From Candidatus Hermodarchaeota archaeon (GTDB taxonomy: Archaea > Asgardarchaeota > Lokiarchaeia > Sigyniarchaeales > SOKP01): a DNA stretch of 64,000 nt. Below, one piece after another: positions 1 through 64,000 of the stretch. The stretch covers positions 6,403 to 70,402 of the forward strand of contig JBHLLO010000008.1 of assembly GCA_048885535.1 (NCBI GenBank), written 5' to 3'. A program made the translations under genes and the position numbers. Every line of letters begins with the position of its first letter. The first letter of the stretch is position 1. A model generated the notes under the pieces. It was given only the letters and a program-made list of their open reading frames with translations, did no database searches and was not told the origin of the DNA.

Positions 1-116
1 CCCTCTTTTTTAAAATTGAAAGCACAGATATTACTGCTTTCAGAGCATCAGTTAATGAAATTATAGGATTCGGCAAAATAATAGACAACACATTAAGAAT
101 TGTTAATCCATCATAA
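1..116 (+). CDS. KEOPS subunit Pcc1-like protein, C-terminal fragment (5' end outside window)
   Basis: The frame is open from the window edge to TAA at 114-116. The tail ...FKIESTDITAFRASVNEIIGFGKIIDNTLRIVNPS resembles the C-terminal helix region of Pcc1/CTAG-family proteins. pcc1 next to prefoldin beta is a common archaeal arrangement. Confidence 0.4.
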   Translation, partial: LFFKIESTDITAFRASVNEIIGFGKIIDNTLRIVNPS

Positions 117-196
117 AAATGTGAAATTTATATTTACGTAAATTTCATATTAATATCTTTATTTTAAAATATAAAATATAGAAGATGTTGAATTAA

Positions 197-553
197 ATGA
201 CTATTAATTATGATCAATTAGATGAAGAGACTAAGAAAAAAATTCAAAACTTATCTGCCCTAAGTCAAAGTCTAGAATTTCTCACTCAACAAAAAATTCA
301 ATTAGACGCAACATTGAGAGAAACAGAACTCGCAATTGAAAGTTTAGTTGAAGCTACCCCTGATACTGTTGTTTATAAAAATATAGGAGGGATAATGGTG
401 AGAAGCACGAGAGATAAACTGCTTGATGATAAAAAAAGTTTGAAAGTTACCATTGAAATGAGGTTAAAAACACTACAACAAAAATTAGAAAGAACAAAAA
501 GCAGTCTAGAAAGCCTACAAAAGTCTCTCCAAGCAGATTTACAAAATAAATAA
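197..553 (+). CDS. pfdB: prefoldin beta subunit
   Basis: 118 aa coiled-coil protein with the central beta-hairpin region (VYKNIGGIMVRST) typical of prefoldin beta. Confidence 0.8.
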   Translation: MTINYDQLDEETKKKIQNLSALSQSLEFLTQQKIQLDATLRETELAIESLVEATPDTVVYKNIGGIMVRSTRDKLLDDKKSLKVTIEMRLKTLQQKLERTKSSLESLQKSLQADLQNK

Positions 554-568
554 GATCTTATAAAAGCA

Positions 569-1573
569 ATGCTTAAATCTAGGATTGAATCCTTCTTATC
601 CTATATAAACGGGAAGAATCTATTAATTATTACTCACCATCCAACAGATTTAGACGGATTTGTTAGTTCAATTTCCTTAAAATTTTTTTTAGAAATTTTC
701 TTAGAAAACCAAGAAATCTCTTTATATTTTTCCGAACTCTCTAAATTCACTAGAGATTATTTGAGTAATTTTAAGAAATTATATCCTAACTTTAAGTTAA
801 ATTACCTTGATCAGATTAAAGCTTCGAATTTTAACACAATAATTATTATGGATACCAATAATCTAGATCAAATAGAGGATTTTAATAAACTGGAATCTTC
901 CGCCCCTTTCATTTTTATTGATCATCATTTAAATCTGAATAAACAATATAAAGGTAATTTAGAATCTTTAAATATTATTTTCGAAAATTTTTCATCAACA
1001 GCAGAAATTATTTTGGAAATATTTAGAACTAAACAAGTTTTAATTCCTTCTCCTTACAAAGTCCTGTTAGTAAGTGCAATCTTAGCAGACTCAGGATTTT
1101 TTAAGTATGGAAGTAATCAAACAATCCATAACGTATCTTACCTGTTGGAAAATGGCGTTTCTATTCAAGAAATTTTAAATTTATTGGAGATAGATTCAGA
1201 TATTTCAGAAAGAATCGCTAAAGTAAAGGGTTTAAGGAGAGTAGAATTATTAAGAGTTGGAGATTGGCTCATTGGTATATCTCGAGTAAGTAATTTCAGT
1301 GGTTCTGTAGCTACAAACCTTTTAAATATAGGTTTCGATATTGGGATAATATTTTCAAAAAAAAAAGATGAAACAATTATTACTACTAGAGCTAGCAAGA
1401 ATATCTGCCAAAAAACGGGATTACATTTAGGAAAGATCTTAAATGAGATCAAGGAAGGTAGTGGTGGAGGACATAATGGAGCAGCTTCTTTAAATTGTAA
1501 ATACAATGCAGAAAGTATTCTGCAGAAAGTAATTGAGAAAATCAAAAAAGTTTTAATAAGCAAAAGTTCTTAA
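569..1573 (+). CDS. DHH/DHHA1-family phosphoesterase (NrnA/RecJ-like)
   Basis: DHH motif (FIFIDHH), an upstream HHPTDLDG motif, and the DHHA1 GGGH motif (GSGGGHNGAAS). Confidence 0.8.
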   Translation: MLKSRIESFLSYINGKNLLIITHHPTDLDGFVSSISLKFFLEIFLENQEISLYFSELSKFTRDYLSNFKKLYPNFKLNYLDQIKASNFNTIIIMDTNNLDQIEDFNKLESSAPFIFIDHHLNLNKQYKGNLESLNIIFENFSSTAEIILEIFRTKQVLIPSPYKVLLVSAILADSGFFKYGSNQTIHNVSYLLENGVSIQEILNLLEIDSDISERIAKVKGLRRVELLRVGDWLIGISRVSNFSGSVATNLLNIGFDIGIIFSKKKDETIITTRASKNICQKTGLHLGKILNEIKEGSGGGHNGAASLNCKYNAESILQKVIEKIKKVLISKSS

Positions 1574-1605
1574 TAAATCAGAATAAAATTTCTTGCTTTT
1601 AGAAT

Positions 1606-2451
1606 ATGCATTTAATCAAATTTGAGGATTTTTTCTTTCGCTATAAAGGAAATGAAGAATATGCTTTAAATAACATTAACTTAAAAATAGGAAGGAATAA
1701 ATTCATATTACTTGCTGGTGAGACAGGTTCGGGAAAAACATCTTTAATAAGATGCATGAATGGATTAATTCCTCAATTCTATGCTGGATACTATAAGGGA
1801 TCAGTTGAAGTGGTAGGAAAAGATACTATAACTACTTCTATTGCAGATTTATCTACTGAAGTAGGGCTTGTATTTCAAAACCCTGAAAATCAATTGATTG
1901 CAATGAATATTGAGCATGAAATTGCTTTTGGTATGGAAAATATAGGTCTAAAAAAAGAACTTATTAAGGAAAAGCTAGAAAATTTAATGCAGCTAACAGA
2001 AATAACTAGAATTGCTGATAGAGCTCCTTTTGAAATAAGTGGCGGAGAACAACAAAGAGTTGCTATTGCCTCTATTTTAGCTTTAGACCCTAAAATTATA
2101 GTTTTGGATGAACCTACTGCAAATTTAGATCCTTTATTCGCACAAAAAATAATTATGCTCCTAAAAAAGATCCAGGAGGAAAAGGAGCTTACAATAATTA
2201 TAAGTGAACATAGAATGGATTTAGTTATTCCAATCGTAGATGAGATTATTTTAATGAAACAAGGGAAAATTTTAGCACACGATAAAAAAGAAAATATCGT
2301 TAATAGTAAAGAATTTGAAACTTTGGAAATAAATAAACCAGTTATTTATTCAATCTTTAATCAATTAAAAAGAGAAAATTTAATTCATACAAATTTGCCT
2401 ACTTCGATCAATGATGCAGTATCAATATTAAAAGAACATAATTTAGGGTGA
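1606..2451 (+). CDS. ecfA: ECF transporter ATPase component (EcfA/CbiO-like)
   Basis: Walker A GETGSGKTS, ABC signature SGGEQQRV, Walker B IVLDEPT. It lies in tandem with a second ATPase and EcfT. Confidence 0.85.
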   Translation: MHLIKFEDFFFRYKGNEEYALNNINLKIGRNKFILLAGETGSGKTSLIRCMNGLIPQFYAGYYKGSVEVVGKDTITTSIADLSTEVGLVFQNPENQLIAMNIEHEIAFGMENIGLKKELIKEKLENLMQLTEITRIADRAPFEISGGEQQRVAIASILALDPKIIVLDEPTANLDPLFAQKIIMLLKKIQEEKELTIIISEHRMDLVIPIVDEIILMKQGKILAHDKKENIVNSKEFETLEINKPVIYSIFNQLKRENLIHTNLPTSINDAVSILKEHNLG

Positions 2452-3323
2452 TGATGTTTTCTAAATCTTTTCCAATTATATCCATTAAAAATGTTGATTA
2501 TATTTATCCTAATGGGACTCATGCTTTAAGAAATGTTTCTTTAAATATCAATAAAGGTGAATTGATAGCAATTATGGGTCAAAATGGAGCAGGAAAAACT
2601 ACTCTGATAAGAATGCTAAATGGCTTGCTACGACCTTCTAAAGGAAGTGTTTATATTGAAAAGAAGGATATTTCCTCAAAAACTATAGCGGATTTGTCCA
2701 AAGTTGTTGGAATAGTCTTTCAAAATCCCTCTCATCAATTATTCTCTAATACTATTGATGATGAAATAAATTTTTCCTTAAAAAATCTTGAGTTAAATCC
2801 GGAACAAATAGAAATGACTAAAGACACTATACTTAAAAGTTTTGATTTGTTGAAATATCAAAATCGATCTCCATTAAATTTATCCGGTGGAGAATCAAAA
2901 AAATTAGCAATTGCTTCAATAATATGTAGGGATCCAAGTATACTGGTTTTTGATGAACCAACACTTGGACAAGATGCTAAGGAGATCAAGTTTTTTATTG
3001 ATTTAATTAACACTGAGCTTGATAGAAGTAAAACTATTATAATAGTAACTCACAATGTTGAATTTACTATGGAACATATCCCTAGAACCATTTTAATGAC
3101 TCAAGGCAAAATTCTTGCTGATGGTCCAACTGAGAAAATATTATCAAATGAATTATTAATCAAAGAATCGTCATTGATAATTCCTCAACTTTTCCAATTT
3201 AAAAATGCTTTAACTGAGATTAATCTGAATATTCCTGAAGAAATTTATAGAGAATCGCAACTTATCAATTTTCTTGATAATTATTTAAGAAAAATTAAAA
3301 AGGTAAAAGGAGATGTTAGATAA
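2448..3323 (+). CDS. ecfA: ECF transporter ATPase component 2 (EcfA')
   Basis: Walker A GQNGAGKTT, signature LSGGESKKLA, Walker B LVFDEPT. The start overlaps the upstream stop. Confidence 0.85.
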   Translation: MMMFSKSFPIISIKNVDYIYPNGTHALRNVSLNINKGELIAIMGQNGAGKTTLIRMLNGLLRPSKGSVYIEKKDISSKTIADLSKVVGIVFQNPSHQLFSNTIDDEINFSLKNLELNPEQIEMTKDTILKSFDLLKYQNRSPLNLSGGESKKLAIASIICRDPSILVFDEPTLGQDAKEIKFFIDLINTELDRSKTIIIVTHNVEFTMEHIPRTILMTQGKILADGPTEKILSNELLIKESSLIIPQLFQFKNALTEINLNIPEEIYRESQLINFLDNYLRKIKKVKGDVR

Positions 3324-4100
3324 ATGTCATTAGAATTTCTTAATGCTTTTAAATTCATAAAAAAGCAATCCCTTCTACATAAATTAGATCCACGATCCAA
3401 ATTCTTATTCGCTATAATTTATACAGTAGTTGCCTTATTATTTACAGAAATTATCCCTTTATTTCTTATTTTCTTGAGTTTACTTCCTTTCATTTTAATA
3501 GGAAGATTTTTTAAACAGTGGATAAAGAGTGTACGAGGCTTGTCGTATCTCTATTTGATAATAATTATTTTAAACACCTTGTTCATATCAGATAAAGGAT
3601 TTTCATTTGCAATCTCAATGCTTTTAAGAGTTACAATAATGATATCGGCTTTCTCCATATTCTTTCTCAGTGTAGATCCTAATGATCTGGCACTTTCATT
3701 TATTTCAATGAAGGTTCCTTATGAATTTGCTTTTTCCTTTTCTCTTGCTTTTAGATTTGTACCAACAATAGCAATGGAAGCACAAAACATTATTGATGCT
3801 CAGCAAAGTAGAGGATATGAAATGCAAAAGAAAGGAATAATTTCTCAAATTAAAAATCTTTTCCCCCTTTTAATCCCTTTGATTATTAATTCAATAAAGA
3901 GAGCTTTTAATGTTGCAGAAGCACTAGAATCTAGAGCTTTTGGTAGTAAAAAAAAGCGAAGTTATTATTTCAAAATTAAATTCACTTATAAAGATTGGAT
4001 TTTTTCCATCTATCTAATAATCTTCTTAATTACATTTATATTTATTAGAATTGAATTCATCGTAATGCCATTTTGGTTTAATTGGAGTTTTCCTGTATGA
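3324..4100 (+). CDS. ecfT: ECF transporter transmembrane component (EcfT/CbiQ family)
   Basis: Polytopic membrane protein directly after the two EcfA genes. It has the conserved Ala-Arg-Gly-like region (QQSRGYE). No S-component gene is adjacent. Confidence 0.8.
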   Translation: MSLEFLNAFKFIKKQSLLHKLDPRSKFLFAIIYTVVALLFTEIIPLFLIFLSLLPFILIGRFFKQWIKSVRGLSYLYLIIIILNTLFISDKGFSFAISMLLRVTIMISAFSIFFLSVDPNDLALSFISMKVPYEFAFSFSLAFRFVPTIAMEAQNIIDAQQSRGYEMQKKGIISQIKNLFPLLIPLIINSIKRAFNVAEALESRAFGSKKKRSYYFKIKFTYKDWIFSIYLIIFLITFIFIRIEFIVMPFWFNWSFPV

Positions 4101-4744
4101 TGATAAAAGCATTCAATATAAATGAAAAAAATTACTATATAGGATTAAGCCAGTTTAAAATAAATCTAGATTTTAAATTTGAGCAATTCTTTAATATTTT
4201 TGAAAAAATCCAGCATAAGTACAATAAATTAGTTTTACAACTTTTTAACGATAGGTATGTTTTAAATAGTGAGCATATATTTAACGCCTGTTATTATCTA
4301 GAGAAAGTATTTTTAAATAATCAAAATATCTCAAATAAAAAAAATATTGAATTTTTATTATACTTGGCTGCTAATAGACAGATTAAAATAGCGCTAGAAG
4401 ATTTTGGGATTAATAGTGAAATTTTTAAAAAGGGTTTTATTAATTTGTGTGTAATTTCATCAGAAAGTAGTTTTCAATCATTAAATCTTGAATTTGAAAG
4501 AATTTTTAACATTAATAGAATAGATTTTGTTCTAGATAATTACTCCCAAAAAAAATATGAAGAGATTAAATTATATTTTGATTTTCCTGATAAACAAATT
4601 GAGACTGTTTTGGCCTCATATCATAAAAAAATAGATCTTAAAGAAATTCAAGATTCAGACCTTCCTAATCTTTATTTAGCATTAAATGATTTGATTTGTG
4701 AAAAAATGGCTCTACTTTCTTTAGAAAAAGTCAGTTTGGATTAG
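4097..4744 (+). CDS. KEOPS subunit Cgi121-like protein
   Basis: By-eye similarity to archaeal Cgi121: an internal ...LLYLAANRQIKIALEDFGI...NLCVISSE block and a C-terminal ...EKMALLSLEKV helix. ATG 4097 overlaps the ecfT stop (ATGA). The ORF track starts at TTG 4082. Confidence 0.5.
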   Translation: MMIKAFNINEKNYYIGLSQFKINLDFKFEQFFNIFEKIQHKYNKLVLQLFNDRYVLNSEHIFNACYYLEKVFLNNQNISNKKNIEFLLYLAANRQIKIALEDFGINSEIFKKGFINLCVISSESSFQSLNLEFERIFNINRIDFVLDNYSQKKYEEIKLYFDFPDKQIETVLASYHKKIDLKEIQDSDLPNLYLALNDLICEKMALLSLEKVSLD

Positions 4745-5264
4745 TCATTTTATTCCTTGTCTTTATTATATCATTTGGTTTTAAGAAGGAAATTCCTGTG
4801 AATTTTCCTAACACCTCTATCCTGACAATTTTATCTGGATTCTCTAAATTAACCTTATTGTCAATTATTCTAGCTATACTTTCAATGAGGTTATCCCGAT
4901 CAATAATCTCATTCTTTCTGCGATTTAATTTTATCATAAATGATTCTTGATTATTGATATATTCTTTCTGATGCTTTTGAATAATTGCTTTTATTGTTCT
5001 TGCATTAGTTTGACATACATAATCAATTGGTACAATCTTAAGGATATACTGAAAGAAATTAGCATTTTGGTTCATGAGTTTCTTAATTTTTGAAACAACC
5101 TTTCTATGGTTTAATGTTGTAGCCACAGCTATTAATCCTTGAAAATCCAAACTTGAAAATATTGAATAGTGATCTCCACACATTAATAGAATAAACCACA
5201 TTTCTGCTCTTGCGTTATCTTCATTATAACGTGATGTAGAAACTAAAAGATTGAAGTTATTCAA
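4731..5264 (-). CDS. THUMP-domain RNA-binding protein (Tan1-like)
   Basis: 177 aa. The N-terminal NLLVSTSRYNE...AEMWF and C-terminal ...IVRIEVLGKFTGISFL pattern is typical of small archaeal THUMP proteins. Confidence 0.45.
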   Translation of the reverse strand: MNNFNLLVSTSRYNEDNARAEMWFILLMCGDHYSIFSSLDFQGLIAVATTLNHRKVVSKIKKLMNQNANFFQYILKIVPIDYVCQTNARTIKAIIQKHQKEYINNQESFMIKLNRRKNEIIDRDNLIESIARIIDNKVNLENPDKIVRIEVLGKFTGISFLKPNDIIKTRNKMTNPN

Positions 5265-5274
5265 TTTAAAATAC

Positions 5275-5946
5275 CTAATATTGAAATTCTTTCTTTATTA
5301 TGTCTTGAACCTCCTCTTCAGTGAGGGTTCCTAGGCGTAAAAATTCTGGTTTGTTGGATGTACATTTAATTATAGTCGTTGCTAATTTTGATTTTAATTT
5401 ACCACCATCAATTATTAGATCTATTGGGCTTAAAAATTTTTTTGCTATTTCATCTCCACTAGTACAAGGGGGCTCCCCTGAGTAATTCGCTGAAGTTCCT
5501 ATAATTCCTCCAAAATATCCTCTTGTTTTTAAAATTTGAAGTATATTTACTATAATCTCATTTTTAGGAATTCTTAGACCAATTGTGTCTTTGAACGCTG
5601 TAACTTCCGCAGGAATAATACTTGGTTCCTTTTTTCTTAATACTAAAGTTAATAAACCAGGCCAAAATTTCTTTGCTAAGAATTTTGCTAAATCATTAAA
5701 TTCCGCAATCTTTTCAGCCTCTTTAAAATCCAATACAAGTAATATCAAACCTTTTGAACGATCTCGAAACTTTATATTAAAAATCCGATTAACAGCCTCA
5801 AGATTTTTTGGATCAGCCCCGATTCCGTAAACAGAATCGGTTGGAAAGGCGATAATCTTTCCCTCAATAATATTATCAACTGCAATTTCAAGATAAGGCT
5901 TAATCTCTTGTAAATTTTTCCCTCTAACCTTGACTAAAAATCCCAT
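5275..5946 (-). CDS. tsaC: L-threonylcarbamoyladenylate synthase, short YrdC/TsaC-type
   Basis: YrdC-domain motifs (IIAFPTDSVYGIGADP, GLRIP, TSANYSGEPP). At 223 aa it lacks the long Sua5 C-terminal domain. Confidence 0.85.
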   Translation of the reverse strand: MGFLVKVRGKNLQEIKPYLEIAVDNIIEGKIIAFPTDSVYGIGADPKNLEAVNRIFNIKFRDRSKGLILLVLDFKEAEKIAEFNDLAKFLAKKFWPGLLTLVLRKKEPSIIPAEVTAFKDTIGLRIPKNEIIVNILQILKTRGYFGGIIGTSANYSGEPPCTSGDEIAKKFLSPIDLIIDGGKLKSKLATTIIKCTSNKPEFLRLGTLTEEEVQDIIKKEFQY

Positions 5947-6003
5947 TTAGGTTCAAAACATTTATTTTTACTAGATAAAAATGAGTATTGTAAAATATTA
6001 AAT

Positions 6004-6945
6004 TTATTTAGGATATTTCTCTTGACAACTTAAGCTAATTTCAAGGCGATTCCAAGTGTGATCAAGATACTCTTGAAGTTCAATTAAATCCTTTTCTGAA
6101 ATATTTGCAAATCTTTTTTGCTTTGAAAGATAATCTATTAGTGGAACTCTTTTTGATGGATCTAACAATGCTTTACTTGCTTTTGATAATGTCATAATTC
6201 CATTCTCTACTTCATAGAGAATCCATGAGCCCGTTTTTACAGCTAATCGAGCAATCTGAATTGTATCTTCAGAATTAAATCCCCATCCTGTGCAACATGG
6301 AGCCATAATGTGGATATATCTACAACCTTTAATTGATTTAGCTCTTTTAAATTTATCATACAAATCGAGGGGTTCACTTATAGAACAAGTAGCTACATAA
6401 GGCATATCATGAGCTGCCATAATTGCTGGAAGATTCTTTTTAAAACGATCTTTGCCCTTTGTGGTTGTGCTTGTCCATGCACCATGAGGTGTGCTTGAAG
6501 ATCTTTGAATACCTGTGTTCATATAAGCTTCATTATCATAACATACATAAATTTGATCAGAATTCCTTTCTGCTGCTCCACTTAAGCCTTGAATTCCTAT
6601 GTCTGCGGTGCCACCATCTCCAGCAAATGTGATTGTAGTCATTTCATCCCAACCTTTACCAGGAAATCTATATGCCTTTGCTTTGAAGGCAGCAGACATA
6701 CCTGTAGCACCTGCTGCACCCGCTGCAAAAGCCATATTTGTAAAAGGGAAATTTGGTGCAGTTTTCGGCCATAACCCTACAACAACATTAAGACAGGAAG
6801 CGGGTGTTACAAGTGCCGTGTTAGGTCCTAAAGCTTTCATCGCCCATCTAAGGGCAATCTCTAAACCACATCCTGCACAACAAGAATTACCTGGAAGAAA
6901 ATATTCTTCTTGACAAGATTCTAAAGCTTCTTTTAATTTAACCAT
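6004..6945 (-). CDS. porB: 2-oxoacid:ferredoxin oxidoreductase beta subunit (TPP-binding)
   Basis: N-terminal CAGCG, and the TPP motif GDGGTADIG...NEAYMNTG. ATG 6945 lies 4 nt after the porA stop, whereas the ORF-track start overlaps porA. Confidence 0.85.
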   Translation of the reverse strand: MVKLKEALESCQEEYFLPGNSCCAGCGLEIALRWAMKALGPNTALVTPASCLNVVVGLWPKTAPNFPFTNMAFAAGAAGATGMSAAFKAKAYRFPGKGWDEMTTITFAGDGGTADIGIQGLSGAAERNSDQIYVCYDNEAYMNTGIQRSSSTPHGAWTSTTTKGKDRFKKNLPAIMAAHDMPYVATCSISEPLDLYDKFKRAKSIKGCRYIHIMAPCCTGWGFNSEDTIQIARLAVKTGSWILYEVENGIMTLSKASKALLDPSKRVPLIDYLSKQKRFANISEKDLIELQEYLDHTWNRLEISLSCQEKYPK

Positions 6946-6949
6946 TTTT

Positions 6950-8206
6950 CTATTCAACCTCCAATAAACCATCCCAAAGAGTTCCATGAATCACATCTTT
7001 TGGAATTTCTCCAGTTTCATTATACCCAACCAACTTCATTAATTGCTTTTTTTGCTGTTCAAGCGTTACCTCTCTTCCACCTAAACCATTAATTATTGGA
7101 AATATCTTTCCAGTTTCTTCCGTATCATGTAAAGCTGCTTTAACTTCACAACTTACAGGACCTCCAGTTTGACAACCAAATGCAGTAGCTCTATCTATGA
7201 CTCCTATAATTTTCACCTTTTTGGCTACCTCAATAACATCTTCTGTTGGAAATGGTCTAAAATGCCTTAATTTTACCATACCAACTTTATAGCCTTCCTC
7301 TCTTAGATCATCTATGGCTTGTTCCATTTGTAAAGCTAAGTCTCCATAAGTAATTACTCCCACATTTGCATTATCCATTTTGTATTCTTGAATCAAACCA
7401 TTACCATAATTCCTGCCAAAGGTTTTTTCAAATTCTTTGGCAACGCTTTTAATTTTTTCTTTTGCTCTAATATGCGCATCATGAATTTTTAATCTAAATT
7501 CGTAATAAAAGCTGGAGGGCATGATAAGATTTCCAAACATCATTGGTCTTTTTGGATCCATCCAAATGTGTGGCCAACCTTCCTCACTTGGCAACTGTGG
7601 TAAAAATTTGTCTACAGTCTCTTGCTCTTCCAGAATAACTGGTTTAGATGTATGAGAAAGAATAAATCCTCCGTATGACACAAATTTAGGTAAAAGTATA
7701 TCATGATCTTCACAAACTTTATATGACATTAAAATCTCATCATAAATTTCTTGATGCTCCGAACAAAAACAACTCATCCATCCTGTATCTCTCTGACTTG
7801 TAACATCGGTAAAATCAGCCCAAATATTCCATGGAGGAGCTGGACCTCGAGATGCTATAGCAACAACAATGGGAAGTCTAGCTCCAGCAGCCCAATGAAT
7901 CATTTCGTGAGCATAAAATATGCCCTGCCCAGATGTAGCAGTAAATGTACGCGTTCCTGCCTTACTTGCACCAATTACAGCGGCAAAAACACTGTGTTCT
8001 GATTCCATTTTTATGTATTCTGTTCCTGGCATTAAACCATTATCTACAAATTCTGATAATTTTTCAACCACAGTAGTTTGTGGCGTTATTGGATAAGCAC
8101 TAATTACTTGTACCCGTGCCGATTTTGCAGCATACGCAGCTGCTTCATTTCCTTTGATTATGATCGATTCTCTCTTTTGGACAAAATCTTCCTTGATTTC
8201 AGTCAT
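6950..8206 (-). CDS. porA: 2-oxoacid:ferredoxin oxidoreductase alpha subunit
   Basis: Typical PorA N-terminus ([11 protein letters not shown]...YPITPQT). It is the third gene of a gamma-delta-alpha-beta operon. Confidence 0.85.
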
Positions 8207-8546
8207 CTTTAATATCACTCTCTCTAATCATTTCTATATTACTTGTAGGACACTCTTTAGCACATATCCCACACCCTTTGCAATATCGTAAATCAATTTC
8301 GAAACTACCATCTTCTTTCCTTTTAATTACACCCTCTGGACAATACATCCAGCATATTCCACATTTATTACAGCCTTCTTTAATAATTGGTCTAAAAGTT
8401 CTCCAATCACCAGTCATACCCAGATTCCCATCAATTGGTAATGAAACTGGAATTGGTGATAATTCCTCCCAATTTTTATATTCTTGAACTTTAGGGCGTT
8501 CTTCTATGGATTTATTAATTTTTTTCCATTTTTTTTGTTCTAACAT
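8199..8546 (-). CDS. porD: 2-oxoacid:ferredoxin oxidoreductase delta subunit (2x[4Fe-4S] ferredoxin)
   Basis: Two CxxCxxCxxxCP motifs ([24 protein letters not shown]). The start is either ATG 8546 or GTG 8552. Confidence 0.85.
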
Positions 8547-8548
8547 AA

Positions 8549-9136
8549 TCACATCTCCCTTACTGATTCATAGGCGTCTTTAGCAACGCTCATATTTTTT
8601 TCTAATCTCTTTTCTCCAAATTCCTTCTTAATTACTTTTTCCATTGTTTTAAGATTGTAATATCCTGTAATCTTCCCAAAAGCTCCTAACATAGGGATAT
8701 TCAAAATTGGGCCACTTGCGTGCATGAAGTCATGTTTAATGCAGATTCCAGTAGCATCAACTATAAAAATCTTTATATTAGAGGGGAGATCACTCTTCTC
8801 TATTGATTCGGAACTGTTGATTATTAGATTTACTCCTTCCTTTATTGTAGCTTTTATCGTAGGGATGTCTAATAATGATGTATCAAACATAAGTATAAAA
8901 TCTGGATTTACTACACTGTCATACGTTTTAATCACTTTACTTTTAGAAACTTTCGTAAAAGCCTGAATTGGAGCTCCCCTACGCTCCGCCCCTATAATTG
9001 GTATAGCTATTGTATCTTGAAAACCTTCCTCAAATGCCATTTCTGCTAATAATTGACTTGCTGTGATACAAGTTTGACCCCCTCTACAATGCATCGATAT
9101 TTCTACAATCTTTTCATTGTCTGACAATTTACTCAA
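8549..9136 (-). CDS. porG: 2-oxoacid:ferredoxin oxidoreductase gamma subunit
   Basis: 195 aa, PorG-like (GRGGQ-type motif [12 protein letters not shown]). It is the first gene of the operon. Confidence 0.8.
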
Positions 9137-9339
9137 CTAATATTTCAATATTTGTATAGAATGCAATATGTCAAATAAAGGCACAATGAATAAAAGTTCT
9201 ATTGATTTTACTTATATAACTACAATATGAAACAATAGTATAGAATTTATAATAGTAATTGTTATAACAATTAATTTTTCATCAGAAAACTATTATTTTA
9301 TATTTATTTTGAGGAATAACCCACTTAGATATTAATGAT

Positions 9340-9903
9340 ATGGCTAATAAGAAGAGAAATAACAAGATAATTCATTCTTTTAAATGCCCTTCATGTCAAG
9401 AGGGAATAATTGACATTGATAGCAATATTTATGATCTCCCAGATGGAGATAAGATGCTTATATTAAAATTTGAATGTAATACTTGCACATTTCATAAAAA
9501 TGATATAATTCCGCTAACAACAAACACGGAACCAGGTATTATGATTTTGCGAGTTAAAAATGAAGAAGACCTCAAATCTAAAGTTTATCGCTCTCCAACT
9601 GGTAAGTTAGAAATCCCAGAATTAGAATTGGTAGTGGAGCCTGGTCCAAGAGCAGATTTCTACTATACAAATGTAGAGGGTATCCTCTTGAGATTTGAGA
9701 ATGCTGTTTCAATGTATAAAAATAATCTTAATAAGGATGACCCCGAATTTAAGGAAATTACCCTGATATTAAAAGATCTAAAAAATGCACTTGATGGTAA
9801 ATTAAATTTCACTTTGAAAATTACTGACAATGGAGGAGGTAGTTATATTATCCCAATTAATAAATCACATTATAGTTTTGAGAAATTAAAGATATCAAAT
9901 TAA
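9340..9903 (+). CDS. ZPR1-type zinc-finger protein
   Basis: N-terminal CPSC...CNTC zinc ribbon followed by a beta-rich ZPR1-like domain. The size is typical of archaeal ZPR1 homologues. Confidence 0.55.
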   Translation: MANKKRNNKIIHSFKCPSCQEGIIDIDSNIYDLPDGDKMLILKFECNTCTFHKNDIIPLTTNTEPGIMILRVKNEEDLKSKVYRSPTGKLEIPELELVVEPGPRADFYYTNVEGILLRFENAVSMYKNNLNKDDPEFKEITLILKDLKNALDGKLNFTLKITDNGGGSYIIPINKSHYSFEKLKISN

Positions 9904-10011
9904 ACTCAAAGCTTAAATAATGTAAGGATTTCTCTAGATTTTTTTAATATAGTTTAAATAGTTATCAACAATTTTTTAACCAAAAATAGTTTAATTAATT
10001 AGTTAAAATAA

Positions 10012-10017
10012 GGTGAT
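10012..10017 (+). promoter_or_regulatory. Shine-Dalgarno-like site for the ATG at 10023
   Basis: GGTGAT lies 5 nt upstream of ATG 10023. No comparable site precedes the TTG at 10081 used by the ORF track. Confidence 0.5.
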
Positions 10018-10022
10018 CTTAT

Positions 10023-20667: not shown

Positions 20668-21723
20668 TTATGATTTTTTAAAGAAACTATCTAACGTTAA
20701 CTGTTTTCTAGAAAGTTCTTGTTTCCTTAGCCGTTCAAGGGCATTATTAACTCTTTGAGCTGAGAAATTGTGTTTCTCTATTAATAATTCTTGAATGCCT
20801 TCATAATTTATTTTCCTCCATACTATTTTTGGATACTCTTTCTTAACGTCTGGGTTAAGAAATATCTGTTTTACCTGATTAATTAACTCTAAATCTAACG
20901 TGATTTCCTTTCCTCTTACTTTTATTTTTTTCTTTAACATATTTTCAAGGGATTGATGTTCCTTTATCAGATTTAATGCTGTTTGTTGACCAATTCCTTT
21001 TATCCCTGGAAAAAAATCAGTTCCAATTAAGATACCCATTTCTACTAACTGTTCTCTTGTAATTTTTAAATTTTCCAAGAACTTCTCTAAAGATATATAT
21101 TCAATATCCAAAGTTTTCGTGGTATCTCTTACTTTTACTGTTCTGCTTATGGCAAAATTTCTAATTAAACGCTCTCCTCCAAACAGTAGAGTATCATAAT
21201 CCTGTGAAGCACATGCCCAAGCATCTCCAACTTCAACAAGGTATGCAGATTGAGCTTCACCTTCAGAACTTGCCTCCACGATGGGAATTCCAAAAAAATT
21301 TATTAATTTTTTACTTTCTTCAACCATACCATCATCTAATTTCGAGGTTAGTTGGGCGAATCTTTTAGCTTCTCTAAAATCCTCTTCCTCCTTAGCTTTT
21401 ATCATTTTCTCCTTATATTCTTCTTTAGTTTTTCTTCGATCTTCTATAGTGTCCATTTTTAATTCGGGTGGAGTCCCATCAAAAACGAAGATAGGTTTGA
21501 TATTATGTTCTAAAAAATTAATCGTTCTGTAAAACAATCCAGATAGATGAGAAGTTACATTCCCATCATCATCCATTAATAAAGTACCATCACTTTGACG
21601 AATAATTGCTAAAAATTGATATATTGTATTAAATGCATCTATAGCTATAGCACGATTAAAGAGATTTTCAAAAGTTATCGTTCTTTTTACATCTGTGAGG
21701 AGCTGGTTGATTTTAATTCCCAT
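20668..21723 (-). CDS. fen1: flap endonuclease 1
   Basis: XPG-N/XPG-I domains (MGIKI..., VFDG, ASSEGEAQSAYL, QDYDTLLFG), H3TH, and a C-terminal PIP-like QLTLDSFF. Confidence 0.9.
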   Translation of the reverse strand: MGIKINQLLTDVKRTITFENLFNRAIAIDAFNTIYQFLAIIRQSDGTLLMDDDGNVTSHLSGLFYRTINFLEHNIKPIFVFDGTPPELKMDTIEDRRKTKEEYKEKMIKAKEEEDFREAKRFAQLTSKLDDGMVEESKKLINFFGIPIVEASSEGEAQSAYLVEVGDAWACASQDYDTLLFGGERLIRNFAISRTVKVRDTTKTLDIEYISLEKFLENLKITREQLVEMGILIGTDFFPGIKGIGQQTALNLIKEHQSLENMLKKKIKVRGKEITLDLELINQVKQIFLNPDVKKEYPKIVWRKINYEGIQELLIEKHNFSAQRVNNALERLRKQELSRKQLTLDSFFKKS

Positions 21724-21781
21724 TTTTCATCTTTTTCTGAGTTTCTTGAATTAATATATTAATTTTTGTATATATTTCACA

Positions 21782-22339
21782 CTAAATATTAAGAACCTTT
21801 CTAGGTCTTCGTACTAATTTTGTACCACACACTTCACATGCTTTATATAAATTTTCAGCTTGATAAATCTTATGACATTGAGGACAATACACTTCGAATA
21901 TTATTTGTTTTTGGATCCCCTTTTTGTAAAAAGGAGAAAATTTTAAATTAAGTTTAGAACATAAATTTTCTATTGAATAGTCATTAGTATATAATATTAC
22001 ATCATTATCTTGAGAATTTGAAAGTTCTAAAGCTAAGGCTATTAGAGATTTATCAGCTTCAGATAGAGCGTTTAAATCTCCTGTGATCTTAGAGTTCTCC
22101 TCAACTATCTCAATAAAGTTTGATTTTGGGTCTTTAATATTTAACTTTTTGCTTTCTATAGCAACTTGAATTTTATTTAAAATGTTTCTGTTTTTATTAA
22201 AATATTTATTAACTTTAATCTCATCTATAATTTTAGAAGTAGTATAGATACTAGCGTCAAAAATATTTAAATCAATTCCTGTAAAAAAAATATTTGAATC
22301 AAAAACTAGAATTAAATTCTTCTTCTGGACTGTCATCAA
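21782..22339 (-). CDS. nob1: Nob1-like PIN-domain endonuclease with zinc ribbon
   Basis: N-terminal PIN (LVFDSNIF..., TNDYSIEN) plus C-terminal CPQC...CEVC. Confidence 0.6.
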   Translation of the reverse strand: MMTVQKKNLILVFDSNIFFTGIDLNIFDASIYTTSKIIDEIKVNKYFNKNRNILNKIQVAIESKKLNIKDPKSNFIEIVEENSKITGDLNALSEADKSLIALALELSNSQDNDVILYTNDYSIENLCSKLNLKFSPFYKKGIQKQIIFEVYCPQCHKIYQAENLYKACEVCGTKLVRRPRKVLNI

Positions 22340-23228
22340 TAGGAACCTTTAGAGTACCAATAATTTTTTTTCTTAGCCTCTTAAAATAATTCTCACTTAA
22401 ATTGCTAGAAAGACGTATAAATTTTATGTAAGCTTCTGCTTTACGTACTCTTATAACAGTGCTAGGTTGAATCTTTTTGAAGGTGCGTTGACCATCTATT
22501 ACAATTTTTGCGTTTAAACGAGGTCTTAGTAACTGAATCTCTACTTCACTATCAATGGGTAAAACAATAGGCTTTAGTCCTGATCTAGCAAAACTATTTA
22601 ATGGTGTAATTTGCATGATTTCTAAAGGAGATCTCACTATTGCTCCTCCAGCACTTAAATTATACGCGGTGGATCCAACTGAAGTAGAAATTATAATTCC
22701 GTCTAGATAACTTCTATTCAAAAATACTCCATCAATTTTAACTGAAACTAATAACACCTTTGAGCTTTTAGCCGATACGACCAAAATTTCATTTAAAGCG
22801 TTATTAAGCCTGATCTCTTCAGAATCCTTAACAATATATGGAGTTATCTTCGAACAAGTTTCCGTTATATAATCTCCGTTCAAAACTTTATTAAGATCAT
22901 TAAAGATTGTCCGTTCATTTGACTCATCCAAAAAACCAATAGATCCTATGTTCACTCCTAAAATTGGTGGTGCATTACGTTGAGGTAAACTACTTGCAAT
23001 CCTGAGGATGGTACCATCTCCACCAGTTGATACAATAAATTTTGTATTTTCCTCGGTCATTTCACTTAAATCTTTGCCACTATGTGGAAATATTTTTGGA
23101 GCAATTCTCGTTTCTAATTGAACAACTTCTCCTTTTTTAACGAGATATTCAAATAATCTCTTAGTTAATTTAATGGCCTGTTCGGAATCCATTCTGCAAG
23201 CTAAAGAAATCGCCTTCTTCTCCATCAA
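22299..23228 (-). CDS. ppnK: NAD kinase
   Basis: GGDGT motif (VSTGGDGTILR), and NE..V and STAYNLSAGG blocks. Confidence 0.85.
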   Translation of the reverse strand: MMEKKAISLACRMDSEQAIKLTKRLFEYLVKKGEVVQLETRIAPKIFPHSGKDLSEMTEENTKFIVSTGGDGTILRIASSLPQRNAPPILGVNIGSIGFLDESNERTIFNDLNKVLNGDYITETCSKITPYIVKDSEEIRLNNALNEILVVSAKSSKVLLVSVKIDGVFLNRSYLDGIIISTSVGSTAYNLSAGGAIVRSPLEIMQITPLNSFARSGLKPIVLPIDSEVEIQLLRPRLNAKIVIDGQRTFKKIQPSTVIRVRKAEAYIKFIRLSSNLSENYFKRLRKKIIGTLKVPIDDSPEEEFNSSF

Positions 23229-23339
23229 AATCAGCTTTTCATTTTTAATTTTTATTTAAATTTGTATTACTCAAAAAAAAATAATAAATTAAAGGAAAAT
23301 AAAATTTTGGATTTTCTAAATCCACTTAGAGTCAGAATT

Positions 23340-23768
23340 TTAACCAATAATAACTCTATTTATAAAAGTTTTTCCAGCGATCTGCCAGTACTCAACTTGA
23401 GCAGAAGATAATTTTGCTGGATTTGACTTTAAATCTTTCAATTTAGAAACTATATCCTCATCCGAAGGCCATTGGACATCAATAGAATTATATGATTCTA
23501 GGTCCATTATATTAATCAAATTATCTTCTATAAAATTAATTTGAGCGTTACCCTTTATTATTTCTGGAACCTCTACCATTGAACCTGAAGGGAATGTTAG
23601 GGATCTTTTATTATTGTCAAATAAACCTATACATACTACTCTAACTTTAGCATGCCCATGCTTTCCACTTTTCGAGCGTTCAGTCGATTTGATTACACAT
23701 GGCTCTCCTTCAATCATAATGTATTGTCCGGTTTTTAACTTCTGGATCTCAGTTCTTCTAATAGACAA
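23340..23768 (-). CDS. eif5a: translation initiation factor 5A
   Basis: Hypusine-site motif SKSGKHGHAKVR. 142 aa. Confidence 0.9.
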   Translation of the reverse strand: MSIRRTEIQKLKTGQYIMIEGEPCVIKSTERSKSGKHGHAKVRVVCIGLFDNNKRSLTFPSGSMVEVPEIIKGNAQINFIEDNLINIMDLESYNSIDVQWPSDEDIVSKLKDLKSNPAKLSSAQVEYWQIAGKTFINRVIIG

Positions 23769-23948
23769 TCAAAATTTCACCAATTCAAATTATTATAATC
23801 TTCAATATTCTTTTAAATTATATTTATTTTAAAAGAAATATTAATTTTTGGATAAATAATTATCTATTTCAAGACAAAGTAGAAAAAAAAGTTATTAGTT
23901 TTTGATAATATTAATTATTAGGATATAAAAATTACTTATAAGATAATA

Positions 23949-25328
23949 ATGGTACTTGAAAAGTTAGGACGATCTTTAGACCAAGCTATTAGAAAAATAA
24001 GAAGATTACCGTTAGTTGATAAGGATGCGATAAATGCTTTAATACAAGACCTACAAAGAAGCTTACTGAGCGCTGACGTAAAAGTTGAATTAGTATTTGA
24101 AATGACTGAAAATATCAAAAAAGAAGCTATGGATACACATCTCACGAAGGCAAAACGGAAAGATTTTGTAATAACCCTAGTTCATAATGAACTTATTAAG
24201 ACCTTGGGTGGAAAGCCTGCTCCAATTAGGATTAAACCGGGAAAAAGTAATGTGATTCTATTGGTTGGTATACAAGGGTCTGGAAAAACGACGACTGTGG
24301 CAAAACTATCACGCTTTTATAAAAACAAAGGGTACAAAGTAGCAGCAATTACAACAGACACTTATAGACCAGGAGCATATGAGCAACTACTTCAACTGAC
24401 AGAACAGATTGGAGTCAAATGTTTTGGTAATCCAAATGAGAAAAGTGCAATTAAGATCGCAGTAAAAGAAACTAAAAAAGCAATAAATGAAGGATATGAT
24501 ATTATTATTGTAGATACTGCTGGACGTCATAAGGAAGAAAAAGAATTAATGAAAGAAATGACTCAAATTGAACAATCATTAAAACCAAATGAAGTAATAC
24601 TAGTAATCGATGGAACGTTAGGTCAACAAGCTTACTCTCAGGCTGAAGAGTTTGCAAAAGCTACAAAAATTGGGAGTATAATAGTGACTAAGTTAGATGG
24701 GACTGCTAAAGGAGGAGGTGCTTTATCTGCTTGCGCAGCTACTAACCAGCCAATAAGATTTATTGGATTAGGAGAGAAAATTGATGAATTCGAAGAATTC
24801 GAACCAACTTCTTTTGTAGGGACTTTATTAGGTATTCCTGATTTAGAAAGTTTAGTAAAGAAAGTTCAAGAAGCAGAGGTAGATATTGATCCAGAAATGG
24901 CAAAAAGAATGATGCGAGGGAAATTCACATTAGATGATTTATATTATCAGCTAAAATCGATAAAAAAAGTAGGAAAAATGAAACAAATTTTAACTATGGT
25001 AGGAGGAGGTAATCTACCTGATGCTTTAAAGGATGATGCTGAGAGAAACTTAGAAAGGTGGGAAATTGTATTGAATTCGATGACTAGAGAAGAAAAGGAA
25101 AATCCAAAACTTATTAAGAAAACTAGGAAACAAAGGATCGCAATTGGAAGTGGTACAGATTATTCATTAATAAATCGAATGTTAGATCAATACAATCAAA
25201 TGAAAAAGTTTATGAAAAGATTTTTGCAATTACAAAAGAAGGGAAAGGGAGTTCCTTTTATTCCGGGAATGGGTAAAATGGATCCTTCTTTCTTTAGTAA
25301 ATTAGGAAAAGATTTTAAATTTAAATAA
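23949..25328 (+). CDS. srp54: signal recognition particle protein SRP54
   Basis: N-G-M architecture: GIQGSGKTTT, DTAGRH, TKLDG, and a Met-rich C-terminal M domain. Confidence 0.95.
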   Translation: MVLEKLGRSLDQAIRKIRRLPLVDKDAINALIQDLQRSLLSADVKVELVFEMTENIKKEAMDTHLTKAKRKDFVITLVHNELIKTLGGKPAPIRIKPGKSNVILLVGIQGSGKTTTVAKLSRFYKNKGYKVAAITTDTYRPGAYEQLLQLTEQIGVKCFGNPNEKSAIKIAVKETKKAINEGYDIIIVDTAGRHKEEKELMKEMTQIEQSLKPNEVILVIDGTLGQQAYSQAEEFAKATKIGSIIVTKLDGTAKGGGALSACAATNQPIRFIGLGEKIDEFEEFEPTSFVGTLLGIPDLESLVKKVQEAEVDIDPEMAKRMMRGKFTLDDLYYQLKSIKKVGKMKQILTMVGGGNLPDALKDDAERNLERWEIVLNSMTREEKENPKLIKKTRKQRIAIGSGTDYSLINRMLDQYNQMKKFMKRFLQLQKKGKGVPFIPGMGKMDPSFFSKLGKDFKFK

Positions 25329-25349
25329 TTTTATTAATTTTAGATTGAT

Positions 25350-25988
25350 TTGGCCGACTTTTTATTAATATTTGAAGATATTCCCTTTTATACAAAGAAG
25401 GATATTGATAAGGGGTTAACGCCGCTTGAAGTTTACAAATTATGCTCTTGTATAAGGGAAACTTTTTGTCTTTCTTATTCAATCAGAAAAGGGAACAATT
25501 TATATATATCGCTTTATAAAAAATTAGCTTTAATTAAATTTCAAGGAGATAAGCTAAGATTCTTAGGATCAGACGAAAGGTCACAGGAAATTTTATTAAA
25601 TAAAGCGATAACTAAAATTTATGAAATTAATATGAGTAATATATGGAAAAAATCAACTGCTGGAATTTTTATTAGAAAGATCGAGAGTCTAAGAAAATTG
25701 CAACACTTTATTGAGTTAATAAGTCATAATAGAATTATTATACAAAACAATTATATTCAAGGAGAATATTATTTGACTATTAAACAATTAAAAAGTTTAA
25801 CAGATTTAAACAATTATCTCTTTATTTTACCAGATTATCATAATGGATCAAAAAATCCCAACATTTTCGCTATATTAGAAAGACTGAGTAATTTAAAATT
25901 TGTAATGTTTCCCAGAATTAATAAAATCGAAAATAAATTATTATTTATCAACTATATTATTGATCAACAAAAGAGCTCTTCAATTTAG
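25350..25988 (+). CDS. TrmY-like SPOUT methyltransferase (tRNA pseudouridine54 N1-methyltransferase family, DUF358)
   Basis: By-eye blocks shared with archaeal TrmY: LCSCIRETFCLSYSIR, IKFQGDKLRFLGSDERS, STAGIFIRK. TTG start. Confidence 0.45.
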   Translation: MADFLLIFEDIPFYTKKDIDKGLTPLEVYKLCSCIRETFCLSYSIRKGNNLYISLYKKLALIKFQGDKLRFLGSDERSQEILLNKAITKIYEINMSNIWKKSTAGIFIRKIESLRKLQHFIELISHNRIIIQNNYIQGEYYLTIKQLKSLTDLNNYLFILPDYHNGSKNPNIFAILERLSNLKFVMFPRINKIENKLLFINYIIDQQKSSSI

Positions 25989-25995
25989 ATTAGAT

Positions 25996-27399
25996 ATGAT
26001 ATTAAAAAATGCAAACATCTATATCAACGGAGAAATAAAAGAGGGAATTTTATTTATTCAAAATGAAGTTATTGAATCAATTTTATTAGGAACTAATCAA
26101 AAAAATCTGAATATAATAAGGCAAAAAAATCAAGATGGTATTGAGCTTAACTGTGAAAAGAGAATAATTTTACCAGGAATTATAGATATTCATTCCCATT
26201 TAAGAGATATGGGTGAAAGTCATAAAGAGACTTACATAACAGGAACAAAAGCTGCAGCTTTTTCCGGGATTACCACTATTTTTAATATGCCTAACACAAT
26301 TCCACCTGCTAATACATCAGAACGTATAAAAGAATGGATGAATAAAGCACTGAATAATATATTTGTTGATACCGGATTTATCGCTGGAGTTCCCGAAGGA
26401 ATTAATGAAGAAGAAATAGAAAAAATTATTAAATTAGGGGTTATTGGTTTTAAAATTTATCCATTAAAACCTTTAAGTGGCACTAATTGGAAAAACCCCT
26501 CAAATATTCAAAAAATCTTACTTATTTCATCGAAATTTCAAATTCCCATTTTTATCCATCCAGATTGGCCTTCTTCCAAAATAAAAAAAGAAAGACTAAT
26601 AGATATGAATATACAGAGAGGAACTCCTCTTTTACAAATTCATAATAACCTTTATCCATGTAAAAGGGAAACGATGTTTATTAAATTTGTTCTAGAAAAT
26701 TATTTTACAGTTATAGGGGATTACACCTTACCTCCTGAAAAATATCCTATCGTTCACTTTTGTCACATTAGTTGTAAAGAAAGCATTAAAGAGCTCACTC
26801 TTTATGATGAATATGATATTAAGCCGAATATCTCTTTTGAAGTCACTCCGCACCATCTATTATTAAATTATAATATTGATTTAGAAATCCCAAGTTATGG
26901 TAAAGTCCTACCGCCCTTAAGACAAAAATCTAATCCTAAATACCTATTCAATAAATTAAAGAAAGGTAAAATAAAATATATTGGAACTGATCATGCACCT
27001 CATACCATTGAAGAAAAATCATTACCTTTTTTTGAAGCACCCTCTGGGTTTCCTGGATTTGAAACTTATACACTACTACTTTTGGATAAAGTTTTTCAAG
27101 ATCAATTAAAATTGCACTATTTTGTTCAAGCAGCAGCAGAAAATCCTGCGTTAAAGTTTAATTTGAAAATGAAAGGTTTTATTAAAGAACAATATTATGC
27201 TGACCTATTAATTATTGAAAAAGTTGAAGATCACCCAATAGATGTCCAGGAATTTAAAACTAAAGCTAAATATACTCCATTTGAAAATTCTAAATTTTCT
27301 GATCAATTAACTTCGGCTAAAATTTGGAAGGTAATACTGAGAGGTAAGGAAATTAATATTGAAAATAGTGCTCCAAGTGGTAGAATAATTACAATGTAA
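25996..27399 (+). CDS. pyrC: dihydroorotase-like cyclic amidohydrolase
   Basis: Metal-ligand motifs IDIHSHLRD and GTDHAPHT. ATG 25996 avoids overlap with the upstream gene. Confidence 0.7.
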   Translation: MILKNANIYINGEIKEGILFIQNEVIESILLGTNQKNLNIIRQKNQDGIELNCEKRIILPGIIDIHSHLRDMGESHKETYITGTKAAAFSGITTIFNMPNTIPPANTSERIKEWMNKALNNIFVDTGFIAGVPEGINEEEIEKIIKLGVIGFKIYPLKPLSGTNWKNPSNIQKILLISSKFQIPIFIHPDWPSSKIKKERLIDMNIQRGTPLLQIHNNLYPCKRETMFIKFVLENYFTVIGDYTLPPEKYPIVHFCHISCKESIKELTLYDEYDIKPNISFEVTPHHLLLNYNIDLEIPSYGKVLPPLRQKSNPKYLFNKLKKGKIKYIGTDHAPHTIEEKSLPFFEAPSGFPGFETYTLLLLDKVFQDQLKLHYFVQAAAENPALKFNLKMKGFIKEQYYADLLIIEKVEDHPIDVQEFKTKAKYTPFENSKFSDQLTSAKIWKVILRGKEINIENSAPSGRIITM

Positions 27400-27460
27400 A
27401 CTATAAATGAACGTAGAATCTATCTATTATTATTAAGAATTTTTTTATTAAAAATAACCT

Positions 27461-28099
27461 ATGTCAAATAACGAGATTTTTAGTTTAGAAGACGGAAAAA
27501 TCTTAATACAATTCGCAAGAGAAAATATTAAACATTATTTAAAAAACAATAAGAGCATACCTGTTCCGGAGGATATCAAAGAGAAATTTTCAGAAAATTA
27601 TGGAGCTTTTGTGACCTTGAATGTTTATAATGTTACAGGAAATCCTTTAAGAGGTTGTATTGGTTATATCGAGCCAACTTATCCTTTATATGATGTAATC
27701 CATAAGGTTTCAATTAGCTCTGCTGTAGAAGATCCACGCTTTCCATCTGTTTCGATTGAAGAAATGGATAATATCGTTATAGAAGTTTCTATATTAACTC
27801 CTCCGAAGTTGATTACAGTTAAGGAACCAAAGGAGTATCTATCTAAGATAGTAATTGGAAGAGATGGTTTGATTATTGAAAGAGGGATGAGGCGTGGTTT
27901 ACTTTTGCCTCAAGTTCCTATTGAACATGATAGAAATTGGGATGTTGAAACTTTTTTAAAACATACTTGTAATAAAGCATGGCTATCAGATGATGCTTGG
28001 AAAGACGAAAATACTAAAATTTATTCTTTTCAAGCAATAATTTTTGAAGAAAAAAAACCGAATGGAGAAGTGAAGAGAAAGTATCTAGCACCATCATAA
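27461..28099 (+). CDS. AMMECR1-domain protein
   Basis: LRGCIGYIEP, DPRFP and GLLLPQV motifs. Confidence 0.85.
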   Translation: MSNNEIFSLEDGKILIQFARENIKHYLKNNKSIPVPEDIKEKFSENYGAFVTLNVYNVTGNPLRGCIGYIEPTYPLYDVIHKVSISSAVEDPRFPSVSIEEMDNIVIEVSILTPPKLITVKEPKEYLSKIVIGRDGLIIERGMRRGLLLPQVPIEHDRNWDVETFLKHTCNKAWLSDDAWKDENTKIYSFQAIIFEEKKPNGEVKRKYLAPS

Positions 28100-28130
28100 A
28101 TGATATGTGGAGGGAGTCTAAGGAGATTTT

Positions 28131-29636
28131 ATGGAAAATTTAATTATAACTATTGATATTTCTTCAAACTCGGTTAAAGTTGGTCTTGTATCTGAATCTC
28201 TAACCATAAATTCAGTAATAAACCAAAAATTTAAAGTCATTGACGAGGATATTGATGGAATAGCTAAAAGGTTCAATATGGATGAGATATGGAATAAGGT
28301 GTTAACTGGAATTCAATTATTGTTAAATGAGTATAAATCAAAAGAACCTAATATTATTGGAATTTCCTCTTGTGCACAAAGAATTGCTACAGTATTTGTA
28401 GACAATAAAGGAAGAGAAATCTATGGAGGTCCAAATACAGATGTGCGGGGGATAGATGCAGGATATATTATTGATGATGAATTTTCAGAAGAAGACTTAT
28501 TTGAAATAACGGGACATAGCCCTTCATTGCTATTTTGTTTAGCACGTTTGTTATGGTTCAGAGAAGAGGATGAACAGAATTATAATAGAATTAATAAGGT
28601 TTTAATGTTAGATGATTGGTTAATCTATCGCCTTTCAGGGGAATTTTGTACTGATTTATCATCATCATCTGAATCTCAATTAATAGATATCAAAAGGCGC
28701 GAATGGAGTTCAGAAATTATCCAAACTTTTAATTTTGATCCAGCATTTTTTCCCAAAATTGTGGATTCTGGTTCAATAGTAGGCGAATTAAAATCAGATT
28801 TAAAAACCAGATTTAATTTAAAACAAACAGAGATTCCAATTATTAAAACAGGTGGAGATACACAAGCTTCTTTATTAGGAATGGGAGTCATAGAGGAGGG
28901 AGATATTGGAATTAGTTTAGGTACTACTTCACCACTCGATTTAGTCATAAATAAACCGATTATGGATCCAGAACACAATTTCTGGACTTCATGCCACTTG
29001 TTAGAAAACAAATGGCTAATTGAGGCTCATGCAGGTAATACAGGAGCAGCATACAATTGGTTTAAAGATTCCTTTTTAAGGGGGGATGAAGATTCCATTA
29101 ATCTTTCACTAGAATCCTATTTAAAAAATACTCAACCTGGAACTTTTCCAATATATTCATATTTAGGACCTGAGAAAATGAATATTAAGAATCAAACATC
29201 AATAAAAAGAGGTATTTTTATATTCCCCCCCCCAATTATGATTTTAGAAAAATTACCTCGCTTTGAACATTTTTTAAGAAGCGTTATCGAGAATATAGCC
29301 TTTGGAGTCTATGAAAATCATCATTTTTTACAAAAATTTCTAGATTTGGAGCCAACAACATATTGTGCTGGAGGAATGACTAAATCAAAAGAGTTTTGCA
29401 AGATTTTAGCAAATGTTTTGAATACAAAAATCACAACTCCATCTATTAAGGAATCTTCGATTATAGGTGTAGCATTAAATGTCTTGAAAGCCCTGAAATA
29501 CTATCCAGATTATGATACTATTATTAATAAATTTGTAGAATTTGAAAAATTTCAACCAGTATCTTCAATCTCAGACAATTATAAGAATATTTATAATCAA
29601 TGGAAATTTTTCAAACAAAAAATTGACGACTTATAA
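28131..29636 (+). CDS. FGGY-family carbohydrate kinase (divergent)
   Basis: FGGY N and C domains (GGDTQASLLG, GNTGAAYNWF). The N-terminal phosphate loop is degenerate (IDISSNSVK). Confidence 0.7.
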   Translation: MENLIITIDISSNSVKVGLVSESLTINSVINQKFKVIDEDIDGIAKRFNMDEIWNKVLTGIQLLLNEYKSKEPNIIGISSCAQRIATVFVDNKGREIYGGPNTDVRGIDAGYIIDDEFSEEDLFEITGHSPSLLFCLARLLWFREEDEQNYNRINKVLMLDDWLIYRLSGEFCTDLSSSSESQLIDIKRREWSSEIIQTFNFDPAFFPKIVDSGSIVGELKSDLKTRFNLKQTEIPIIKTGGDTQASLLGMGVIEEGDIGISLGTTSPLDLVINKPIMDPEHNFWTSCHLLENKWLIEAHAGNTGAAYNWFKDSFLRGDEDSINLSLESYLKNTQPGTFPIYSYLGPEKMNIKNQTSIKRGIFIFPPPIMILEKLPRFEHFLRSVIENIAFGVYENHHFLQKFLDLEPTTYCAGGMTKSKEFCKILANVLNTKITTPSIKESSIIGVALNVLKALKYYPDYDTIINKFVEFEKFQPVSSISDNYKNIYNQWKFFKQKIDDL

Positions 29637-29688
29637 AAAATAGATTTTTAGCATTAACATATAAATTATTTTTTAGAAAGTTATTATT

Positions 29689-30039
29689 ATGAAAGATTTT
29701 TCAAATATTGAGGATTGCTTAAAAGAAATTGAAAATCGTTATGTTAATACTGAAAAAGTAAGGAAAAAGCTAGCTAGTTTTAATGAACCCATTCAAGTAA
29801 AATTCTTAGATACCAATAGACACGTGCTACTTTTAATCAATAAAGATCAAGGGATTGAAATCAAGGATCAGTTTAGAGATGATAATGCTACAGTAAAAAT
29901 TGAATTCACTATGGAACAAGATATGATAGATTTATTTAATAAGGAACTTGGTGCCGTTAAAGCTTACTCTATTGGAAAGATAAAAATAATTGAAGGTAAT
30001 ATGCGAAACTTAATGAGACTTAAGAGCTTAATGTTTTAA
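29689..30039 (+). CDS. SCP2 (sterol-carrier-protein-2)-domain protein
   Basis: 116 aa. The C-terminal ...GAVKAYSIGKIKIIEGNMRNLMRLKSLMF resembles the SCP2 signature. Confidence 0.55.
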   Translation: MKDFSNIEDCLKEIENRYVNTEKVRKKLASFNEPIQVKFLDTNRHVLLLINKDQGIEIKDQFRDDNATVKIEFTMEQDMIDLFNKELGAVKAYSIGKIKIIEGNMRNLMRLKSLMF

Positions 30040-30086
30040 ACACGAGTTATAAATTAAAAAAATAAAATCATAAAGAAGTTCTTATT

Positions 30087-31769
30087 ATGAAAGCGTTAAT
30101 TACGGCTAGGATCTCTGAAAAAGTATTAAAAGAATTAAAGAGCTTTCTGGAAATTACCTATGAAAGTTGGAGAGATACAGGAATCATATATCTTGATGCT
30201 AAGGAATTGGTAGAAAAATTGAAAGGATATGATATTTTTATAACAGCTGCAGATGATCTAAAAAATCCAGAAATATTTGATCAGACAAACCTCAAATTAA
30301 TAATCTCTTGTCGAGGGGATCCATTTAATATTAATTTAGAAGCCGCAGCAAGAAACAAAATTCCTATTCTTTTCACTCCATTTAGAAATATTGACGCTGT
30401 AGCTGAACTTACAGTTGGTTTAATGATATTATTGGCTCGAAAGTTGACACAATTAGACAGATATCTCCACTCTAAAGATTTTGAAGTTGTAGATTTCGAA
30501 GATTGGATTCGTCTTTATAATCAATTTATGGGCACAGAATTATTAGATAAAACAGTCGGTATTATTGGGTTTGGTCAAATTGGTCGTAAAGTAACAGAAA
30601 GATTGAAATCATTTGGTGTTAAATTTCTAATTTATGACCCTTACTTGTCAGATGAAATGTTGAAACCCTATGGTAAAGCAGTTAGCATAGACGAATTGAT
30701 GAGGGAATCTGATTTTATATCCATTCATGCATCTGCTACAGATGAAAATGATAACTTAATAAATAAAGAACGAATTGAATTGATGAAAAATACTGCTTAT
30801 CTGCTTAACCTAGCTAAAGGAAGTCTTGTTGATTATAATGCTTTACTTGATGCGTTGAAAAGTAAAAGAATTGCAGGTGCTGCTCTGGATGTATTTCCTT
30901 TGGAACCAATTGATGAAGATAATCCATTTTTGGAACTGGATAATGTGATTGTTACTCCTCATATTGGAGGGAATAGTGAAGAAGTCATAAAACGTCAGTC
31001 ATTAATGCTACTAAAGGATATAAAAGCTTGGTTTAATCATGAAAAACCAAGCAATATACTAAATCCCGAAGTTTTTAATGATTATAAAACTCAAGAAAAA
31101 CTTGATACTTCAAATATAAAAAAAATAAAAATAGAAATTGTAGAAACCTGTAAAAAACTATTAGATGATGGCCATGTTATAGGTTCCGCTGGAAATGTGA
31201 GTGTAAGAGTGAAATTCAATGATAAAGAACTAGTTTTAATTACTCCAAGTAATGTGAGATATGATAAAATGAAACCGGAGGATATATTAGTTATAAATAT
31301 GGAAGGTAAAGTAATAGAAGGAGAGAGAAATCCTTCAGTTGAGAAGAAAATGCATATAGGTATCTATAATGAAAGAAATGATATTCATGCAATAATTCAT
31401 GCCCACAGTATTTATTCTACCGTACTTAGTTCTTTAAATCTCTCATTACCCCCTGTAATTGAAGAACTAGTACCATACATAGGTGGAGAGGTTTTATGTG
31501 CGAAATATGAAGAGGCTGGCACATCAGATTTAGCAGCAGCAGTTATTGAAGCTTTAGGCGAAAATTTTGCAGTATTACTTTCAAATCATGGCAACATTTG
31601 TTGTGGAAGTCATCTGGAAGGTGCTTACACAGTTTTACAATATTTAGAGAGAGGATCAAAAATTTATTATCATGCGAAACTGATAAAAGATCCAAATTTA
31701 TTACCTGAAGATACAGTTGATTATGAGAAGGAAATATTTGAAATATTTAAAGACTCGAAAAAAATTTAA
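30087..31769 (+). CDS. fusion protein: D-isomer-specific 2-hydroxyacid dehydrogenase + class II aldolase/adducin domain
   Basis: The N-terminal about 330 aa has the Rossmann motif VGIIGFGQIGRKV and the catalytic region VTPHIGG. The C-terminal about 215 aa has GSAGNVSVR, PSVEKKMH and HAIIHAHS class II aldolase motifs. Confidence 0.8.
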   Translation: MKALITARISEKVLKELKSFLEITYESWRDTGIIYLDAKELVEKLKGYDIFITAADDLKNPEIFDQTNLKLIISCRGDPFNINLEAAARNKIPILFTPFRNIDAVAELTVGLMILLARKLTQLDRYLHSKDFEVVDFEDWIRLYNQFMGTELLDKTVGIIGFGQIGRKVTERLKSFGVKFLIYDPYLSDEMLKPYGKAVSIDELMRESDFISIHASATDENDNLINKERIELMKNTAYLLNLAKGSLVDYNALLDALKSKRIAGAALDVFPLEPIDEDNPFLELDNVIVTPHIGGNSEEVIKRQSLMLLKDIKAWFNHEKPSNILNPEVFNDYKTQEKLDTSNIKKIKIEIVETCKKLLDDGHVIGSAGNVSVRVKFNDKELVLITPSNVRYDKMKPEDILVINMEGKVIEGERNPSVEKKMHIGIYNERNDIHAIIHAHSIYSTVLSSLNLSLPPVIEELVPYIGGEVLCAKYEEAGTSDLAAAVIEALGENFAVLLSNHGNICCGSHLEGAYTVLQYLERGSKIYYHAKLIKDPNLLPEDTVDYEKEIFEIFKDSKKI

Positions 31770-32075
31770 GCAAATTACTCTTTCAAATCCTTTATTGAAC
31801 ATTTATAATTTATATTGATCTCGATATTTAGTAACTTTTTCAAAAATGGTTATTAAATTTATTAAGTTTTGTCGCATAAATTAAACTAAATATTATAAAA
31901 TTTTGTTTATAATTAAGCTAGAGGGAATCTAAACACTGCAATAAAAATCGATGGCAGAGTTTTATTACTAAAAATCAAAGTAGGTGATAATATTTCACAA
32001 TTAAGTGGTGTTATCGTTCCATCCATAACATTCTACAATAAAAATTACGAAATAAATACTGAATTACATTCTTTA

Positions 32076-34034
32076 TTGAACCGTCATCTTCTTGTTAATG
32101 GAGCAGAATCACTTTACTTATTTGGAGTTGCTGGTGAAGGAATAATTTTCTCCAATAATCAAAATGAAAAAGCCAAGCTTATTCAATTAACTAAAGTAAT
32201 CACTAAGAAGAAAACTCCCCTTATTGTGGGAGTTCTGGGAAATGAATGGGAAGAAATTGCGGAGGAACTCAATAATTTAGGCAAAAAGTTTAATGAAGTT
32301 GGTTTTGTATTGGCTCCACCATTTAATGAAAAAATCAGCAATTTATATTCATATTTCACACAAATCTTTGAATCCGTAAATATTAAAAATCCTATTTTCC
32401 TATGTAATAATCCTTCAGAATTTGGAGAAAATGAATTCACCCCAGAAATAGTTAAAAATTTAATAGATAATGCATACATCTCTGGAATTATTGATTCATT
32501 TGAAAACATAAATTATTGTAGATCATATATTCAAATGATAAATGAAAATTTTTCTTTTTGTTGTGGAAAGGAGGAAAATTTTCAAAAGTTTCTTCAATTC
32601 ATACCTTTAAATTTACGAAAATACTGCGGGATAGTGCCAAGTATTAGTAATTTAGTAAATATTAGTTCAAAATTATATTATTGTGCACTTGAAGACAAAA
32701 TATTAGAGTTACACCAGTTACAAGACCAATTAAATGATATTAGAAATAAAATATATGATTTTAAAATAGAAAAAGGTAAAATACAAAGAGGCTTGAAATA
32801 TTCATTTCTATATTTATATCGAGATATTATTCAAAATTATATCGAAGTTTATGATGAAACGACTCCTGAATTCCAAAGAGAATTAGATGAAATAACTAAA
32901 GAAAGGATTCAAGCAACAGTTAATTCTTTACTGAACCAAAAAGTTATTTATCAATTATATTCTCTCACTAAGGAGGAAATTTATCAGTTAGATGATATTA
33001 TAAAAACCTTTTCCCGTATAGATGTTTTAAGTAAACAAGGTAAAATTAAAAAAATTATTGGTCTATTTAAAGCAAAAATAAATACTATATATCGTGTTAA
33101 TTTTGAAAATAGTCAATTGATTTTTAGATTTCGAACTTTTAAAGCATTCGAAAGTGAAAATCTCATAAAAGAAAAATTATTATTTCCCATTTTAGATAAG
33201 TCTATAAAACCAGATTTGGTAAATTTCAGAGAAAAGATTAAAGAAGTAATCTCTACTAAGAAAGGAGAATACCTTTTTAATATTGATAATCCACCTGCAG
33301 TACCCGTGGCAAATTTAATTTATTATGATGAGACTAAAGAAGTTATTCCTTATTTATTTTCAGTTCAGAATTATCTACATGGAAAATCTTTAAAAAGTTT
33401 GTATGAAAAATATATAGGAGAGAATTTTAGTTTTAATAAGTCAAAATTCCTTAACTTATTTAGCGATGTAGGAGATGTCTTAGGAAAGTTACACAGCATA
33501 AAATTTGGATTATTTTATAAAGATCTTTATGAATTAGGAGAACAAGGAAAAAATAATTGTATAGAATTCTTCACACTAGAATTAGATTCTCAAATCCAAG
33601 AGGCAAAAAAATTCAACTTTCCTTTAGAAATGCAAACTATGAAATATATAAAGGAAAATATTATTTTATTAGAAGAAGATCAACCGATTTTAACTCACAA
33701 TGATTTCCAATGGACGAATATCATTGTCAAGGATGAACCAGCAAAATTCCAATTAAGTGGAATAATTGATTTTGATAATTGGGGTGTTGGGGTAAGAGCC
33801 CAAGATTTTATACTAATGGAGAATATTAGTCTGAAAGCAATAAATAATAATGAAATAAAACAAAAGTTTTATGAAGGATATCAAAAATACTACAAAATAG
33901 ATAATGATTTTAACAAGAAAATTGATTTATTTTCTTTGTTATATTATTTGAGGGAATATAATAATACAACGCAAGAGCAATTGAACAGAAATTTAATTTT
34001 GGAGAAAATTCAACAAATTCTTGATAACAATTAA
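32076..34034 (+). CDS. fusion protein: DapA/NAL-family (class I aldolase-like) domain + aminoglycoside/choline-kinase-type phosphotransferase domain; true start upstream of 32076
   Basis: The N-terminal part is DHDPS-family-like (…GVIVPSITF… is encoded in frame upstream of the TTG; FGVAGEG). The C-terminal part has HNDFQWTN and IIDFD kinase motifs. The frame is open from 31917 with no in-frame ATG/GTG/TTG before 32076. Confidence 0.65.
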   Translation: MNRHLLVNGAESLYLFGVAGEGIIFSNNQNEKAKLIQLTKVITKKKTPLIVGVLGNEWEEIAEELNNLGKKFNEVGFVLAPPFNEKISNLYSYFTQIFESVNIKNPIFLCNNPSEFGENEFTPEIVKNLIDNAYISGIIDSFENINYCRSYIQMINENFSFCCGKEENFQKFLQFIPLNLRKYCGIVPSISNLVNISSKLYYCALEDKILELHQLQDQLNDIRNKIYDFKIEKGKIQRGLKYSFLYLYRDIIQNYIEVYDETTPEFQRELDEITKERIQATVNSLLNQKVIYQLYSLTKEEIYQLDDIIKTFSRIDVLSKQGKIKKIIGLFKAKINTIYRVNFENSQLIFRFRTFKAFESENLIKEKLLFPILDKSIKPDLVNFREKIKEVISTKKGEYLFNIDNPPAVPVANLIYYDETKEVIPYLFSVQNYLHGKSLKSLYEKYIGENFSFNKSKFLNLFSDVGDVLGKLHSIKFGLFYKDLYELGEQGKNNCIEFFTLELDSQIQEAKKFNFPLEMQTMKYIKENIILLEEDQPILTHNDFQWTNIIVKDEPAKFQLSGIIDFDNWGVGVRAQDFILMENISLKAINNNEIKQKFYEGYQKYYKIDNDFNKKIDLFSLLYYLREYNNTTQEQLNRNLILEKIQQILDNN

Positions 34035-34055
34035 GAAATTTTCGTAGAAAAGCTA

Positions 34056-34469
34056 TTACCAAAACGCATTCTGAAACTTTTTAATCGTCTCTTCCAAACT
34101 ATCTTCAATTTCTTTTTCAAAATTAGAAAAAATTGAGTTGTCTCCATCCCAACTGTTAAGGATTTCATTAGAATAAAGCTGAAAAAACTTCTCCACAATC
34201 TTATTCAACTCTTCAATAACTTTCTTCTCATGAACCTTTGTTGGTGATTTGGCAATAAATAGTAAACCCTTTTTCTTAAATAGAGTAAATTTCTGGTTTT
34301 GAACTTCGAAATTTGACAAACCCTCATCAACAATCTCTTCAGCAAAAGAACTCAATGCGCTCATTAAGGCCCCTAAAAGTTGTTCATCAATTTTTTCATC
34401 GTAAATTCGGTGGTATAAGACAAGTCCTCCTTCTGATAAAATCCAGATATCTTGTAATACTTTAACCAT
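34056..34469 (-). CDS. small longin-like (beta-beta-alpha-beta-beta-beta-alpha) regulatory-fold protein
   Basis: The residue pattern IWILSEGGLVLYHR / LLGALMSALSSFAEEI / FEVQNQKFTLFKKKGLLFIAKS / long C-terminal helix suggests a longin/roadblock-superfamily fold. I recognise no specific motif. Confidence 0.3.
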   Translation of the reverse strand: MVKVLQDIWILSEGGLVLYHRIYDEKIDEQLLGALMSALSSFAEEIVDEGLSNFEVQNQKFTLFKKKGLLFIAKSPTKVHEKKVIEELNKIVEKFFQLYSNEILNSWDGDNSIFSNFEKEIEDSLEETIKKFQNAFW

Positions 34470-34537
34470 ATCACTTATCAGATCTAATAATCCTTTTAAT
34501 TTTGATATAAATATAAAAAAAAAATTATATTTAATAT

Positions 34538-35290
34538 TTATTTACTTTTAGGGCGAATGTATCCAAAATATGCTCCAATAATTCCACAAATTACAAATAT
34601 CCATCCTAAATAGTAGAAAACAGAAAATGAGAATTGATCGCCACCTATTAAGATCAGTAATCTATCAAATAAAAAATTCAAGGGTACTAAGATAAAGAAG
34701 ATCGACATTAAGGCCAAAGCTAAAAATGCATTCTTGAAAATCTTGTCCTCTGTAGATTTGTAGGATTGATAAGATCTCAATAGAAATGGAAAGTATATTA
34801 CTGCCATGAATATGAAAACAAAAAGAAATGCAATAGCATCTAATAGAGTATTTCCCCTCTGATAGATTATAAAGGAATACCCTGCTGTTATTCCTGCTAA
34901 GATTATCACAATATATTTTTGTATTCTATTATATCCTTTTCCAAATACATTTACTTTAAGGATGTATGATAGTAGGATTGCGATCGTAAGAAACACAAAA
35001 CTAATCCTAAAATCTATAATTCTCAATAGTATCCAAGATTCTAATGTCCCAGGGTCAGGAGTTAATTCATTATAAATATACTCTAAATTAGAATATAAAA
35101 CTAATATTTTTGAAAGCCATGAGAATATTATAGCAATAACATAATTTAAGAAGATTAAAAAAAGATATAGTGTTAAACGATGCCTTTTTTGGTAATATTT
35201 TATTAATATTAAAATTAATAAGAAAATTGCTATAACAATTATAACCGATTCAAAAACCATTCCTATGAACTGTTTGTCAAGAAAGATCAT
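34538..35290 (-). CDS. seven-TM membrane protein, unknown function
   Basis: Seven hydrophobic segments by eye. It lies directly upstream of, and co-oriented with, the longin-like gene. Confidence 0.55.
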   Translation of the reverse strand: MIFLDKQFIGMVFESVIIVIAIFLLILILIKYYQKRHRLTLYLFLIFLNYVIAIIFSWLSKILVLYSNLEYIYNELTPDPGTLESWILLRIIDFRISFVFLTIAILLSYILKVNVFGKGYNRIQKYIVIILAGITAGYSFIIYQRGNTLLDAIAFLFVFIFMAVIYFPFLLRSYQSYKSTEDKIFKNAFLALALMSIFFILVPLNFLFDRLLILIGGDQFSFSVFYYLGWIFVICGIIGAYFGYIRPKSK

Positions 35291-35403
35291 AAAATGATGA
35301 TTAAAATTAGGATATTTATATTTTAAGTTTTGAAAGATTATTTAAAGTTGAAACATTGAAAAATTATATCATTAATAATAAATATTGATAAATAACAAGG
35401 ATT

Positions 35404-36327
35404 ATGGCTGACTTTAATGAAGAATTGAATCTAGCTACTTATCTTGTGAATGTTGCTACTTTGATTACAGATTGGTTCAGAAATGAAGGTTTTGAATCAT
35501 TTCAAAAAGATGATAACACTCCAGTAACTTTGGCTGATTATGCTTCTCAACTCTTTATTATAAATGAGTTAAAAGAAAAATTTCCAAAAGATCAAATCAT
35601 TGCTGAAGAAAAGTTTAATACTTATCTTAATAAAAACACTCAAGATGCAATTAGGAAATGCTATGAATCATTAGGCTTAGATTTTATTGAAGATGTAAAA
35701 GAAATCTTAAATTATAGAGGTTCTTTATCTTCAAGACAGTGGACAATCGATCCCATTGACGGAACTAAAGGCTTTCAAGAAAATCTAACTTATGCAGTCG
35801 GAATAGGCTTTATGCTCAAATCAGAACTATGTGCAGCGGTTATAGGGGTTCCAAGTTACAGTAAGTCTGGGAAAGCGATTTTTATTGCTGAGAAAGATCA
35901 AGGAACAAAAGCATCATATGGAAATGGAAATTTCGTATCTGTGTGTGTAAGTAAAGAAGAAAACATTGAATCTGCTAGAATGTGTCGCTCCTTACATTAT
36001 GATAAACCATGGGTTGATGATTTTGCTTATTTAGCTAAAATAAAAAGATTCTTTCAAATTGATAGCATGGCTAAATTTTGTATGGTTGCTGATGGTACAG
36101 CTGATTTGTACATCAAACCTTTAGATAAAAATAGATCATATTCATGGGATTTTTTACCAGGTACATTAATAGTCGAGGAAGCGGGGGGAATTGTATCTGA
36201 TTTAAAAGGTAAGAATGTAATATTTAAAAATGAAAAATGTTTAGCAAATAATCCCGGACTTATAGCTTCTAATGGGATATTACATGAAGAAATATTAATC
36301 CTTCTTAGAGAGATCAATTTTTATTAA
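35404..36327 (+). CDS. 3'(2'),5'-bisphosphate nucleotidase / inositol monophosphatase family (HAL2/SAL1-like)
   Basis: Motifs VTLADYASQ, WTIDPIDGTKGF and WDFLPG. Confidence 0.8.
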   Translation: MADFNEELNLATYLVNVATLITDWFRNEGFESFQKDDNTPVTLADYASQLFIINELKEKFPKDQIIAEEKFNTYLNKNTQDAIRKCYESLGLDFIEDVKEILNYRGSLSSRQWTIDPIDGTKGFQENLTYAVGIGFMLKSELCAAVIGVPSYSKSGKAIFIAEKDQGTKASYGNGNFVSVCVSKEENIESARMCRSLHYDKPWVDDFAYLAKIKRFFQIDSMAKFCMVADGTADLYIKPLDKNRSYSWDFLPGTLIVEEAGGIVSDLKGKNVIFKNEKCLANNPGLIASNGILHEEILILLREINFY

Positions 36328-36338
36328 ATCTTCCAAAC

Positions 36339-37421
36339 CTAAGTATAGTTAAATAAATTTACCTGTTTACCATTAGGGTTCTTTATTAAATTGGATAATT
36401 TAATCCCAACTAATCTAACTTTTTTATTCTTCTTAATAAATTCATTTAATAATTCAATAATGATTTTCAAAACAAAATTTTCGTTTCTTATAGGATAAGA
36501 AAAAGATTTTGAACGGGTAAACGTTAAAAACCCCTCTAATCGTATTTTCAATGTCATTGTTCTATAGAAAATGTTATCTTTATCTAACGATTTATGAATT
36601 TTACTATTAATTTCATCTAATTTGGAAAGGATTAATTTAAAATCATTAGTATCCTCTAAAAAGGTCCTTTCTTTACTAATTGATTTACGGTCTTCATAAA
36701 ATTCTTTTACTTCCCGATTATCAAGACCATGCACAATTTTCCAAATCCATTCTCCATACTTTCCAAATTTTTTTTTCATTGTAATTTGAGGTGTTTTTAT
36801 AATATCCCCAATAGAATAGATACCTTTTTTATTGTAATAGATTTTATTTTTTTTTCCTATTCCTGGAATACGAGTAATATCTAAATCCTTTAAAAAAGAT
36901 AAAATATTATATGGCTCAATAACGGTAACTCCATTTGGTTTTTTAAAATCTGAGGCTATTTTAGCAATAGATTTTGTTGGAGCAATACCTATAGACAGAG
37001 TAATTCCAACTTTATCCATTATCTCTTTCTTCAATTTTTCTGCATATTCTCCAGCTTCAACATAGTCATTACATATGGTACTAATATCTAAGTATGCCTC
37101 ATCAATTCCAACTTGTTGAAAAACTGGAGAATATTGTTTAATAAGCTCCATTACATCTTCAGAAACTTTACTATATTTATTTTTACTTGGATATATATAT
37201 ATTCCATGAGGACATAATTGATATGCTTTTGAAATTGGCATTGCTGAATGTAAGCCATATTTTCTTGCCTCATAATTACAAGTACTAACTACACCTCTAC
37301 CCTTTCCACCTTTAGGATCAGCCCCTATAATAACTGGCTTTCCCTTTAAATTTGGATTTTCTTGTTCTTCAACAGCAGCAAAAAAGCAATCTAGGTCACA
37401 ATGTAGTATAATTCGACTCAT
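36339..37421 (-). CDS. dinB: Y-family DNA polymerase IV (Dpo4/DinB)
   Basis: ILHCDLDCFFAAVE, VSTCNYEARKYG and SIDEAYLD motifs. ATG 37421 is preferred over the upstream ORF-track start. Confidence 0.9.
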   Translation of the reverse strand: MSRIILHCDLDCFFAAVEEQENPNLKGKPVIIGADPKGGKGRGVVSTCNYEARKYGLHSAMPISKAYQLCPHGIYIYPSKNKYSKVSEDVMELIKQYSPVFQQVGIDEAYLDISTICNDYVEAGEYAEKLKKEIMDKVGITLSIGIAPTKSIAKIASDFKKPNGVTVIEPYNILSFLKDLDITRIPGIGKKNKIYYNKKGIYSIGDIIKTPQITMKKKFGKYGEWIWKIVHGLDNREVKEFYEDRKSISKERTFLEDTNDFKLILSKLDEINSKIHKSLDKDNIFYRTMTLKIRLEGFLTFTRSKSFSYPIRNENFVLKIIIELLNEFIKKNKKVRLVGIKLSNLIKNPNGKQVNLFNYT

Positions 37422-37573
37422 TTTAATAAAAAAACCTAGGGTTAATATCAAATATGGTCTTAATATTTTTGTTATTTACAATCAATATAAAAAAAAAGAC
37501 TTCTAGAGTTTTTAATAATTAATCTGAAATAATAACCGAGTATCTTTTTAATTAATTTTTAATTCATTAATAT

Positions 37574-38251
37574 ATGTCAAAAGAAAAAGAACCTTTTTAC
37601 CGAACTGAAGTTCTTTGGGGTGCTAAAGCAATATATGAAAGAAATTTAGTAGATTTTGGAGAAGGTAATGTGAGCGTGAGAAATGCTAAGGAGGAAGAAT
37701 TGTTTATCACGCCCTCCTTTAATAATTATGAAACGTTAATAGACGATCAAATTGTACATGTGAATTTTGATGGGACTGCTATGAGTAAAGGGAAATTACC
37801 TTCAACCGAAGTAAAAATGCATATAATGATTTATCAATCTCGACCTAAAGTTCATGCCATAATTCACACTCATTCTCCATACGCAACAATGCTCTCAGTA
37901 AATCAAATGAGTATTCCTACAATAATGGAAGAACAAATCGTGTTTTTAGGTGGTTCAATTGATGTATCTCCATTTGGAGAAGCCCATACAGAAGAAATTG
38001 GCCAGAGCGCCCTTAAGGCATTAGGTAAAAAAAATGCGGCTCTATTGGCTAACCACGGGGTAATCGTTTGCGGAAAATCAATTGAACATGCTGTAAAGTT
38101 TGCCGAATTGGTTGAAAAATTAGCAAAGATTTACTGGGGTTCTTTACAAATAGGGAAACCTAATATAATCTCTGAAAACCATAGTGTAAAATTTAATAAG
38201 TTGTTTGAAAGTTTATTTGCTAGTTATTCACGTATCAAACGAAAAAAGTGA
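37574..38251 (+). CDS. class II aldolase/adducin-family protein (fuculose-P aldolase / ribulose-5-P 4-epimerase-like)
   Basis: GEGNVSVR, PSTEVKMH and HAIIHTHSPYAT metal-ligand motifs. Confidence 0.85.
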   Translation: MSKEKEPFYRTEVLWGAKAIYERNLVDFGEGNVSVRNAKEEELFITPSFNNYETLIDDQIVHVNFDGTAMSKGKLPSTEVKMHIMIYQSRPKVHAIIHTHSPYATMLSVNQMSIPTIMEEQIVFLGGSIDVSPFGEAHTEEIGQSALKALGKKNAALLANHGVIVCGKSIEHAVKFAELVEKLAKIYWGSLQIGKPNIISENHSVKFNKLFESLFASYSRIKRKK

Positions 38252-38264
38252 AAAAAACATTATC

Positions 38265-39086
38265 ATGGAATTAGGGATAAGCAGTTTAGGATTTATAATC
38301 GAAATGGGGTTATCAAAAGGATATCAAAATGTTTTTGATTTATTATATCGCTCTACTGAAGCATGTTTGACTATTGCTGAGGAGAAGGATTTAAATCTTG
38401 TAGAATTAGTAATAGACCCTCCAGATATTGAAAATGATGAAAAAAGAGCGTTATTTATTGATTTAGTTAATTCCTATTCTATTAGAAAACAAGTCCATGG
38501 GCCGTTTGTAGATGTAAACCTCTGTTCCTATAATTCTGGGATCTCAAAAGCTTCAGTCGATATATATAAGGATACAGCTAAATTATGTGAGGAAATAAGT
38601 GTAAAGATAATGACAATTCATCCCGGTTTAGCTAATTTTTTGATAAAAGATTACAATAAGCAACAATTAAAACATGCTATTGATCAATTACTTAATTTTA
38701 TATCAAAATATAATCTGATAATTTGCTTAGAAAATATGACTCAAAAAGCAGGAATTATGTTAGATGAATATAATATAGAAGAGATTTTTTCGTTTATCAA
38801 TAATGAGTCTCTCTTTTTAACATATGACACCAGTCATTTTTATACTACCAATGGTGATATTGAACGTTTATGGGATAAATTTCACAATAAAATTAAAAAT
38901 GTGCATTTAGTTGACAATTTTACAACAGAATCAGATACTCATCCTGTATTAGGAACAGGAAAAATCAATTTTAAATTATTATTTAATATAATGAAAAAGT
39001 ATTATTATAAAGGTCCTTTGATTATAGAATTATCTTCTGGGAAAGATTTAGATAAGAGTTTAAATTTTATCAATAGATTTCTTTAA
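38265..39086 (+). CDS. sugar phosphate isomerase/epimerase (xylose-isomerase-like TIM barrel)
   Basis: Pattern of ...HGPF..., ...MTIHPG..., ...LEN..., ...DTSHF..., ...HLVDN... characteristic of the AP-endonuclease-2/XI-like TIM-barrel family. Confidence 0.7.
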   Translation: MELGISSLGFIIEMGLSKGYQNVFDLLYRSTEACLTIAEEKDLNLVELVIDPPDIENDEKRALFIDLVNSYSIRKQVHGPFVDVNLCSYNSGISKASVDIYKDTAKLCEEISVKIMTIHPGLANFLIKDYNKQQLKHAIDQLLNFISKYNLIICLENMTQKAGIMLDEYNIEEIFSFINNESLFLTYDTSHFYTTNGDIERLWDKFHNKIKNVHLVDNFTTESDTHPVLGTGKINFKLLFNIMKKYYYKGPLIIELSSGKDLDKSLNFINRFL

Positions 39087-39136
39087 ATTATTTAATGGGA
39101 TCTTATAGTTAAAGTTATAATTGAGTTGAAATTAAT

Positions 39137-39529
39137 ATGAAAATTATTTCATTACAAATTAGTGAAGATTTATTACGTCGATTTGAAGAACTTCGGATTC
39201 AAAGTGGATTTAGTTCAAAAAGTGAGGCTCTTCGAGATGCAATTGTTAAATTCATTGAAAAAAATGAAGTATTTGAAAACATGACGGGATATAAAATTAT
39301 GATTATTAATTTAGTTTATCCCTTTAAAGATCTCATCGCTGATGAAGTCTCTGAAATTTATAATCGCTACCATTCAATAATAAAAGCAATAACAGATTGG
39401 AGAATAGCTGAAAAAAAAATAGAAGTCATTATAGCGGTCGGAGACGTTCTCAATATTAAAGATTTATACAATAGTGTTGCAAAGATAAAAGATGTAATCT
39501 GTTCCATCCATGAAGTTATCATAGATTAA
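39137..39529 (+). CDS. ribbon-helix-helix (CopG/NikR-like) transcriptional regulator
   Basis: N-terminal RHH (ISLQISEDLLRRFEELR...SKSEALRDAI) plus an ACT-like C-terminal domain of NikR size. The canonical Ni-binding His cluster is not evident. Confidence 0.55.
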   Translation: MKIISLQISEDLLRRFEELRIQSGFSSKSEALRDAIVKFIEKNEVFENMTGYKIMIINLVYPFKDLIADEVSEIYNRYHSIIKAITDWRIAEKKIEVIIAVGDVLNIKDLYNSVAKIKDVICSIHEVIID

Positions 39530-39537
39530 TTCCAAAT

Positions 39538-40392
39538 TCAATCTAAACGTAGTGATAAGTCTACTTGTTTGAATGGCGCTTGTGTTAAATTACCTATACT
39601 AATAATATCTGGTTCTGCAATTATATAATCAACAATATTGTCCTTATTGATACCACCTGATACCTCAATTATCACTTTATCACGTAAATTATTATTTCTT
39701 AAGATATTAATAGCATCTTCAACTTGGTCAGGAGTCATATTATCAAGCATTATGATATCGGCTCCATTACGAGCAGCAATTAAAACGTCTTCAAGATTTT
39801 CTAATTCAATCTCAATTTTTCTTGTAAAACTTGCTTCTTTCTTAACATCTGCTAGTAATTTTTTAACGTCTTTATTATAATGTTTTAAATGTGTATCTTT
39901 TAGTAATATCATATCGTCTAATGAGAAGCGATGTGGGTCTCCTCCTCCTAAAATGACTGCTTTTTTTTCAAATATTCGAAGTCCAGGAAGAGTTTTTCTT
40001 GTGGCAGCAATTTTCACATTCTTTCCAGACGTCTTTACAATATCTACAAACTCTCTGGTGGTTGTAGTAATAGCAGACATATGTGAAACTAAATTTAATC
40101 CAACTCGTTCTCCAATTAAAATATCTCTAGTATTCCCTCTTAACTCCAGAATAATCTCATCTTTAGTAAATTGATCTCCATCTTTTTTTTTAAAGATTGT
40201 ATCAACTCCCAATATTGTAAAAAGAATAGCGAGTTCTTCTAATCCAGAAATAAAACCATCACTCTTTGCTACAATTTTCGCAGAAGATTTTGAATCAAAT
40301 GGAATAAAATGAGATGATATATCAGAAAAGCTACAATCTTCTTCAAGAAATTCTCGTATTTTTCTTTCAATAATTAATTTATTGAAACTCAT
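39538..40392 (-). CDS. nadC: nicotinate-nucleotide pyrophosphorylase (carboxylating)
   Basis: QPRTase blocks ERVGLNL, ATRKTLPGLR, GGG..HR..L.D..LLKDNH-like and MLDNM. Confidence 0.9.
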   Translation of the reverse strand: MSFNKLIIERKIREFLEEDCSFSDISSHFIPFDSKSSAKIVAKSDGFISGLEELAILFTILGVDTIFKKKDGDQFTKDEIILELRGNTRDILIGERVGLNLVSHMSAITTTTREFVDIVKTSGKNVKIAATRKTLPGLRIFEKKAVILGGGDPHRFSLDDMILLKDTHLKHYNKDVKKLLADVKKEASFTRKIEIELENLEDVLIAARNGADIIMLDNMTPDQVEDAINILRNNNLRDKVIIEVSGGINKDNIVDYIIAEPDIISIGNLTQAPFKQVDLSLRLD

Positions 40393-40450
40393 TTTTAAGT
40401 GAGATATGCTTTATAGTATAATTATTATAATATAAACCTTAAATAAAATT

Positions 40451-41089
40451 ATGGTAAAAACAGAACTAATCCTTATCCAGACTAACCAAATTAAACTTGA
40501 AGCAGAATATTTTCATTCAAATAAAAATCGAGTAAATACAACAGTATTAATAACTCATCCGCATCCTCAATTTGGTGGGGATATGCGTAATAATGTTGTA
40601 AGTGGGATATTTAATATGCTCATTCAAGAGGATATTTCGTGTTTAAGGTTCAATTTTAGAGGTGTTGGGAGATCAACTGGACATCATACAGATGGTACTG
40701 GTGAATTAAATGATGTTAAAGCCAATATTAACTATCTTCTAGATGAAAGAGGATGTGAAAAGCTATTCTTATGTGGATATTCTTATGGAGCAGCAATTGG
40801 GTGTTCTATGGTAAATTATTCTGACAAAATTATTGGTTATGCAGCAGTTTCCTTCCCGTGGGATTTTATGGGGGAGAAGTATAAAAAATTATCTTATTCC
40901 CTTAAACCAAAATTGTTTATACAAGGAGATAATGATAGTATAGCCACTTTTGATAGATTTAAAGCCCATTTTAATGATTATCAAGAACCTAAAGATAGTA
41001 TAATCATAAGAGGAGCAGATCACTTTTATTGGGGTTATGAGTCTCAAGTAGCTGAACAAGTTTTAAAGTTTTTAATCTCATTGGTTTAA
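40451..41089 (+). CDS. alpha/beta-fold hydrolase
   Basis: Nucleophile elbow GYSYGA, and a conserved HPHPQFGG N-terminal block typical of the COG2945-type hydrolases. Confidence 0.7.
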   Translation: MVKTELILIQTNQIKLEAEYFHSNKNRVNTTVLITHPHPQFGGDMRNNVVSGIFNMLIQEDISCLRFNFRGVGRSTGHHTDGTGELNDVKANINYLLDERGCEKLFLCGYSYGAAIGCSMVNYSDKIIGYAAVSFPWDFMGEKYKKLSYSLKPKLFIQGDNDSIATFDRFKAHFNDYQEPKDSIIIRGADHFYWGYESQVAEQVLKFLISLV

Positions 41090-41118
41090 AATAATTCTGT
41101 TAAACCAAATCTAAAATA

Positions 41119-41517
41119 TTATATCGATGAGAGCTTTTCAAGGTCATCTCGGCTATTTTCTTCTGCCCAGTCTAAAAGTTGGTCGTAGTATTTTTCGATA
41201 TCTTCAGATTCTGGTACTTTTGAAAGGACAGCTAAAAGAAATTGAGTTTTTTGGTCAGTCATTATTATATTTCTACAAACAATAAAATCCTCTGAATATT
41301 TTATTTTCATGCTTGTAAGTTGAGATAAATCTAATTCTTCTGATGCTTTATAAGCTGAATCGCTCAATAATGAACCCATGGCGGCAATCACTCTTTCATC
41401 TACATCATCAGCTTTTTGTGAAGCCAAAACTAACCCTGTTGATGTAGAAAATAAGGATGCTCTAAAATTACCATTATCATTTAATTCTTTCAAGACCATT
41501 TCTAATCTACTGACCAT
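41119..41517 (-). CDS. Roadblock/LC7 (MglB-like) domain protein
   Basis: Alpha-beta-beta-alpha-beta-beta-beta order with ...FRASLFSTSTGLVLAS...VIAAMGSLLSDSAYKASEEL...SMKIKYSEDFIVCRNI..., typical of Roadblock/LC7. Confidence 0.7.
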   Translation of the reverse strand: MVSRLEMVLKELNDNGNFRASLFSTSTGLVLASQKADDVDERVIAAMGSLLSDSAYKASEELDLSQLTSMKIKYSEDFIVCRNIIMTDQKTQFLLAVLSKVPESEDIEKYYDQLLDWAEENSRDDLEKLSSI

Positions 41518-41606
41518 GATATCACGAAGTTTTATTTTAAAATTGTTCTCGCGTTTTATATTATGTATATTAAATATGAAGATTCTTTTATTTAATATTT
41601 ACTTAT

Positions 41607-42128
41607 TTATATATTTAGATTAACTAAAAAAGTTGTTAGTATCTCATCCTTATCTATGCTTAAAGTTATAACACTGGGTCTTGCTACTGGCTTTTTAAAA
41701 CCTTTTTTCTGAGGAGGTGCCTTTGGTTGAGTAGGACTTCCAGGATTAATTAATAAAGTGTTATATGGTGTACCTTTAATTAAGGGTTGATGAGTGTGAC
41801 CAAATATTAAGATATTTAAATCATTTTTTTTAAAAAAAGCTTCTAAATTATCAGGTTGTTGATGAATTACTCCAATATTATACCTACCTATTGAAAATTT
41901 GATAAAATTAGGGAGATTATTAATTTTATCTTCATTTCCGTGAACACACTTAGTTGGTGCTATTTTATTTAATTCTTTTAGAAAATCTTCATTACAAACG
42001 TCTCCAGCATGAATTATTTCATCTACATCACTAAAAGCTTTCCTCAATTGATCAAGTAAAGTTTTTACTAGAATGGGATTAGTATCTGAAATAAAATGAG
42101 TGTCTGCTATAATCCCAAATTTAACCAT
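41607..42128 (-). CDS. YfcE/MJ0936-family metallophosphoesterase
   Basis: Motifs GIIADTHF, HAGD, GNED and GHTH. Confidence 0.85.
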   Translation of the reverse strand: MVKFGIIADTHFISDTNPILVKTLLDQLRKAFSDVDEIIHAGDVCNEDFLKELNKIAPTKCVHGNEDKINNLPNFIKFSIGRYNIGVIHQQPDNLEAFFKKNDLNILIFGHTHQPLIKGTPYNTLLINPGSPTQPKAPPQKKGFKKPVARPSVITLSIDKDEILTTFLVNLNI

Positions 42129-42138
42129 AATAACCTTG

Positions 42139-43209
42139 CTATATTAAAATAATTCCAATCATATAAATTATTAATCCAAAAAGAAAGTCAGTAAAAATTC
42201 TAAAGATTTTATGAGATGTTTTCTCTTTTTTAGATACATCATTTTTAAAATATGCACCAAATTCTCTTAAACCGATGGTTAAACCTTCTTTAATTCGAGG
42301 AAATTGCCAAATAAGAAGTACTATACTTATTGTTAATAATGGACAGTATAAATAAAATGAAAAAGGAAAGAAGCTGTTTCCTTGCAAATAATTCCAAATA
42401 ATTTGGGTGGTTATAATGTTATTAAAAGCATGGGCGAATATTGCAGGAAATAACCATCTTCTTCTTATCACTAGCATCGCAAGAATAATTCCAACAAAAA
42501 AGCTCTGCAGAAACCAAATTATTGGAAAAATTATAGGAAGAACTATTGTATATGACGTAACTATATACGCAAAGTGCTGTAGTCCAAAAAAAAAGGAAGA
42601 TATTATTACTGCTGACATATTATGAACATAATCACTCCCTCTATTGGCTAAAAATCCACGAGTTAATGATTCTTCATATATTGAAACACTACTCTGAATA
42701 ATTAATGTAGAGATAATAAAATAAAAATAATCCTCTAAAAGATAAGAGTTCAAGGATCCTGGGGAATAAACATCCAGAGCAATAGAAAAATACTCTAACA
42801 TATTTGGAAAAAATAAATACGTAAAAAAGTCTAACGGTATAAAAACTAAAAATAATAAAAGAACACCATACAAAAATTGATACTTATAATTTCTCTCAGG
42901 AATTCTCAATAAATCTATGAAATTCTTTGAAGGGCTGATATCCTCTTTTAATATTAGCTTTCTCTTTTGAGATTGTAAAGCAAAATTAGAAACAATCAGG
43001 GAAACAGGAATTGCCGCTAAAATGATGAAAGCTCTGAATAAAAAGTATAAAGGTTCATAAGGTCTTGAAGTTGGATCTACAAGCAAATTAGGTATAAATG
43101 TAGGTATTAACAAAAATAAAAAAACACCTAAAAAAATAATGAGGATTTCAAGAAGGAAGTAAAGTCTTTGTCTAAATATTAATTTTATTGAGCTCCTTAG
43201 TTTTGCCAT
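42139..43209 (-). CDS. CPBP-family intramembrane glutamic endopeptidase (CAAX-protease-like)
   Basis: Motifs EESLTRGF, FGLQH and HAFNN in a polytopic membrane protein. Confidence 0.8.
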   Translation of the reverse strand: MAKLRSSIKLIFRQRLYFLLEILIIFLGVFLFLLIPTFIPNLLVDPTSRPYEPLYFLFRAFIILAAIPVSLIVSNFALQSQKRKLILKEDISPSKNFIDLLRIPERNYKYQFLYGVLLLFLVFIPLDFFTYLFFPNMLEYFSIALDVYSPGSLNSYLLEDYFYFIISTLIIQSSVSIYEESLTRGFLANRGSDYVHNMSAVIISSFFFGLQHFAYIVTSYTIVLPIIFPIIWFLQSFFVGIILAMLVIRRRWLFPAIFAHAFNNIITTQIIWNYLQGNSFFPFSFYLYCPLLTISIVLLIWQFPRIKEGLTIGLREFGAYFKNDVSKKEKTSHKIFRIFTDFLFGLIIYMIGIILI

Positions 43210-43291
43210 AAATTATCCTTGAATTTGATAATATGAATAACATAGTATTGATTTAACAAATTTTAAACTTTATTGTTTTCCCTTTTCCTAA

Positions 43292-44473
43292 TTAAACATA
43301 ATTAAAAGTTCCAAATTCAGATTTAATTACGACGCTGTTTTTATTTTGGAGGGGATTTTTCTCACAATGACCAACGACTTTACAATCTATATTATATTTC
43401 TTAATAATATTTAAAATATCTTTTGAAAATGATTCATTACAATAAATTTCCATTCTATGTCCCATATTAAAAGTTTGAAACATCTCTCTCCATTCTGTTT
43501 CAGAAGATTGTTGAATAAGCCGAAAGATTTTTGGGACTACAAATAAATTGTTTTTGCAATATCTTATACCTCTTCCAAAATTTAATACTTTCGTTTGACC
43601 CCCCCCTGTATTATGAATTATTCCATGTATTTCACTTCTAAACTTCTTTAACACATCAATAATCGCAGGAGCATAGGTTCTTGTTGGAGAAAGAAGAGCT
43701 TCCCCTATAGTCATATTCAAATCTTCAACTTTGTCAGTTAAAAGATAATTTCCAAAAAATATGAACTTCTCTTCAATATCAGGATCAAAACACTGAGGAT
43801 ATTTTTCATAATAATAATGAGAAAGTAATCCATGCCTAGCTAAAGTTAATCCGTTGCTTCCTATTCCGCTATTGTACTCACTTTCATAAGTAGCTTTCCC
43901 ATAACTAGCTAAACCTATTATTACATCATCACTCTGTATATTACTTGCATCGATCACATCATCTCTTTTCATAGACGTGAAGATAGAAGCATCAACTAGC
44001 AGAGTTTTAACAATATCTCCAACATCAGCAGTTTCTCCTCCGGAAGTGATTATATGTAATCCTAGATTAGAAATTTTTTTGGAATAGGATTCATATTCAT
44101 TGATAATACTTCCAATAATTTCTCCAGAAATTAAATTACGATTCCTACTGATATTATTAGACAAGAATATATCACCTGTGGCCCCAACGCATAAAATATC
44201 ATCTATATTCATTACAATTGCATCTCTTGCTAGCCCCCTAAAAACGGATAGATCATTTGATTCTTTATAATACATATAAGCTAGAATAGATTTTGTACCT
44301 GCTCCATCAGAATGGAAAATAGAACAATAATCTTTTCGATTATTAAAATCTCTTACAATTTTGCAGAATGCTCCTGGAAACAAACCTCTGTCAATTGACT
44401 CTATCGCCTTATGCACATCCTCCTTTTTGGATGAAACTCCTAATTTAGAATAAATATCTTTATTATTATTCAT
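43292..44473 (-). CDS. purM: phosphoribosylformylglycinamidine cyclo-ligase (long-form AIR synthase)
   Basis: PurM/AIR-synthase N and C domains (GVSSKKEDVH..., HSDGAGTKS, GGETA). It lies immediately downstream of purB. Confidence 0.7.
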   Translation of the reverse strand: MNNNKDIYSKLGVSSKKEDVHKAIESIDRGLFPGAFCKIVRDFNNRKDYCSIFHSDGAGTKSILAYMYYKESNDLSVFRGLARDAIVMNIDDILCVGATGDIFLSNNISRNRNLISGEIIGSIINEYESYSKKISNLGLHIITSGGETADVGDIVKTLLVDASIFTSMKRDDVIDASNIQSDDVIIGLASYGKATYESEYNSGIGSNGLTLARHGLLSHYYYEKYPQCFDPDIEEKFIFFGNYLLTDKVEDLNMTIGEALLSPTRTYAPAIIDVLKKFRSEIHGIIHNTGGGQTKVLNFGRGIRYCKNNLFVVPKIFRLIQQSSETEWREMFQTFNMGHRMEIYCNESFSKDILNIIKKYNIDCKVVGHCEKNPLQNKNSVVIKSEFGTFNYV

Positions 44474-44474
44474 C

Positions 44475-45833
44475 TTATAAATTGAATTTTTTTTCGAGAT
44501 ATGATTTTAAATTATCAATTTGTTCGACTGCTTTCCCAATATACTTATGTGGATTTAATAGTTCATTTAATTCATCTTCTCTAAATTTATCTTTAATGAT
44601 ATTATTCTCAAGCAATATATTTTTAATCAAACGATTTTCTTTTTTAGATTTAATAACTGACTGCCTTAATATCTCATGTCCTTCTTGTCTTCCAATACCT
44701 TTATCAACTAAAGCCACCATAATCCTCTCAGCTAAGCATGCCCCTTTCGTAAGGTTTAGATTTTCTTCAATTCTCTTTGCATCAAATTCAATATCTGAGA
44801 GGTTAGCTATTATCTGTTTTAACATGAAATCTAATAACACAAAATTCTCCGCAAAAGTAAATCTTTCATTTGCTGAATTTGTAATATCTCTTTCATCTTC
44901 AAGAACAATATTATCTAAAGCAGGAATTGCATTTGATTTTAAAATTCTGGCTAAACTACAGATTCTCTCAGATTTGTAGGGATTCCTTTTATGTGGCATG
45001 GTCGAACTTCCTACTTGAGCTTCTTTGAACGGCTCAAACATCTCAGATATTTCAGTTCGTTGTAATATGCGGAATTGTGTAGCTATTTTTGCTAAAGTTT
45101 GGCCAATTAATGCAGTTAACAATATTACTTCAGCATGGCGATCTCTTTGAACAATTTGATTTGCAATAAGAACTGGACTCAACCCAAGCTCTCTCATGAC
45201 AGCTTTTTGAAGCTTAATGCCATAATCGCTAAAACTTGCCATAGTACCAACAGCTCCTGACATTTTTCCATAAGAAATTCGTTCCAATACTTCGTCTAAT
45301 CGATCAAGATGTCGATTTACTTCATATGCCCATACACCAAATCTCATACCATATGTTGTAGGTAAAGCATGTTGTCCATGTGTTCTTCCTATACAGACTA
45401 TTTCCTTAGTTTGATCCATTAATTTTACTAAGACTTTTAATAACGTTAAGAGAGAATTACGAGTATAAATAAGCGCTTCTTTTATTAGTAAAGCTGTGGC
45501 AGTATCTTCTATATCATAACTTGTTGCTCCTAGATGAATATATTTACCTGCATCACCTTCACATTGTTCTCCTAATGCCTTTACCACAGCCATCAAATCA
45601 TGATGAATTCTATCATCAATTTCCTTGACCCGCTCTAATTTAACGTAATTTAAATTTGCTTTTTTAATAATTTCATTTGCTGCGTTCTGAGGTATATTTC
45701 CAAGCTCTGCATGGATTTTCGCTAAAACAGCCTCTACTTTTAGCCACGTTTCCAATCTTTTTTCTTCTGTGAAAAGATTAGCCAATTCAGTCCGATAGCG
45801 GGTTTCAATTGGATGTATAAACTTATGGTCCAT
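44475..45833 (-). CDS. purB: adenylosuccinate lyase
   Basis: Fumarate-lyase signature SSTMPHKRNP, and an N-terminal PurB-like region. Confidence 0.9.
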   Translation of the reverse strand: MDHKFIHPIETRYRTELANLFTEEKRLETWLKVEAVLAKIHAELGNIPQNAANEIIKKANLNYVKLERVKEIDDRIHHDLMAVVKALGEQCEGDAGKYIHLGATSYDIEDTATALLIKEALIYTRNSLLTLLKVLVKLMDQTKEIVCIGRTHGQHALPTTYGMRFGVWAYEVNRHLDRLDEVLERISYGKMSGAVGTMASFSDYGIKLQKAVMRELGLSPVLIANQIVQRDRHAEVILLTALIGQTLAKIATQFRILQRTEISEMFEPFKEAQVGSSTMPHKRNPYKSERICSLARILKSNAIPALDNIVLEDERDITNSANERFTFAENFVLLDFMLKQIIANLSDIEFDAKRIEENLNLTKGACLAERIMVALVDKGIGRQEGHEILRQSVIKSKKENRLIKNILLENNIIKDKFREDELNELLNPHKYIGKAVEQIDNLKSYLEKKFNL

Positions 45834-46049
45834 TAAACTCCCTTTTCATATTATTTTTCTAATTTTATAAAAGTAAAAATGAAATATTATCTTTTTTATT
45901 AAAAATCTGATATCCTTAACATTTAGAGTAATTTCAAGTAATGAAGTTTGCACTTCTTAATAATAAATATCTATGTATTCTATATAGCAAATTACTAAAT
46001 TTTTAACCTTATTAAAATATTAAGTTGTTACTTATTTTTTTATTTTGGA

Positions 46050-46280
46050 ATGCAAAATATTCAAAAATACTATTTCTATCGATGTTATTACTGTGGTGAA
46101 TGGTATTATTGCAATAAAATTATTAAAACTAAAAAGTGTTGGAAATGTAACCACACGTTCACATTTAAGCAGTCAGCTAAATTTTCAAAAGAAGTGAACC
46201 TTGCCCAGGCAACAAAAATCATTAAATATCTAAAAAGAAATGCAGAATGTGAAATTAATAACATCTTAACCTCAAAATAA
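46050..46280 (+). CDS. small zinc-ribbon protein (DUF1922-like)
   Basis: FYRCYYCG...KTKKCWKCNH followed by a short helical tail. This pattern matches archaeal DUF1922 proteins. Confidence 0.4.
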   Translation: MQNIQKYYFYRCYYCGEWYYCNKIIKTKKCWKCNHTFTFKQSAKFSKEVNLAQATKIIKYLKRNAECEINNILTSK

Positions 46281-46388
46281 TTAAATAGATCGAATTTATT
46301 TTATAAAAAAAATACATTAATTTTCAATTATTCAATCACCTTATTAGATGATTCACTTTTTTATCTTCAAAATAAACAATTATTTATT

Positions 46389-47840
46389 ATGAAAATGATT
46401 GATGAATTAAAAGTATTTGATGATAGCTTAATAGAAAGACTTTCAAATTTAGCAAAAAATGAAATTGAATACTGGGATATTAGGATTACACTTCAAAACG
46501 GAACAACATTAGATTTTACAAATCAAAGAAGCAAAGAAATTAGTTCATATGAAACTGTAGAATGTGGAATAAGAACATTTTTAAGTGGTGGATGGGGATT
46601 TTGTGTACCAAAAACATTAAGTAGAGAAAGTATAATAAACAGTTTTTCAAAGGCGATCAAGCTTGCAAAGAAATCTAATCTACTTTGTAGAAATAAGTTT
46701 AATATAGCTGAAACAAAACCCATTCAAAATCATTTTAAAATTAATAGTAAAAAAAAATTAGAAAACATTGATATAATTGATAAAATTGAGATTGTAAAAT
46801 ATCATGAAGAAATCGCTTCTAATTACTCTAAAGAAGTAAAAAATAGTCATACAATATATTTAGATGGTTATTCTAAACATCTATTTATAAATTCTTTTGA
46901 TAGTAAGATATACCAGGATTTTGAAATATTACGTATCTTTTCAGCTGTCTATGCTCAAAAGAAAGGTATAATACAAAATGCTATGAATTCAGTTGGAGGA
47001 GTTGGGGGATTTGAAATTGTAGAAACTGAAGAAGCTGAGAATGTGAGTCTGAAATCAGCAAAACAAGCAATTGCGCTTTTAGACGCTAAATCGCCCGTAG
47101 GTGGTAAATTTAATGTGATAATGGATTCCAAGTTAACAGGAACCTTTATTCATGAAGCATTTGGTCATGCTTGTGAGGCTGATCTCGTTTTAAACAAGGA
47201 AAGTATCTTAGAAGATAAAATTGGAAAAACAGTAGCAATTGAAGATGTAAACGTAATTGATGATCCCACTATAGGTCAAGGAAAAGCATTTAATTTACCA
47301 TATGAATTATATGGAAGTTATTTTGTAGATGATGAGGGTGTCCCTGCACAAAAAACTTCAATAATTGAAAACGGTGTCCTTCGAAACTTCTTACATAATA
47401 TTGAAACCGCCTCAAGGATGTCTGTAATGCCCAATGGTCATGGAAGAGCTAATTCCAGTACAGCAAATCCTCAAGTGAGGATGGGTTTCACATATTTAGA
47501 ACCTAAAGATTGGGAATTGGATGAGATGATTGAAGATACAAAAGTGGGGATGTTATGTGAGGATTTCCAATATGGATATACTGATGCTACAACAGGAAAT
47601 TTTCAATTTAAATGTAAATTTTCTTATAAAATTGAAAATGGGGATAAAAAAGAATTAATGAGAGATGTATCACTTTCTGGAATGACTTTAGAAGTATTGA
47701 AAAAAATAAATGCTATAGGCAATAGAAAAACTTTTCATTATTCTGACGGAATATGCGGAAAAGGTGGTCAAGGTATAAGAGTATGTGATGGAGGGCCATA
47801 TATTAGAACTAAAGATATTATTGTTGGAGGACTTAATTAG
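46389..47840 (+). CDS. tldD: TldD-family metalloprotease
   Basis: HExxxH (IHEAFGHACE), and GxC/GGxY-type C-terminal blocks. It is paired with PmbA. Confidence 0.85.
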   Translation: MKMIDELKVFDDSLIERLSNLAKNEIEYWDIRITLQNGTTLDFTNQRSKEISSYETVECGIRTFLSGGWGFCVPKTLSRESIINSFSKAIKLAKKSNLLCRNKFNIAETKPIQNHFKINSKKKLENIDIIDKIEIVKYHEEIASNYSKEVKNSHTIYLDGYSKHLFINSFDSKIYQDFEILRIFSAVYAQKKGIIQNAMNSVGGVGGFEIVETEEAENVSLKSAKQAIALLDAKSPVGGKFNVIMDSKLTGTFIHEAFGHACEADLVLNKESILEDKIGKTVAIEDVNVIDDPTIGQGKAFNLPYELYGSYFVDDEGVPAQKTSIIENGVLRNFLHNIETASRMSVMPNGHGRANSSTANPQVRMGFTYLEPKDWELDEMIEDTKVGMLCEDFQYGYTDATTGNFQFKCKFSYKIENGDKKELMRDVSLSGMTLEVLKKINAIGNRKTFHYSDGICGKGGQGIRVCDGGPYIRTKDIIVGGLN

Positions 47841-49211
47841 ATGGATAATACTTCAAATATATTCAACCTTGCTTCAACAGGATTGAAATTTGCAGAAAAA
47901 AGTGGTGGGATGCTCGCTGAAATATATTTCTCGCTTAATGATTACATTAATATAGATATAGAAGAAAACTCGATAAAAAACAATGAAATTGGCAGTGATT
48001 ACGGTGTTGGAATTCGTTTGATAAATCAAAAAGGTTCATTAGGATTTGCTTTTACCAACAGATTAGATCAAAAATATATTGAGAAAATGACTAAAAATGC
48101 AGCTAGCATGATGAGAGTTGGAACAGAGGATCCCGATTTTAAGAATTTACCTCCTAGATATGAAAATTATAACCAAGTTAAAGGGCTGTATGATAAAAAT
48201 ATAAAAAATCTACCAATTGAGGATTCAATCAAATATGTTGCAAATCTAATTAAGATCTGCGATGAGGACGAACTTGCAGTATCTCAGTCTGGGAATTTTT
48301 CATCTAGCTATAATAAAACATTCATTTTCAATACTAATGGATTAGAAGTAAAATCTAAAACTACAGTTTGCTCTATCTCTTCACACGTTATTGTAAAGGA
48401 TCAATTAACCAAAGATACCTCCTTTGGTTTTGAAAATCAGATCAAAAGGAATCTAAAGGAAATAAATAGCGAGCAAGTTATTAAAGCAGCTTTAAATAGT
48501 GCAAAACGAAATTTAAATAGGAAAAAAATAAAAAGTACTAAGGTACCGATAATTCTTACTCCTAAAGGAGTAATTAGTTTTATTTTAAGACCATTAGCTT
48601 CAGCTATTAATGCTGAAACTTTCCAATATAAAAGGAGTTTCCTTGTTGGAAAGAGAGGTGAATCCATTGGACCATCATTTCTAAATATTGAGGATAACGC
48701 ATTAGTTGATGGAGCTGTAGGATCTGCTACTTTTGATGGAGAAGGAGTGCCTTGTAAAAACAAGAAAGTAATCGAAAAAGGAATATTCTTGAAATCTGGA
48801 TTATTACACAATACTTACACTGCCAATAAAGAGGGTGTTGAGAGCTCAGGAAATGCAGCACGTAATTCATATGGTTCCCTGCCAAGTATCGGAATTTCTA
48901 ACCTTATTCTTCAAGCAGGAGAATCAACAAGAAAAGAAATGATTGGGGATGTCAAAGAAGGTATTTTTCTGGATTATACTGGTGACAGACCTAATATTTC
49001 TACAGGAGATTTTTCTGGATTAATCCTACAAGGAAATTTAATAAAAAATGGTGAAATTTCAGATCCACTCAATGAGACAATGTTTGGCATTAATTTGTTA
49101 GATCTATTTAACCGTATTGAAGAAGTCTCTAAAGAGGTAAAAATTTATGGTCCCTATCAAGCTCCTTATGTGAAAATTAAGGATGTACAAATTATTGGAA
49201 GTGCTATTTAA
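47841..49211 (+). CDS. pmbA: PmbA/TldE-family protein
   Basis: TldD/PmbA fold without HExxxH. It starts 1 nt after the tldD stop. Confidence 0.8.
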   Translation: MDNTSNIFNLASTGLKFAEKSGGMLAEIYFSLNDYINIDIEENSIKNNEIGSDYGVGIRLINQKGSLGFAFTNRLDQKYIEKMTKNAASMMRVGTEDPDFKNLPPRYENYNQVKGLYDKNIKNLPIEDSIKYVANLIKICDEDELAVSQSGNFSSSYNKTFIFNTNGLEVKSKTTVCSISSHVIVKDQLTKDTSFGFENQIKRNLKEINSEQVIKAALNSAKRNLNRKKIKSTKVPIILTPKGVISFILRPLASAINAETFQYKRSFLVGKRGESIGPSFLNIEDNALVDGAVGSATFDGEGVPCKNKKVIEKGIFLKSGLLHNTYTANKEGVESSGNAARNSYGSLPSIGISNLILQAGESTRKEMIGDVKEGIFLDYTGDRPNISTGDFSGLILQGNLIKNGEISDPLNETMFGINLLDLFNRIEEVSKEVKIYGPYQAPYVKIKDVQIIGSAI

Positions 49212-49747
49212 GTAGTAATATTTAACCACAAAAATAGAAAATCAAAGTACTTTTCAATATCTGATATCTCCCATAATTCAACAATAATCCTCTGATTAGC
49301 ACCTGGTAGTGAAAATGAAACATTTAACATGTTAGAAATCCAACCTTCACTATGCTTTAATGTAAATTGGCTAGAATTGTAATATGAGGTTGCATTTTTA
49401 GCTGGTTCAGTTGGACTTAAAATAGTGTTATTGTCACCCGTTAGTATTTCTACCTTAAAGGTAAAATCTCTATTTAGATAATTTTGAACAGATACATAGA
49501 ATGATATATTCTCTCCTACATTTGCTTCTATTGGGTAATTCTCAGCTCTCTTTTCTGAATTTAGTAATCCAAAAATAACAAAACCCGGCTCAGGAGTTAA
49601 AATGTAATATATTATAAAGCCAGATACAATGAGAATCCCTATGATTACACTAATTTTCACTATTTTCTCAAGAGGATGACTCTTACTCAATTCATCAACT
49701 TTTTTCTCATTTCTCTGCACTTTATACATTATCTTTAAACCATGCAA
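49208..49747 (-). CDS. hypothetical membrane-anchored protein
   Basis: A single N-terminal TM segment followed by a beta-rich Asn/Ser-rich ectodomain. It overlaps the upstream sugar-nucleotide gene. Confidence 0.4.
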   Translation of the reverse strand: MHGLKIMYKVQRNEKKVDELSKSHPLEKIVKISVIIGILIVSGFIIYYILTPEPGFVIFGLLNSEKRAENYPIEANVGENISFYVSVQNYLNRDFTFKVEILTGDNNTILSPTEPAKNATSYYNSSQFTLKHSEGWISNMLNVSFSLPGANQRIIVELWEISDIEKYFDFLFLWLNITT

Positions 49748-50783
49748 TTGTTTTTTTTAATCCCTCTCTCAAGGAAGTTGTAGGTTCCCAGTTTAATAAT
49801 TTTTTTGCTTTAGTAAGATCAGGGCATCTTTTTACAGGATCATCAATAGGTAAAGCTTTAAAGATGATTCTAGAGTTAGAATTAACCAATTCTTTTATGA
49901 TTTTAGCTAATTCCAGAATTGTGTACTCTTTATCATTGCCCAAATTGATTACCTCTCCAGTTGCTTTCTCATTATGAACCATCTTTAGAATCCCCTCGAT
50001 TTCATCAATGACATATATAAAGGATCTTGTTTGAGACCCATCTCCAAAAATAGTTATATCTTCATCATTTAAAGCTTGAAATATAAAGTTGGGAATAACA
50101 CGTCCAAATTCAGGACCATGTCGTATTCTAGGACCAGAAGTATTGAAAATTCTCACTATTTTCGTTTTTATTTTATGCTGGAGCTCATAAGCTTTAACAA
50201 AAGCCTCCCCAGCCCTTTTAGATTCGTCATAACAAGATCTAGGTCCAACTGGATTTACATGTCCAAAATACTCTTCTGACGTGGGTATAGCATCATTAGG
50301 AGGATTTCCATACACTTCTGATGTACTTGTATAGAAGAACAAGGCATTATGAGCTTTGGCAATTCCTAAAGCATTCATAGTTCCAAGAGTATTGCTTTTT
50401 AATATTGGAATAGGAAATCTCTTGAACTCAAAAGGAGATGCTCTACTAGCCATATGCATTACAATATCAATTTTTTTAATATCACCTATACAAACACCTT
50501 TGGGGTGATGAGTAAGACCAAAATATATGGGTTCAGAGATATCATGATTTATGAATCTAAAATTATCCTTTTGCATTAAATGGGCTACATTGTCAAACCG
50601 TCCAGAAGATAAATTATCAAGACATATGCATAATGCTTCCTGTTTAACTAAAACATCACATACCCAAGAACCTAAAAAACCAGTACCACCTGTAACCAAA
50701 ATTATTCTATTTTTAAAACTTATACTTTCTTTATTAAGGCGATTTATTATTTCATCAATATCTTGAGTTATATCATAATTCAT
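49722..50783 (-). CDS. extended-SDR NAD-dependent sugar-nucleotide epimerase/dehydratase (UDP-glucuronate decarboxylase-like)
   Basis: VTGGTGFLGSW Rossmann motif, catalytic YDESKRAGE, and UXS-like blocks. Confidence 0.8.
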   Translation of the reverse strand: MNYDITQDIDEIINRLNKESISFKNRIILVTGGTGFLGSWVCDVLVKQEALCICLDNLSSGRFDNVAHLMQKDNFRFINHDISEPIYFGLTHHPKGVCIGDIKKIDIVMHMASRASPFEFKRFPIPILKSNTLGTMNALGIAKAHNALFFYTSTSEVYGNPPNDAIPTSEEYFGHVNPVGPRSCYDESKRAGEAFVKAYELQHKIKTKIVRIFNTSGPRIRHGPEFGRVIPNFIFQALNDEDITIFGDGSQTRSFIYVIDEIEGILKMVHNEKATGEVINLGNDKEYTILELAKIIKELVNSNSRIIFKALPIDDPVKRCPDLTKAKKLLNWEPTTSLREGLKKTIAWFKDNV

Positions 50784-50926
50784 ATATTACAACCTTGAGA
50801 GAAAGCTCATTGTGTCTTATTTTTGTATTTAAAATTATTATTTTCTTTAAGATTTTTGCTTTCCTAAAAAACTAGTTGAATTATTAAATAACAAATACTC
50901 AGAAATAGCTATCCTTGGAATATATT

Positions 50927-51517
50927 TTATAGGGTACGGTTTCCACAATGTTGACAAAATTTTAATTCTAATGGATAAAGTCTACCACAATTTGAACACT
51001 TTTTTAATGAACTTTTTAGAATCTCTCTTCCAAGCATCTCAAATACTTGTTCAACATTCTCTCCAGTTTTTGAAGAAGTACCAATAATATCGCCTTTAAA
51101 GTTATATTTATAATGAATTTTTTCAGCATCTTCTTTATTTATTTCTCTTTGATCTTCTAAGTCAAGTTTAGCTTCCACGAGTAGTTTTGTTTTAGGAGAG
51201 TTAGGAACAGAACTAATCACTTTTATCCAATCATGTAGATCCGCCAAAGATTCTCTGTTGGTTATGTCATATAAGATTAAAGCTCCTGATGCACCAGAAA
51301 CATAAGAAGGTAAAAGGAGTCTGAATTTTTTCTCTCCAGCGAAATCCCATATGTTCAAAAGAATCTCATTATCATCAACTATTACCTTTTTAGTTTCAAA
51401 ATCTACTCCAATTGTAGATAATGTAGAAGTATCAAATTTTCCAGTAGCATAACGCCTAATGAGAGATGTTTTACCTACATTTTTAGCTCCAGCCACAACA
51501 ACTTTAAACTTTATCAT
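50927..51517 (-). CDS. Rab-like small GTPase with C-terminal zinc ribbon
   Basis: G1 GAKNVGKTS, switch I/RabF1-like TIGVDF, G3 WDFAGEKKF, YDITNRES, G4 variant EAKLD, G5 SSKTG. The C-terminus has CSNC...CQHC instead of prenylatable Cys. Confidence 0.85.
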   Translation of the reverse strand: MIKFKVVVAGAKNVGKTSLIRRYATGKFDTSTLSTIGVDFETKKVIVDDNEILLNIWDFAGEKKFRLLLPSYVSGASGALILYDITNRESLADLHDWIKVISSVPNSPKTKLLVEAKLDLEDQREINKEDAEKIHYKYNFKGDIIGTSSKTGENVEQVFEMLGREILKSSLKKCSNCGRLYPLELKFCQHCGNRTL

Positions 51518-51640
51518 TTCTCAATATTACCTTTAAATAAATTGAATCTGAGTTTATTTCAATATAATATTATTAATATGAATAAATAATTTTATGTTTT
51601 CTATTTAATTGATTTTAAGAGCATTAATTAAATAATTTGT

Positions 51641-51711
51641 ACATTTTCAAAATAAATTTAAGCTAAAAAAAAATTTATGATATTAAGAAATCCTAGATAA
51701 AATAAGGCAAT
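51641..51711 (+). repeat. conserved upstream region, copy 1 (putative promoter/5' leader of the paralogous membrane-protein genes)
   Basis: It shares tttcaaaataaatttaag...atttat.at.ttaagaaatccta with 52653-52723. Confidence 0.6.
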
Positions 51712-52191
51712 ATGAGTCAGGCATCGTGGAAGTATCTAATAAATGGTAGTTATGTAATGATGGCTTCAATATTCCTACCAATTACTTATCACTCCCTGCG
51801 CGATGTTTATCATGAATTTCATGCTTTTTTTTGGATATTTGGATTGATTATCCATGTAGATGGTGCGATAGATATGGTTTGGTTTTTTAAAATCTCTGGT
51901 GGATATTGGCTTTTACCGATAACTACAATACTAATTATTATCCTTGGTTCGATTATGATTATAGTTTTAGCAATAATGGTTAAGAAAGGGAAAAAAGTTA
52001 AAAGATGGATATTTACATTAATAGTTACTCTTGAAGCTTCAATTATATTGATAAATTTTGGGTTTTATGAGTTTCTTAGAAATGCATTTTTTGGATATTT
52101 GTCATTTTTATTTGGGTTAATCTTATTAGTTATTGGCAACAAGAAGTATTATAAAGAATCCCGTAATTCAAGAAATATTTTGGAATCATGA
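51712..52191 (+). CDS. paralogous small membrane protein 1 (about 5 TM)
   Basis: The N-terminal SQASWKYLINGSYVMMASIFLPI and C-terminal FFGYLSFLFGLILLVIGN are shared with the third copy. Confidence 0.6.
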   Translation: MSQASWKYLINGSYVMMASIFLPITYHSLRDVYHEFHAFFWIFGLIIHVDGAIDMVWFFKISGGYWLLPITTILIIILGSIMIIVLAIMVKKGKKVKRWIFTLIVTLEASIILINFGFYEFLRNAFFGYLSFLFGLILLVIGNKKYYKESRNSRNILES

Positions 52192-52643
52192 CTCAAGAAC
52201 CTTGGAAAAATCTGATAAACTTTAGTTATGTAATGTTGGTGTCCCTATTAATTCCATCTCATTTTACTATTCTTGAAGCCACCTTTGGATATGGGCATTC
52301 AACTGTTGGTGTACTTCTTTGGATACACGGTTTGTCCTACTCAGGTTATGGGATAGGTTGGATTTGGCAAACAACTTATTCTCGTTATATAGGGGTTCAA
52401 CTTATATTTTCTCTGTATCTAATAATTATAATCTCAGTCAGCACACACATTCTTGCTCGAATAATCAAGAAAAAGGAGAAACTTAGAAAGAAAACGAGTT
52501 ATGCGATAGTTTATTCAATTATTTTCCTTCAGAGTATACTACTGTTCCTTAACTTAATTATGCTTCCCTTCTTCCCATTTTTTGGATATCTCTTATGGAC
52601 ATTTGCTCTTTTGTTATTAATTAAGACAGTAAAAACTTTGTAG
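52188..52643 (+). CDS. paralogous small membrane protein 2
   Basis: TQEPWKNLINFSYVMLVSLLIP... The start ATGA overlaps the stop of copy 1. This is the most divergent copy. Confidence 0.6.
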   Translation: MTQEPWKNLINFSYVMLVSLLIPSHFTILEATFGYGHSTVGVLLWIHGLSYSGYGIGWIWQTTYSRYIGVQLIFSLYLIIIISVSTHILARIIKKKEKLRKKTSYAIVYSIIFLQSILLFLNLIMLPFFPFFGYLLWTFALLLLIKTVKTL

Positions 52644-52652
52644 ATTATTTGC

Positions 52653-52723
52653 ATAATTTCAAAATAAATTTAAGTTAAAAAATGATTTATCATCTTAAGA
52701 AATCCTAAAAAAAGTGAGTGAAT
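52653..52723 (+). repeat. conserved upstream region, copy 2
   Basis: See 51641-51711. Confidence 0.6.
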
Positions 52724-53194
52724 ATGACTCAAGAGTCATGGAAATATCTAATAAATGGTAGTTATGTGATGTTGGCTTCTTTATTTTTACCGATTGGTTA
52801 TAGTTCGTTATGTTGTCCTACAACTCATATTTTCATATGGGTATTTTTCTGGATCTGGGTAGATAATACAATAAGGGTTCGTTGGTTTTTTGAAATACAA
52901 ATCATCCCAAATTATTGGTACTCTTGGTTTTATTGGATTTTGCCATTAATTTCGATTCTAGTTATTCTAGTTGGTTCGATTTCTATCATAATTTCAGCAA
53001 GAATGATAAGAAAAGGGAAAAAAGCCAGTAAAGGGATATTTACATTAATAATTTTTCTTCAATTCGCAATTTTATTGATAAACTTAATTGCCTATTTTGG
53101 TCAGGTATTTTTTGGATATTTATCATTTTTATTTGCGCTAATCTTACTAATTAAAGGTAATAGAATGTTTCTTACAGAAACTAAAGCATTATAA
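52724..53194 (+). CDS. paralogous small membrane protein 3
   Basis: MTQESWKYLINGSYVMLASLFLPI... ATG 52724 matches the paralog N-termini better than GTG 52718. Confidence 0.6.
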   Translation: MTQESWKYLINGSYVMLASLFLPIGYSSLCCPTTHIFIWVFFWIWVDNTIRVRWFFEIQIIPNYWYSWFYWILPLISILVILVGSISIIISARMIRKGKKASKGIFTLIIFLQFAILLINLIAYFGQVFFGYLSFLFALILLIKGNRMFLTETKAL

Positions 53195-53195
53195 T

Positions 53196-55538
53196 CTAAC
53201 CTATATCTTCATTACTATATTTGTAGCGACTTATTTTAAGAATTTCTTCGGCAATTTTTTTTCCAATATTCTTAACTCTCATGAGGTCTCCATAATCCGC
53301 ATTAAAAATGTTTTGGAGTGATTTTAGTTCTTTTAATAAGTTTTTTGCACGAAGTGAGTTCACACCAGGTATTCCAGCAACAATAAATTCCAATAAACGG
53401 GATATCTCAATGGGTTTTTTATCAAATCTTAATTTTGGTTCTCCCTTTGACTCGGAAAATTCTTTTTTGGCCAATTGAAATAGAAATTTAGCTGTTTCTA
53501 AGGCATCTTTAGTCTTATAAATCAATACTCCTAGATTTAATATGATCGAAGTAATTGCACCATAAAGAGCATTTTCATTTATTGCAGAGTCTCCAAAAGG
53601 GTCGCCTTCTAAAATTAATATTGGCTTATCAAAATTATTTTTTAAATCAAATAGTTCATTAAACAATCTTCCATCTTTTAGAGAGTCATTAAAGTCTTGG
53701 CTAGATTTCCTCTCAATGCCTACTCTATCTGAAATTACATAATCAGCCACTTTTAGCTGTTCTAACTTAAGCTTAACTCCCATAAGTGAGAGATTTCTAA
53801 CAACTGAGGAAGATGTTTCTCTATTATCACAAATTATAAAAAAAGTTTCATCTGATGGGATACTTTCTGGTTGCAGATTCTCATTATCTTCGGTTTCAAC
53901 TGATTGAGTCTTATTTTTATCTATGAAATTCAAGAGGCTAGGTTGATCCTTCTTAAGAGATGTTTCTGATTCTTTCATCTTTTTAAGACTTTGCCTCATA
54001 TTCTTCTCTTTTGACTTTTCTGCCCAATAATACCCCTCATCTCTAGTATTTTCTGCCATTAATATATAAACCTTACCCTCTTTTGCTCTTCCGGTTCGCC
54101 CTCTTCTTTGAATGGACCTTATTGCACTTGGTACAACATCATAAAAAATCACTAAATCACACTCAGCAATATCAAGCCCTTCTTCTGCCACGCTTGTCCC
54201 TACTAATGTATTAAAAATTCCATCTTTAAAATCTTCTAAAATACTAATTTGTTCCTTTTGAGATAACCCATTGTCGTATGATCTTTTCTGTTGTCCAACA
54301 AATTTATGAGCTTTAATAATTGAATGGTTATCTAAAAATTTCACAATATTGTTAACAGAATCCCTAAAATGACAAAAAACTAAAATTCTGGAATTTTTAT
54401 TTTCCACTAACTGATTTTGTAATATCTCGACCAATCTTTCTAACTTTGGATGAATAATCCCTTTGGATATCACCGAATTTACTAAATTATTCATTCTTTT
54501 AAATTCATAATCCTCATGGAGTTCTTTTAATGACTTGTTTGCTGTATTTCTCTTAATCTTATCTTCAATCTTATCCAGATAATCCTTTAATGCGTTAATC
54601 CCTTGAGTTTCAATCAGTTCCTGCATATGAGAAAGCCTAATGGCATTTGAAACATACTTTTTAGCAGCAAATAATTGAATCCTTTCATTATCATCTCGAG
54701 AGTTTGAAATCTTTTTGTTAATAATGGTATTTAATGTCAATAAATCCTTTCTAGTGATTTTATTAATATCTGCTGTATTTACAAGTCCTATATGTTTTAA
54801 CCATTTGTAAATACTTCTCAATTTTTCTACTAAGATTTTAGTGATTTCCAGAAATTCATTAGGGAGAGCAATTTTGATCCACTCATTGTCAACATTGTGG
54901 ATATAGGGTTTTACATCAGAATCTGTGTCAGTTCGAATTTCGATATGATTTATGTATAAATTATTCTTAATTTCATTAATTTTTCCTTCTGTGGATCCTG
55001 GGCTAGCTGTAAGACCTAAAATTTGAGCATTCTTAGCAAGCTCAATGTACTTCTGAGCAATGAAACAATACGCATAATCTCCTACAGCTCTATGGCATTC
55101 ATCAAAAATTATTAAGGAGACATCATCGATAGGGTAAAGATTGGAAATTATGTCATTTTGTAGGACTTGCGGGGTCATGAACGCAACTTTAGCTTCACGC
55201 CAGATACTCAAGCGCTTATCAGGACTAACACTACCCGTCAAAGAGACAAGATTAGTTTCTGGAATATTAGTTAGATTTAAGAAAGATTTAAAATGTTGGT
55301 TTACTAATGGTTTAGTTGGAGCTAGAAAAATTACCTTACTATCTGGTAAAGTTGTTAACCTCTGCGCTGCTAACATTAGCCCTAATATTGTTTTACCTAA
55401 TCCTGTAGGAATAACTACTAAACAGTTTTTATTTAGACAATTAATAAAAATATTTTCTTGATAAGCTCTTCTAATTACGGTATTTTCTTTGATTAAAGGG
55501 TGAGAAATAAAATCTTGTTTAGCAGATACAGAAATCAC
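53196..55538 (-). CDS. hef: Hef/FANCM-like helicase-nuclease (SF2 helicase + ERCC4 nuclease + HhH2)
   Basis: Helicase motifs PTGLGKT, DECH and QRRGRTGR. ERCC4 motif VGIERKSSQDF. Tandem helix-hairpin-helix at the C-terminus. Confidence 0.85.
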   Translation of the reverse strand: MISVSAKQDFISHPLIKENTVIRRAYQENIFINCLNKNCLVVIPTGLGKTILGLMLAAQRLTTLPDSKVIFLAPTKPLVNQHFKSFLNLTNIPETNLVSLTGSVSPDKRLSIWREAKVAFMTPQVLQNDIISNLYPIDDVSLIIFDECHRAVGDYAYCFIAQKYIELAKNAQILGLTASPGSTEGKINEIKNNLYINHIEIRTDTDSDVKPYIHNVDNEWIKIALPNEFLEITKILVEKLRSIYKWLKHIGLVNTADINKITRKDLLTLNTIINKKISNSRDDNERIQLFAAKKYVSNAIRLSHMQELIETQGINALKDYLDKIEDKIKRNTANKSLKELHEDYEFKRMNNLVNSVISKGIIHPKLERLVEILQNQLVENKNSRILVFCHFRDSVNNIVKFLDNHSIIKAHKFVGQQKRSYDNGLSQKEQISILEDFKDGIFNTLVGTSVAEEGLDIAECDLVIFYDVVPSAIRSIQRRGRTGRAKEGKVYILMAENTRDEGYYWAEKSKEKNMRQSLKKMKESETSLKKDQPSLLNFIDKNKTQSVETEDNENLQPESIPSDETFFIICDNRETSSSVVRNLSLMGVKLKLEQLKVADYVISDRVGIERKSSQDFNDSLKDGRLFNELFDLKNNFDKPILILEGDPFGDSAINENALYGAITSIILNLGVLIYKTKDALETAKFLFQLAKKEFSESKGEPKLRFDKKPIEISRLLEFIVAGIPGVNSLRAKNLLKELKSLQNIFNADYGDLMRVKNIGKKIAEEILKISRYKYSNEDIG

Positions 55539-55718
55539 CGAACTTTATGAATTTTATAATTATTCAAATAAATCTTTAATCTTTGTGTTATAAAGTTATA
55601 GAGTCAATAGAATCTCTTAAATTATATTGATGCCTTTTTAATAATAAGTTAATAGATGAATTTGAAATACTTGAAGTTTTAATTTAGTACGCGCAAGTGG
55701 TCTAGGCGTTATGACGAC

Positions 55719-55750
55719 ATTTCTCGCATGATACTTATGAAAAACGTTAT
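55719..55750 (+). other. tRNA intron 1 (32 nt, between positions 28/29)
   Basis: BHB: central helix GACG (55713-16) paired with CGUU (55745-48). Bulges AC|A and AU|A. Inner helix UUU/AAA extends with one mismatch. Confidence 0.6.
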
Positions 55751-55766
55751 ACGCTCACACCGTGTA

Positions 55767-55798
55767 AATCAACATTAAAAGAGAGTGTTGATCTCGAC
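55767..55798 (+). other. tRNA intron 2 (32 nt, between positions 44/45)
   Basis: BHB: central helix CGUG (55761-64) paired with CUCG (55793-96), 3 of 4 pairs. Bulges UA|A and AC|G. Perfect 7-bp inner helix AUCAACA/UGUUGAU. Confidence 0.7.
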
Positions 55799-55812
55799 GG
55801 TCGGGGGTTCAA

Positions 55813-55842
55813 TAATCTTAAAAATTATTTCAGATTGAAAAA
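55813..55842 (+). other. tRNA intron 3 (30 nt, in T loop between positions 58/59)
   Basis: BHB: central helix GUUC (55807-10) paired with GAAA (55837-40), 3 of 4 pairs. Bulges AA|U and AA|U. Inner helix AAUCU/AGAUU and outer helix GGGG/UCCC. Confidence 0.7.
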
Positions 55843-55968
55843 TTCCCTCCTTGCGCACTCTTTTCTAGTAATATTCACCGTTTAATTACTTTATTTAGTG
55901 TATAAACCAAAAAAGTTTTATTTTATTATATATTTTAAATTTTAAACACTTTTTTTATGGTATAAACC

Positions 55969-56271
55969 ATGTCTTCTTTTTTAGAATCTCGAGAATTAAG
56001 AAAAAAATACAAAGAAGTCAGAAACTACGTTAAGGTTGGGCCAATATTTCTAACTAGATATGAAAAAGCTAGAATAGTGGGAGCACGTGCCTTGCAAATA
56101 AGTTTTGGAGCTCCTATTTTGGTTGAAAAACCAAAAAACTTGATTGATCCAATTAAAATAGCACTTCTAGAATTAAAATCTCAGATTTTACCTTTAACAA
56201 TCCGAAGGGAATTTCCCTCAGGTGAACATCAGGACATTCCAATTAGCAAATTAATTTTAAAAAAAGATTAA
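55969..56271 (+). CDS. rpoK: DNA-directed RNA polymerase subunit K (Rpo6/RPB6 homologue)
   Basis: [18 protein letters not shown] motif. Confidence 0.85.
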
Positions 56272-56283
56272 ACAACTCTTAAA

Positions 56284-56730
56284 TTATTGGGTTTTATACT
56301 TTCCTCGTTCCGTAAGAAAATAAACTATATTATCGCCTACTTTTTCTGCTTTAATATATCCTTTCGTTATTAAATTATCAAGAATTTTTTCCAATTCCGC
56401 TTTTTTAAAAGGCTCCAGCCCTAAAAGAACTCTACTTTGATTTGCAATTATTGCAATTCGAGACAGAAATAATCTCTTCCCTTGAAAAGTTTCAAGTATA
56501 GTAAGATCGTTATTACTTAGGCGTTCAAATTGATCATGTTCAATATACTTGTCCTTTAAAGCTTTTGCTAAATCTAAAGTTTCTTGTGTCACTTCTTGCT
56601 TTTTAACTTCTACATGCTTTAATTGAACTAAATCTTTAGCTACAGGTTTCTTCTTTGTTTCAGACATTTGCTCAATATAATTAAGGATTTTTTCTTTTGA
56701 TTTATCTGTATCTTCTTTTTTGTTTTCCAT
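56284..56730 (-). CDS. hypothetical protein with probable C-terminal winged-helix domain
   Basis: Lys/Glu-rich N-terminus. The C-terminal ...ELEKILDNLITKGYIKAEKVGDNIVYFLTERG has a wHTH-like pattern. Confidence 0.35.
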   Translation of the reverse strand: MENKKEDTDKSKEKILNYIEQMSETKKKPVAKDLVQLKHVEVKKQEVTQETLDLAKALKDKYIEHDQFERLSNNDLTILETFQGKRLFLSRIAIIANQSRVLLGLEPFKKAELEKILDNLITKGYIKAEKVGDNIVYFLTERGKYKTQ

Positions 56731-56773
56731 AAATATACCAAAGCAATTTAAAAATAAAAACTTATATTAATTA

Positions 56774-57340
56774 ATGCAGAAGGTTATTACCCTAAAGAAT
56801 GGAGATAAGACTATTATAAGACATGTTAAAGAATCAGATGTTAATGGCATTTGGAATAACTTTAACGAGGTCGTTGATGAAGGAATTTATATCCCTGTAT
56901 TATTTCCAGTTAAGTCTGAATTCGAAAAGAATTCTTGGTATAATAATATTAAAAAATTAAATGACATCTGTATTGTAGCTGTCAACAAAAGTTTGAAATC
57001 TCCTAATAATGTTATTGGAATGTGTGAGGTTTCAAGTATAGAGTGGGATGCTGCCTCTCATGTAGGTAGCTTAGGTATAATTGTCCAAAAAATCTATAGA
57101 GATATGGGAATTGGATTCAATTTAATTGATGTAGCGATTCGAGAATCTAAAAGATTAAATCACAAAGAAAAAATAATATTAAGCTGCTTTTCCAATAATG
57201 AAAGAGCATTATATCTTTATAAGAAATTAGGTTTTCAGATTATAGGAATAAGAAAGAATCAATTTTTCATGGATTCAAAATATTATGATGAAGTTTTAAT
57301 GGATATATGGATTGATGACTATTTAGCGGAGTACAAATAA
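56774..57340 (+). CDS. GNAT-family N-acetyltransferase
   Basis: Acetyl-CoA binding region IVQKIYRDMGIGFNLI, and the C-terminal LYKKLGF motif. Confidence 0.8.
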   Translation: MQKVITLKNGDKTIIRHVKESDVNGIWNNFNEVVDEGIYIPVLFPVKSEFEKNSWYNNIKKLNDICIVAVNKSLKSPNNVIGMCEVSSIEWDAASHVGSLGIIVQKIYRDMGIGFNLIDVAIRESKRLNHKEKIILSCFSNNERALYLYKKLGFQIIGIRKNQFFMDSKYYDEVLMDIWIDDYLAEYK

Positions 57341-57358
57341 TCATTCTATTCTATAATA

Positions 57359-58798
57359 TTATGGAATTCTAGTCTTCTTCTCGTAGCGCATTCTACTTTC
57401 TTGGGATAATGGATTTTCGTTCAGGAAAATAAAGTTCAAGTTTTCTAAATTATGAATATCACTAATACTAAACTCTGAAATGCGATTATTTTCTAAAAAA
57501 AGAATTATTAAACTTTTAAGATTATCCAATCCTTCTAATTTAGTTATAAAGTTTTTGTCTAAAAACAACTCTTGGAGTTTAGAAAGAGTGTTTAATCCTT
57601 CAATTTTTTTAATTTTATTGTTAGAGAGCTCTAATTTTGTTAAGTTTGTTAAATTATGCAAGTTTTCAATTCTCTCAATTAAATTGTTCGAAAGGTTTAA
57701 TGTCCTTAATTCTTTTAAATTGATCAAACTGCGAATTTGTTTGATAGAATTATCATTTAGGCGAAGTGATATTAGATTTATAAGATACTCAAATTGAGAC
57801 ATTTCCTCTATTTTATTATCAGATAAATTCAAACTCTTTAAATTATATAATTTTTTTAGATTATCAACTTTTATAATAGTGTTATAACTAAGATTTAAAA
57901 ACTCAAGATTCGTTAAATCTTCTAAATTTTCTATTTTACTGATTATATTATGGTCTAAAGAAAGCTTTTTTATATTTTTTATTCTCAAGTTTTCAATTTT
58001 TTTAATTCGATTCATTGATAACTTCAATTCTTCCAGCTGCTCCAAATTTTCTAAATTTTCAATTTTTTGGATTTGATTCTCTGATAAATCAAGAACTTTT
58101 AGACTTTTTAAATGATTTATGTTTTCTATTTTAAAGATTTCATTTTTTCGAAGTCTTAAATGTTCTAATCTTGTTAATCTGCTGAAAGCAGGGATCTTTG
58201 CTATCTCTTTAAGATTGAAACCCTCACAATTTAAAAGAATTATCATTCCATCTTTTAATACTACATTATAACCGCATTCATTCCTATAAAAAAGAAAAAG
58301 AATTATATTAACACAAATTTCTAATTGTAATTCTGGAATTGAAGAATTATATTCATCATTAAAAATCTCTTCAGGAAAATCCTTTCTTAAGGCTTTAAAA
58401 TGTTTTTTTATTGCTTTTTTTAAAAACTCCTTAATTATTTTGTGAGACTTAATAGATCCCAGTGAGTTTAATATCTCTAACGCCGCAAATTTTTGCTCAA
58501 TATTCTTTGCATTAAATAGAGTGAATTCCATAAGTGGAATTAATCTTGAATGATAATGATATCCTTCTTGCAAGAACTTGCCGGCTAATAAACAGATTTC
58601 AATATCTTCATCTGATAAAAAAAGTTGTTCAAAAAACTTGAAATTTTTCCCATTATCCAGCTGACCATAAACTTGTAAAGCATGCTTCCTCAGATAAGGG
58701 TCATTAGAATTATTTATCCAACCTTTAAGAAGAGTATATCCCTCTTTTAATCCTATCTCATTGATATTTTCCTTAATATAATAAGGATTTAAATCCAT
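57359..58798 (-). CDS. leucine-rich-repeat protein (about 12 SDS22-like 22-residue LRRs) with N-terminal HEAT-like region
   Basis: Tandem units fit LxxLxxLxLsxNxIxkIENLxx from about residue 208 to the C-terminus. Confidence 0.85.
   Translation of the reverse strand: MDLNPYYIKENINEIGLKEGYTLLKGWINNSNDPYLRKHALQVYGQLDNGKNFKFFEQLFLSDEDIEICLLAGKFLQEGYHYHSRLIPLMEFTLFNAKNIEQKFAALEILNSLGSIKSHKIIKEFLKKAIKKHFKALRKDFPEEIFNDEYNSSIPELQLEICVNIILFLFYRNECGYNVVLKDGMIILLNCEGFNLKEIAKIPAFSRLTRLEHLRLRKNEIFKIENINHLKSLKVLDLSENQIQKIENLENLEQLEELKLSMNRIKKIENLRIKNIKKLSLDHNIISKIENLEDLTNLEFLNLSYNTIIKVDNLKKLYNLKSLNLSDNKIEEMSQFEYLINLISLRLNDNSIKQIRSLINLKELRTLNLSNNLIERIENLHNLTNLTKLELSNNKIKKIEGLNTLSKLQELFLDKNFITKLEGLDNLKSLIILFLENNRISEFSISDIHNLENLNFIFLNENPLSQESRMRYEKKTRIP
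57400..58177 (-). repeat. about 66-bp periodic coding repeats (LRR units)
   Basis: About 12 consecutive 22-codon units are visible in the translation. Confidence 0.8.
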
Positions 58799-59299
58799 AT
58801 TTAAACATTTTATGTATTTACTAAATTGAAGGTTTTAAAAAATTTGAATTTACCTTCGAAAAATAGCCAATGAATGAATTAACCCGAAGTAAAACGCAAT
58901 ATAAAGAAACAGCGAAATCATTTTAAAATTTTATTGTGAGCAAAAAAGAATAAATTTTTGCTTTCAAAAATCGACTATTTGTGATCATGATATTAAAATA
59001 AAAAAAAGTGAAAAACATGTAATTTCCATCAAAACTCTTCGACTTTATAATTCAAATTACCCTTCTTTATAAACAAATTAGAAGAATTTCTTTTGCATAT
59101 CGCACGTTTAATTTTTGGTTTAAAAAAATTTATAAAGGCGAAATTTATTATATTTGTAATTTTAATTTGTTATAATTTATCGATATTATTATACATAAAA
59201 AAAAATATAATATAGATAAAAATATAAAAACAAAAATTTCTATTTGGATTATAATCAAAAATAAAATCTAAAAAAATATAAATAATAAGGCTGAAAAAT

Positions 59300-60445
59300 A
59301 TGGCAGAAGAAGAGAGTTTTTTAAACGCAAAAGCCTTAGTTGTTGACAATGGTACAGGTATTTCCAAAAATGGTTTTGCCGGGGAAGATCAACCACGTTC
59401 AGTTTTTCCAACATTGATTGGATATCCTAAATATGAGTCCATAATGACTGATGTAGAGCATTACACTCGAGAATATTATATTGGAGAAGAAGCTATGCAA
59501 CTTAAGGGAGTGCTTAAATTAATGTTCCCTGTTGAGCATGGCATCATCGAAGATTGGACTGCTATGGAAAAAATCTGGCATTATACATTCTATACCGATC
59601 TGAGAATTGATCCTAGCGAACACCCAGTTCTCCTTACAGAAGCTCCATTAAATCCAAGACCAAATAGGGAAAAAATGGCTGAGATTATGTTTGAGACATT
59701 CAACGTGCCAGCCTTGTATGTAGCAATGCAAGCAGTACTTTCCCTTTATGCTTCTGGTCGTACTACTGGGTGTGTTATAGATATTGGTGATGGAGTTTCT
59801 CACGTCGTCCCAATTTTCGAAGGATTTGCTTTAAGTCATGCCATCCAAAGAATTGACTTAGCTGGTAGAGACATTACTACATATTTACAAAGATTACTCA
59901 GACAAAAGGGGTATTCATTCACCACTTCAGCAGAGAAAGAAATAGTTCGTGACATTAAAGAAAAACTCTGCTATGTAGCAATTGATCCTGAAAAGGAAAT
60001 GATGTTATCGAAGAAAGTGGCTGGAATGGAAAAAAGTTATATGCTTCCTGATGGAGAAACTATTAATGTGGGTGTTGAAAGATTCCTAGCACCTGAATGT
60101 TTCTTCAATCCATCTGTAATTGGAAAGGAATTGGAACCTTTAGATGATGTAATCGTAGGTTCTATTTCAGAATGCGATGTTGATCTTAGACGAGACCTCT
60201 ATAGCAACATTGTACTTTCTGGTGGTTCAACAATGTTCCCAGGAATTAAAGAACGCTTAACTAAAGAAATCAAAGAACAAATTCCTGAGAGTGTTGATGT
60301 AAAAATTATTGCTCCACCAGAGCGTATGTATTCTGTTTGGATTGGTGGTTCGATTCTAAGCTCACTCAAGACATTCCACCGCATGTGGGTCACTCGTAGA
60401 GAATACAAAGAGATGGGCCCCCAAGTAATTCACCGATGCTTCTAA
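59300..60445 (+). CDS. actin (Asgard 'lokiactin'-type, close to eukaryotic actin)
   Basis: It is colinear with eukaryotic actin over its full length. Long identical runs include [39 protein letters not shown] and [17 protein letters not shown]. It ends ...VIHRCF. Confidence 0.95.
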
Positions 60446-60470
60446 TGGGGTAATATCCCACATTTTTTTT
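60446..60470 (+). terminator. hairpin plus T8 tract downstream of actin
   Basis: UGGG-GUAAUAU-CCCA stem-loop (60446-60460) followed by CA and eight T (60463-60470). Oligo-T tracts act as archaeal terminators. Confidence 0.4.
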
Positions 60471-60710
60471 GAAAAATTTTTTATTTTCCTTTTTTTTATT
60501 GTTTATTAAAAAGCCTTAAAACATTCTCTTTATTATCTTTACAAAGCAAAAAAATTATAGTCTGAAATGGTCTATTCTCTTCAATGTTTATGGAAAGTTT
60601 TAATTTAGATGATTGGATCTTATTTTTTATTAAGAGTTTCAAATATTTTGAATTTAAAGAAGGTTTAATATCTAGAATTAAAAATTTAAGCAAAAAGGAG
60701 ATTAGAGTAC

Positions 60711-61685
60711 ATGCCTGAGAGTGGAACAATATTATATGACTTGAATAAGGTATTTATTCCTTGTCGAACAGTTTTAGAAATGGAAGCACTTACAGCATTA
60801 TTTCTTGAATATTATAATTATGATGAAATAAAAGAATTACCAAAAAGTCAACCCTCAAGTCAAAAACTTATAGAGTTTTATAGAGTAATTGATTGCAGAC
60901 CTTTAGAACGAATAATAGAATATTTTATTGATGTTGTAGTGAGTAAATTAAAGCCTATTGTAATGTATGAGAGAGATCATCATGATAGATTTCGAATGGG
61001 AAATGTTGTCGCCTACACACAGACGCGTGTTTGTCTGTATTTAGCATTACATAGATTAAAGTTGAAATTTTTACTTATAAAAAATTTTATGGATAAGTTT
61101 AAGGCAAAAAATTACAAACTAGATCTTTCTGAAGATCAAAAAGGATTAAGTGCCCATCATTTTCTTTCTGCATTTTATAAAGAATATTACGATAAAAACA
61201 AAATGAATCTCAAATTGATGCTTTCTACTAAGCGTGTTTCTGAAAGAGTAAGCGAACTGATGGACACCTCACAAACAATAACCAATGAAGATATAATAAA
61301 TGCTATAACCTTCAAAAAATTTTTAGATGATAAAAATAGGATTAAATTCATCATGAGGGAAATTAAAGCATCTTTATTTGTATGTAAAATAATGTTTGCT
61401 AAAATGGATGTTTTCACACCTTTTACTGTTGCAAAAGAAACAATGATAGATGCTGAGGAAATTATGATAAATCAGGATTTTATCCCCGCATTAATTCCTG
61501 CTATGTCAAATTGCATTGCTGAGAGCAATTTACCACAATTAGAGGACTGTTTTAGGGCTTTTGAATTTATGATGAATAGAGTATTAGAAGGGATAAATAA
61601 TGCTGTGGAAATTGCATCTGGAGGCCAAATAAACCTTGAGTTAGATGGTACAATCTATAATACTGGAAACATTTTTCAATTTTAA
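60711..61685 (+). CDS. hypothetical helical protein, no recognisable domain
   Basis: 324-aa ORF, co-oriented with actin and 265 nt downstream of it. Confidence 0.5.
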   Translation: MPESGTILYDLNKVFIPCRTVLEMEALTALFLEYYNYDEIKELPKSQPSSQKLIEFYRVIDCRPLERIIEYFIDVVVSKLKPIVMYERDHHDRFRMGNVVAYTQTRVCLYLALHRLKLKFLLIKNFMDKFKAKNYKLDLSEDQKGLSAHHFLSAFYKEYYDKNKMNLKLMLSTKRVSERVSELMDTSQTITNEDIINAITFKKFLDDKNRIKFIMREIKASLFVCKIMFAKMDVFTPFTVAKETMIDAEEIMINQDFIPALIPAMSNCIAESNLPQLEDCFRAFEFMMNRVLEGINNAVEIASGGQINLELDGTIYNTGNIFQF

Positions 61686-61687
61686 AA

Positions 61688-62116
61688 TTATTTTATAACA
61701 TCAGTTATAAAGCAGGTTTCTACAATTTTGATTCCATTGATCTGAGAGATTTTTTCTTCAATTAGAGGATTTATATCTTCAATTGATGCTAACTCCACTT
61801 TCAATAAAAGACCACAATCTCCACTCAACCTCCAAATATTTGTGATTTCTTCAACTTTATCTAAATCCCTTAAAATGTCTTTAATAATTTTCAAATCAGG
61901 AATGATTTTAACTGTTGCAAATGTTTTGGGTTTATTTTTTATGCTATAATCAATAGTAAATTTTGTGATTATACCGTTTTCTATCAATTTTTGTACTCTT
62001 CGTCTTACAGTAGCTTCCGTCTTTCCTACTTTTTGAGATATCTCATTATAGGATATTCTACTATTAGCTTTTAGTATTTCTAAGATTGTTTTGTCGATTT
62101 CATCTATGCTACTCAT
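61688..62116 (-). CDS. Lrp/AsnC-family transcriptional regulator
   Basis: N-terminal HTH (DKTILEILKANSRISYNEISQKVGKTEATVRRRV) plus a C-terminal RAM-like domain. Confidence 0.85.
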   Translation of the reverse strand: MSSIDEIDKTILEILKANSRISYNEISQKVGKTEATVRRRVQKLIENGIITKFTIDYSIKNKPKTFATVKIIPDLKIIKDILRDLDKVEEITNIWRLSGDCGLLLKVELASIEDINPLIEEKISQINGIKIVETCFITDVIK

Positions 62117-62251
62117 CTCTATTACCCAATAATTTTTTAAAGATATAAAGTATCGATTTTTGTGATTTAAATAAAGGAAATTTGATATAAATTTTTGGTT
62201 TGTAATTCAAACTAAAAAACAATAAAGAAAAAAGATATTAATTGAAAGAAT

Positions 62252-63367
62252 TTACTGAGAGCGCTCTTTTAAGGCCTTTAGGTATCTATCGTATTTCCTT
62301 TTACCAAAACTTATAACTTTTGCTAACATCTCTGATTTCTTAACTGATGTATTGAATTCAGGGGTTTCTTTTATATATCCATCTTTCAAAGCAGTATTAT
62401 ATAACTTTTCACCAACTTTTGTCCTGATTACTGCCGTTGTATATCCATCTTTAGAACCTAAGCCCCCAAAAGAAATATCAGCATAAACATTGGAAAAATC
62501 ACGGCAAGCAAAGCATGCTGGTCTAGCAAACTCATGAATACCCTTAAAATCTATGTACTTTATTTGATTATTTTTGAGCTCAATAATCAAATTTTCCTTT
62601 ATGTTTAAATTCTCTACATCATTAAATGAAAAACCAAATCTTTCTTCTAATCTTTTACGAGCTTTTACATCAAAGGAGAAATTCAAGTTACAAAATAACC
62701 CTAAGGTGTATTTTATAATATGGGCTGGAAGGATGCTTAGTTCTTGCATCTTTCTGATAGACATAATTTGACACGGTGTACCCACAACTGCAATATTCAT
62801 TGCATCTGAAGCCACAACAGATTTTAATTTCGTAATTGTAGGAACAAATGAATTATATTTCTCTAAACTTACAACCCCATGGGATATATCGTAATGAGAG
62901 CCTGCAGCTTCTATTAATTCTTCCTTTGTGGTAGCAAAGAAGGGATATCGATTAAATGGGCCCTCTTTTTTTGATACAATAGCTCCATTTATTAGATTTT
63001 TTTCCAATAAGTATATTAATATTGCTGTTATGACCCCTCCATCTGTAGCTTTATCCCTTATTTCTTGTGAATTTGCTTGTGCGGAGGTAATTTTAATCCA
63101 ATTCCCAATTGACGTCTTATATTTATATTTCTTATTTAATTGCTCATCTAGTACATGTGTTTGAGGACACACTAGGTAACAAATCCCGCATTTTAAACAG
63201 TTGTCTTTATTGTAATATCGTGGAGGACCCTTTTCTGGCATTTCGATTGCCTTTATATCATGAGCAGAACAAAAACTGACACATCCACCACATTCTCCAC
63301 AAATTCCAGGTTCATGAACATCTTTTATTAAATCTTCAAAAGATTTAGGAATAACTTCTTCAACCAT
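62252..63367 (-). CDS. FrhB/FdhB-family flavoprotein (coenzyme F420 hydrogenase/dehydrogenase beta-subunit family) with N-terminal 2x[4Fe-4S] domain
   Basis: CGECGGCVSFC and CLKCGICYLVCP clusters, then FrhB-like N and C domains (ATDGGVITA..., GTPCQI..., CFACRDF...). Confidence 0.7.
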   Translation of the reverse strand: MVEEVIPKSFEDLIKDVHEPGICGECGGCVSFCSAHDIKAIEMPEKGPPRYYNKDNCLKCGICYLVCPQTHVLDEQLNKKYKYKTSIGNWIKITSAQANSQEIRDKATDGGVITAILIYLLEKNLINGAIVSKKEGPFNRYPFFATTKEELIEAAGSHYDISHGVVSLEKYNSFVPTITKLKSVVASDAMNIAVVGTPCQIMSIRKMQELSILPAHIIKYTLGLFCNLNFSFDVKARKRLEERFGFSFNDVENLNIKENLIIELKNNQIKYIDFKGIHEFARPACFACRDFSNVYADISFGGLGSKDGYTTAVIRTKVGEKLYNTALKDGYIKETPEFNTSVKKSEMLAKVISFGKRKYDRYLKALKERSQ

Positions 63368-63400
63368 TTTTTTTCCCTTTATATTTATTTCATTATTAAT

Positions 63401-64000
63401 TTAATATTCATTTGGCATTTTCTTTAGCTCTGCTAATGAAAATACTGGACCATCAACACAAACAAATTTACTACCGATATTACACCTTCCACATTTACCA
63501 ATTCCACATTTCATTCTCATTTCTAATGAGTTTAATATCTGTTCATCTTTAAATTCCAATTCTTCAAGTACAGCGATGGTCGTCTTAATCATAATAGGAG
63601 GACCGCATACAACAGCAACTGCATTGTTAGAAGAAGGACCAACTTCTTTAACTACGGGAGCAACAAATCCAACTTTATCCTTCCATCCTTCTTCCTCACG
63701 GTCAATTGTTAATATTACCTTAATATCATCTCTTTTTTTCCAATCTTCTAAATCTTCTTGATAGAGAACTTCTCCAGAATCACGATTCCCATATATAACA
63801 GTGATATCTTTGTAGTCCTTTCTATATTTTTCATCCAATATATATATTACTAGTGATCGTAAGGTTGAAAATGCAAATCCACCACCAATAATTATAATAT
63901 TTTTTCCTTTCATATCTTCAATTGGCCAACCATTACCACATGGACCTCTCAATCCCACAGTATCACCAATATCACAATTATGTAGCGCTGTGGTCACAGT
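63401..64000 (-). CDS. FAD/NAD(P)-binding oxidoreductase with C-terminal [2Fe-2S] motif (PyrK/HydG/AsrB-like), N-terminus outside window
   Basis: IIGGGFAFSTLRS, VCGPPIM and C-terminal CGIGKCGRC...C motifs. The frame is open to the window edge. Confidence 0.7.
   Translation of the reverse strand, partial: TVTTALHNCDIGDTVGLRGPCGNGWPIEDMKGKNIIIIGGGFAFSTLRSLVIYILDEKYRKDYKDITVIYGNRDSGEVLYQEDLEDWKKRDDIKVILTIDREEEGWKDKVGFVAPVVKEVGPSSNNAVAVVCGPPIMIKTTIAVLEELEFKDEQILNSLEMRMKCGIGKCGRCNIGSKFVCVDGPVFSLAELKKMPNEY

Follow-up and report, generated by a model that had tools for sequence, protein, structure and literature searches.

We report that the window, a stretch of 64,000 nucleotides of DNA from a Candidatus Hermodarchaeota archaeon, encodes a Rab-like (RasL) GTPase of 196 amino acids with a C-terminal zinc ribbon (50927..51517, minus strand), which is an undescribed variant among the RasL/Rab-like GTPases of Asgard archaea. 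In the literature searched, a zinc-ribbon-bearing GTPase of this group was not described; the asCOG supplementary annotation, which lay outside that search, could already record the fusion. Judging from the sequence, this is a real and very strongly conserved Asgard archaeal gene, predicted to encode a Rab-like GTP-binding switch protein. A putative zinc module is always present where Rabs bear a membrane tail, and knowledge of what the ribbon binds would show where in the cell a conserved Asgard GTPase belongs.

The open reading frame, proposed in an earlier note made from the letters alone, is complete, with an ATG start and a stop codon at 50927-50929, and all the motif strings quoted in that note were located in the protein: TIGVDF at residues 35-40, WDFAGEKKF at 57-65, YVSGASGALILYDIT at 72-86, LLVEAKLDLED at 112-122, and CSNCGRLYPLELKFCQHCG at 174-192. 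A search for homologues yielded 1440 sequences at E<1e-5, the best of them 94% identical, carrying labels such as Promethearchaeota and Lokiarchaeia.

G domain and nucleotide-binding motifs

The G domain comprises residues 1-170 (51008..51517, minus strand), as delimited by the Pfam Ras match and the AF2 model. The Pfam Ras model (PF00071) covers residues 5-167 with E=1.3e-42 (145.5 bits; cut-off, 21.6) and far outscores the models for Arf (1.6e-10) and Gtr1/RagA (0.013), and the NCBIfam model TIGR00231 is matched with 73.1 bits (cut-off, 42.5). In sequence, the protein is nearest to Rab/Ras/Rho/Ran and not to Arf, Rag, or MglA, which is the definition of an Asgard RasL protein. The best 60 matches in a search of PDB sequences and the best 50 Foldseek matches were Rabs only, in agreement with the earlier description of a Rab-like small GTPase. 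The AF2 model built from alignment A3 (pLDDT 89.9, pTM 0.84) superposes in Foldseek on the GTP-form Rab3A, Rab8, Rab1b, and Rab43 with an rmsd of 1.4-1.6 Å over about 168 columns; it was used instead of a first model, built from a shallow alignment, in which the P-loop and switch I were poorly predicted (pLDDT 41-50).

The five Rab family motifs RabF1 to RabF5, reportedly defined by Pereira-Leal and Seabra in 2000, are said to read IGVDF, KLQIW, RFrsiT, YYRGA, and LVYDIT. When the protein was aligned with Rab8A (E=1.9e-32), RabF1 was matched exactly (IGVDF) and RabF5 in four of six positions with otherwise conservative changes (ILYDIT), while the matches to RabF2 (LLNIW, 3/5), RabF4 (YVSGA, 3/5), and RabF3 (KFRLLL, 2/6) were weaker. 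The word Rab denotes a resemblance here and not membership: in published phylogenies, Asgard RasL proteins fall outside the Rab clade, and no Asgard sequence is specifically sister to Rabs (Vargova 2024, bioRxiv 10.1101/2024.02.28.582541).

The G1 to G5 set of the Ras superfamily is present as GAKNVGKT, T35, DFAG, AKLD, and TSSK, with a variant first residue in G4. The P-loop GAKNVGKT (G1; residues 10-17; 51467..51490, minus strand), which has a lysine at the position of Ras Gly12, is found in 108 of 120 close homologues, and K12 is nearly invariant in alignment A3; among ribbon-less relatives with a DFxGE switch II, this position is mostly glycine (11/23). Switch I contributes Thr35 (G2) and the RabF1-like TIGVDF (residues 35-40; 51398..51415, minus strand), aligned to STIGIDF of Rab8A; T35 to F40 are invariant in alignment A1, and T35 is nearly so across alignments A1 and A3. 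In G3 and switch II, WDFAGEKKF (residues 57-65; 51323..51349, minus strand) aligns to WDTAGQERF of Rab8A, so that Glu62 stands at the position of the catalytic glutamine (DFAGE against DTAGQ); all but one of 120 close homologues have WDFAGE (119/120), and alignment A3 shows no variation at W57, D58, F59, G61, or E62. G5 is TSSK (residues 147-150; 51068..51079, minus strand), the equivalent of the SAK motif and aligned to TSAK of Rab8A, with S148 and K150 invariant in both alignments. Over the family as a whole, the invariant residues include K16, T35 (nearly), D58, G61, E62, K117, D119, S148, K150, and the four cysteines of the ribbon. The glutamate of switch II and the lysine at the Gly12 position are two departures from Ras and Rab that the earlier note had not listed; in Ras, G12 and Q61 are critical for GAP-stimulated hydrolysis.

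At residues 116-119 (51161..51172, minus strand), AKLD stands where the motif NKxD is expected, as had been noted before, and in the alignment the stretch 'veakld' faces 'lgnkcd' of Rab8A. A true G4 motif elsewhere in the protein is ruled out, since G4 falls at these residues in the alignments with Rab8A and with the Pfam model, and the invariant positions of the family agree; K117 and D119 are invariant in alignments A1 and A3. The replacement of asparagine by alanine, which the earlier note took for a distinguishing feature, does not set the protein apart: position 116 is variable in the close clade (A 129, T 9, S 7, H 4, N 2), and of 23 relatives that lack the ribbon but share the DF[A/G]GE switch II, 22 have a residue other than asparagine there (asparagine in 1/23). 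In Ras, the G4 asparagine links the P-loop to G4/G5, and in GTPases generally the guanine base is recognized by the lysine and aspartate of G4. An invariant AKAD serves as G4 in septins, which bind guanine nucleotides (PMC5101219). As this lysine and aspartate are kept and the septin motif binds guanine nucleotides, a change of base specificity, which had been suggested together with a change of affinity, is unlikely; AKLD may, however, alter the nucleotide affinity.

The C-terminal ribbon, its family, and the gene neighbourhood

Directly after helix alpha5, the protein ends in a C4 zinc ribbon, CSNCGRLYPLELKFCQHCG (residues 174-192; 50942..50998, minus strand), recognized by cysteine conservation, weak Pfam matches, and the AF2 model. 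The spacing CxxC-x13-CxxC given earlier has to be corrected, as 10 residues lie between the second and third cysteines (CxxC-x10-CxxC); the accompanying claim that the ribbon replaces the hypervariable tail and prenylated cysteines of Rabs is well founded, because the protein has no CC, CXC, or CAAX end. A prenylation motif was likewise ruled out from the end of the sequence, ...CQHCGNRTL, in which the last cysteine lies six residues from the end and within a CxxC.

The earlier note had asked whether the cysteine pairs are conserved in orthologues. No close homologue lacks any of the four cysteines (120/120 in one count, and 151/151 in another, at 71-100% identity), the same holds for each diverged subfamily (43-67% identity), and overall they are invariant in more than 180 homologues. 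An accident of one lineage was rejected as their origin, given this invariance down to 43% identity. The ribbon also conserves Y181, P182, E184, K186, F187, Q189, and G192, the net charge of the tail averages +4, and the linker from alpha5 has a fixed length of four conserved residues (S-L-K-K). The fixed-length, conserved linker and the conserved surface residues of the ribbon argue for a specific interface and against a floppy tether. In the AF2 model, the region contains two short strands (171-173 and 180-182), the pLDDT of the ribbon is 85-88, and none of the solved Rab structures among the best 50 Foldseek matches covers this segment. The Pfam ribbon families matched all lie under their gathering cut-offs, namely DZR (PF12773; E=1.4e-4, 22.4 bits against 27.3), DUF7575 (PF24460; 19.9 against 28.5), and Zn_Ribbon_1 (PF13240; 19.2 against 25), and several orthologues have precomputed matches to these same zinc-ribbon families. 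From these features we infer that the C4 ribbon binds zinc.

In a neighbour-joining tree of the G domains only, 20 of the 21 ribbon proteins formed one clade, which included one ribbon-less intruder, and the bootstrap value for strict monophyly of all ribbon proteins was low (4/100). The tree, which is not rigorous, placed the ribbon family with prokaryote-type DFxGE sequences and separate from DTAGQE and prenyl-tailed sequences. The traits that, by sequence, set the family apart are the ribbon and, mostly, the lysine at the position of Ras Gly12.

Homologues of the type found in the window (subfamily A) are encoded in the fixed order Hef, GTPase, sugar epimerase, DUF1616, and TldD/PmbA in at least 80 species-level genomes, the 80 loci all coming from one broad lineage; the co-directional downstream genes encode an SDR-type sugar epimerase/dehydratase and a DUF1616 membrane protein. 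Across these 80 genomes, the GTPase is 74-94% identical, compared with 62-87% for the neighbouring Hef and 56-84% for TldD in the same loci, which indicates purifying selection. Subfamily B, whose loci come from metagenome assemblies or from a MAG outside the subfamily A set, is instead accompanied by a conserved gene for an MBL-fold hydrolase. No obvious partner of the GTPase was found among the neighbours in subfamilies A and B, for which the NCBIfam names are generic. The window also encodes actin in addition to Hef, and Rpb6 lies nearby.

Upstream of the gene, an AT-rich stretch (51518..51560, minus strand) contains, some 16-25 nt ahead of the ATG, a TATA-like TTTATTTAAA, which is possibly the promoter of the GTPase gene itself; a scan of the upstream region for sigma-70 promoters gave background-level scores, with a model that is not applicable to archaea. 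Downstream, the 143-nt spacer to the epimerase gene (50784..50926, minus strand) contains a T-run, AGTTTTTTAGG, as a putative terminator and a second TATA-like sequence, TTTTAAATA, which suggests that the GTPase gene is probably monocistronic and forms its own transcription unit.

Proposed function and alternative explanations

We consider it rather probable that the protein is an Asgard RasL guanine-nucleotide switch in which the zinc ribbon serves as a rigid docking module and hydrolysis is non-canonical. The G domain holds the elements for binding GTP/GDP and Mg2+, that is, the P-loop GxxxxGKT, Thr35, DxxG, xKxD (Lys117 and Asp119), and S-x-K, and because this set is complete and the fold matches GTP-form Rabs, the protein should cycle between GTP and GDP and offer conserved switch I and switch II surfaces. 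The compact basic ribbon would be a rigid, constitutive docking module, placed on the Rab-tethering face of the G domain so that the switch face stays free, and would anchor the switch on a macromolecule that is itself conserved, most likely a protein, with RNA or a membrane surface as alternatives. The hydrolysis chemistry is predicted to be non-canonical, with glutamate for the catalytic glutamine, lysine for Ras Gly12, and alanine, serine, or threonine for the G4 asparagine. Hydrolysis and exchange would then proceed without arginine-finger catalysis of the Ras-GAP or TBC type, and the nucleotide affinity may be below that of Rabs, leading to faster spontaneous exchange.

The nature of the docking partner can be read in other ways. 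The ribbon occupies the position of the membrane-targeting tail of Rabs, its tail is basic (mean net charge +4), and Y181, P182, L183, L185, F187, and Y/H190 are conserved, so it could be a peripheral membrane-binding device that substitutes for a prenyl anchor independently of lipid modification and holds the GTPase on the cell membrane through basic and exposed aromatic or hydrophobic residues; the sugar epimerase/dehydratase and DUF1616 membrane protein encoded downstream in subfamily A would be in keeping with such a role. We nevertheless regard it as unlikely, as amphipathic helix and polybasic run are both absent, the envelope genes next to it seem to be served by a separate promoter and are missing from subfamily B loci, and the weak sequence matches of the ribbon are to ribbons of ribonucleoproteins and not to lipid binders. 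We also know of no established lipid-binding role for C4 ribbons of 20 residues with the pattern CPxCG...FCxxCG. Those weak matches, with ribosomal protein bL32 as the best match of the ribbon alone against the PDB (E=0.0017), followed by NOB1, eL40, Nop10, and aIF2-gamma (E 0.1-0.6), and with weak Nop10 and NOB1 ribbon matches in Pfam and NCBIfam, would instead favour binding to RNA or the ribosome by an assembly- or translation-linked GTPase like RsgA/YjeQ, YqeH, or aIF2-gamma, as would the basic tail, the housekeeping-level conservation, and the fixed synteny beside Hef with Rpb6 nearby. However, the matches are short, driven by the cysteine pattern, and non-significant except one, the G domain is Rab-like and not of a TRAFAC ribosome-assembly class, and the gene is not in an operon with any ribosomal or RNA-processing gene, which makes this role distinctly unlikely.

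A different doubt concerns the switch itself, since Lys12 and Glu62 together could also yield a hydrolysis-dead, constitutively GTP-bound protein. The equivalents of Ras G12 and Q61 are substituted family-wide and the G4 asparagine is missing, so that a loss of hydrolysis through Lys12 and Glu62, or a loss of tight binding through Ala116, might leave a static, zinc-stabilised scaffold subunit that does not cycle. This we judge very improbable: the nucleotide- and Mg-contacting residues K16, T17, T35, D58, G61, K117, D119, S148, and K150 are kept under strong purifying selection, and a different Asgard RasL protein, Thor-Rab, which need not share these motifs, hydrolyses GTP at a Rab-like rate (PMC10933270). 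Moreover, DF[A/G]GE together with a non-asparagine G4 is found throughout a large clade of related archaeal proteins, as would be expected if an alternative chemistry is at work, and the co-occurrence of the two traits across that clade points to a shared chemistry of hydrolysis and exchange that is not that of Ras.

A more speculative and rather doubtful step would be to see in the ribbon a dedicated, lipid-independent localisation device, a form of targeting that precedes prenylation in the archaeal kin of eukaryotes, by which a near-universal Lokiarchaeial Rab-like switch docks on one particular structure of the cell, for example the cytoskeleton, a ribonucleoprotein, or a complex of membrane proteins, with the window-type and MBL-neighbour subfamilies directed to two distinct sites. 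Where the dozens of Ras-superfamily GTPases of Asgard archaea act, and how they are positioned, is the wider question, and to our knowledge a targeting mechanism has been proposed so far only for Arf-related Asgard proteins with amphipathic helices. Asgard Rab-like proteins are described in published analyses as lacking lipid-anchor cysteines, a C-terminal extension, and a detectable membrane signal (PMC4915359, PMC4917890, PMC10933270). The ribbon GTPase offers a concrete candidate mechanism for the placement of such switches at a time when lipid anchors did not yet exist, and its family, which is among the best-conserved genes of the neighbourhood and has a fixed position in at least 80 species-level genomes, gives a testable handle on this question. 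According to Dey et al., 'putative GGTase II sites' occur in two Loki GTPases, and these proteins might be members of the ribbon family whose cysteines were misread as prenyl sites.

Comparison with known GTPases

RsgA/YjeQ has a C-terminal zinc finger and YqeH an N-terminal zinc ribbon (cf., in part, PMC9032327). Like the protein described here, these two and aIF2-gamma, with its zinc knuckle, combine a P-loop GTPase with a small Cys4 module that docks on a macromolecule, but they belong to circularly permuted or translation-factor classes and have the ribbon placed elsewhere, and the similarity to the aIF2-gamma ribbon (E 0.55) does not establish homology past the cysteine pattern. The haloarchaeal vesiculation GTPase ArvA/OapA, likened here by its description, is also an archaeal small GTPase functionally paired with a zinc-ribbon polypeptide, ArvC (PMC10927574); ArvC (DUF2072) is, however, a separate operon-encoded protein and not a fusion, and ArvA comes from another family of GTPases and is seldom encoded by Asgard archaea (8/183 genomes; PMC10927574). 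The likeness to the septin AKAD (PMC5101219), with alanine first and lysine and aspartate kept, is one of motif only, septins being filament-forming GTPases of a different class.

The closest structural match of the G domain is with eukaryotic Rabs (Rab8A, Rab1B, Rab3A, Rab6, and Rab43; e.g., PDB 4LHW, 3NKV, 3RAB, 9LTQ), which share its fold (rmsd 1.4-1.6 Å, TM about 0.9), are 34-38% identical to it, and have G1, G2, G3, and G5 at the same places. Rabs differ in having a hypervariable tail with prenylatable cysteines (CC/CXC/CCXX) where the C4 ribbon is found here; relative to them, the catalytic glutamine is replaced by glutamate, the serine at the position of Ras Gly12 by lysine, and the G4 asparagine by alanine. 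The Rab prenylation machinery (REP, GGTase-II, and GDI) is absent from Asgard genomes (PMC4917890, PMC10933270).

In lineage and G-domain class, the protein belongs with the Asgard RasL/Rab-like GTPases (Klinger 2016, as cited; Surkont & Pereira-Leal 2016, PMC4915359; Thor-Rab, PDB 7EZB, Tran 2024, PMC10933270), and the DF[A/G]GE switch II with a non-asparagine xKxD as G4 is common to the ribbon family and many ribbon-less relatives in this group. Archaeal Rab-like GTPases have been described as lacking C-terminal cysteines or an extension past the G domain (PMC4915359, PMC10933270), whereas the ribbon family has a conserved ribbon at the C-terminus, mostly Lys12, and, in subfamily A, a fixed chromosomal neighbourhood in at least 80 species-level genomes.

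The Rab-like gene and its conserved G domain motifs

The GTPase is encoded by a genuine gene on the minus strand of the window (50927..51517), an ORF with an ATG start specifying 196 amino acids. No other small GTPase gene is present in the 64 kb, which have a G+C content of about 30%. The sequence strings quoted in the earlier note were all found: TIGVDF (residues 35-40), WDFAGEKKF (57-65), YVSGASGALILYDIT (72-86), LLVEAKLDLED (112-122), and CSNCGRLYPLELKFCQHCG (174-192). The Rab-like character of the G domain was borne out as well: residues 5-167 match Pfam Ras (PF00071, E=1.3e-42), and the best 60 PDB sequence matches are Rabs without exception (Rab8A, E=1.9e-32). The protein also matches TIGR00231 (E=2.1e-20). 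An AF2 model built from a 51-sequence alignment (pLDDT 89.9, pTM 0.84) was compared with known structures using Foldseek; the best 50 matches were only Rabs, mostly in the GTP form, with rmsd values of 1.4-1.6 Å over about 168 columns, and none of them covered residues 171-196.

The Rab8A alignment, in which 'veakld' lies opposite 'lgnkcd', identifies AKLD as the G4 motif, as had been proposed. No alternative G4 motif was found elsewhere, and K117 and D119 are invariant family-wide, together with, among others, K16, D58, G61, E62, S148, K150, and the four C-terminal cysteines. Two features had escaped the earlier note: switch II carries Glu at the position of the catalytic Gln (DFAGE versus DTAGQ), and the position of Ras Gly12 is occupied by Lys (P-loop GAKNVGKT).

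A protein search yielded 1440 homologues at E<1e-5, which carry labels such as Promethearchaeota, Lokiarchaeia, and other Asgard names, and which database records call 'GTP-binding protein' or 'Rab family GTPase'. The source organism belongs to the Asgard archaea and is of the Lokiarchaeia type. Among the best 120 (75-94% identity, 183-203 aa), the cysteine pattern CxxC-x10-CxxC is kept in all, WDFAGE in 119, and GAKNVGKT in 108, while G4 reads E-[A/S/T/H]-K-x-D, with Asn in none. In an enlarged close clade (n=151), the first G4 residue is A in 129 sequences, T in 9, S in 7, H in 4, and N in 2.

To place the altered motifs in a wider context, 150 representatives (P0121-P0270) were aligned to the window protein and divided by switch II type. 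Asn occupies G4 in 59/63 domains with the Rab-type DTAGQ and in 1/23 ribbon-less DF[A/G]GE domains, where the other residues are G (7), S (5), T (3), A (2), C (2), I (2), and M (1); Lys is kept in 18 and Asp in 19 of these 23. In a large number of relatives, then, loss of the G4 Asn and the exchange of Gln for Glu in switch II go together. The G4 change is a clade-wide character and not peculiar to this protein, and its co-variation with the switch II Glu suggests a distinct nucleotide-handling chemistry across a whole archaeal RasL clade (RasL denoting the Asgard Ras/Rab-like small GTPases). Lys12, nearly invariant in the ribbon family and mostly Gly in the ribbon-less DFxGE relatives, is the more family-specific trait.

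The G4 Lys and Asp of GTPases touch the guanine base, and both are retained here. Septins bind guanine nucleotides with an invariant AKAD (PMC5101219). Given these retained contacts and the septin precedent, a change in base specificity through the Asn-to-Ala substitution, as raised in the earlier note, is unlikely. Weaker nucleotide binding or faster exchange is possible, since the G4 Asn of Ras ties the P-loop to G4/G5.

A predicted zinc ribbon where Rabs carry their tail

The C-terminal ribbon, suggested before to stand in place of the Rab tail, holds up as a conserved element, with a corrected spacing of 10 rather than 13 residues between the second and third cysteines. Its start lies four residues past helix alpha5. 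The linker keeps a constant length and the conserved sequence I-L-K-N-S-L-K-K-C in 128 distinct tails, whose mean net charge is +4, and the non-cysteine positions of the ribbon are conserved too (consensus CPNCGKLYPLELKFCQYCG). The AF2 model gives the ribbon two short strands with pLDDT values of 85-88; the Pfam zinc-ribbon matches (DZR, DUF7575, Zn_Ribbon_1) are all sub-threshold. Compared alone with the PDB, the ribbon resembles that of ribosomal protein bL32 (E=0.0017) and, non-significantly, DUF35, NOB1, eL40, Nop10, and aIF2-gamma; the cysteine pattern largely drives these short likenesses.

Cluster representatives at 50% identity were searched exhaustively and a profile search was added; the diverged subfamilies gathered in this way, with 43-67% identity, all retain the ribbon. 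In a neighbour-joining tree of the G domain alone (84 sequences, 164 columns), one clade takes in 20 of the 21 ribbon proteins together with a single ribbon-less intruder; P0148, which carries a large insert and whose NKRD is canonical, is placed just outside. Strict monophyly of the ribbon proteins has a bootstrap value of 4/100, the smallest clade containing all of them has at most four extra members in about 60 of 100 replicates, and the close clade of the window protein reaches 93/100. Subfamily A, to which the window protein belongs, mostly has A/S/T-KxD and WDFAGE; subfamily B, around the representatives P0127 and P0131, mostly has TKxD and WDFGGE.

Other combinations of a G domain with a cysteine cluster were seen among the 50%-identity representatives. 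P0211 (394 aa) has an N-terminal G domain, a middle region of about 200 aa, and a different C-terminal CxxC-x10-CxxC, and P0217 (235 aa) has TNLD at G4 and a longer Cys-rich tail. From these sequences, the fusion of a G domain with a zinc module may have more than one origin.

Gene neighbourhoods of the two subfamilies

Among the GTDB species genomes scanned, 223 hold a relative. In the best 80 of these, Asgard synteny was found in all, and 78-79 loci have the order Hef (an archaeal helicase-nuclease also encoded in the window), GTPase, SDR-type sugar dehydratase/epimerase, DUF1616, and a convergent TldD/PmbA pair. With identities of 74-94% for the GTPase, 62-87% for Hef, 56-84% for TldD, and 75-88% for the epimerase, the GTPase equals or exceeds its neighbours in conservation. 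The gene order is complete at the P0300 locus (65% identity); at the loci of P0128 and P0291 (51-55% identity) the TldD pair is kept and the epimerase is present or absent. Of all the neighbours of subfamily-A GTPases, the tandem TldD/PmbA metalloprotease pair, located in the window at 46389-49211 on the plus strand and convergent with the DUF1616 gene, is the most persistent, still being present at 51-55% identity (L086, L088).

Subfamily B, whose identity to the window protein is 44-52%, is always found next to a gene for an MBL-fold hydrolase (Lactamase_B/ODP) of 270-277 aa (L085:7618-8451, L089:6229-7041, L090:6948-7769, L091:6616-7443, L093:3576-4397, L096:749-1576). Five of these six distinct loci have the two genes tail-to-tail, their stops separated by 5-25 nt, and L089 has them in the same orientation. 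Neither neighbour set names a partner for the GTPase, and the NCBIfam matches of the neighbours are generic. A TATA-like element upstream of the window gene, and a T-run and second TATA-like element in the 143 nt that separate it from the epimerase gene, suggest that the GTPase is probably transcribed alone, as a monocistronic gene.

Between Hef and the GTPase, the window contains three tandem paralogous genes (51712-53194, plus strand; 159, 151, and 158 aa) without Pfam matches, which encode hydrophobic, probably multi-pass membrane proteins. Homologues occupy the same position in the closest relatives only (L004/L005, L007, L008), and in most genomes Hef directly adjoins the GTPase. A few kb from the GTPase gene lie genes for a leucine-rich-repeat protein of 479 aa (57359-58798, minus strand) and an actin of 381 aa (59300-60445, plus strand; Pfam Actin, E=6e-133), and the same pair is found upstream of Hef in the relatives L001 and L004. 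At L088, a GPP34/GOLPH3-like gene between two long Rag/Arf-like GTPase genes (2337-5518; 399 and 404 aa) lies directly upstream of the subfamily-A ribbon GTPase; another GPP34 gene (L091:9428-10072) is 3 kb from a subfamily-B gene. The GPP34, Rag/Arf-like, and ribbon GTPase genes may form a trafficking-like cluster. The full subfamily-A synteny, with a GTPase of 79% identity, also occurs in L036 (DATKTW010000106.1), titled 'Candidatus Nanopelagicaceae bacterium', a MAG that is probably mislabelled or mis-binned.

Proposed mode of action and relation to known GTPases

We lean towards one explanation, in which the protein, as a member of the Asgard RasL group, would act as a guanine-nucleotide switch, the ribbon, presumed to bind zinc, would serve as a rigid, constitutive docking module sited where Rabs have their tail, and Glu62, Lys12, and the non-Asn G4 would confer hydrolysis and exchange chemistry unlike that of Ras/Rab. 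The gene itself, its fold class, its motifs, and their conservation are established; the binding of zinc, the docking, and the kinetics are inferred.

The ribbon might instead be a peripheral membrane binder, which we regard as unlikely. Binding to RNA or the ribosome, as in RsgA, YqeH or aIF2-gamma, seems slightly less likely still. That the protein is a non-cycling scaffold is the least probable of these alternatives.

Compared with Rabs, the GTPase is predicted to work as a Rab-type switch, but it has neither a prenylatable tail nor the catalytic Gln, two defining Rab features, and its RabF motifs are only partly matched. It fits the RasL group, which is not recovered as sister to Rabs in published phylogenies (bioRxiv 10.1101/2024.02.28.582541). 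In the papers searched, archaeal Rab-like proteins are described without C-terminal cysteines and without an extension past the G domain (PMC4915359, PMC10933270), and no sign of their association with membranes is reported (PMC4917890). The literature searched, asCOG tables aside, makes no mention of a zinc ribbon on them; the fusion may be annotated in asCOG, whose study lists two small-GTPase families among the Asgard core genes. The protein is ordinary as a GTPase, but the ribbon-tailed, highly conserved RasL family is a variant of a known group, one that bears directly on how Asgard GTPases are localised and is easily testable.

Follow-up and report, generated by a model that had tools for sequence, protein, structure and literature searches.

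A locus of 167 nt on the plus strand, lying within a 430-bp gap between two protein genes of an A+T-rich Asgard archaeon, begins and ends with the two halves of a tRNA acceptor stem. The question that it raises is whether it can be read as one tRNA gene, interrupted by three introns outside the canonical site. The locus belongs to a window of 64,000 nucleotides, by which we mean the whole stretch of DNA that was analysed. Inspection of the sequence located the acceptor halves and the discriminator base where the original prediction had put them (GCGCAAG at 55691-97, CTTGCGC at 55850-56 and A at 55857), and excision of the three proposed introns (Table 1) from the locus gave the predicted 73-nt molecule exactly, by string identity. 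ARAGORN identified this 73-mer as tRNA-Val(cac), with stems of 7 bp (acceptor), 5 bp (anticodon) and 5 bp (T), the anticodon loop CUCACAC and the T loop UUCAAUU; the energy of the cloverleaf is -24.2 kcal/mol. Valine identity elements of tRNA are the A73 discriminator together with A35 and C36 of the anticodon, and these are present in the spliced product as A73 at 55857 and the anticodon CAC at 55756-55758.

Table 1. Position of the tRNA-Val(CAC) gene, its exons and introns, and its neighbours in the window.
Feature	Position	Strand	Remarks
Hef-type helicase/nuclease gene	53196-55538	-	780 aa; one flank of the tRNA gene
tRNA-Val(CAC) gene	55691-55857	+	167 nt
Exon 1	55691-55718	+	tRNA positions 1-28
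Intron 1	55719-55750	+	32 nt; between 28/29 (29/30 gives the same product); predicted relaxed BHB; 28% G+C
Exon 2	55751-55766	+	tRNA positions 29-44
Intron 2	55767-55798	+	32 nt; between 44/45, the sole placement compatible with the sequence
Exon 3	55799-55812	+	tRNA positions 45-58
Intron 3	55813-55842	+	30 nt; T-loop site 58/59 (product unchanged for 56/57 to 59/60); 13% G+C
Exon 4	55843-55857	+	tRNA positions 59-73; CCA not encoded
Run of four T	55861-55864	+	four bases past the discriminator; candidate transcription stop
RNA polymerase Rpo6/RpoK gene	55969-56271	+	100 aa; other flank of the tRNA gene

The four exons divide the tRNA as follows. Exon 1 contains the 5' strand of the acceptor stem, U8, G9, the D arm GUCU-AGGCGUUA-UGAC, G26, A27 and C28, and exon 2 the remainder of the anticodon stem, the anticodon loop and A44. 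Exon 3 supplies the remaining variable loop GGUC, the 5' strand of the T stem (GGGGG) and the T-loop bases UUCAA, and exon 4 the T-loop bases UU, the 3' strand of the T stem (CCCUC), the 3' strand of the acceptor stem (CUUGCGC) and A73. The exons are 56-64% G+C, the introns 13-34% and the whole window 30%.

An accompanying expectation, that standard tRNA finders may overlook this gene, was borne out. ARAGORN reported no tRNA anywhere in the unspliced 64-kb window, and it was equally blank on the tested intron-bearing relatives among those described below. Rfam returned no family at gathering score on the unspliced window and, in permissive searches, nothing tRNA-like at E<=10 on 55600-55950 or at E<=5 on the whole window. 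The tRNA family RF00005 did not match the unspliced gene even at E<=10, as expected because of the three inserts. Weak Rfam matches to FTX_2, U6, dfrA-dnaX and others were rejected as chance similarity in A+T-rich sequence.

The arrangement is well outside what shuffled sequence produces. An ad hoc scan, in which a T-arm half had to be followed 2 or 15-69 nt downstream by its T-stem complement and accompanied by a 7-bp acceptor stem and U8, gave a single match on both strands of the window, namely the tRNA-Val(CAC) locus, and no match in 60 dinucleotide shuffles; it also revealed no further hidden split tRNAs in the window. The minimum free energy (MFE) fold of the 167-nt precursor, at -49.2 kcal/mol, has a z score of -4.0, with none of 200 shuffles equally stable, and consists of a closed acceptor stem and three long arms that hold one insert each.

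To these observations, related genomes add a natural series of the same gene with and without each insert. Four syntenic loci (L001-L004) were reached through homologues of the neighbouring Hef gene. A scan of one genome per species, with a pattern composed of the anticodon exon and AATC that required GTGTAAATC, yielded 49 species, all of them Asgard, and a metagenome scan for the version of the gene that lacks intron 1 yielded 19 contigs. Altogether, the gene was recovered from about 60 genomes and metagenome contigs of related Asgard archaea (Promethearchaeota). Asgard metagenome-assembled genomes (MAGs) under Promethearchaeota, labelled Loki, Hod, Hermod, Thor or Odin, are likewise the source of the nearest Hef homologues and of every DNA match. 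Across the parsed orthologues, inserts occur at three sites only: 28/29 (28-33 nt), 44/45 (31-32 nt) and 58/59 (30 nt).

Of the eight conceivable combinations of presence and absence, seven were found: no insert in three contigs (L060-L062), insert 1 only in 30 species, insert 2 only in L002, L021, L046, L048 and several metagenome contigs, insert 3 only in L055/L063, L059 and L065, inserts 1 and 2 in L006 and L039, inserts 2 and 3 in 12 species, and all three in the window, L008 and L043. The eighth combination, 1 and 3, could not have been found because one pattern required GTGTAAATC and the other the absence of intron 1. Both scans also demanded the exact 16-mer of the anticodon arm, which biases the combination frequencies as well as the apparent invariance of exon 2, whose 16-mer is identical in all orthologues collected.

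Each insert is missing cleanly where it is missing. Intron 1 is found in about 35 species at 28-33 nt and with conserved ends; elsewhere it is absent and exon 1, which differs at no more than three positions among the orthologues, joins exon 2 directly. In the absence of intron 2 the orthologue junction reads GUGUAGGUC. Intron 3 occupies one and the same site in at least 15 species, with a constant length of 30 nt, and is absent from L003, L002 and L060, in which exon 3 adjoins exon 4. Two of the syntenic loci illustrate the point: L003/L004, with a Hef protein 87% identical to that of the window, carry inserts 1 and 2 with exons 3 and 4 contiguous, and L002, with a Hef 91% identical, carries insert 2 only, with exons 1-2 and 3-4 contiguous. 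At all three sites, joining the exons as predicted yields the sequence that orthologues without the given insert have uninterrupted. The comparison proposed with the original prediction turned up tRNA-Val genes with none, one, two or all three of the inserts, at the predicted junctions. The insert-free orthologues are called Val-cac by ARAGORN and score 65.7-67.2 bits against RF00005 (threshold 29), and the spliced product of the window is colinear with them and identical at 65 of 73 positions. All orthologues of the genome scan and of the first loci form 12 of 12 acceptor and T-stem pairs once the inserts are excised.

The exons are near-invariant across these relatives and the interiors of the introns have diverged, a pattern consistent with selection on the exons. 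One strain, L001 (a contig of GCA_048886785.1), is 99.73% identical to the window, with 14 SNPs over 5264 nt, two of which fall within the gene; both (55798 C>A and 55813 T>A) change bulge bases adjacent to a junction. A search for copies of the introns elsewhere in the window and in 72 loci, as a test of mobility, returned only short A+T-rich chance matches outside the orthologous gene. Comparison of the orthologues demonstrates the exon-intron structure and its conservation, and upholds the proposed gene identity, anticodon, four exons and three insertion sites; judged at the level of sequence, it is decisive for a three-intron gene.

How might such introns be removed? The archaeal splicing endonuclease EndA recognises the bulge-helix-bulge (BHB), a 4-bp helix between two 3-nt bulges, and its (αβ)2 forms also accept the relaxed hBH/HBh' variants (PMC4090602). 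Explicit BHB models were tested on ungapped alignments of 30 distinct sequences for intron 1, 13 for intron 2 and 14 for intron 3. In the model for intron 1, G23-G26 (GACG) pairs with the intron sequence CGUU, including one G·U pair, and the bulges are A27 C28|A and A U|A29 (the vertical line marking the cut). Pairing of G23-G26 with CGUY, the central helix, holds in 96.7% of the alignment cells. The inner helix is loose, with 72% of cells paired and a register that is not constant, and usually one additional unpaired base separates it from the central helix; RNAalifold, applied to the same alignment, found only a 4-bp invariant stem and no hairpin within the intron. An outer helix for intron 1 exists only as a lineage-specific GGCG/CGCU pairing and is mostly absent across species.

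The pairing at introns 2 and 3 is more extensive. For intron 2, C39-G42 (CGUG) pairs with CUCG, with bulges U43 A44|A and A C|G45, and the 7-bp inner helix AUCAACA/UGUUGAU shows compensatory changes at four of its seven pairs. Overall, 89.3% of cells are paired (90.4% in the central helix), compared with 10-53% when the partners are slid; the position opposite U41 forms U-A in eight sequences and a U:U mismatch in five, the window among them, and the outer helix is weak, with two invariant pairs. The MFE fold pairs U41 and G40 with the last two bases of intron 2, a pairing that was rejected because these bases vary freely (AC, UA, AU, UC, AA), as expected of bulge bases. For intron 3, G53-C56 (GUUC) pairs with GAAA, with bulges A57 A58|U and A A|U59, and the inner helix AAUCU/AGAUU, extended by AAA/UUU, shows compensatory changes at six of nine pairs. 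Here 92.4% of cells are paired (94.6% in the central helix), against 33-60% with slid partners. The partner of G53 is C or U in 11 of the 14 sequences and A in three, including the window, and the outer helix GGGG/UCCC consists of four invariant pairs, one base off the register of the mature T stem.

These alignments demonstrate the conserved pairings, and the helices named in the original prediction are indeed conserved across species, but not all of the window's own copies are perfect: intron 1 has a central helix of four pairs including the G·U, and the central helices of introns 2 and 3 have three of four, interrupted by U:U and G:A, respectively. The explicit triple-BHB fold has an energy of -25.1 kcal/mol, compared with -49.2 for the MFE fold, which places all three 3' splice sites inside helices. 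We take this gap as a probable limit of nearest-neighbour folding in the absence of protein; it still argues against a clean BHB in the window, whose motifs, as modelled, are best described as relaxed. With respect to the canonical 37/38 BHB intron, the predicted structures share the 4-bp exon-intron helix, the two 3-nt flanks and a predicted cut after the second base, and they differ in position, in the mismatch or wobble of the central helix and in an outer helix that is weak in intron 2, shifted in intron 3 and mostly absent in intron 1.

The precise cuts are fixed to different degrees. Of the positions first proposed, 44/45 is unique, but 28/29 for intron 1 and 58/59 for intron 3 are ambiguous from the sequence because the flanking bases repeat. 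The same gene and the same mature tRNA could accordingly be produced by neighbouring cuts, at 29/30 for intron 1 and at 56/57 to 59/60 for intron 3, with a different fold being recognised. The repeated bases make the product identical, in place of offset bulges the MFE fold has symmetric internal loops of 3x3 or 4x4, and intron 3 of the window retains only three pairs in its central helix. Yet the 58/59 register restores a full 4-bp central helix in relatives, where G53 meets C or U (11/14), the 28/29 register gives the GACG/CGUY helix with 97% of cells paired, and a slide of the partners by a single column makes the pairing collapse; for all three introns, slides of one to three columns lowered pairing from 79-92% to 10-60%. 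The conservation of the BHB register in relatives favours cuts at 28/29 and 58/59, and we regard the neighbouring cuts as improbable.

A more radical alternative is that the inserts are removed by another nuclease, or tolerated in a tRNA that keeps an insert, and that EndA and BHB motifs play no part. In its favour, the MFE fold exceeds the BHB fold in stability by 24 kcal/mol, and most species have no proper outer helix at intron 1. Against this, it is established that no other protein-dependent removal of tRNA introns is known in archaea (reviewed in PMC4090602), and the use of relaxed hBH/HBh' sites by (αβ)2 enzymes is documented (PMC5829648, PMC4090602). The sole feature conserved in all three inserts, moreover, is a 4-bp exon-intron helix with 3-nt stretches alongside, which, as read from the alignments, is the one feature that EndA would need. 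Removal or tolerance by a route independent of EndA is, in our estimation, exceedingly unlikely.

We consider it very probable that the locus is a functional tRNA-Val(CAC) gene with three introns, spliced by EndA, in an AT-rich Asgard archaeon. That the gene is expressed, that EndA is the enzyme and that the cleavage chemistry is that of BHB splicing we infer from the structures described above. In the proposed pathway, a promoter in the upstream A+T-rich sequence would drive transcription of the 167-nt precursor, with transcription perhaps ending at the T run listed in Table 1. The acceptor stem of the precursor would close and three arms would form, each holding one intron as a hairpin and having at its foot a BHB or relaxed BHB-like motif, created by four exon bases pairing with four intron bases just ahead of the 3' end of the intron. 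An EndA of the (αβ)2 type with an L1 loop would make six cuts, each following the second nucleotide of a 3-nt bulge; ligation of the four exons would fall to an RtcB-type ligase, and, because CCA is not encoded, CCA addition would be needed to complete a tRNA from the 73-nt product. Asgard archaea possess (αβ)2 EndA with an L1 loop conferring broad specificity, and the incomplete tRNA sets of Asgard genomes point to undetected disrupted tRNA genes (Kaneta et al. 2018, PMC5829648).

The D loop of the window is the one part of the mature tRNA that departs from expectation. The loop reads AGGCGUUA, compared with AGCGGUUA and AGUGGUUA in relatives, with G18 replaced by C and C16 by G, and with G19 kept. 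The T loop carries U54 U55 C56, and its usual D-loop counterpart G18 G19 is incomplete, G18 being replaced by C. The variant is common to the window, L001 and L003/L004/L039, and has so far been seen only there, a metagenome scan for the D arm GTGGTCTAGGCGTTATGACGAC having returned no matches; its occurrence in L001 and in the separate species L003 indicates that it is not a sequencing error. The L005 lineage (AGCCGUA), which has no intron 1, shows an independent G18>C change. In addition, U13 and U22 are mismatched in all orthologues, among them the insert-free genes with their scores of 67 bits. The reservation initially attached to the D loop is in this way resolved in part: G18 is missing and U13:U22 is mismatched, as had been noticed, but both features also occur in relatives, and G19 is kept.

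The missing G18 and the U13:U22 mismatch, together with the imperfection of every central helix, could be taken as signs of a decaying or inactive tRNA gene, the A+T-rich inserts and odd D loop representing damage and another gene supplying tRNA-Val(CAC). The D loop, however, is preserved in a second species, whose Hef is 87% identical to that of the window, despite the divergence of the introns, and all acceptor, anticodon and T-stem pairs are intact. Dozens of species have their inserts at the same three sites, with substitutions that preserve structure, U13:U22 occurs in all orthologues down to the insert-free genes at 67 bits, and the recurrence of G18>C in the L005 lineage indicates that this tRNA seems to tolerate it. 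Decay is for these reasons very unlikely, and a functional gene is the reading that we retain.

Within the lineage of the window, G15-U19 (GGCGU) is complementary to A29-U33 (ACGCU), an exon-exon pairing of 4-5 bp that is present in the MFE fold. This raises the thought that the D-loop change in the window, L001 and L003, from AGCGGUUA to AGGCGUUA, was driven by splicing, with G15-U19/A29-U33 acting as the outer helix that is missing from the intron 1 BHB in all other species. If true, the demands of an intron would have altered one of the tertiary-contact bases of the mature tRNA, the near-universal G18. We view the proposal as doubtful; the G18>C change of L005 argues for simple tolerance of the loss of G18.

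Three-intron tRNAs of Thermoproteales are reportedly treated by Sugahara et al. in papers of 2007/2008. They are classical in this group, an example being tRNA-Pro(UGG) of Pyrobaculum islandicum, with introns at 25/26, 37/38 and 56/57 (PMC4090602). The window's gene resembles them in its three short introns, in the relaxed BHB/HBh' character of the predicted motifs and in a host expected to carry a heterotetrameric (αβ)2 EndA; in contrast to them, it has no canonical 37/38 intron and resides in an AT-rich, mesophile-like Asgard archaeon as opposed to a hyperthermophilic crenarchaeon. It qualifies as a multi-intron tRNA gene, defined by at least two introns of which at least one is non-canonical, through its sites at 28/29, 44/45 and 58/59, each independently present or absent among relatives.

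Closer counterparts are found within the same superphylum. In Atabeyarchaeia and Freyarchaeia, 92-95% of tRNA genes are intron-bearing, and the introns frequently lie outside the canonical position (Valentin-Alvarado et al. 2024, PMC11291895). More than half of these genes are multi-intron, the supplementary table listing up to four introns per gene and including Val-CAC genes with one or two, and some of the introns are overlooked by tRNAscan-SE (PMC11291895). The gene in the window shares with them several short introns, often at non-canonical sites; it differs in belonging to another Asgard lineage, AT-rich and represented by MAGs labelled Promethearchaeota, Loki, Hod and Hermod. The surprise that the original prediction implied, of a multi-intron tRNA in an Asgard archaeon, does not survive, since both the broad-specificity (αβ)2 EndA (PMC5829648) and multi-intron tRNA genes (PMC11291895) had already been reported from Asgard archaea. 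The limited literature searched held no paper describing this gene, its three sites or the series from zero to three introns, and Wu et al. 2022 (PMC8813620) contains no statements on tRNA introns. What is added here is the specific gene, the three sites and the 0-to-3-intron series in about 60 relatives, the gene layout itself being known.

The practical consequence concerns annotation. ARAGORN misses tRNA-Val(CAC) in every tested relative with even one insert, and Rfam misses the window's copy; because these tools fail on the intron-bearing gene, the tRNA complements of these Asgard MAGs will look incomplete in the absence of a search that is aware of multiple introns. The biological point is modest: the intron-rich picture of Asgard tRNAs is extended to another lineage, and knowledge of the splicing mechanism is unchanged. 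The seven-of-eight series at fixed sites, for its part, is usable for the study of gain, loss and constraint of BHB introns in Asgard archaea. As a minor observation on the surroundings of the gene, the sequence TTCTTTT, which resembles the T run at 55861-55864, was seen downstream of the gene in several relatives.

Comparison of the window with the contig of a near-identical strain (L001, from GCA_048886785.1; 99.73% identity) revealed 14 single-nucleotide differences over 5264 nt, two of which lie inside the 167-nt triple-intron tRNA-Val(CAC) gene. Each adjoins a splice junction within an intron: window position 55798 (L001 1791) is where intron 2 ends, and 55813 (L001 1806) is where intron 3 begins. 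From the predicted folding of the exon-intron boundaries, both are positions at which unpaired bulge bases are expected.

Among related loci, G18 has been lost from the D loop (AGCCGUA) in a second lineage of this tRNA, one that lacks intron 1. Its D arm, GTTT-AGCCGTA-TAAC, is common to L005, L032, L041, L051, L057, L066 and L071. Loss of the tertiary contact made by G18 seems to have been tolerated repeatedly in this tRNA-Val(CAC) family. A more distant tRNA-Val(CAC) was observed in another locus (L072, ~9410-9540), with acceptor strand GCGCUGA and variable loop AGAUC. Its T loop holds an insert of about 30 nt with approximate boundaries (AATAATTGCTCCTTGCGAGCCATTGCGGGA), which is G+C-richer and does not match the GUUC/GAAY pairing pattern seen in the central helix of intron 3.

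In L002, a close relative whose Hef protein is 91% identical, the tRNA-Val(CAC) gene is oriented opposite to both flanking genes and is separated from Hef by an additional open reading frame (ORF). The acceptor stem of the L002 tRNA (GUGCAAG) differs, its D loop (AGCUCGGUA) is normal, and intron 2 is the only intron present. Taken together, the inversion, the intervening ORF, the different acceptor, the normal D loop and the single intron suggest rearrangement or gene replacement at the L002 locus.

Although the L002 tRNA is inverted and displaced, a conserved 39-nt element remains beside Hef (L002 2391-2429). In the window this element lies upstream of Hef, 72 nt from its start, and 23 related loci contain it with 0-6 mismatches, at Hef protein identities of only ~70-90%. 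It may be a promoter or leader of Hef, or a shared divergent promoter; it is more strongly conserved than would be expected of a promoter.

Features of the window and of the L002 locus
Feature	Location	Remarks
39-nt element, GAATCTCTTAAATTATATTGATGCCTTTTTAATAATAAG	window 55610-55648	conserved across related loci
ORF, ~150 aa	window 52188-52643	paralogue of the adjacent ORF 52718-53194
ORF, ~150 aa	window 52718-53194	paralogue of the adjacent ORF 52188-52643
tRNA-Val(CAC) of L002	L002 963-1068	inverted relative to both neighbours
396-aa ORF	L002 1151-2341	between tRNA-Val(CAC) and Hef; no Pfam hit on record

Across the whole window (1-64000; 64 kb), no tRNA, rRNA or other Rfam family scored at threshold, and the triple-intron tRNA-Val(CAC) is the sole structured-RNA gene found there. 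The two ~150-aa ORFs of the window are clear paralogues with a common N-terminus, M(N)TQE(P/S)WK.LIN.SYVML, and their sequences look like those of multi-pass membrane proteins.

Two contigs (L024 and L036) of a single metagenome-assembled genome, Yap2000.bin6.138, each carry a near-identical tRNA-Val(CAC) with introns 2 and 3 and the same flanks, reflecting either strain heterogeneity or bin redundancy, or else a true duplication.
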